In this document: piece after piece, positions 1-21,870 of the stretch
Position numbering within the stretch: the first letter of the stretch is position 1
How the letters are laid out: every line of letters begins with the position of its first letter
Source: Bugula neritina
Taxonomy: Eukaryota > Animalia > Bryozoa
Length of the DNA stretch: 21,870 bases
Assembly: GCA_964035545.1 (NCBI GenBank)
Contig: CAXIUT010000158.1
Coordinates: 1 to 21,870, forward strand
Reading direction: 5' to 3'
The notes under the pieces: generated by a model
What the model saw: only the letters and a program-made list of their open reading frames with translations
The model's database searches: none
Told to the model about the DNA's origin: nothing
Translations under genes and position numbers: made by a program

Positions 1-44
1 ATCCTTTCATTCTGAACAGTGTTTTATAACCTTAATTAAAAAGC

Positions 45-593
45 TTATTGTAAGAGAGAGATTTCCTCAGTACCAATTTTTAGCGCAGTTAACTTAGTTA
101 GAAAACCTTCAATATTGTTTAAACCAGAACCTTCATTGGCTAGTCTGAGACGAGTAATTGCTAATGCTGAATCACTAAAAGTGGCAGTGTAGGGAGCCTT
201 AATTGTTTCTTCCATTAAAATTTCATTAGTTTCCTTATCAGTAATGGTATACCTAACGTGTGTTGTTACAGTTAAGTCTAACCCAAACATTGGCTGATCT
301 ATTCTTAACATTTTGACTTTTAGTAAGTACTTCCCATTGCTCGAATAAAGTCCTTGATTATTCAGGCTTTCAACTAACGCAATTTTGAAGGCATCATCAC
401 TTATTTGAGATGTCCATAGTGGATTTGTATCTTTTCCTCCTGTAACTGACTCAAGGTTTACTTCTTTATTTAGTTTTTCATCGTAAGATTTTTGACTGCC
501 TTTAAAGATCATTTTTTGCTGATTTGCACCTGAAGCACAACCAAATAAAGATACAGTTGTTATTACTACTAGTAAGAGGTTTTGTAATTTCAC
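45..593 (-). CDS. Hypothetical lipoprotein
   Basis: 182-aa ORF with GTG start and upstream AGGA. The N-terminus MKLQNLLLVVITTVSLFG-C is a basic/hydrophobic signal ending in the lipobox LFGC. No family recognised. Confidence 0.75.
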   Translation of the reverse strand: MKLQNLLLVVITTVSLFGCASGANQQKMIFKGSQKSYDEKLNKEVNLESVTGGKDTNPLWTSQISDDAFKIALVESLNNQGLYSSNGKYLLKVKMLRIDQPMFGLDLTVTTHVRYTITDKETNEILMEETIKAPYTATFSDSALAITRLRLANEGSGLNNIEGFLTKLTALKIGTEEISLLQ

Positions 594-731
594 GGTTATT
601 CCTATTTTGTTTTTTTGGTGAGTATGTGAGTTTGGTAATTAAATACTAATTAAAGACATAACTTGAAATCGAATGGCATATATTACGTCATTTAATAGTG
701 CTATTTATGTGTTGAAAAAATTGCTGGTTAA

Positions 732-1133
732 TTACGCCCTTCGATATTCATTCGCTCCAGCTAGCATGCCAGCCCAGATGGTATTTTCGTCATCTTCTCG
801 ATTTGTGTCTTTTGCCAGACGCCAGAGTGAGGTAATTACTTCATCACCATTTTGGTCAATTGTGAGTTGGCCTGCCCATGAGGCAAGCGAGCGATAACTT
901 CTGAATTTAACGCAAAAGGTAATGACGTCACCTGAAGAAAAACCGGTTAGTTCGTATTCTTTCGATTTTGTGGGGTCCGTAATTTCTGTGCGATATTTGC
1001 CAGATAAATTTCCGTCTTTATCTACGAAAAGTTCCATTTCTGCATCGAGAGTATTTTGCCATTTACCGCTGAAATCCGGTGCGGATTTTGTTTTAAGATC
1101 TAGCGGCGTGATAGTACTATTTTCCATTGCCAT
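732..1133 (-). CDS. Avidin/streptavidin-family protein, no signal peptide
   Basis: Aligns by eye with the streptavidin core: FSGKWQNTL (ITGTWYNQL), DGNLSGKYRT (DGALTGTYES), YELTG (YVLTG), SLASWAGQ (SATTWSGQ), ITSLWRL (INTQWLL), IWAGMLAGANEY (AWKSTLVGHDTF). GGAG RBS upstream. Confidence 0.85.
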   Translation of the reverse strand: MAMENSTITPLDLKTKSAPDFSGKWQNTLDAEMELFVDKDGNLSGKYRTEITDPTKSKEYELTGFSSGDVITFCVKFRSYRSLASWAGQLTIDQNGDEVITSLWRLAKDTNREDDENTIWAGMLAGANEYRRA

Positions 1134-1427
1134 GTTATTTCTCCTTTTTATTCTTATACAATTTCTATTTTTTTATTTGATGGCAGCTCAGACGAAATTG
1201 ATAATTTGTGAGGTTTTATTAAACAATAGATCGGTGAAAATCGAGTATGATTTTTCTCACAAATGTTGATAAAAAGTTGAAATTTCTAATAAATTTGCTT
1301 TTTTAGAAGGTGTTTTTTACCAGCACATACTTTTGTTGAGTCGTGGCTGGATAATGATTGGAGAGGATTTATTGTTGGGAATATAGTTTCTAGATGGATC
1401 TATATTTAAACAGAGACCACTTTTCTA

Positions 1428-3044
1428 TTAACTAGTTTGGTATTTAGGTTCGGTGAGAGGGTCAAATAACTGTTCACTTTCTTTACTTGATAAATAGCCA
1501 ATTCTAAAGCCGCCCCAGTGTTTACCATTTACATAAATAGGCGCGGATAAGTCATGCATCAATTCCCCTGTATCACGCATATAAGTTTGCAATAAAAAGG
1601 TTTTATTATTGGAACCGCAACGGCTACCAGTACGATCAGAAAAAATTCGTTTTGTCCGATTATCAACAAGATCTACATCATATTTTCCTGTAAGTGGTTT
1701 GCTGTATTTTTTGTTATGGGTTGGGAAATAACCGTTAATATCGACAGCCCCAGCAAAGAATAACTCTGGATTTGCTTCCAGAAGTGCTTCTTGAATGGGT
1801 GGTAATACCTCATCTGTGAACGAATCGTAACGTGTATTAAATTTTTCCGGATTCGTATTAGGTATAAGTTGATAATCTGTATCGAACAAATCGCTTTCTG
1901 TTAATCGTCCTGATGAAATCGCGTTTTCAAATACGCTACCAATTTCATTAGCGGTAGAGATGGCGATATTTTTGACTTTGTCATGGGAAAGATCTAAATC
2001 GAAATCACCACTTATGCTGTATATATTTTCTGCTTTTTCAGAAAGTCCTAATGCATCTTTTGAAATTGTCTCCGCATCCATGCCGAGTTTGTCGAAAGAT
2101 AGGCTTATTTTTTCCACTTCCTGATTTATTTGATTTACGGAATTTAAATGTTGATCCATTATTCGACTGATTTCCGAAATCAGGTTGTCGGAATTTACCG
2201 TATCATCATTAATATTTCTCAGCATATCTCCAATTTGTGTGACCTGCATAACAACCAGTTCAACCATTTGCTGGAAATTGATGATTTCTTCATTGGCCTT
2301 TTTCGAAACACTAACAACCCTGTTTAATCTATCGCCGATATCTTCAGTATTGATCGAGGTTTTTCTGGCGAGTTCGCGGACTTCATCTGCAACAACTGCA
2401 AATCCGCGTCCATTTTCACCTGCTCTCGCCGCTTCAATAGCTGCATTCAAAGCCAGCAGATTAGTCTGATCAGCGACAGAATCAATCACATCGGTTATGC
2501 CTTTGATATCTTGTATATAACGATCGAGATCTTGCATGCTAGTTAAGGTATGGCTTACCGTTTCGTTCAAATTCAGTATTCCACCACTAATCATATCAAC
2601 TCTTTCTATCCCTTCCTGGCAGGATATTTTTGCCTTTTCAGATGATTCCGAAGCGATACGTGCATTATTAGCAATTTGAGTTGTGTTGACAGACAGCTCT
2701 TCCGTAGAGGATGCAACGCTGCTCACTCGAGTCAATTGCTGGCTGATATTTTGTTGTAAACCACTAACAAAATTTGAGAATTTTGCACTTAAGATAGCGA
2801 CATCGATGCTTGCGGCTGCTGATTTCGCCATGCATTCCAGGAACTCTAGTCTGTACTTCAGGAATTCTAAGAGATTGTTTTTGAAGAACTTGTTATAAAG
2901 TTTAGGCTCTTTGATCGCAATACTTTTTGTTTGGAAGTAAGTCTCTATAGCTTGAATATCCGTTTTGAACATCCGAAACAACTTGGCTGCGATAAATGCA
3001 AAGATCACAAGTAATGTAATAGAGCTTGCGATAACAGTAAACAT
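1428..3044 (-). CDS. Methyl-accepting chemotaxis protein with one N-terminal TM and a C-terminal accessory (putative sensor) domain
   Basis: MCP hairpin signature IDSVADQTNLLALNAAIEAARAGENGRGFAVVADEVRELA. One hydrophobic N-terminal helix. About 170-aa C-terminal domain (DTDY..RTKRIF..LLQTYMRDTGELMHDLSAPIYVNGKHWGGFRIGY). Confidence 0.93.
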   Translation of the reverse strand: MFTVIASSITLLVIFAFIAAKLFRMFKTDIQAIETYFQTKSIAIKEPKLYNKFFKNNLLEFLKYRLEFLECMAKSAAASIDVAILSAKFSNFVSGLQQNISQQLTRVSSVASSTEELSVNTTQIANNARIASESSEKAKISCQEGIERVDMISGGILNLNETVSHTLTSMQDLDRYIQDIKGITDVIDSVADQTNLLALNAAIEAARAGENGRGFAVVADEVRELARKTSINTEDIGDRLNRVVSVSKKANEEIINFQQMVELVVMQVTQIGDMLRNINDDTVNSDNLISEISRIMDQHLNSVNQINQEVEKISLSFDKLGMDAETISKDALGLSEKAENIYSISGDFDLDLSHDKVKNIAISTANEIGSVFENAISSGRLTESDLFDTDYQLIPNTNPEKFNTRYDSFTDEVLPPIQEALLEANPELFFAGAVDINGYFPTHNKKYSKPLTGKYDVDLVDNRTKRIFSDRTGSRCGSNNKTFLLQTYMRDTGELMHDLSAPIYVNGKHWGGFRIGYLSSKESEQLFDPLTEPKYQTS

Positions 3045-3072
3045 AGGAACACCTTTTTTTCTAACTATCTTC

Positions 3073-3099
3073 AGATCGGCAGAAAAAAAAATACCTTTA
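3073..3099 (-). promoter_or_regulatory. Putative sigma28 (FliA) promoter of the MCP gene
   Basis: Minus strand reads TAAA-(15 nt)-GCCGATCT against the consensus TAAA-N15-GCCGATAA. It ends 28 nt upstream of the ATG of a chemoreceptor, a typical FliA target. Confidence 0.7.
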
Positions 3100-3157
3100 G
3101 ATCAACCCAAAAATTTCTATCATACTAAGGTTATAAAAGCAGTGAGGATTTAACTAC

Positions 3158-4669
3158 TTATTGATTTACTGCCGTTGGATACAGCTCGTCGAGACCAATA
3201 GAAAGACTGTTATCCATAACGACACGTGCGTGGTGACGTTTTAACTGTCGAGGTGATTTTACGCCACAAGAATGAGCGATAATACAGACTTCCTTACTCA
3301 AGTTTCTCGCATAATTTTCTACACGTTCCGCTTTGTTTACAGGATCCAACCCCTTCTGTAATTTTTTATTATGAGTTGTGATTCCCGTAGGACAGGTATT
3401 CTTATTACATTGTAGTGCTTGTATACAGCCCAGTGCGAACATAAACCCACGAGCGGTTGTGATGAAATCAGCACCAACGCACAAAGCCCAAGCGACATCT
3501 GTTGGCGTAATGAGCTTTCCTGATGCGACTATTTTTATACGATCGCGCAGATTGTGCTCGATCAATTTATTGATGACGAGCGGTAAGCTTTCACGCAGTG
3601 GCAACCCCATATCATCCATTAAGGGCATTGGTGCCGCGCCTGTTCCACCGTCAGCACTATCGATGGTAATAAAATCAGGTGCAGACTCCGGGCCGCGTTG
3701 ATTTATTTCATTGCATAAATCATCTAACCAATTTGCGGCGCCAATAACCGCTTTGAAACCAACGGGTTTACCAGTAACGGATCTGACCCGATTAATCATG
3801 TCTAATAGAGCTGGAATACTGTTGATATCAGGATGTCGATTTGGACTGATCGAATCAGTTCCTTCTTCTATACCACGGATTTTTGCGATTTCGGCTGTGA
3901 CCTTGCCGCCGGGTAATATTCCGCCCTTCCCAGGTTTTGCGCCCTGACTCATTTTGAGTTCAAACATTTTCACTTGATCGTGGCTAGCGACTTGTCGGAG
4001 TTTTTCGTCACTCAAATTACCTTGCAGATCTCGGACGCCATATTTTGCTGTTCCGATCTGAAAAACAATGTCTGCACCCCCTTCAAGATGATAAGGAGAA
4101 AGTCCGCCCTCACCTGTATTCATCCAACAACCCGCGACTTTTGCTCCATTAGACAATGCAAGTACAGCCGGTTTGGAGATCGCACCAAAACTCATACCTG
4201 AAATGTTCACAAGTGAAGAAGTTGTATAAGGTTTTTGACAATTTGGTCCAATGGTGACGGGCTGAGGCTCTGCGGCATCTTCTCCCAGAGTTGGGAAAGG
4301 GCAATTAACAAACAGAACGGTTCCTGTTGGTCTCAGACTACGTGAAGATCCAAAGGCGACAGTGTTGTCTATATTTTTTGCGGCACGATAAGCCCAGGAT
4401 CGTTGTGCCCGATTAAAAGGCATTTCCTCACGATCCATTGCGAAAAAATATTGGCGGAAAAATTCACCAATATGCTCAAAGAAATAACGAAAGTGCCCTA
4501 CGACAGGATAGTTGTGACGAATAGTGGACTTGGTCTGCGTGACATCGTAAATGTAAACGACGATTAATGTCAGTACGATAAGACCAATCATGAATATGAA
4601 AAACAGCGATGCATATTCTATGGAAGTCATTAAAAATTTTTGAGTTGTTTCTGAGAGCATATAAACCAC
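3158..4669 (-). CDS. FMN-binding glutamate synthase family protein (stand-alone GltB FMN domain, YerD-like)
   Basis: Motifs ISGMSFGAIS, NTGEGG, ELKMSQGAKPGKGGILPG, DGGTGAAP, ARGFMFALGCIQALQCNKNTCPTGITT (3Fe-4S Cys triad). N-terminal TM helix. The start may be the Met at 4660. Confidence 0.92.
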   Translation of the reverse strand: MVYMLSETTQKFLMTSIEYASLFFIFMIGLIVLTLIVVYIYDVTQTKSTIRHNYPVVGHFRYFFEHIGEFFRQYFFAMDREEMPFNRAQRSWAYRAAKNIDNTVAFGSSRSLRPTGTVLFVNCPFPTLGEDAAEPQPVTIGPNCQKPYTTSSLVNISGMSFGAISKPAVLALSNGAKVAGCWMNTGEGGLSPYHLEGGADIVFQIGTAKYGVRDLQGNLSDEKLRQVASHDQVKMFELKMSQGAKPGKGGILPGGKVTAEIAKIRGIEEGTDSISPNRHPDINSIPALLDMINRVRSVTGKPVGFKAVIGAANWLDDLCNEINQRGPESAPDFITIDSADGGTGAAPMPLMDDMGLPLRESLPLVINKLIEHNLRDRIKIVASGKLITPTDVAWALCVGADFITTARGFMFALGCIQALQCNKNTCPTGITTHNKKLQKGLDPVNKAERVENYARNLSKEVCIIAHSCGVKSPRQLKRHHARVVMDNSLSIGLDELYPTAVNQ

Positions 4670-4961
4670 CTTTATTTATACTTATTATTAGGGTTAGTAG
4701 ATCGATGGTGTGAAGATCAGATTCTAAAAAAAACTTCATCCATGGTTAAAGGACTTAGTAAAACTTTAAAAGTTCTTTTAATCGAATAAGTGACAGGAGA
4801 ATTTAGATCAAAAAAGCTTAATTATTAATCTTTAATCAAGATAGAAAACGACAGATATTAATAGTTAATAGCTCGAACACGAGCCAAACATTAAGCCTTA
4901 ATTAACAAATAAAAGACACGCTCATTCTGTTGGTATGAGAAGGATATCAAGATCGAAGCTG

Positions 4962-5354
4962 TTAATCAGATGATTTTACAATGGACAAAGTTGGGGCTTT
5001 TTTTAAGTCTAAATTCGAACCACCGTTTTTTTGATCAAATGCTTTTTGTTGAGCGAGCCCTTGTGTCAGAAAATCCATGCGATTAATTTGGATCGAGTCT
5101 CTAATAACAATATTAAAGATTTCACCGACTGAAACATCGACTCCAGTTTCGAGAAAATGTTTGTGGTATATGATGGTTATTTTTGCCCATGTTTCAGGAC
5201 GAAATTGACAGATGAAATCTTCAGTAAAAGAGAGCAATGCGCTATCTAAACATTCTTCAACCAAAGGAGAAGAGTGCTCCAGCTCAGGATAACTGATCGT
5301 AATATAAGCGACAGTTTGTTGTATAAGTTCGTCCAATTTCATACTGGACCTCAA
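4962..5354 (-). CDS. Hypothetical protein
   Basis: 130-aa ORF filling the gap, co-oriented with neighbours. The true start is probably the second Met (5342), preceded by GAGG. Confidence 0.6.
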   Translation of the reverse strand: MRSSMKLDELIQQTVAYITISYPELEHSSPLVEECLDSALLSFTEDFICQFRPETWAKITIIYHKHFLETGVDVSVGEIFNIVIRDSIQINRMDFLTQGLAQQKAFDQKNGGSNLDLKKAPTLSIVKSSD

Positions 5355-5482
5355 TCGTTTAAAAATAAATTAAGTCATCAGTTGAGTCTACCTATTGTAT
5401 TTTTAATACAATATTTGCGCCAGGTTTGTTTTGATTTTATACGAAAGGCTCCGGCTTGGTATGAATTGACTAGATCCTATTC

Positions 5483-5499
5483 TCAAGATCTGATCTTGA
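5483..5499. repeat. Perfect 8-1-8 palindrome TCAAGATC-T-GATCTTGA (possible operator)
   Basis: Read directly. Intergenic, about 130-150 nt upstream of the 4962..5354 ORF. Confidence 0.5.
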
Positions 5500-5546
5500 A
5501 AGTTCTAAGGAAGAGTATACAAAACTCTTTCTCTCAGTCGCTGGAA

Positions 5547-5741
5547 TCACATCGACAATTTTCTAAACAGGTGTCCAATGTAATAATAGGTTTCCAACGC
5601 TAAAAATTTCGAACGTGTTTTCCATGTTCGATATCGACTTGTTGGTGTAGGTGATGAGTAAGCTGTCGTTCCTAGATCTTTGGCCATCGTCATTGCTCTT
5701 TTCATGTGTAAAGGGTCACTCACAATCAAAACGGAATGCAT
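5547..5741 (-). pseudogene. C-terminal fragment of a YdcF/DUF218-family gene
   Basis: VLIVSDPLHMKRAMTMAKDLG..AYSSPTPTSRY..FLALE matches the C-terminal V(T/S)xxxHxxRA region of DUF218 proteins. The N-terminal part is absent, and the ORF begins 11 nt after the previous stop. Confidence 0.75.
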
Positions 5742-5752
5742 TTCTTATAAAG

Positions 5753-6523
5753 CTATTTGTTATTTTTGAAGTAAGGTTTTAGTAAGACGGACCAGCTCTT
5801 TAACGCGCTTTCATATTCTTCAATGCATAGCTCTGCCCTATCTTCAGTAAAACCTGCATCCTCTTTGATGTAGTCATATTCTTCGGGGTCACTTCCATAA
5901 ACATGGCACAACGTAGTGTAGAATCGTTGTACATCAAGACTATGTTCATCCCAGAAGTCTTCTTCTTCAAACATTTCTATATCTTCACTTTCCAAGTCAA
6001 ATAGATCAGCAGCACTTATCGCAATTTCAGGGCCGTTATCGAAATATTCGATTAACAATACATTTGCTAAACCATCAGCCGCATCTTCTTCTTTGCCAAC
6101 AACAGGAAGCTGATATGAAAAAATAAGAGCATGTGCAAGTTCATGAAATAACGTATGCATAAGAGAGTCTAACGTTGCCTCTTCGACACTCACACCAGTC
6201 TCAGAATATTTTGCAACCTTAAAACGATTTTTGATCTCTTTTACAAAAACATAAGGGATGAGAATTTCATTTGTATTGGGATCGTATAGAGGACCATCGA
6301 GCCCACCAAATTTAAAAACCAGAGGTGTGGGTAGCAGAAATTGATCATTAATAAAATTCACCACTTGATCAGCAATGCGAGTTTGCTTTAATTGCTCTTC
6401 AACTTTTGCTTCGTGTTTGTTGGTTGGCACTTCATAAATAATCCGTGCACCACTCTCAGCAAAAACGAGCGTGGTGTTAAAAAGAAAACAAAGAAAAATG
6501 GCTAAATTTTTTAGTATATTCAT
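5753..6523 (-). CDS. Exported zinc metallopeptidase-like protein (DUF4344-like)
   Basis: Signal peptide (..TLVFA-E), HELAH (HExxH), LPVVGKEEDAAD, DEHSLDVQRFY..LC..YGSDP, RAELC..EY, all characteristic of this family. Confidence 0.8.
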   Translation of the reverse strand: MNILKNLAIFLCFLFNTTLVFAESGARIIYEVPTNKHEAKVEEQLKQTRIADQVVNFINDQFLLPTPLVFKFGGLDGPLYDPNTNEILIPYVFVKEIKNRFKVAKYSETGVSVEEATLDSLMHTLFHELAHALIFSYQLPVVGKEEDAADGLANVLLIEYFDNGPEIAISAADLFDLESEDIEMFEEEDFWDEHSLDVQRFYTTLCHVYGSDPEEYDYIKEDAGFTEDRAELCIEEYESALKSWSVLLKPYFKNNK

Positions 6524-6599
6524 GGTCGTTATTTTTTATAAATATAAAAAAGGGATCTTGCACATTTCATTGTCTTTTGCTTTTTATTCCCTTACTTAG

Positions 6600-6917
6600 T
6601 TAAATTCCGTAATCCCGCTCAACCTTGGAAACACGCACTTTATACTCAGAATACCAATCTTTACGTCCTTGTTTTTGGGCAACTTGGTGTTCAACATTGG
6701 CTTTCCAGCTCTTTATTGATTCTAAATTTGACCAATATGAAACGGTGATTCCCACATCTTCACGAGCAGACTCTATGCCTAAAAAACCAGGTTGATTTGA
6801 TGCTAGTTCAATCATTCGATTTGCCATCTGAGCATAACCGTTGTCTCCTTCAGAACGGTGAGATGTAAATATCACAGCGTAATATGGTGGTTTAGGAGTG
6901 TTCGCGATGAGTGACAT
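6600..6917 (-). CDS. Antibiotic biosynthesis monooxygenase (ABM)-family protein
   Basis: IANTPKPPYYAVIFTS, QPGFLGIESAR, GITVSYW, W..NVEH..AQ..GR..WY..Y.VRV..VERDY. Confidence 0.9.
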   Translation of the reverse strand: MSLIANTPKPPYYAVIFTSHRSEGDNGYAQMANRMIELASNQPGFLGIESAREDVGITVSYWSNLESIKSWKANVEHQVAQKQGRKDWYSEYKVRVSKVERDYGI

Positions 6918-6975
6918 ACTTTTCCCCTAAGAGTTTAACGTTCCAAATTTAAAGTTGGCTGACTCCATGATTTTG

Positions 6976-7836
6976 CTAAGTCATATACTTTTTCACCAAC
7001 TCTTCGTTCAAAACTTGATCAACAGACAATCTCTCTAACGACGAAATATCAAATGGTTTCAGGCTTTTAATATGTTTTTTTATTTCATTTGGAACTGATT
7101 GATAATATAGATAGTACGCATCTCCTTGCATTTTCTCCTTATGCCTCTCAAGAAATGGTTTTACATATTCCCAACTTCCTATTGACATATCCTCAACCTT
7201 CTTAAACAGTTTTCTCGGTGCTAGTTCCTTTCTTCCAATTAGTAAAATATCGACTGGTGGTATGATTGAAGGGATAGCATCAGGCCATACACATGCTGTA
7301 ACGACGCGGCCTTCATAATTCAGCAGCATAATGGAAGGTACAAATACATCATCAGTAACCTGTTCCTGAAGTGTCTCCTTGTTATTATTCCATACCCAAA
7401 AATCTTCCAGTTTTTTTGTAGGTAGGCAAAAAATCTCAGGATGGTTTTTTAGAATAGATTGATAACTATATTCATTCCCATGCAGCCACCCACTTCTGAA
7501 TTTATCTAAGTCAAAATTTCCCGAGCCCATTCCATTCATTTGATGGCCATTTACTTCTAGATCCAACTTTGAAATTAGCTCTAAAAGTTCAGGTTCAGCC
7601 TCTTTGATGAAATATGTTGGTCTGAAGTAGTTCATATTGAAAACAATAGGAAAATAGTCAGCTTCACTTTTTTCAAATTCTTGATACTCAAAAACGAAAT
7701 AAACTCCTGTAGCTTCATTTTGATACCAAGCTTGCTTCCCTTCTAGGTTATATTTGTCACGACCTTGAAAGTAAGAATCGAACTGTTCTTGAGAAAAGAC
7801 GCCGCTCTTTGGCTTTAAAAAAAGATCGTAACTCAT
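6976..7836 (-). CDS. Hypothetical protein
   Basis: 286-aa ORF with AAGG RBS. No family recognised. Confidence 0.75.
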   Translation of the reverse strand: MSYDLFLKPKSGVFSQEQFDSYFQGRDKYNLEGKQAWYQNEATGVYFVFEYQEFEKSEADYFPIVFNMNYFRPTYFIKEAEPELLELISKLDLEVNGHQMNGMGSGNFDLDKFRSGWLHGNEYSYQSILKNHPEIFCLPTKKLEDFWVWNNNKETLQEQVTDDVFVPSIMLLNYEGRVVTACVWPDAIPSIIPPVDILLIGRKELAPRKLFKKVEDMSIGSWEYVKPFLERHKEKMQGDAYYLYYQSVPNEIKKHIKSLKPFDISSLERLSVDQVLNEELVKKYMT

Positions 7837-7893
7837 GTACCTTATCCTTATTTTCGGATTAACTTCCCGCTAAACTGTGGTCGATACGAAGTA

Positions 7894-8391
7894 TCAAGTT
7901 TGCTGACCCCTCGATTTGTTGACAAGCTTTTCAAACCTTTGAACCTCAGATAAAAAGCTGTGAAGGTAGCCAAGTGAACCCATTATGGAGGCCAGACACA
8001 GGGCAGCCTCTTCTGACATTCCGTCTATTTTCCTCGTTTCTGGGTCAAATTCCTGATCATAGATGGATGCTAATGACTGAACCGCCTTTTCTCTTCTTCC
8101 AGGTTCTAGTGAATGAGATAAAGTATTTCGTAACACATTTATCTTTTTAATTAGGTTCCACATGTTGTTGCGGTTATCGCTTACCGATATAGATTTACAT
8201 AACTCCAATTTTTGATGAAATTGAAGCCGGGCATCTTCTATGTGTTCACCATGCAGAGCGAAAGCCTCAAGGGCTTGATTCATTAAGTCTTCAGCAACAA
8301 GATGGCCTTTAAGAAGTATTTGAGCCGTGTCATCAACAAACATGACTTCTTCAGAGAATCTCTTTTGGATGTCTTCTAATGTGTCGGCCAT
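7894..8391 (-). CDS. Hypothetical alpha-helical protein with a HEPN-like Rx4H motif
   Basis: 165 aa. LLKGHLVAEDLM near the N-terminus and INVLRNTLSH (R-x4-H) in the C-terminal half, the layout of HEPN/MtlR-like proteins. Confidence 0.6.
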   Translation of the reverse strand: MADTLEDIQKRFSEEVMFVDDTAQILLKGHLVAEDLMNQALEAFALHGEHIEDARLQFHQKLELCKSISVSDNRNNMWNLIKKINVLRNTLSHSLEPGRREKAVQSLASIYDQEFDPETRKIDGMSEEAALCLASIMGSLGYLHSFLSEVQRFEKLVNKSRGQQT

Positions 8392-8499
8392 ATTTTTCGC
8401 CTAACTTGTCAATATCAAAAACTAAAATCCTAAGTATTATCCGTAAATATCAGGAATAAAATTCTTTATATTTTGATATTCATATAAACAACTAAGAAC

Positions 8500-10284
8500 T
8501 TACTTGTCACTTGTATCCCCCACAGAACACGCTGCAAATCGTAAAATTGTCCCCGACTGCATGGTGAAATTTTTTACGGTGAGTACGTTGGAAAAAGTAT
8601 TTATTTCTGATTCAAGTTGTTTCCATTCGCGGCCGTTTAATGCCCATAGTTTTAGATCGGATTCTTTAACGTTATGACCGACTTCATTTCTTTGTGAATT
8701 TTCCTGTAGGTATTCAAGTTGTAGATCCATTGTTCGATCATGGTATGGAGAGAGTAACGATAAATACCAATTTCGTTGGATACAAGATTCTGAAGAATAA
8801 GTCGGTGGTAAGAGTGTTTGTGCTTGATCAATTTCTGATTCGGTACTGAATTCCGCCGGGCCGAAATCATCTTTTAAACGAATGCCACTTAAGGCAAAAC
8901 CATATGCAGGTGCGGTTATTAATTTATATTTTCCGTCTCCCGGAACGGTAGTTCGAACACGTAAATCCGTTGGGAAAGGATCACGCTCGGGTTGTTCTTC
9001 ATCGTAATTCCAGGTCGCTTTTTCGGCATCCCATTGGTATTCGCCTGTGAGTGTTTCTTTTAAATAGGCGTAGCGACGTTGTGAATAATGCCAGAGACTT
9101 TCAACTTCATTTTTGTAATCAATATTTTTCTCTTCCAGGAAGGGATCGTTTTCATGAAACGTTTCAAGCTTCGCGGCCATTTGATCGATTCTTGATTTTA
9201 ATTGATCGGGATGAAACCAACCGAAGTTAGTTTTTGATACCTGTTTTTCTATACCTAACAAATGTAATAAGCGTGCAATAATTTTTTTGTTTAGTGTTGG
9301 GTTACGAAAAACTTTTTCCTTTAATGGACTCGCAGCGCCGAGTTGTGGAGGATAATAATATTGAAAATTATCATTCAAAATACTTTTCGGAAATTCCAGA
9401 AAAGGATCCCAGTTGCGGCCAAAGCTTAGATCATAATCCCATGGAATGATGATCCATTTTTTTGTTGTTTCTGGTTGGTAGATAAAATAATTTTTATTAT
9501 AAGTGTCACCATTGCTGGTGAGGATGTTAAGGGCTAGCCAGTTTAGAACAGAATCTTCATCAAAGTTTTTTCCAATGTATTGATCAAATTCTTCTATGGG
9601 CGTTTTGTTTATTCCACTGTAGGCTTCATATAATGGTGAAAAGTCATTATCACCGGGCGCAAACTTAAACCAGCAGTCATCGATATTTTTATTTTCATAA
9701 TAACGAAAATCACCACAAAATCGTGAGTCGATGGGATGAAAAAATTGTCCGGCTTTTCCTAGTCCAAAACGATCAAACAGTGTTGTATCGATCCATTCTG
9801 TTTGTAAAAAAACGCCGTGATATTTTTCATTAATATAGACACGAATATATTCGACCTTTGGACCGACCATGCCAAGATCTTCAATCATCTGCCAGGCCAA
9901 CCATTCGCGTAACATGGAACCATCGGTCGCCATTCCATCCAGAGAGATTCTTTGTTGATCATTCCATTTCTGATCGCCATCCAATTTTATGATCAGATTT
10001 TTTTTACTAAAACGCCGGGAGAAACTGCCAGAAACTTTTATTCTGCCGGATAGTTCTTGTTTGCCTGTATCGATCACTTTCACCGCAAATGAAGATTTAT
10101 CGTTGTATTCTTTTCGGAAGAGTACTTCAGCATCTAACTCATCCATGGTGAGATGTATTTCACCTATTTCATTTTGTATCGCAGCCGTTGTTTGAACAGG
10201 AAGGAAAAAAACAGACAAACAAACAAAAGATAAAATTGATCGAATTTTGTTTGAATGATTTTTTCTTGTTATATCGTTACTCAT
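8500..10284 (-). CDS. Exported CotH-family atypical kinase with C-terminal extension
   Basis: CotH motifs: IKVSGSFSRRFSKKNLIIKL, MLREWLA, VYINEKYHGVF, NGDTYNKNYFIY, IIPWDYDLSFG, RRYAYL. Start placed at ATG 10284 (MSNDIT...), 2 nt after the upstream stop, followed by a signal-peptide-like segment (ILSFVCLSVFFLPVQTTA). Confidence 0.85.
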   Translation of the reverse strand: MSNDITRKNHSNKIRSILSFVCLSVFFLPVQTTAAIQNEIGEIHLTMDELDAEVLFRKEYNDKSSFAVKVIDTGKQELSGRIKVSGSFSRRFSKKNLIIKLDGDQKWNDQQRISLDGMATDGSMLREWLAWQMIEDLGMVGPKVEYIRVYINEKYHGVFLQTEWIDTTLFDRFGLGKAGQFFHPIDSRFCGDFRYYENKNIDDCWFKFAPGDNDFSPLYEAYSGINKTPIEEFDQYIGKNFDEDSVLNWLALNILTSNGDTYNKNYFIYQPETTKKWIIIPWDYDLSFGRNWDPFLEFPKSILNDNFQYYYPPQLGAASPLKEKVFRNPTLNKKIIARLLHLLGIEKQVSKTNFGWFHPDQLKSRIDQMAAKLETFHENDPFLEEKNIDYKNEVESLWHYSQRRYAYLKETLTGEYQWDAEKATWNYDEEQPERDPFPTDLRVRTTVPGDGKYKLITAPAYGFALSGIRLKDDFGPAEFSTESEIDQAQTLLPPTYSSESCIQRNWYLSLLSPYHDRTMDLQLEYLQENSQRNEVGHNVKESDLKLWALNGREWKQLESEINTFSNVLTVKNFTMQSGTILRFAACSVGDTSDK

Positions 10285-10286
10285 TA

Positions 10287-11114
10287 TTATGGCCCCCAAT
10301 GGCGGCTGAATGTGATGCCGAATTTTGTACTTTGTCCTGAGTTTCTTCCCCATATCACACGAGAAGCAGAAACTTTATAGCGCCAGTCGTGATTGAGTCG
10401 ATCAGACCAGCTGACTTTTGCATTTAATTTGTCGTAATCCGAAAGCTGAGTTTCATCAGCAAAATCGTTATTTGTATTCCCTTCATTTTGAAAAGAAATA
10501 TCTGCGCTTAAACCCATGCTTATGCGCCCCGTCTTTCCGATGTGTCGACGAACCGTTGCGTAAGCTAAAAATTGATCCGCTGGTCCGCTCATCCATAAAC
10601 GTACCGACGCACCAGTTAGAAAATCCCACTTTGGTGCAAAGTCTCTTTCTTCTCCACGAGAAAGATAGGCCAGCCCTCCTTCGATTCCGAACTCACCATT
10701 GCCTGGTCGAGACCGGTTGCTACGTGAATAACCAGTTGGAACAATGAGCGTGACTTCCCAGGTTTTACCATTTTCGAAAACGTTAAGGCGTCCACGAATA
10801 CCGAGACGTAAATCCCCAAGTCCGCTGTAGTCCTCATCACCGCAATGTTTGTCGATCAATTCCAGGTTAGCAACCAGAGTGTGATAATAACTATATCCAT
10901 ATTCAAGCTGATGATTTGATCGAAAGGTTTGCGAGCGACAACTGGAATCTCGCAGGTTACTACTTCGGTTCCAGCTTTTATCACTGGTTGAATAACTGAG
11001 CCCACCGGAATAATAGGTTTCACCTTCCGATAACATCCACGGACTGACTGCATAACTTTCCTGCGGAATGATCAAAACAGGAAATAAAAAAAGAGAAAAT
11101 ATTAACTTGTACAT
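10287..11114 (-). CDS. Putative outer-membrane beta-barrel protein
   Basis: Signal peptide (..ESYA-V). Repeated amphipathic alternating strands (YYSGGLSYS, LEYGYS, GLGDLRLGIRGRL, VPTGY, LNAKVSWS, WRYKVSAS, FGITFSRHW). Trp/Tyr/Gly/Ser-rich. Confidence 0.7.
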   Translation of the reverse strand: MYKLIFSLFLFPVLIIPQESYAVSPWMLSEGETYYSGGLSYSTSDKSWNRSSNLRDSSCRSQTFRSNHQLEYGYSYYHTLVANLELIDKHCGDEDYSGLGDLRLGIRGRLNVFENGKTWEVTLIVPTGYSRSNRSRPGNGEFGIEGGLAYLSRGEERDFAPKWDFLTGASVRLWMSGPADQFLAYATVRRHIGKTGRISMGLSADISFQNEGNTNNDFADETQLSDYDKLNAKVSWSDRLNHDWRYKVSASRVIWGRNSGQSTKFGITFSRHWGP

Positions 11115-12160
11115 TCGCTGATTTTCCTCATAAAAAGGCTGAACGGTGAACCCCAGTGTTGATGAACAACCGCTTGAGCCAATTTATTTTGTACGGTGTA
11201 ACTTGTGTCATTTTGGCCGCCAGCTTGTGGGGAGCTGCTCCACTGCCAGATCCAGATCCCTTCGATATTTGACGATTTAGATGTGTTGGATTTTTCTAAC
11301 GAGCTTAACCAACGACGGATCAAATCTGCTTGCGTATTTGGATCTGCCGAGGGTGAAGCTGTTTCCAGCCCACGCCAATCCCAGGGTTTTGCCTCCCACC
11401 CTTTTGCTGAAGGAATGCCCACTTCGAGAATCCAGACGGGTTGTTGAAAACGTTCTGCGAGTGTTTCCAATTGTTCGGTCAGCGTATCGGTGATCCGTTC
11501 TTGCGTCATGTCGGGATACAATGTGACACCTATCGAATCAAGTAAATCCCAATGAGGGAACGCTTCAATCCCTGCAACCTCTCCCGCGGCATAGGTTAAT
11601 TTTCCAGAATAAACCGCACGCAGTTTTTTGATCAATTCTGGCCAATGCAGGCTCTCCTGAATTTTTCTTAATTCGGTCCCAATGACAAACGCATCGACAT
11701 GATAAGTTTCTGCTAGCCGTGCATAGTTTAAAAGCTGATTGGTATAATTTTCGAACCAGCTTTTTTCTTGTTCTTGACTCGAAAATGTAATCTCACCTGC
11801 CCAGGAATTGTCAATTAAAATTTGAGGTTTAAGTACACGGTGTAAGCGCTGTTTTTGCGACAGTTCCAGCGCTGCAATCAATTGTTCGTCAGTGACAGCA
11901 TCACTTTTGCTGATTTCGTCAGATTGCGGTGTGTCTTGTTTTAAAAACGGGACAAGAATAATGGAATTTGCCCCTGTCAGGCGCAAGTGCTGCATGGATA
12001 AGCAGGCGCCCGTTGAGTTCATGGCGGTGTGGCGATCCTGCAAAAAATTAAAACCAACCAGATCTGGTTTAGAAGAATAATCACAACCATACAAGCTATA
12101 AATAGTCAGGATCAAAAATAATGAACGAGGCTGGTTTATCGAATCAATTTTCATTTTCAT
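11102..12160 (-). CDS. Glycoside hydrolase, GH113-like (clan GH-A TIM barrel), probable lipoprotein
   Basis: GANSIILVPF, VLKPQI, W.GEI, WFENY, FVIGTEL (acid/base Glu), YSGKLTYAA, WDLLDSIGV..YP, PVWILEVG (nucleophile Glu), GIWIWQW, YTVQNK. LYGC lipobox-like motif. The start is probably MKMKIDS at 12160 rather than 12190. Confidence 0.8.
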   Translation of the reverse strand: MKMKIDSINQPRSLFLILTIYSLYGCDYSSKPDLVGFNFLQDRHTAMNSTGACLSMQHLRLTGANSIILVPFLKQDTPQSDEISKSDAVTDEQLIAALELSQKQRLHRVLKPQILIDNSWAGEITFSSQEQEKSWFENYTNQLLNYARLAETYHVDAFVIGTELRKIQESLHWPELIKKLRAVYSGKLTYAAGEVAGIEAFPHWDLLDSIGVTLYPDMTQERITDTLTEQLETLAERFQQPVWILEVGIPSAKGWEAKPWDWRGLETASPSADPNTQADLIRRWLSSLEKSNTSKSSNIEGIWIWQWSSSPQAGGQNDTSYTVQNKLAQAVVHQHWGSPFSLFMRKISECTS

Positions 12161-13652
12161 AGACTCGCCAGCCCGCGTAATCATAAACACGTTTGAAGCC
12201 AGTCATGCCTTCTTTATAAAGATCCGGATAAAGGAGGTTTATTCGGTCTCGGCCACCCGTTTTGGTAGACGGATCAGGTATGACGATGAGATCGGTATCA
12301 GGCCGTTGGAAACGCGTTTGAATCTTAAAGTTATCAGAAATGGGTAAGTGAAGTTGGTGAGCATCCCCTTTCGCGACGATCGCACGGTAAGCACTGCGTT
12401 CGTCGATCAATATATCTTTATTTTTTTGTTTAGTCAGCCATTCACCGAGCACTGCATCTTCATGATATAGCTCACCAGAAAGACTATTTGTGAAGGCCAG
12501 ATACCAGTGTCGCATTTCGGGCTCTGTATATTGCGCGAAACGATGCCAGCCAGAGAGTGAGCCTATTACAAGTAAAATGATCAAAGCGGGGAATTTCCAA
12601 CGCCTTGCAAATGGGATCATGGTTAATTCAGCCATGACACCAGCGCTGATCAAAGCCAGTATTTCTAATGGGTGAAACAGGAAATATTTGCTACTGGCAA
12701 AGGCAATCGCAATAACCGGATGGAATAACAAAATGATGCTGGCTTTAAGATGATTACCATAACGCGCGGCGAGTGGTAATAACAAAAAGACCACAGGGAA
12801 AAGAACGCCAAGTTGTAAAAAAGCAGCAAATAGCGGCGCAAGCCAGAGTCCACCATACTGCCTTAACCATTCAGAAGTTGGTGTGTCTTGCCAGCCACCA
12901 AGAAACGATGAATCGGGCTCGCGTGCAAAGATGAGTGCGCTTCCTTCAAAAATCCAGTTTAGATAAGCCCAGGATAAAACCGCAATTAATAGCGGCATCG
13001 CGATCATCAGATAAACACTGATTGGAGAACTTAATAAAATTTTCCGCGGGGCAATAATAGAAAGAAAGGGAACCAGTGCAATAAACAGAAACAATGCAAT
13101 AGGATCTGCAAAAAAATACAGCGCGAGAATCATACCCAGTAAGATGAATGAACGCACATCCTCTTGATAGATCATGCGTAGACATGCTCGATATAAGAGA
13201 TAAAACATCAATAAGCTGATGGCGGTATAACCACCACTGGTTGCAGCCCAAAGCACGGTTGGTTGGCTGATGATCAATAAAATAAGTAACGCCCTTTGCC
13301 ATACTGGTCGTGCGTTTCTACGCAGGTGGTGATTCCATAAAGCTAACAAGATTGCGACAGTCAGCCCTGAAATAAAATAGGGTGCGGCGGCTTGATAACC
13401 ATCTGGTAACCATGTGAATGGGATAAGCATGTAAAACGGTGCATGTGGATAGATAAAGCGAAAATGCTCCATGCGAATGGTTTCCGCATCCATCACTCCG
13501 AGCACTTTTGCCCAGCGGAACATTGCAATATCACTAACGTAATGATTACTTAATAACCACAGACTACACATGGCAAAAACCAGTGTGATCAACATCAACA
13601 CAATGAAATTATGGTGCCGACGATTGCTTGTTTCTGCGATCACCTCTGCCAT
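12144..13652 (-). CDS. Polytopic membrane protein, GT-C-like (ArnT/PMT-type) putative glycan-modifying transferase
   Basis: About 10 or more hydrophobic helices, a first loop containing YPHAP, and a soluble C-terminal domain of about 130 aa. This architecture is typical of GT-C enzymes. The ATG overlaps the GT2 stop (TGATG). Confidence 0.55.
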   Translation of the reverse strand: MAEVIAETSNRRHHNFIVLMLITLVFAMCSLWLLSNHYVSDIAMFRWAKVLGVMDAETIRMEHFRFIYPHAPFYMLIPFTWLPDGYQAAAPYFISGLTVAILLALWNHHLRRNARPVWQRALLILLIISQPTVLWAATSGGYTAISLLMFYLLYRACLRMIYQEDVRSFILLGMILALYFFADPIALFLFIALVPFLSIIAPRKILLSSPISVYLMIAMPLLIAVLSWAYLNWIFEGSALIFAREPDSSFLGGWQDTPTSEWLRQYGGLWLAPLFAAFLQLGVLFPVVFLLLPLAARYGNHLKASIILLFHPVIAIAFASSKYFLFHPLEILALISAGVMAELTMIPFARRWKFPALIILLVIGSLSGWHRFAQYTEPEMRHWYLAFTNSLSGELYHEDAVLGEWLTKQKNKDILIDERSAYRAIVAKGDAHQLHLPISDNFKIQTRFQRPDTDLIVIPDPSTKTGGRDRINLLYPDLYKEGMTGFKRVYDYAGWRVYENEN

Positions 13653-15592
13653 CAGTTAGAGCCCGTTCGTGTTATGGGTGGTGGAATTATTTCTTCATGG
13701 TCATGTGAAGTAAGTCCATGCACGGTCTTTTCCCAATAAAAAGGATCGTGAATTAATTGCCATAATGCTCGATAGGCAGCAACTGACATTAAGATCCAAT
13801 AAAGAGGAATGGTAAGCGCCCAGGGGATTAAGTTATAAAGCTGTCGTTTGAATACACTCAGGGTTGAGAGATAGATCAATATACCGTTACCGATAAGCAG
13901 GTTAAACAGACTGATATAAAGAATGAACCCTGGAAATAATAAATCTAAAGCGTGGGTTTGAGTATAGAGCCAGAAGAAGTACATAAAATATAAAAACGGT
14001 GCCATCAGTGCACTTAAGACTGCGCCGCCAATGAAAAATTGAAAACCCCAAAAAGCCCCGCTTCCGAGTGAGCGATATAGATCTATCGGGTGACGCATGT
14101 GAACCAGGTAAGTTTGCATGTAGCCTTTAATCCAACGAGAGCGTTGTCGGATCCAGTTTCCAAGATGGCTGTTTGCTTCTTCGTAAGTTGTCGAATTAAC
14201 CACACCAACACGGTAATTTAGTTGTGTATATCTTACGCCCAGATCGGCATCTTCAGTGACGTTGTAGGGATCCCAGGCATCGACTTCTTTGAGGATATGC
14301 ATTTTAAAATGGTTAGATGTTCCACCAAGCGGGATTGGGATTTTTAATGCTTCAAGCGCTGGCAGATAAAAATCAAACCATAGTGAATATTCAAGGGTAA
14401 ACATTCTTGTTAACCAGTTTTCATTCGCGTTGAAATAATTCAATCTAGCCTGAATGACCGCAGTATTGTCCGGTGCTTTTCTGAATGCGACGACAGCTTT
14501 TTTGAGTTGATCAGGTTCTGGTCGATCTTCTGCATCATAGATGGTGACTAGTTCACCGCGTGCAAAACTAAGAGCATAGTTGCAAGCTTTCGGTTTCGTT
14601 TTAGGCAGAGAGTCAGGAACCCTGATTATTTCAAATATGCCCTCTAAACCGAGCTCTTTTGCCGCTTGTACGGTTTCGTCGTCGTCATCTTCCAGGATCA
14701 GTTTTATATCCAGCTTAGATAATGGATAATCGAGATCCCTTATTGCAGAGGTAATAATGGGTAAAACTTCAGGTTCTTTATACATCGGAACCAATACAGT
14801 ATAGGTCGGCAGATCTTTATCTGTTAAGGCGGCTACTTCTTCATCCGTTACCTTCACATCAATTTGGGTGTCTCCTCCAACCCAGGCAAAAAGTATTCGC
14901 AATCCAAAATTGAGTAATAAAAAGAGACAGATAAATAAGTTTATGGCGATTAATGCTTTAATCGGCCAAAGCGTCACCGCAAGCATAAGCAGTGTAAGAA
15001 TGATAAAGATCCAGATTAACTGTGCCGTTGTGAAAACTTGTTTTGCGGAATTGACGGGTTGCTTGTTGGCGAGATCATTAACGGCATTATCAACTAAGAA
15101 ATCTTTTGCTTCTCGTTGGACAATCCAGATGATGTCAAACTTAGAGGTGATTACAAAATCATATTCACCGTCGGTTTGTTCGTGCATATAGTAAACCGCT
15201 TCCGGTGAAGGATCGGCACAAACAAAGATCGTTTTGTCTTTTTCTTTTCTATACGGAAGGACTAAATGTTCGGTGTAATGATCAATTTCCTCATCATGCC
15301 ATAATGATTTATCGGGAGGTACTTCCATCATATTGATGAAAGGCTTGTTATATTGCCCGGCAAGTACCCGATAAAAGGCAAATGGTTGTACCCAACCTTT
15401 TGAGATCAAAATGTCTCCAAGTCGGGTTCCCCATTTTTGCTGTAAAGCGAGCGCCTTTTCCAGATGATCGGCCGTAATTAAGCCTTTTTCAAGCAAGAGT
15501 TCACCCAAAGGAATGAACTTCGTCGATTTACGATCGGGCGATCCAGGTGGAACGTTTGCTCCAACGCCTCTATCAGAGGTGTCGTCCGCCAT
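13652..15592 (-). CDS. Processive GT2 polysaccharide synthase with N-terminal MshEN (c-di-GMP-binding) domain
   Basis: Cellulose-synthase-like motifs VLVPMYKE, EDDD, TKPKACN, IYDAED (DxD), LGGTSNHF, VTEDADLG, RQRSRW (QxxRW), WEKTVH. Two TMs precede and several follow the GT domain. Tandem MshEN motifs at aa 28-80. No PilZ domain. The ATG overlaps the upstream stop (TAATG). Confidence 0.92.
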   Translation of the reverse strand: MADDTSDRGVGANVPPGSPDRKSTKFIPLGELLLEKGLITADHLEKALALQQKWGTRLGDILISKGWVQPFAFYRVLAGQYNKPFINMMEVPPDKSLWHDEEIDHYTEHLVLPYRKEKDKTIFVCADPSPEAVYYMHEQTDGEYDFVITSKFDIIWIVQREAKDFLVDNAVNDLANKQPVNSAKQVFTTAQLIWIFIILTLLMLAVTLWPIKALIAINLFICLFLLLNFGLRILFAWVGGDTQIDVKVTDEEVAALTDKDLPTYTVLVPMYKEPEVLPIITSAIRDLDYPLSKLDIKLILEDDDDETVQAAKELGLEGIFEIIRVPDSLPKTKPKACNYALSFARGELVTIYDAEDRPEPDQLKKAVVAFRKAPDNTAVIQARLNYFNANENWLTRMFTLEYSLWFDFYLPALEALKIPIPLGGTSNHFKMHILKEVDAWDPYNVTEDADLGVRYTQLNYRVGVVNSTTYEEANSHLGNWIRQRSRWIKGYMQTYLVHMRHPIDLYRSLGSGAFWGFQFFIGGAVLSALMAPFLYFMYFFWLYTQTHALDLLFPGFILYISLFNLLIGNGILIYLSTLSVFKRQLYNLIPWALTIPLYWILMSVAAYRALWQLIHDPFYWEKTVHGLTSHDHEEIIPPPITRTGSN

Positions 15593-17742
15593 TAGTAACG
15601 ATCCCGATGATCCCTGTGTTGTCTTGCACGTCTAAATAAGTAAACGATGATCAATGTCAGAATCAACCAGCCAATGGCAAACAACCAGAAACGGTACTTA
15701 CCAAGTAAGGCTAACCAATCTCGCGCCTCTGGGTAATGCGTTGTTGCAAGTGTTGGTTGTTGACTGTTCATGGTAAACAGCAAACCAGAGCGATCTGCAA
15801 AGGCAACATCATCATGATTCAGGAATAATTTCTTGATATCAGGAAAGCCTTCCTTATTTGTCGAGCGCAACCATAGCCCTTTTTGTTCTTTACTTGTGAC
15901 GAGTTGAGCGATTGTGACATCGGGAAGATCTTCAACTTTGAGTAGCGGAGTTTTGTTGCGATCTATTATCTGTACTTCACCTTGATCAAATTTTACCGGT
16001 GACTCAAGACTGTCTAACTTAAGGTCGCCAATAGCAATAAAAGGTCTCTCAGGTATAACGAGTGAGCCCGTTTCTGAAAATTTAGCTACGCGCGTTTTGA
16101 AAGGCACAGGTAGCCGTGACGTTAAAGCTGATACATAAGGTAAAGAATCAAACGGTACTTCTAAGTAATTTTCTGGCAGATAAATATCAAAATTGTCAGC
16201 AAAATATACGGGTAGTTCAGAAAAGAACTTAGGTTCACTTTGGTCACGCTCAACTATAAGTGAACTGTCAGGAAGAATCTGTACAGGAAAAGCGGCTAAA
16301 TCGGCTCGGCAATCTCCTTGAGGGTCTATATTATGAACCTGGATTTGAATTCGGTTATAAGGTTCTTGATAGTTTAGTGGCAAAGGAATAGAAATTTCCT
16401 GACGGGTTTGACCATCAACCAGACGAGTTGCGTAGATCATAATGTCGTTTAAATAAACGTATAATTCAAACGGTGGTTTTTCCGGCGGTGGCGGTGCCAT
16501 GATATTCAGGAATAATCGATTTGGTCTTGTACCCGCAGGGATACGGAACGGATCTAACACTAGATTCCACTTGAGATTAGATCGAACATAACGCGTAGAG
16601 GTGTCAGCCCCTAAATCCGCCAGTTTTATCTCAAGGGTATTTTCAACAGCAGGTATACTGCCAAGGCCGCTGAGGTTATCAGCATAGTCAACAGTAAAAG
16701 ACTTATATTGTCCGTTTATGCCTAATTTACGCCAGGGGTTATTCATCAACTGAAAAGCGCCGGTCTGTTGAGGATCAAGAATAGCGATCAGGCTACGCAC
16801 AGGGCTTTTCACCAATGCCATGTTGGAAGTCTTGATATCTTCGCTCAGTGTGTAGCTATTACTTTCCTTATGTTCAAGATCAACAAGTTCTTGCTGGAGT
16901 AGTTGTTCAAGCTCAGTATGTTTTGCCACAACGATATGGCCAATTGCGGGAAATTTTACGACTTCAACTTCTTTTCCCTGGCGTTTGAGGTTGTCTAATA
17001 ATTCCCACGCAGCATTAAATTCCGCTGGGTTAAATTCACGATCAGGGATAGATAATGAGATCTTGCGAGGCATGAGAGTCCAGGCGTCGCGTAGAGAACC
17101 TACTTCACCTGAGTAATGCATGGTGAATGTTGATTCCGGATCAATATGTAAATTACTGCCATTTACACGTGAATCTAAACAACGATCTTCCGAGATGGGT
17201 AGTGCTGCACGAACAACAAGGCGCACGCTGCCATTACGTAAATATCTTTTTGGTATATCAGCAATTAATAGCTGATCTATTCCTTTTGAACTAAGGCGAA
17301 CTTGTTCAAGTGGGAAGTTATCAACTGAGAGTTGTAAATTTGCAAGATCATTGAGAAGAGGAGAAATTCGATACTTCAGGTGAATATTTGCATTTTCAAT
17401 GGTCGTATCACTCGGTAGAGGAAAGTCGAGTTTGACCTCGTGTATGGTTTCCGCACCTTCAAAAATAATGCCTTCTTTATAACCTATATCACCGAGTTGT
17501 AACGTAAAGCCATTTAAGTTTTGTTGATCAGCATTGATAAAATCGTTTGATAACAAAAAAGATGGGCTATACATAATGTTGCTGTTGTCTATCAGCATCC
17601 ACGCGGGCTTTGCATTTATAGAAATAGTAGTTTCAGCGTAAGTTGTGGAAAAGTAGCCGGTGAAAATAAAGAATACCAGCGATAAAAAGTAGTGAATGTT
17701 ATTACTAAAATGGATATGAATTTGTGATTTTTTTTGTGACAT
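15592..17742 (-). CDS. BcsB-like periplasmic co-polymerase subunit
   Basis: Signal peptide (..TTYA-E). Two repeats each starting L.D(I/L)G and ending (I/V).I.P(E/D)S, with one Cys in each (EDRCLD, QGDCRA). C-terminal TM anchor FWLFAIGWLILTLIIVYLF followed by RRARQH. Lies directly upstream of a GT2 synthase. GGGAG RBS. Confidence 0.75.
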   Translation of the reverse strand: MSQKKSQIHIHFSNNIHYFLSLVFFIFTGYFSTTYAETTISINAKPAWMLIDNSNIMYSPSFLLSNDFINADQQNLNGFTLQLGDIGYKEGIIFEGAETIHEVKLDFPLPSDTTIENANIHLKYRISPLLNDLANLQLSVDNFPLEQVRLSSKGIDQLLIADIPKRYLRNGSVRLVVRAALPISEDRCLDSRVNGSNLHIDPESTFTMHYSGEVGSLRDAWTLMPRKISLSIPDREFNPAEFNAAWELLDNLKRQGKEVEVVKFPAIGHIVVAKHTELEQLLQQELVDLEHKESNSYTLSEDIKTSNMALVKSPVRSLIAILDPQQTGAFQLMNNPWRKLGINGQYKSFTVDYADNLSGLGSIPAVENTLEIKLADLGADTSTRYVRSNLKWNLVLDPFRIPAGTRPNRLFLNIMAPPPPEKPPFELYVYLNDIMIYATRLVDGQTRQEISIPLPLNYQEPYNRIQIQVHNIDPQGDCRADLAAFPVQILPDSSLIVERDQSEPKFFSELPVYFADNFDIYLPENYLEVPFDSLPYVSALTSRLPVPFKTRVAKFSETGSLVIPERPFIAIGDLKLDSLESPVKFDQGEVQIIDRNKTPLLKVEDLPDVTIAQLVTSKEQKGLWLRSTNKEGFPDIKKLFLNHDDVAFADRSGLLFTMNSQQPTLATTHYPEARDWLALLGKYRFWLFAIGWLILTLIIVYLFRRARQHRDHRDRY

Positions 17743-17877
17743 TTCTGACTCCCCTCGATAGCCTTCACCCAGAATACTACCACTTTATTTGTGAGATCGT
17801 ATTTTTAGCAGTAGATCCTCTGTAAAAAGAAGTAAATTTCACTAAAGAAGATGATTAAAATCAATACGTTTTTTAGG

Positions 17878-17906
17878 TTTCAAAGCTGACCGATCCCTCG
17901 TATAAT
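17878..17906 (+). promoter_or_regulatory. Putative sigma70 promoter of the ndk operon
   Basis: Perfect TATAAT at 17901-17906, with a weak -35 (TTTCAA, 17878-17883) at 17-nt spacing. GGAG at 17951-17954. Confidence 0.55.
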
Positions 17907-17966
17907 CCCCGACGGCTTTTCTTTAACACTTTTTAAGACCGAATTACCCTGGAGATGGACAAGTAA

Positions 17967-18395
17967 ATGAGCATTGAGCGAACGCTTTCGATTATTAAGC
18001 CTAACGCAGTAAAAGATCGACATATTGGCGAGATTTATCATCGATTTGAAAGAAATGGGCTGACCGTCGTGGCAGCGAAAATGATGCACCTGACTGAAGC
18101 GCAGGCAAAGGAATTTTATGAGGTACATAAAGATCGATCTTTTTACGATTATTTGATCGAATTTATGATCTCAGCTCCAGTGATGATTCAGGTTCTTGAA
18201 GGTGAGTCAGCCATCAAGCGATATCGAACTTTGATGGGTAAAACAGATCCGGCAGAAGCCAACCCCGGAACGATTCGTGCGGAGTTTGCACAATCTGCTG
18301 CACACAATGCAGTTCATGGCTCAGATGCGCCCGAAACTGCTGAAGCGGAGATCAATTTCTTCTTTAAACCAGAAGAAATCGTCACTCGATATTAA
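17967..18395 (+). CDS. ndk: Nucleoside diphosphate kinase
   Basis: [48 protein letters not shown] (catalytic His). Confidence 0.98.
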
Positions 18396-18401
18396 TTCAC
18401 T

Positions 18402-19502
18402 ATGGAAGATCGAATAAACCTACTCGATCTAGACCGTAAAGCAATGATTCGGTTTTTTGCTGATCTGGGCGAAAAACCGTTTCGTGCAAACCAAGTGTTG
18501 AAATGGATCCATCAGGCAGGTGTTTCTGATCTTGATGAGATGACGAATTTAAGTAAGGCACTACGTGCGAAGCTTCAAGATCTGGTTTACATAAAACCAC
18601 CAAGCATAAAGCATGAGCAAATCTCAAAAGACGGTACACGAAAGTGGTTGCTTGAGATTGATGGCAAGAATTCAGTTGAGGCGGTTTTTATTCCTGAAAA
18701 TAGTCGTGGAACACTTTGTGTTTCATCCCAGGTTGGGTGCCCTCTCGACTGTAAATTTTGTTCTACTGGCCAGCAGGGTTTTAATAAAAACCTGTCTGTG
18801 GGGGAAATTATTGGACAGGTTTGGCAAGCGAATAAACAATTAGGCTGGAACTTTGAAGGTCGTCAACCCATCACAAATGTTGTAATGATGGGAATGGGTG
18901 AACCGATGATGAACTTTGAAAATGTGGTTGCGGCGATGGATCTGATGATGGATGATTTTGCCTATGGGTTAAGTCGTCGACGTGTGACTTTGAGCACATC
19001 TGGCATCGTTCCTGCAATTGATCAACTAAAACAGGTAAGCCCTGTCAGCTTAGCTATTTCATTACATGCTCCAAATAATGAAATCCGCGAGAAGATCATG
19101 CCGATTAATAAAACCTATCCAATTGAGGATTTGCTTGAAGCTTGTCGTCGTTTTACCAATGTTGATGAATCCCATAATCATATTACCTTTGAATATGTTA
19201 TGTTGGATGGTATTAATGACAGTGTTGAAAACGCGCGTGAATTGGTCAAGCGGCTGAAAGGGATCCCTTCTAAAATTAATTTGATCCCATTTAACCCGTT
19301 TCCTGGATCAGGATTTAAATGTTCATCAAAGCCAACAATCGATCGTTTTCGATCAATTTTAATCGATGCTGGTTTAGTGACCGTCACACGAAAAACGCGT
19401 GGAGATGATATTGATGCGGCATGTGGGCAGCTAGCTGGTCAGGTCACTGCAAAGGCAGAACGCATTAGACGTGGTAGAGGTTCTCACGGAGAAGCCGCAT
19501 GA
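18402..19502 (+). CDS. rlmN: Dual-specificity 23S rRNA (A2503)/tRNA (A37) C2-methyltransferase RlmN
   Basis: Radical-SAM CVSSQVGCPLDCKFCSTG, MGMGEP, SLHAP, NLIPFNP, RGDDIDAACGQL. Follows ndk. Confidence 0.98.
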   Translation: MEDRINLLDLDRKAMIRFFADLGEKPFRANQVLKWIHQAGVSDLDEMTNLSKALRAKLQDLVYIKPPSIKHEQISKDGTRKWLLEIDGKNSVEAVFIPENSRGTLCVSSQVGCPLDCKFCSTGQQGFNKNLSVGEIIGQVWQANKQLGWNFEGRQPITNVVMMGMGEPMMNFENVVAAMDLMMDDFAYGLSRRRVTLSTSGIVPAIDQLKQVSPVSLAISLHAPNNEIREKIMPINKTYPIEDLLEACRRFTNVDESHNHITFEYVMLDGINDSVENARELVKRLKGIPSKINLIPFNPFPGSGFKCSSKPTIDRFRSILIDAGLVTVTRKTRGDDIDAACGQLAGQVTAKAERIRRGRGSHGEAA

Positions 19503-20265
19503 AATCCCTAAACACAATTAGTCTTTTTATCCTACTTGCCTTACTTGGCGCATGTACTACAAATCAAACCACAGGTTCACCAACGACTGTGGCTGAAGAC
19601 CCTAAGCGTGCAGCTGAACTAAATCTTGAGCTTGGCTTGGCGTATATGGAAAGAAATGACAACGAAAAAGCGTTAAACAAATTACTAAAGTCGATCAAAA
19701 TTGATCCACAGTTTGCAAATGCACACAATGCACTGGGTATTCTCTATTCCCGTTTGGGTGAAGATGACAAAGCAGGAAATCACTTTAAAAGGGCCGTAAA
19801 TCTGGCACCACAAGATCCTCGTGCACTGAATAATTATGGACAATATTTATGTAGTCATAATCAGCGTCAAGAGGCGGATAAGATGTTTGCACGCGCTGTA
19901 GCAAACCCACTCTACCAAACGCCAGAGTTTGCTTATCTAAACGCCGGAATTTGCGCAAAGGATAACCAGGATTTAGAACAAGCAGAAATCCACCTTCGAG
20001 CCGCCCTCAACGAAAACCCAATGGCTCCAGCATTGTTCCAGATGGCAGAATTGAGTTATGACTTGGGAGATATTTACCTGCTCGTGGTTATATTGAACGT
20101 TATGGATCTGCCGTAAAACACAGTGCCCGTTCTTTATGGTTGGCGATAAAAATAGAAAAAGCCTTAAGTGATCGTGATGCTGCCGCGAGTTATTCGCTGC
20201 AACTGAAAAAATAATTTTCTGATTCAGAAGAAACCAGATTATTGCTCAAATCGGAGGGCATGTAG
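19499..20265 (+). CDS. pilW: Type IV pilus biogenesis/stability TPR lipoprotein PilW/PilF (frameshifted in this sequence)
   Basis: Lipobox LGAC, TPR repeats, ALNNYGQYLC, NPLYQTPE.AYLNAGIC. After about 20070 the protein continues in another frame (YLPARGYIERY..ARSLWLAIKIEKALSD..ASYSLQLK..DSEETRLL) to TAG 20265, with a spurious stop in the A-run near 20210. Confidence 0.9.
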
Positions 20266-21304
20266 TGAATACGGATGTTGATAAGGATCTGAAAACACCG
20301 GGACAGCGACTTAAAGATGCCAGAGAACTAAAGAACTCAGTTTAGGTGTTGTTGCTCAACGCTTACGTTTGAGCGAGCACCAGGTTCAGGCGATTGAAAA
20401 TGATCAACATGATCAGTTCCCCGGCGTTCGCTTATGTAAGAGGGTATATTCGTAGTTATGCCAAGCTTGTAGAGTTAAATTCAGATCAGCTTGTTGAACA
20501 GTTGGAAAAAAGTGCTAAGAGTACGCCTGTTTTAGAACCCTTCGCGAGTCAGCCAGATCAACAAATAGGTAGTGGCGATAAACAGATCAAAGCAGTGACA
20601 TACTCACTAATCGCAACCTTATTGTTGCTTTTGGGTTTGTGGTGGCAGTCTAATCGTTCAACGTCTGAGGTAGCTCCTGAGCTTGCAGTGAGTTCAGATT
20701 TATCAGATGAAAAGAAGACTTGGTGCAACTAAACGAGACTATATCTGAGCCAGAAGTAGTTGAAATTATTCAAACAGAGGTACCCTCAAATGAGGAAGCG
20801 TCTCAAGAAGTGCCTTCTGTATCTGAAAAAGTAGTCGATTTGGAAATTGAACAGGAAGGGCCAAGTGTACTTGAGCACGACTTCCCTGTTGTACAGTTTT
20901 CAGAATTACCAGCACCTCCCGATCAAAACTCTTCAGTTGAAGTATCTTATGAGTCGATAACGACAACAGGTGATGAAACAAATATAGAACAAATACAATC
21001 ACCTTTGACATCTAATGGAGCAGCTGAAGAAGATGTACAAGCATTTGATGATCAACGAATAATTCTACAATTTACCGATGAGTCCTGGGTCGAAATTACT
21101 GATAGTACTGATAAGGTGAGGTTCTCAAGAATTGGAAAGCCAGGTGAAGTTGTGAGTATGACTGGTGGCGCACCTTTTAGTGTCGTTATTGGTAAGGCAT
21201 CTGTTGTTATTATGAATTATCAGGGGAATATTATTGATCTTAATTCTCTCGCGCGCGGAGAAGTTGCTCGTTTTACAATTGACGAAAATGGCGCTCATCG
21301 CTAA
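20265..21304 (+). CDS. rodZ: Cell-shape protein RodZ (split by about 3 frameshifts)
   Basis: GTG at 20265 after GGAGG. Successive frames give [11 protein letters not shown] / [23 protein letters not shown] / [16 protein letters not shown] helix / acidic linker..[24 protein letters not shown]. Canonical position after pilW. Confidence 0.9.
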
Positions 21305-21324
21305 CACACCAGGTATTTTCTACG

Positions 21325-21870
21325 ATGTCTAAATCCCTACAATCCGTCAAAGGAATGAACGATATTCTCCCCGATGAGACAGCGCTCTGGTTATATCTCG
21401 AAGATACAGTCCGCAATGTGTTTGAAAGTTATAGTTATCGACAAATTCGAATGCCAGTCTTGGAGCAAACAGCTTTATTTAAGCGTTCTATCGGAGAGGC
21501 TACCGATATTGTTGAAAAAGAAATGTACACTTTTGAAGATCGCGGTGGTGATAGTCTGACGTTGCGTCCTGAAGGTACGGCTGGAACAGTGCGTGCTGGA
21601 ATGCAGCATGGTTTGTTTCATAATCAGATCCAACGACTTTGGTATATTGGCCCAATGTTCCGTCGGGAACGACCACAAAAAAGGTCGATATCGACAATTC
21701 ACTCAGATTGGCGTCGAAACATTTGGCATGGCGGGTCCAGATATTGATGCAGAACTCATCTTGATGACTGCCCGACTATGGAAGGTGCTTGGCCTTGAAG
21801 GCTTAAGATTGGAATTGAATACACTAGGTACTTCTGAAACTCGGGCTCGATATCGAGAAGATTTGATCAG
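21325..21870 (+). CDS. hisS: Histidine--tRNA ligase (partial, runs off the window; +1 A at 21677-21682)
   Basis: [44 protein letters not shown]. Removing one A restores [26 protein letters not shown], open to the end of the window. Confidence 0.96.

Follow-up and report, generated by a model that had tools for sequence, protein, structure and literature searches.

Background

The closest described relatives of the operon analysed here come from iron-oxidising bacteria and from Xanthomonas. The genes sfz1-sfz6 ("stalk formation in Zetaproteobacteria") are candidate stalk genes of iron-oxidising bacteria, found in stalk-forming and missing from stalk-less Fe-oxidisers (Koeksoy et al. 2021, PMC8250860). 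Ferriphaselus carries a cluster, sfb1-4, described as 'bcsB + xagBCD-like', in which sfb2-4 were equated with xagBCD (Kato et al. 2015, PMC4643136). The xagABCD operon of Xanthomonas is a biofilm polysaccharide operon (Zhang et al. 2013, PMC3609779; Tao et al. 2010, as cited in other papers), and it alone among the relatives is backed by genetic evidence, which places biofilm formation under Rpf/c-di-GMP control: the elevated biofilm of a mutant in rpfG, a c-di-GMP phosphodiesterase gene, requires xagA and xagB, and xag expression is 3- to 14-fold up in the rpfG mutant (PMC3609779). Xanthomonas biofilm is dispersed by the ManA endomannanase, a beta-1,4-mannanase.

The window (the whole 21,870-nt stretch of DNA) holds an operon that very probably belongs to this Xag/Sfz family of synthase-dependent exopolysaccharide systems. 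The first-pass annotation had found its combination of genes in no system known to it, a claim that does not stand: the combination is that of the sfz1-6 cluster (PMC8250860) and of 'bcsB + xagBCD-like' (PMC4643136), and is related to xagABCD.

Agreement with sfz1-6 extends to the six genes, their order, orientation and similar sizes. Mariprofundus ferrooxydans PV-1 encodes homologues of all six window proteins in the same order (24-61% identity, blastp); two of these, EAU54619 (matching g3) and EAU54620 (matching g2), fall within the published sfz1-6 accession range, and PV-1 gene lengths agree with Table 2 of the same paper (PMC8250860). Sfz6 is a protein of 1415-2270 aa with SH3 repeats, whereas the CotH-like protein of the window has 594 aa and none, and the sfz hosts are Fe-oxidisers whereas the host of the window is a gammaproteobacterium in a eukaryote assembly. 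Domain assignments also differ: the Sfz2 N-terminus was called 'EpsE-like T2SS' and is MshEN here, Sfz4 was placed in GH10 and is GH113 here, and Sfz3 and Sfz5, without assignment in PMC8250860, correspond to a GT-C fold and an outer-membrane (OM) barrel. Our analysis adds sharper domain assignments than those published for this operon type, together with evidence that the cluster is not confined to stalk-formers and, in GH113, a hint of a beta-1,4-mannan-like product.

We take the Xanthomonas loci compared here to be xagABCD because of the xagBCD equivalence of Kato et al. and because XCC0678 is listed as an MshEN protein. Their order is XagA-like barrel, GT2, GT-C-like gene and GH113; g2, g3 and g4 are homologous to XagB, XagC and XagD, with the two GT2 proteins sharing 57% identity, and g5 is distantly homologous to what Xanthomonas encodes at the XagA position. 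In Xanthomonas the barrel gene leads the set, whereas it is fifth in the window operon, and the Xanthomonas locus lacks the adjacent BcsB-like gene and the CotH gene, both of which the window has. Judged by these homologies, the window operon is an expanded relative of xagABCD.

Gene organization

Six intact, co-oriented minus-strand ORFs lie within positions 8500-17742 and form one operon, as the first-pass annotation had proposed. From 5' to 3' they encode a BcsB-like protein, an MshEN-GT2 synthase, a GT-C-fold protein, a GH113 lipoprotein, an OM barrel and a secreted CotH-like protein (g1 to g6). The features are as follows.

17743..17966, no strand: stretch separating the divergently oriented g1 and ndk, presumed from position only to hold promoter and 5' leader
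15592..17742, minus: g1, BcsB-like periplasmic partner, Sfz1 homologue (Pfam BcsB, PDB profile, ESM Atlas, hydropathy)
13652..15592, minus: g2, MshEN-GT2 synthase, Sfz2/XagB homologue (NF053729, GT2 Pfams, motifs)
15353..15511, minus: tandem 24-residue MshEN motifs of g2, putatively c-di-GMP-binding (residues 28-51 and 57-80, 5-residue linker)
12144..13652, minus: g3, GT-C-fold integral membrane protein with C-terminal periplasmic domain, Sfz3/XagC homologue (AlphaFold2, Foldseek)
11102..12160, minus: g4, GH113-family glycoside hydrolase, Sfz4/XagD homologue (352 aa from ATG 12160; Pfam, PDB)
10287..11114, minus: g5, 12-stranded OM beta-barrel with signal peptide, Sfz5 homologue and distant XagA homologue (AlphaFold2, Foldseek, hhalign)
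8500..10284, minus: g6, secreted CotH-like protein (atypical kinase fold), 594 aa, homologous to the CotH part of Sfz6

The ORFs run from 17742 to 15592 (g1, 716 aa), 15592 to 13652 (g2, 646 aa), 13652 to 12144 (g3, 502 aa), 12190 or 12160 to 11102 (g4, 362 or 352 aa), 11114 to 10287 (g5, 275 aa) and 10353 or 10284 to 8500 (g6, 617 or 594 aa). Read directly from the sequence, g1 and g2 are joined by TAATG at 15592 and g2 and g3 by TGATG at 13652; the g3 stop (12146-12144) overlaps g4 by 17 or 11 nt, depending on whether g4 starts at ATG 12160 or 12154; the g4 stop (11104-11102) lies within g5, whose ATG is at 11114, a 13-nt overlap; and the g5 TAA (10289-10287) is followed by 2 nt and the g6 ATG at 10284. 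A search for transcript evidence of the operon returned none. The g1/ndk intergenic region matches no Rfam family at the gathering threshold, and hence no c-di-GMP riboswitch, and a promoter scan of it found sites no commoner than in shuffled sequence.

The synthase and its proposed inner-membrane partners

The g2 protein consists of a cytoplasmic MshEN region, a transmembrane (TM) segment, a GT2 catalytic domain and C-terminal TM helices. It matches the MshE-related c-di-GMP motif NF053729 at 65.6 bits (cut-off 38; the Xanthomonas GT2, XagB, scores 41 bits) as well as GT2 Pfams, and its family profile finds the N-domains of MshE, PilF and PilB and the catalytic domain of BcsA in the PDB. In a regex test, both MshEN motifs satisfy the pattern of Wang et al. 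2016 at each of its 11 constrained positions. The proposal of a GT2 with MshEN in place of PilZ is thereby borne out, and gating of g2 by c-di-GMP through MshEN would follow by homology. Its sequence carries KPKACN (333), DAED (353), TED (446) and QRSRW (483); identity to PV-1 EAU54620 is 61%.

The reading of g1 as BcsB-like holds at the level of the family: Pfam BcsB (PF03170) matches residues 80-210 at 5.5e-17, BcsB chains are the only PDB matches of the family profile (6yg8, E 9e-4), and BcsB families make up the closest clusters in the ESM Atlas (score 0.96). By sequence, g1 is recognisable only in the first BcsB domain. Its hydropathy profile shows a signal peptide at the N-terminus and one TM anchor at the C-terminal end (residues 685-703), and blastp aligns g1 with PV-1 Sfz1 at 32% identity (E 4e-126). 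Modelling of the GT2-BcsB complex, which the first-pass annotation had envisaged, paired g2 with g1(430-716) at an ipSAE of 0.36 against 0.00 for the best control, a mark that 51 of 78 solved complexes attained, as did 2 of 108 mismatched pairs, in a range (up to 0.60) that is wrong more often than right unless the guess was likely beforehand. The partners had a pLDDT of 61 or more, and the runs shared no fewer than 75% of contacts; the model is a weak pointer to a g1-g2 complex.

No Pfam family is found in g3 by sequence. Its AlphaFold2 model has a GT-C fold (pLDDT 91) with ArnT, DPY19, STT3/PglB and AftA as best Foldseek matches, and PMT_2 clusters are among its ESM Atlas neighbours (TM 0.83). 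The PV-1 homologue EAU54619 is 42% identical (blastp, E 3e-137), and a search at E<=1e-3 gives 1621 cluster representatives for the family. At 79 loci, the neighbours most often found up to 8 kb from the GT2 are GT-C-like (66) and BcsB-like (59) genes, followed by barrel (49), GH113 (34) and CotH (14) genes. The first-pass annotation had g3 as an added modifying enzyme; the GT-C part of that claim stands, but the role of a core partner suits the gene better, since it is the most frequent GT2 neighbour. The first periplasmic loop (EL1) of the family has no near-invariant acidic residue, and the conservation of D41 and E62 is limited to the Gamma/Beta/Zeta clade, so the protein may not be catalytic.

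The constancy of this neighbour also favours periplasmic glycosylation of the Gtr/Arn/Pmt type, in which the GT2 would load a sugar on polyprenyl phosphate and the GT-C protein pass this sugar on to an acceptor in the periplasm or envelope, be it a protein, LPS or a different glycan; known GT-C enzymes draw on lipid-linked donors from GT2 enzymes, and ArnT, PMT and YfhO are structural neighbours of g3. Polyprenyl-phosphate GT2s, however, are short and lack QxxRW, whereas g2 has the processive TED and QRSRW signature, several C-terminal TM helices and a region alignable with the catalytic and gating parts of BcsA. Polymer export is what the BcsB-like partner, the glycanase and the OM barrel suit, the catalytic Asp of EL1 is unconserved in g3, and a biofilm polysaccharide phenotype is lost in xag mutants (PMC3609779). 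We consider glycosylation unlikely.

Hydrolase, outer-membrane barrel and CotH-like protein

Pfam places g4 in GH113 (2.6e-43), and it aligns with the solved GH113 beta-1,4-mannanases 4cd6, 3civ and 5ylh at E about 1e-22 with both Glu-bearing motifs matched, in keeping with the earlier assignment of GH113 where bcs has GH8. A lipobox-like SLYGC makes it probably a lipoprotein; the PV-1 homologue is 39% identical (blastp, E 1e-78).

Sequence comparison places g5 in no family, and the AlphaFold2 model gives the small barrel without TPRs that had been proposed, with 12 strands (pLDDT 82). Foldseek matches are the COG4313 channel 4rl8 (TM 0.72, E 4e-11) and FapF, ESM Atlas neighbours are 'transporter' clusters (TM 0.82), and hhalign pairs g5 with the protein that Xanthomonas has at the XagA position (probability 98.2%, E 2.9e-14); PV-1 has a homologue of 24% identity (blastp, E 2e-17). 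Known polysaccharide porins have 16-18 strands, so a 12-stranded barrel is narrower, which speaks against a polysaccharide exit. Proteins with the closest solved folds transport either hydrophobic compounds or protein in the unfolded state.

As annotated earlier, g6 is CotH kinase-like (Pfam CotH, 9.5e-51; B. cereus CotH 5jd9, E 4e-21). Its N-terminus carries a signal peptide, and the protein aligns with the CotH region of PV-1 Sfz6 (38% identity, E 1e-119, blastp).

Comparison with bcs and Nfr, and proposed mechanism

The locus shares with bcs a membrane GT2 of the processive type, bearing TED and QxxRW, a BcsB-type partner encoded alongside and anchored by a C-terminal TM segment, and a predicted logic of c-di-GMP activation, periplasmic glycanase and OM barrel. 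Sequence similarity is nevertheless remote, and the parts differ: the c-di-GMP receptor of bcs is a C-terminal PilZ and that predicted for g2 an N-terminal MshEN, the hydrolases are GH8 and GH113, BcsC is a 16-stranded barrel with TPRs whereas g5 has 12 strands and no TPR domain, and the window adds the GT-C-fold protein and CotH. A divergent bcs operon making ordinary or modified cellulose, with g2 as BcsA, g1 as BcsB and g4 in place of BcsZ, would explain the BcsB Pfam domain of g1, BcsA chains as the best solved relatives of the g2 catalytic domain and the source annotation of g2 homologues as 'cellulose synthase/PNAG synthase-like'. We nonetheless regard it as very improbable: g2 reaches only 42.6 bits on the CelA model (cut-off 699) and has no PilZ, the operon has neither a BcsC-type TPR porin nor GH8, its hydrolase belongs to a beta-mannanase family, a GT-C-like gene, which bcs operons lack, regularly accompanies the GT2 family, and Ferriphaselus has a separate bcsABZC set alongside its own cluster (PMC4643136).

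NfrB, from the NfrB/NfrA synthase of the E. coli N4 glycan receptor, is likewise a GT2 synthase under an MshEN-type c-di-GMP module (PMC8669472). In NfrB the module is C-terminal whereas in g2 it is N-terminal; similarity is confined to it (g2 residues 24-128, NfrB 479-582), NfrA is a large TPR porin, and the Nfr system has no BcsB, GT-C, GH113 or CotH. The earlier exclusion of bcs, pga, pel, alg, crd (curdlan) and nfr is supported.

The analysis shows how the genes are arranged, which domains and folds they encode, that they are homologous to sfz and xag, and that they are co-conserved; from domain homology and topology we infer c-di-GMP gating, how a Xag/Sfz-type complex would form and export its polymer, the chemistry of that polymer and the substrate of the CotH-like protein. 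Binding of c-di-GMP to the N-terminal MshEN would release the activity of the inner-membrane GT2, which would build a beta-linked glycan from nucleotide sugar and thread the chain across the inner membrane. The membrane-anchored, periplasmic BcsB-like g1 and the GT-C-fold g3 would take up the chain, g3 as an obligate partner that either uses a lipid-linked donor to modify it while nascent or plays a part in structure or guidance. The g4 lipoprotein would trim or release the chain, the XagA-like barrel g5 would be its outer-membrane exit, and g6 would modify the polymer, or a protein associated with it, perhaps through phosphorylation. The first-pass proposal of a c-di-GMP-gated, synthase-dependent machine for a non-cellulose exopolysaccharide is well supported by domain homology, with gating and chemistry as its conditional parts. 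GH113 enzymes are beta-1,4-mannanases and a beta-1,4-mannanase disperses Xanthomonas biofilm, and by analogy the most likely product is therefore not cellulose but a polymer resembling beta-1,4-mannan or glucomannan.

Conservation and host

The identical six-gene order recurs among other Gamma-, Beta- and Zetaproteobacteria, so the arrangement is not due to chance, and the co-conservation, like the domains found by HMM in g1, g2, g4 and g6 and the AlphaFold2 folds of g3 and g5, agrees with the first-pass annotation. The GT2 family occurs in genomes of about 600 species from many phyla. The full set is also present in Thiohalomonadaceae, Piscirickettsiaceae-like, Thiobacillus and Burkholderiales genomes, and the core set in Xanthomonas, sphingomonads, Acidobacteriota, Mucilaginibacter and Aquificota. 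CotH is restricted to one Gamma/Beta/Zetaproteobacteria clade that includes the window; on the GT2 tree the window groups with every CotH-bearing locus (99% SH-aLRT), beside Mariprofundus.

The window is a bacterial contig inside a eukaryote assembly, and DNA nearly identical to it occurs in a 'symbiont metagenome'. That the operon is a dedicated machine for twisted stalks (organo-mineral filaments), as for sfz, in a bacterium forming iron-encrusted stalks, is the least probable reading despite the Mariprofundus neighbours and an sfz1-6 architecture that tracks stalk formation among Fe-oxidisers, given this provenance, the missing Sfz6 SH3 repeats and the many taxa, such as Thiobacillus and Xanthomonas, that carry the set or its core and are not known as stalk-formers. 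Immediately beyond the operon of a 3.33-Mb relative lies a PAS-GGDEF-EAL regulator.

Identity of the operon

The window carries one more copy of a gene cluster that already has a name, and not a new kind of system. The first-pass annotation had described a six-gene non-canonical exopolysaccharide operon; its coordinates are all correct, with six consecutive minus-strand ORFs spanning 8500-17742 and each junction read directly. Its further suggestion, that this combination of genes matches no described locus, does not survive comparison with the literature, because the cluster type is known as sfz1-6, as 'bcsB + xagBCD-like' and as xag, and homologues of all six proteins occur in order in Mariprofundus ferrooxydans PV-1. 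All six ORFs (g1, BcsB-like; g2, MshEN-GT2; g3, GT-C-fold; g4, GH113; g5, outer-membrane barrel; g6, CotH-like) are intact and of full length relative to their closest relatives, and they are joined as follows.

Junctions between consecutive genes of the operon
15592, minus strand: g1/g2 junction, TAATG common to both genes
13652, minus strand: g2/g3 junction, TGATG common to both genes
12160 (or 12154), minus strand: g3/g4 junction, g4 ATG within the end of g3, whose stop lies at 12146-12144
11114, minus strand: g4/g5 junction, g5 ATG 13 nt within g4
10284, minus strand: g5/g6 junction, g6 ATG 2 nt past the g5 stop

The sfz1-6 genes of stalk-forming Zetaproteobacteria encode, in order, a BcsB-like protein, a 'T2SS-E N-terminal' domain fused to a GT2, a protein of ~500 aa, a glycoside hydrolase, a protein of ~310 aa and an SH3 + CotH protein (Koeksoy et al. 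2021, PMC8250860), the same gene order and sizes as in the window. At the PV-1 locus, blastp matched all six window proteins in the same order, and together with HMM searches it recovered homologues of all of sfz1-6 in their published order. Two of the PV-1 proteins are, by exact-sequence look-up, EAU54619 and EAU54620, within the published sfz1-6 accession range, and the gene lengths at the locus agree with Table 2 of PMC8250860. A role in twisted-stalk formation has been proposed for the sfz genes in the same paper.

Window proteins against their PV-1 counterparts (blastp)
g1, BcsB-like: 32% identity, E 4e-126
g2, MshEN-GT2: 61% identity
g3, GT-C-fold: 42% identity, E 3e-137
g4, GH113: 39% identity, E 1e-78
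g5, outer-membrane barrel: 24% identity, E 2e-17
g6, CotH-like: 38% identity, E 1e-119

The first four genes have also been described as 'bcsB + xagBCD-like' (Kato et al. 2015, PMC4643136), which links the sfz-type cluster to the xag operon of Xanthomonas. In the Xanthomonas loci (L018-L029), homologues of g2 (57% identity), g3 and g4 stand in a row in the same order; the protein names there are generic, and we infer from homology and gene order that these loci are xagABCD. The g5 family profile recognises a 340-aa Xanthomonas protein (P0136) encoded ahead of the GT2 (hhalign 98.2%, E 2.9e-14, 261 columns), which from its position we take to be XagA, so that Sfz5/g5 would be a distant XagA homologue. 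This link is made by neither PMC8250860 nor PMC4643136. It is one of three things that the present comparison adds, the others being better annotation and the breadth of distribution.

The annotation changes at four of the six genes. Under current models the N-terminus of PV-1 Sfz2 carries a c-di-GMP motif, whereas PMC8250860 gives it as an EpsE-like T2SS domain, and PV-1 Sfz4 is GH113 where the same paper has GH10. Sfz3 and Sfz5 received no assignment there; here g3 has a GT-C fold and g5 is an outer-membrane barrel. Literature searches for MshEN with a glycosyltransferase and BcsB, or for synthase-dependent systems with MshEN, returned no description of the system.

The synthase and its predicted c-di-GMP receptor module

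The g2 protein (646 aa) scores 65.6 bits on NF053729, the NCBIfam model for the MshE-related c-di-GMP motif (cut-off 38). Residues 28-51 and 57-80 form two 24-residue MshEN motifs separated by a 5-residue spacer, with every constrained position matched to the motif pattern of Wang et al. 2016, and the N-terminal domain is therefore a predicted c-di-GMP receptor module. The GT2 domain has the D, DxD, TED and QxxRW signature and the flanking TM helices of a processive membrane synthase of the BcsA/PgaC/NodC kind (DAED at 353, TED at 446, QRSRW at 483; TM segments at 190-208 and 519-606). The family profile matches MshE (5htl) and the PilF c-di-GMP and PilB N-domains and, separately, the catalytic region of BcsA over residues 273-575. 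By homology and topology both the MshEN and the GT2 domain are predicted to be cytoplasmic. One strong TM helix (190-208) separates them, and the second helix that this arrangement requires is suggested by the family consensus, below the hydropathy threshold.

In the GT2 homologues of Aurantimonas manganoxydans (L038:9935-11941) and Mucilaginibacter (L077:9995-11839) a PilB/T2SS-E-type N-domain is kept, and neither matches the MshE c-di-GMP-motif model at E<=1e-5, so c-di-GMP control may have been lost or altered in these branches.

The BcsB-like and GT-C-fold partners

A signal peptide and a single C-terminal TM helix (685-703) frame g1 (716 aa), whose stop overlaps the start of the adjacent synthase gene, the C-terminal anchor and the neighbouring synthase being as expected of a BcsB. 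Residues 80-210 match Pfam BcsB (5.5e-17, 61.8 bits, cut-off 21), covering the first BcsB domain only. Against solved structures a profile of 36 homologues found BcsB chains only, in a weak match (E 9e-4), phmmer with g1 alone found nothing among PDB sequences, and in the ESM Atlas the clusters closest to it are BcsB families (0.96). Complex prediction for g2 with g1(430-716) gave a weak score of 0.36 against 0.00 for the best control; 51 of 78 solved complexes score at least as high, as do 2 of 108 mismatches, scores of 0.60 or below are unreliable, and we do not take the value as a sign that the two proteins bind.

Pfam and NCBIfam searches with g3 (502 aa) returned no match. Its AlphaFold2 model is a GT-C fold (pLDDT 91), all significant Foldseek matches are GT-C enzymes (ArnT, TM 0.52-0.55; DPY19; STT3/PglB; AftA), and its ESM Atlas neighbours include PMT_2 clusters (TM 0.83). 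The protein is membrane-spanning, and its best-conserved residues (D417, R428, D469, R496) all lie in a C-terminal domain on the periplasmic side. Among the homologues aligned, the first periplasmic loop (EL1) holds no family-wide conserved residue that could be the catalytic Asp: the positions of D41 and E62 carry an acidic residue in just 63% of 38 homologues, being kept in the sfz-type clade and replaced in alphaproteobacterial members. To our knowledge, none of the characterised synthase-dependent systems has an equivalent of this constant GT-C-fold partner.

In Xanthomonas cucurbitae an extra gene for a 400-aa GT2 (Glycos_transf_2; L018:7568-8770) immediately precedes the gene for the XagA-like barrel; its product could supply a lipid-linked donor to the GT-C-like XagC.

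The exported proteins

Four of the products, g1, g4, g5 and g6, are predicted to be exported. A member of GH113 (Pfam 2.6e-43, 148.9 bits, cut-off 27) with a lipoprotein-like signal at its N-terminus, g4 has 'GTE' and 'LEVG' segments that align with 'GCE' and 'MEVG' of the solved beta-1,4-mannanase 4cd6; their glutamates are presumably the acid/base and the nucleophile, as in AaManA.

The model of g5 (275 aa) is a 12-stranded barrel (pLDDT 82) whose closest solved folds are a COG4313 channel (TM 0.72) and FapF; the polysaccharide outer-membrane secretin 4y25 ranks only 44th among its structure matches. The BcsC, PgaA and AlgE porins differ in having 16-18 strands, usually with TPR, and the 12-stranded barrel as modelled would be small for a glycan pore. 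Two cysteines, C59 and C91 in window residues, are nearly invariant in the family alignment, which suggests a conserved loop disulfide in barrels of this type.

For g6, which has a signal peptide, the domain model (Pfam CotH 9.5e-51, 173.6 bits, cut-off 23.8) and a match to the solved CotH structure 5jd9 (E 4e-21), in which the 'PWDYD' segment is retained, point to a CotH kinase family member, and hence a putative kinase. The CotH domain occupies residues 105-431 of the long form of the g6 ORF. PV-1 Sfz6 combines SH3_3 repeats with a C-terminal CotH domain, whereas a domain search of g6 found CotH and no SH3. Short CotH versions occur also in gammaproteobacterial loci and in a second locus of Mariprofundus micogutta. 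Strain ET2 of that species has two full six-gene copies on different contigs (L009, L070), one with a long SH3-type CotH protein of 1636 aa and the other with a short, window-like one of 685 aa.

Distribution and core gene set

A scan of species-representative genomes with the GT2 alignment returned at least 600 stretches, of which 597 were confirmed, PV-1 among them. The matches listed span Gamma-, Beta-, Zeta- and Alphaproteobacteria, Acidobacteriota, Bacteroidota (Mucilaginibacter), Aquificota, Synergistota, Bacillota and others. Neighbouring genes were counted with family HMMs within 8 kb of the GT2 in the best 79 of the at least 597 loci, 54 of which have full flanks.

Families within 8 kb of the GT2 (best 79 loci; the 54 of them with full flanks)
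GT-C-like: 66/79; 47/54
BcsB-like: 59/79; 42/54
Barrel: 49/79; 39/54
GH113: 34/79; 30/54
CotH: 14/79; 11/54

These counts define a core of GT2, GT-C-like and BcsB-like genes, usually with the barrel; within the best 79 loci GH113 is frequent and CotH is limited to one clade. Conservation of the gene neighbourhood, which the first-pass annotation had put forward as a check, is thereby borne out for these loci. The GT-C-fold gene is a more frequent companion of the GT2 than BcsB, taken across the Pseudomonadota, Bacteroidota, Bacillota and further phyla among the same 79.

In a quick IQ-TREE phylogeny of the GT2, with a midpoint root used for drawing only, one clade of 19 rows holds all CotH-bearing loci (SH-aLRT 99%). 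Within it the window and a 90%-identical MAG relative adjoin Mariprofundus (94%), and its sister, as drawn with that root, comprises Xanthomonas and Acidobacteriota (96%). The six-gene set is found also in Thiohalomonadaceae, a Piscirickettsiaceae MAG and a Burkholderiales MAG, and in Thiobacillus without GH113, so stalk-forming iron-oxidisers are not its only carriers. The spread of the cluster over at least 597 species' genomes argues for a general adhesion or biofilm polymer system and not a stalk-specific device.

Proposed mechanism and product

Homology and topology allow a coherent mechanism to be proposed. Binding of c-di-GMP would lift inhibition of g2, which would polymerise and translocate the chain; g1 and g3 would receive it, g4 would trim it, g5 would give it its exit, and g6 would modify either the chain or a partner protein. 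The weak points of this scheme are the poor conservation of an EL1 acid across the g3 family, the small barrel of g5 and the low score of the g2-g1 complex.

Regulation and product can be approached through Xanthomonas. In X. oryzae pv. oryzicola the xag operon is up 3- to 14-fold in a mutant of rpfG, an HD-GYP c-di-GMP phosphodiesterase, and the elevated biofilm of this mutant requires xagA and xagB (PMC3609779). Roelofs et al. 2015 placed xagABC among the operons under c-di-GMP control for which no receptor was known and predicted a post-translational one; the MshEN module of XagB/Sfz2 presents itself as a candidate for it. In the supplement to Wang et al. 2016 the Xanthomonas member XCC0678 (labelled 'NrfB') is already listed with an MshEN module, and our literature search found no paper connecting that module with xag. 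A 2019 review considered the nature of the xag polymer still to be established and noted that the endomannanase ManA disperses the biofilm (PMC8042644). A mannanase-sensitive Xanthomonas biofilm, together with the GH113 of the operon, suggests a beta-1,4-mannan-like product and makes for a testable guess at the polymer. The comparison thus supplies a coherent parts list for the xag/sfz family and joins two literatures that barely cite each other, the biofilm genetics of Xanthomonas xag and the sfz/sfb 'stalk' genes of iron-oxidisers.

A bolder reading, which we consider unlikely but worth stating, is that the XagC/Sfz3-type GT-C protein is an obligatory third synthase subunit defining a distinct class of machine, with a beta-1,4-mannan-like, CotH-phosphorylated product. 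If true, the processive GT2, gated by c-di-GMP, would work together with a GT-C that depends on a lipid carrier and adds branches or caps to the chain in the periplasm, CotH would phosphorylate a mannan-like polymer in the Gamma/Beta/Zeta clade, and the Xag polymer of Xanthomonas and the organic matrix of iron-oxidiser stalks would be the same kind of material.

Genomic setting

The closest complete relative, a 3.33-Mb metagenomic contig (L082), has the same operon in the same place (GT2 92% identity, DNA ~79% identity), adjoining ndk-rlmN-TPR-rodZ-hisS as in the window. On that contig the region 3' of the operon (L082:17192-21944) encodes an rve-family transposase, a response-regulator-PAS-GGDEF-EAL protein and a hybrid histidine kinase, which would be a local c-di-GMP module absent from the corresponding position in the window.

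Two minus-strand ORFs lie 3' of g6 in the window, at 7894-8391 (165 aa) and 6976-7836 (286 aa); they have homologues in 0 of 80 related loci and no significant match in a Pfam search, and are probably outside the exopolysaccharide system. An Rfam scan of the whole window matched no family and thus revealed no c-di-GMP riboswitch ahead of the operon, and promoter and terminator scans gave site numbers not above those of shuffled sequence. A search of sequencing runs met the stretch in none made from RNA, which does not mean that the operon is silent.

The genes for the TPR protein (PilW-like), rodZ and hisS each show one reading-frame change relative to their L082 orthologues (at 20062-20068, 20681-20747 and 21677-21681). 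In the run from which the contig probably derives, its depth is only ~3.7x; these changes are most likely indel errors, though they may instead reflect symbiont gene decay.

The window is an entire 21.87-kb contig, bacterial and gammaproteobacterium-like, within a eukaryote assembly of 216 Mb in 321 contigs. Near-identical DNA (mostly >=99%) is present in two runs from an independent 2016 'symbiont metagenome' study, so the bacterium may live in association with the host and not be a contaminant picked up by chance.

Follow-up and report, generated by a model that had tools for sequence, protein, structure and literature searches.

The closest described system is the sfz1-sfz6 cluster, named for 'stalk formation in Zetaproteobacteria', in which the sixth product, Sfz6, combines an SH3 domain with a CotH domain (Koeksoy et al. 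2021, PMC8250860). Sfz6 was left without a function and was not linked to the adjacent gene for an 'ATP-ADP antiporter' (PMC8250860), and no later functional work on the sfz genes was found in the literature. The characterised CotH enzymes phosphorylate proteins, not glycans (PMC7821199, PMC7112168), and the D228Q and D251A mutants of B. subtilis CotH are inactive (PMC7821199). In Gram-positive bacteria a secreted CotH-FN3 protein is encoded in pel loci, and deletion of the one in S. intermedius, SIR_1594, leads to less Pel and less aggregation (PMC12345266).

A cluster of the sfz type is present on the minus strand of the window, which is the whole stretch of 21,870 nucleotides that was analysed, with the gene order BcsB-like protein, MshEN-GT2 synthase, GT-C-like membrane protein, GH113 lipoprotein, outer-membrane barrel and CotH:

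15592..17742, minus strand: BcsB-like periplasmic co-polymerase, 716 aa, first gene, Sfz1 equivalent (Pfam BcsB PF03170, E 5.5e-17)
13652..15592, minus strand: synthase with an N-terminal MshEN-type c-di-GMP-binding domain, GT2 and C-terminal TM segments, 646 aa, Sfz2 equivalent (NCBIfam, Pfam)
12144..13652, minus strand: polytopic membrane protein, 502 aa, about 9 TM-like segments, Sfz3 equivalent (TM scan)
11102..12190, minus strand: GH113 glycoside hydrolase (clan GH-A, mannanase-type family) with lipobox LYGC, Sfz4 equivalent (Pfam GH113, E 2.6e-43)
10287..11114, minus strand: outer-membrane beta-barrel candidate, 275 aa, Sfz5 equivalent (signal peptide, conserved motifs, homologue matches)
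8500..10284, minus strand: CotH-family kinase gene, 594 aa, last in the operon, short SH3-less Sfz6 equivalent (Pfam CotH, PDB 5jd9/5jda, AF2 model)

The six genes of the sfz cluster are matched in order and in approximate size (BcsB-like, GT2, about 500 aa, glycoside hydrolase, about 300 aa, CotH), and M. aestuarium CP-5, which has sfz homologues according to PMC8250860, has a cluster that is collinear with that of the window and includes GH113 and a CotH of 662 aa, 34% identical to the window CotH. The window also departs from the published cluster. Sfz6 has its SH3 domain at the N-terminus and its CotH domain at the C-terminus of 1415-2270 aa, whereas the window CotH has 594 aa and no SH3 match; SH3_3 was found in other CotH orthologues, and the window protein is a short form of the sixth gene product. 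The cassette adjacent to the sfz cluster (ATP-ADP antiporter, ManC, amidase, MsbA-like exporter) is absent from the window by tblastn, and family scans found the genes downstream of CotH in the window to be unrelated to it. The sfz hosts are Zetaproteobacteria, whereas the host of the window, whose contig lies in a 216-Mb assembly, is an unclassified gammaproteobacterium that is not a known iron oxidiser. Twisted stalks or dreads made of iron oxyhydroxide are a further mark by which hosts of the published cluster type are recognised. Because CotH has already been published as Sfz6 (PMC8250860), its association with such an operon is not new, and the novelty implied by the original prediction was overstated, secreted CotH being also on record in Gram-positive pel loci (PMC7112168, PMC12345266).

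The BcsB-like protein has an N-terminal signal and a C-terminal TM-like segment at residues 685-703, and its gene occupies the same position in related loci. The synthase, 56-92% identical in full-operon loci, matches the NCBIfam c-di-GMP motif NF053729 with 65.6 bits against a cut-off of 38, and Pfam Glyco_trans_2_3 and MshEN at 8.7e-21 and 2.9e-4, respectively. The 502-aa membrane protein has no Pfam match and is possibly a GT-C-like glycosyltransferase, the lead being the PMT_2/ArnT-type clusters returned by an Atlas feature search. The 275-aa protein is probably an outer-membrane barrel, to judge from an Atlas lead and from a homologue that matches PF13557 at 4.3e-8; another homologue matches OMP_b-brl at 0.003 (Pfam). 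CotH, the barrel, the GH113 protein and the 502-aa protein match no named family of NCBIfam. The parts of a c-di-GMP-gated, Bcs-like secretion system were found as GT2 plus MshEN, BcsB and GH113, with the barrel a probable part. CotH had been proposed to be the last gene of a synthase-dependent polysaccharide operon, and the BcsB, MshEN-GT2 and GH113 matches upstream bear this out: as predicted from these families, the CotH gene closes a six-gene c-di-GMP-controlled polysaccharide secretion operon. The divergent ndk gene upstream of the operon was considered as a donor-related gene and rejected as part of a conserved ndk-rlmN-TPR-rodZ-hisS housekeeping block that is also present in the nearest relative.

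The minus-strand open reading frame at 8500-10284 encodes 594 aa from an ATG at 10284, which lies 2 nt past the stop of the upstream barrel gene, is preceded by an SD-like GGGGG at 9-13 nt and coincides with the start of the closest CotH orthologue; a second candidate ATG at 10353 would merely add length to the N-terminal region. The parts of the protein are as follows:

10180..10284, minus strand: signal peptide, residues 1-35, predicted cut after TAA (sequence, hydropathy, model, orthologue N-termini)
9010..10164, minus strand: CotH kinase domain, residues 41-425 (5jda superposition, Foldseek)
10018..10041, minus strand: N-lobe strand IKVSGSFS, residues 82-89, including S85 (alignment; G86, R90 and K94 invariant)
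9490..9513, minus strand: catalytic loop NGDTYNKN, residues 258-265, with D260, K264 and N265 in a D-x4-N pattern (orthologue alignment)
9430..9444, minus strand: PWDYD motif, residues 281-285, with D283 and D285, metal-binding Asp region (orthologue alignment)
8503..8991, minus strand: C-terminal beta-sandwich, residues 432-594, with the invariant Cys pair C501/C586 (model, clade conservation)

Residues 82-408 match Pfam CotH (PF08757) along the whole profile (positions 1-322 of 322) at E 8.5e-51, scoring 173.8 bits where the cut-off is 23.8, and a sequence search finds B. cereus CotH (PDB 5jd9) at E 3.9e-21. The AF2 model (pLDDT 86, pTM 0.86) superposes on Bacillus CotH 5jda, as had been suggested for checking, with Z 36.1 and rmsd 2.6 A over 352 residues (model residues 38-420, 23% identity; VIA), and Foldseek gives a TM of 0.87 by target with E 7.4e-23. 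The motifs IKVSGSFS, NGDTYNKN and PWDYD quoted in the original prediction are all present at the residues listed. Residue roles were taken from the alignment to 5jd9 and from the mutants quoted in PMC7821199: NGDTYNKN aligns with NFDGFVHN of B. cereus CotH and PWDYD with PWDYD there, so that the counterpart of B. subtilis D228 is D260 and that of D251 is D283 or D285. None of the residues D260, K264, N265, D283 and D285 varies among 28 orthologues of 34-77% identity, while neighbouring positions drift. The claimed family membership with an intact catalytic core is upheld by the Pfam match and these five residues, and on alignment and model the gene encodes a real CotH-fold kinase whose activity is predicted.

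CotH is very probably exported, judging from its sequence and model. The signal-like N-terminus that had been noticed consists of basic residues, a hydrophobic stretch at 14-32 and a cleavage site read by eye as TAA|IQ; the AF2 model places a helix at residues 4-26, a disordered linker and a folded domain from residue 41; and the N-termini of all CotH orthologues are signal-like, with a lipobox-like motif in 16 of 120, about a dozen of which are convincing. The mature protein has exactly four cysteines, all invariant and paired by domain as predicted disulfides. The beta-rich C-terminal extension also proved real: modelled alone, it reaches a pLDDT of 91.9 with 12 strands over about residues 432-594, and the beta-sandwich is conserved in the whole CotH clade. 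It has no Pfam match, and the suggested Foldseek search for a CBM-like fold returned nothing from the PDB at E 0.001 or better. The top matches of a wide VIA search were an axonemal protein (Z 8.8) and a GAIN domain (Z 8.7); accessory sandwiches of glycoside hydrolases came at Z 6-8, in arrangements that VIA rates as common. The label 'CBM' was rejected, the best structural matches (Z 7-9) being generic beta-sandwiches. Domains resembling this one occur in secreted Bacteroidota proteins (Atlas search).

Clusters with these six genes in the same order are found in Gammaproteobacteria, Desulfobulbaceae, Azoarcus, Thiobacillus, Gallionella and Mariprofundus, and in a comparison of 80 loci those with a full operon were collinear with the window. 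With an independent Sfz3-like marker as the starting point, CotH was found downstream in six of six genomes and in 11 of 12 assessable metagenome loci; absence of CotH from most homologous operons had been named as an outcome that would count against its role, and retention was found instead. In 49 of the 50 loci that could be assessed, the gene just upstream of CotH is that of the barrel, and the two stay together even where they are separated from the synthase genes (L027, L042-L044, L046, L055). Among 27 distant GT2 plus GT-C-like operons, only three have CotH. By this distribution CotH is an accessory enzyme of the operon that such distant operons mostly lack.

The function proposed tentatively, at somewhat less than even confidence, is that of an exported CotH-fold phosphotransferase, the terminal accessory enzyme of an sfz-type c-di-GMP-gated exopolysaccharide system, that phosphorylates the exported polymer. 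Once exported by Sec, CotH would act on the periplasmic side, close to or at the outer-membrane barrel, and would phosphorylate the nascent polymer on its way out of the cell. ManC adjoins the cluster in Zetaproteobacteria and other relatives; because ManC lies beside these clusters and GH113 is part of the operon, the polymer probably contains mannose. Phosphorylation would turn a neutral glycan anionic, as when BcsG adds phosphoethanolamine to cellulose. The donor in most relatives would be ATP, passed to the periplasm by an exchanger of the TLC/NTT family encoded after CotH.

It is possible, if somewhat unlikely, that CotH is instead an exported protein kinase that phosphorylates Ser/Thr of the export apparatus (the Sfz5-like barrel, GH113 or BcsB-like protein) or of secreted matrix proteins, and thereby regulates or patterns secretion. 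All characterised CotH enzymes are autophosphorylating protein kinases (PMC7821199), the authors of the pel-locus study also proposed regulation through protein phosphorylation (PMC7112168), and the barrel gene is near-universally paired with CotH, even apart from the synthase genes. A predicted complex of CotH with the barrel scored an ipSAE of 0.56 against 0.00 for the best control, which the tool calls 'weak support'; it was counted for this reading and for the polymer reading alike, though not as proof of binding. In the benchmark, 51 of the 78 solved complexes and 2 of the 108 mismatches came up to this mark. At scores of 0.60 or less, however, the passes were 5 of the 78 solved complexes and all 4 mismatches that passed, and the tool warns that in this range a pass is wrong more often than right if the guess was not likely beforehand. 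Partner pLDDT in these runs was at least 82, and at least 65% of contacts agreed. Against a protein substrate, a barrel-like gene adjoins the synthase gene in about ten distant operons that have no CotH, so that the barrel can do without it, and no conserved phospho-acceptor repeat of the kind seen in CotB and CotG is evident.

For phosphorylation of the exported polymer, the donor question was sharpened by the neighbours of CotH in relatives. Of 42 assessable loci, 26 have a TLC-family gene immediately after CotH and in the same orientation, six of these 26 matches being only 23-25% identical and perhaps other MFS proteins; the genes beside CotH score 31-40 bits against a cut-off of 21 (PF03219), and a profile of the CotH-linked proteins matches the structurally solved ATP/ADP carriers 9j3n (E 3e-21) and 9j3j (E 1.6e-13). 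Among 401 genomes sampled, a TLC gene is present in six of six that bear sfz genes versus 56 of the 395 others (Fisher p = 1.1e-5, relatedness of genomes ignored), and of five further genomes without an adjacent copy, four have one elsewhere. In the window tblastn found neither a TLC gene nor a remnant; the three nearest relatives (L002-L004) have none beside CotH; and a protein query and a family search found none in the assembly of the window, a result without weight because that assembly likely covers part of the bacterial genome only. The nearest relative does have a TLC gene away from CotH, but its identity to the CotH-linked type is only 29%, and sampled genomes that lack sfz have genes of like size and match pattern. 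No paper was found in the literature that links NTTs of free-living bacteria to exported kinases. The putative TLC/NTT gene next to CotH in relatives is a new observation that makes the donor question testable; as read from gene neighbourhoods it suggests an answer on the donor, through a gene that is not in the window. The full form of that answer, a periplasmic sfz-type CotH kinase of the exported glycan or the outer-membrane conduit fuelled by a dedicated NTT/TLC exchanger of ATP out for ADP in, is considered unlikely as a whole.

Atypical kinase folds are known to carry out other transfers. A kinase fold with a different chemistry or donor, whether polyphosphate as donor or nucleotidyl rather than phosphoryl transfer, would fit the lack of a linked TLC gene in the lineage of the window and the VTC-like polyphosphate polymerase and DUF4956 that accompany CotH in Gram-positive pel loci (PMC7112168, PMC12345266), but this is quite unlikely: the D-x4-N loop and Asp pair are the standard kinase set and are invariant, the motifs align with those of B. 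cereus CotH, which was crystallised with Mg2+/AMP, and family scans found no polyphosphate polymerase gene among the open reading frames of the window.

It is improbable that CotH is mainly a structural or binding partner of the barrel, a periplasmic scaffold like PelC or AlgK in which catalysis is dispensable. Pseudokinases usually lose catalytic residues, whereas here every one is invariant across 34-77% identity while its neighbours drift; the tight gene pairing with the barrel, the lipoprotein forms of some orthologues and the extra binding domains SH3_3 and SH3_4 of others are what such a scaffold might be expected to have. Less probable still is the suggestion in the original prediction that the N-lobe R-to-S change reflects altered donor or acceptor use, since S85-G86 does replace the RG found at the aligned position of B. 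cereus CotH but is not special to the window protein: position 85 varies freely among 28 same-operon orthologues (13 K, 8 S, 4 L, 2 F, 1 Q) while flanking G86, R90 and K94 are fixed and R81 is present in 25 of the 28, so that in this alignment S85 marks a subclade and the change carries no signal.

By standard teaching the periplasm has no ATP, yet CotH, its active site fully conserved, is predicted to be exported there as a fixed part of a polysaccharide secretion machine across many phyla. If an NTT-type transporter does feed CotH, it would be the first dedicated route by which ATP is supplied to the periplasm of a Gram-negative cell, and would change the view of envelope biochemistry; it would explain why free-living bacteria keep 'parasite-type' nucleotide transporters and give uncharacterised NTT genes a function, and Gram-positive pel loci would meet the same donor problem with an exported-polyphosphate module. 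The sfz cluster is the only genetic candidate for the iron-oxide stalks that are used as biosignatures, and the role of the sixth gene, for example in making the polymer anionic, bears on iron binding by the stalks. The window alone has a more modest meaning: a cluster type already in the literature is now seen also in a gammaproteobacterium that is either host-associated or a contaminant.

Among enzymes of known function, Fam20B phosphorylates xylose, and its fold class can phosphorylate sugar or cyclitol hydroxyls. The likeness to Fam20 in the original prediction is real but weak (Z 8.6-9.1), and PI4K-II, CtkA and HipA are closer to the CotH model (Z 10.7-11.8, with PI4K-II-alpha at 11.8; VIA). 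Fam20 and PI4K type II have no detectable sequence relationship to the window CotH and share only the general atypical-kinase fold, and a filing of CotH under Fam20B/POMK-type glycan kinases was rejected because the fold likeness is distant. BcsG, which attaches phosphoethanolamine to cellulose in the periplasm of E. coli during secretion, serves as a working analogy, in that a synthase-made polymer is modified in transit with a group that contains phosphate; no homology is claimed, as BcsG has an unrelated fold and a membrane-lipid donor rather than a nucleotide. pEtN-cellulose is described in PMC11470070.

Bacillus CotH (5jd9, 5jda) has its fold and catalytic motifs in common with the window CotH, but at about 360 aa it has neither signal peptide nor C-terminal beta-sandwich, and it acts in the mother cell on the coat proteins CotB and CotG (PMC7821199), whereas the window CotH is predicted to be exported and belongs to a polysaccharide operon of a diderm. 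The Gram-positive pelDEADAFG loci resemble the window in that a secreted CotH-FN3 (SIR_1594 and kin) is appended to a synthase-dependent exopolysaccharide operon (PMC7112168, PMC12345266). They differ in their GalNAc-rich Pel, in the FN3 domain at the C-terminus of CotH, in having no outer membrane, and in the companions of CotH, which are a polyphosphate polymerase and DUF4956 instead of a TLC transporter. The pel-locus CotH, like the sfz-type CotH of most relatives, adjoins genes that could supply phosphate.

The window covers all of contig C167 (21,870 b) in an assembly of 216 Mb and 321 contigs, a eukaryote-scale size; the contig itself is bacterial, with a G+C content of about 35-45%. It carries ndk, rlmN, a TPR protein gene, rodZ and hisS, a typical gammaproteobacterial housekeeping block, and its nearest public relatives are Gammaproteobacteria MAGs, the closest being a 3.3-Mb MAG that shares the ndk-rlmN flank and encodes a CotH 77% identical to that of the window. 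The contig derives from a symbiont or a contaminant. A 133-aa avidin-family protein (732-1133, minus strand; PF01382, E 1.3e-18) is also encoded on this gammaproteobacterial contig. Six tightly packed genes occupy the minus strand from 17742 down to 8500, the CotH gene being the last:

Gene 1, minus strand: BcsB-like protein, 716 aa
Gene 2, minus strand: GT2 synthase with an N-terminal MshEN-type c-di-GMP-binding motif, 646 aa (NCBIfam 65.6 bits against a cut-off of 38)
Gene 3, minus strand: polytopic membrane protein of no family, 502 aa (GT-C/ArnT-like proteins are an Atlas lead)
Gene 4, 11102-12190, minus strand: GH113 glycoside hydrolase with lipobox LYGC followed by D
Gene 5, minus strand: secreted protein, 275 aa, directly upstream of CotH
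Gene 6, 8500-10284, minus strand: CotH

Given its N-terminal lipobox, the GH113 hydrolase is likely to be a periplasmic lipoprotein anchored in the membrane. CotH starts 2 nt past the stop codon of gene 5, and a GGGGG stretch lies 9-13 nt upstream of its start codon. The operon appears to end at CotH, because neither of the two ORFs located 3' of it (6976-8391, minus strand; 165 aa and 286 aa) belongs to a family or recurs in related loci.

Assignment of the last gene product to the CotH family, as originally predicted, is borne out by a match to the whole Pfam profile (PF08757, E 8.5e-51) and to CotH of Bacillus cereus (5jd9, E 3.9e-21). An AlphaFold model built with 28 orthologues as input (pLDDT 86, pTM 0.86) superposes on 5jda with Z 36.1 and rmsd 2.6 Å over 352 residues (Foldseek TM 0.87 by target). 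The predicted motifs are present at residues 82-89 (IKVSGSFS), 258-265 (NGDTYNKN) and 281-285 (PWDYD). Residues D260, K264 and N265 of the D-x4-N catalytic loop, D283, D285 and the N-lobe residues R90 and K94 are invariant in the 28 orthologues, which have 34-77% identity, and align with the B. cereus motifs; the B. subtilis CotH mutants D228Q and D251A are inactive (PMC7821199). Judged by these residues, the CotH of the window is a catalytically intact enzyme.

The signal-like N-terminus of the original prediction is found in the window CotH, and a hydrophobic N-terminus in all orthologues; a lipobox-like motif is present in 16 of 120, about a dozen being convincing by eye. The cysteines of mature CotH number exactly four and never vary: C190 and C204 belong to the kinase domain, C501 and C586 to the C-terminal domain. 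Such an arrangement is typical of extracytoplasmic proteins with disulfide bonds. The hydrophobic N-termini, lipobox-like motifs and cysteines point to export, with a predicted cleavage site and putative disulfides. The beta-rich C-terminal extension noticed earlier corresponds to a separate 12-strand beta domain (residues ~432-594; pLDDT 91.9 when modelled by itself). It matches no Pfam family, and the Foldseek search against the PDB, proposed as a check for a CBM-like fold, returned nothing at E 0.001 or better. A wider structural search gave Z 8.8 to an axonemal protein, Z 8.7 to a GAIN domain, and Z 6-8 to ZU5 domains and the accessory beta-sandwiches of rhamnosidases, dextranases, GH98 enzymes and xanthan lyases, values in the range of 6-9 that the search tool flags as common arrangements. 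For lack of a Pfam family, and with structural matches of this common kind, the CBM label was rejected, and the domain is described as a predicted conserved beta-sandwich. Similar predicted domains are found in secreted Bacteroidota proteins.

A scan for CotH loci, limited to one genome per species, yielded 80 loci, and the six-gene order recurs within a clade of at least 33% identity in Gammaproteobacteria, Desulfobulbaceae, Azoarcus, Thiobacillus, Gallionella, Piscirickettsiaceae and Mariprofundus. To escape circularity, an independent start was made from the Sfz3-like protein: a true homologue is present in six of 401 sampled Gammaproteobacteria genomes, and all six encode CotH on the same strand, 3.5-4.4 kb further downstream. 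CotH likewise lies downstream in 11 of 12 assessable close loci of metagenome contigs. Thus, absence of CotH from most homologous operons, which would have spoken against the original prediction, was not observed. Distant operons with GT2 and GT-C-like genes mostly lack CotH (present in 3 of 27 loci), so CotH is a clade-specific accessory and not a core component of the synthase; GH113 had no match in the same 27 loci, and about ten of them still have a barrel-like gene beside the synthase. The metagenome loci L113-L158 represent a wider family of MshEN-type GT2 and GT-C-like operons, mostly without CotH or GH113; the synthase gene is often immediately preceded by a barrel-like one, with ManC in the vicinity.

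In 49 of 50 assessable loci the 275-aa gene immediately precedes CotH, and the two remain paired where the synthase genes are located apart from them, for example in Ferriphaselus sp. R-1 (8766-11674 of locus L055). Its product has a signal peptide and conserved motifs; one homologue matches the outer-membrane barrel family PF13557 (4.3e-8), another matches OMP_b-brl (0.003), and the Atlas also points to an outer-membrane barrel. It is the sole candidate for the outer-membrane conduit of the operon. Complex prediction with mature CotH and mature barrel scored 0.56 versus 0.00 for the best control, with partner pLDDT of at least 82 and runs agreeing in at least 65% of contacts. The prediction tool classes this result as weak support: of 78 solved complexes 51 reached the mark, against 2 of 108 mismatches, but only five of the 78 passed with scores of 0.60 or below, the range that also held all four mismatches that passed. 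The CotH-barrel score is taken as consistent with physical pairing but not as proof of it.

In relatives, CotH is followed on the same strand by a 12-TM transporter gene in 26 of 42 assessable loci (L005-L017, L019, L033, L037, L054, L082 and others); 20 of the 26 share 35% identity or more with the copy in Mariprofundus, and six adjacent matches are weak. In Zetaproteobacteria, genes for ManC, an AMIN-amidase and an MsbA-like ABC exporter come next. Four representatives score 31-40 bits for TLC, the Pfam family of ATP/ADP transporters, above its threshold of 21, and a profile of the CotH-linked transporters picks up, among solved structures, the ATP/ADP carriers 9j3n (E 3e-21) and 9j3j (E 1.6e-13). 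Of the 401 Gammaproteobacteria genomes, 62 have TLC genes, among them all six that bear sfz genes (Fisher p 1.1e-5, kinship ignored); four of five further clade members without an adjacent copy have a TLC gene elsewhere in the genome. An adjacent TLC gene is absent from the window and its three nearest relatives; the nearest has only an unlinked one, 29% identical to the CotH-linked type and of a kind that appears widespread. Within L089:1409-7603 (G001:C3), that gene adjoins a DUF1631-GGDEF-EAL protein and a Ser/Thr kinase with a cyclic-nucleotide-binding domain, a set that recalls the NTT-cNBD associations of Major et al. 2017. Free-living bacteria are known to have NTT genes, as yet uncharacterised (PMC5381601). 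In a free-living cell, an exchanger of this family would presumably hand ATP over to the periplasm and take up ADP in exchange, as an exported kinase needs. The phosphoryl-donor question raised originally stands, and the linkage in relatives makes it testable, although the gene is not adjacent in the window.

These comparisons show CotH, a catalytically intact and very probably exported enzyme, to be a fixed accessory of a secretion system, paired with its probable outer-membrane barrel. CotH would act in the periplasm at the barrel and might phosphorylate the polymer in transit, a reading that is tentatively preferred. The polymer is favoured as the target because of the accessory, late-stage operon position of CotH, the SH3 domains of cell-wall type that many orthologues carry in addition, the effect of a streptococcal homologue on polymer level, and nearest non-CotH fold neighbours that include kinases of lipid or sugar hydroxyls (PI4K-II, Z 11.8; MavQ, 10.1; Fam20, 8.6-9.1). 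GH113 in the operon and the ManC genes that adjoin many relatives' clusters suggest that the polymer contains mannose. The main rival, a protein kinase acting on export proteins, fits the only known biochemistry of the CotH family; it is possible but on the unlikely side. Other chemistry or another donor is doubtful. The R-to-S change of the N-lobe had been proposed as a possible sign of altered donor or acceptor use. B. cereus CotH does have RG where the window has SG, but the residue varies across 28 clade sequences (13 with K, 8 with S, 4 with L, 2 with F, 1 with Q), with G86, R90 and K94 unchanging, which makes the change a subclade trait at a free position and no hint of altered chemistry. 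A mainly structural role is improbable; loss of catalysis is not expected because all catalytic residues are kept across the 28 orthologues.

That a Gram-negative polysaccharide operon can end in a CotH gene is already on record, because the cluster for stalk formation in Zetaproteobacteria, sfz1-sfz6, was published with a BcsB-like Sfz1, a GT2 Sfz2, a glycoside hydrolase Sfz4 and an Sfz6 with SH3 and CotH domains; Sfz3 and Sfz5 are unknowns, and no function is given for Sfz6/CotH (PMC8250860). Gene order and sizes are those of the window operon. Mariprofundus aestuarium CP-5, cited as a bearer of sfz homologues (PMC8250860), carries a collinear cluster, its 662-aa CotH being 34% identical to that of the window. 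Sfz4 is labelled a family 10 hydrolase in that paper, whereas Pfam places the equivalent in GH113; stalk-forming Betaproteobacteria including Ferriphaselus were reported to lack sfz5 and sfz6 (PMC8250860), whereas Ferriphaselus sp. R-1 does hold the barrel-CotH pair. An "ATP-ADP antiporter" was listed among sfz neighbour genes with no tie to CotH drawn (PMC8250860); the CotH-TLC linkage in relatives is the single new point of this analysis. Gram-positive pel loci likewise carry a secreted CotH as an accessory gene, there adjoining a polyphosphate polymerase (PMC7112168), and deletion of the CotH-FN3 gene of S. intermedius lowers Pel and aggregation (PMC12345266). Compared with Sfz6, which carries SH3 and CotH, the window CotH is a short, SH3-less member of an already published cluster type, in a new host lineage.
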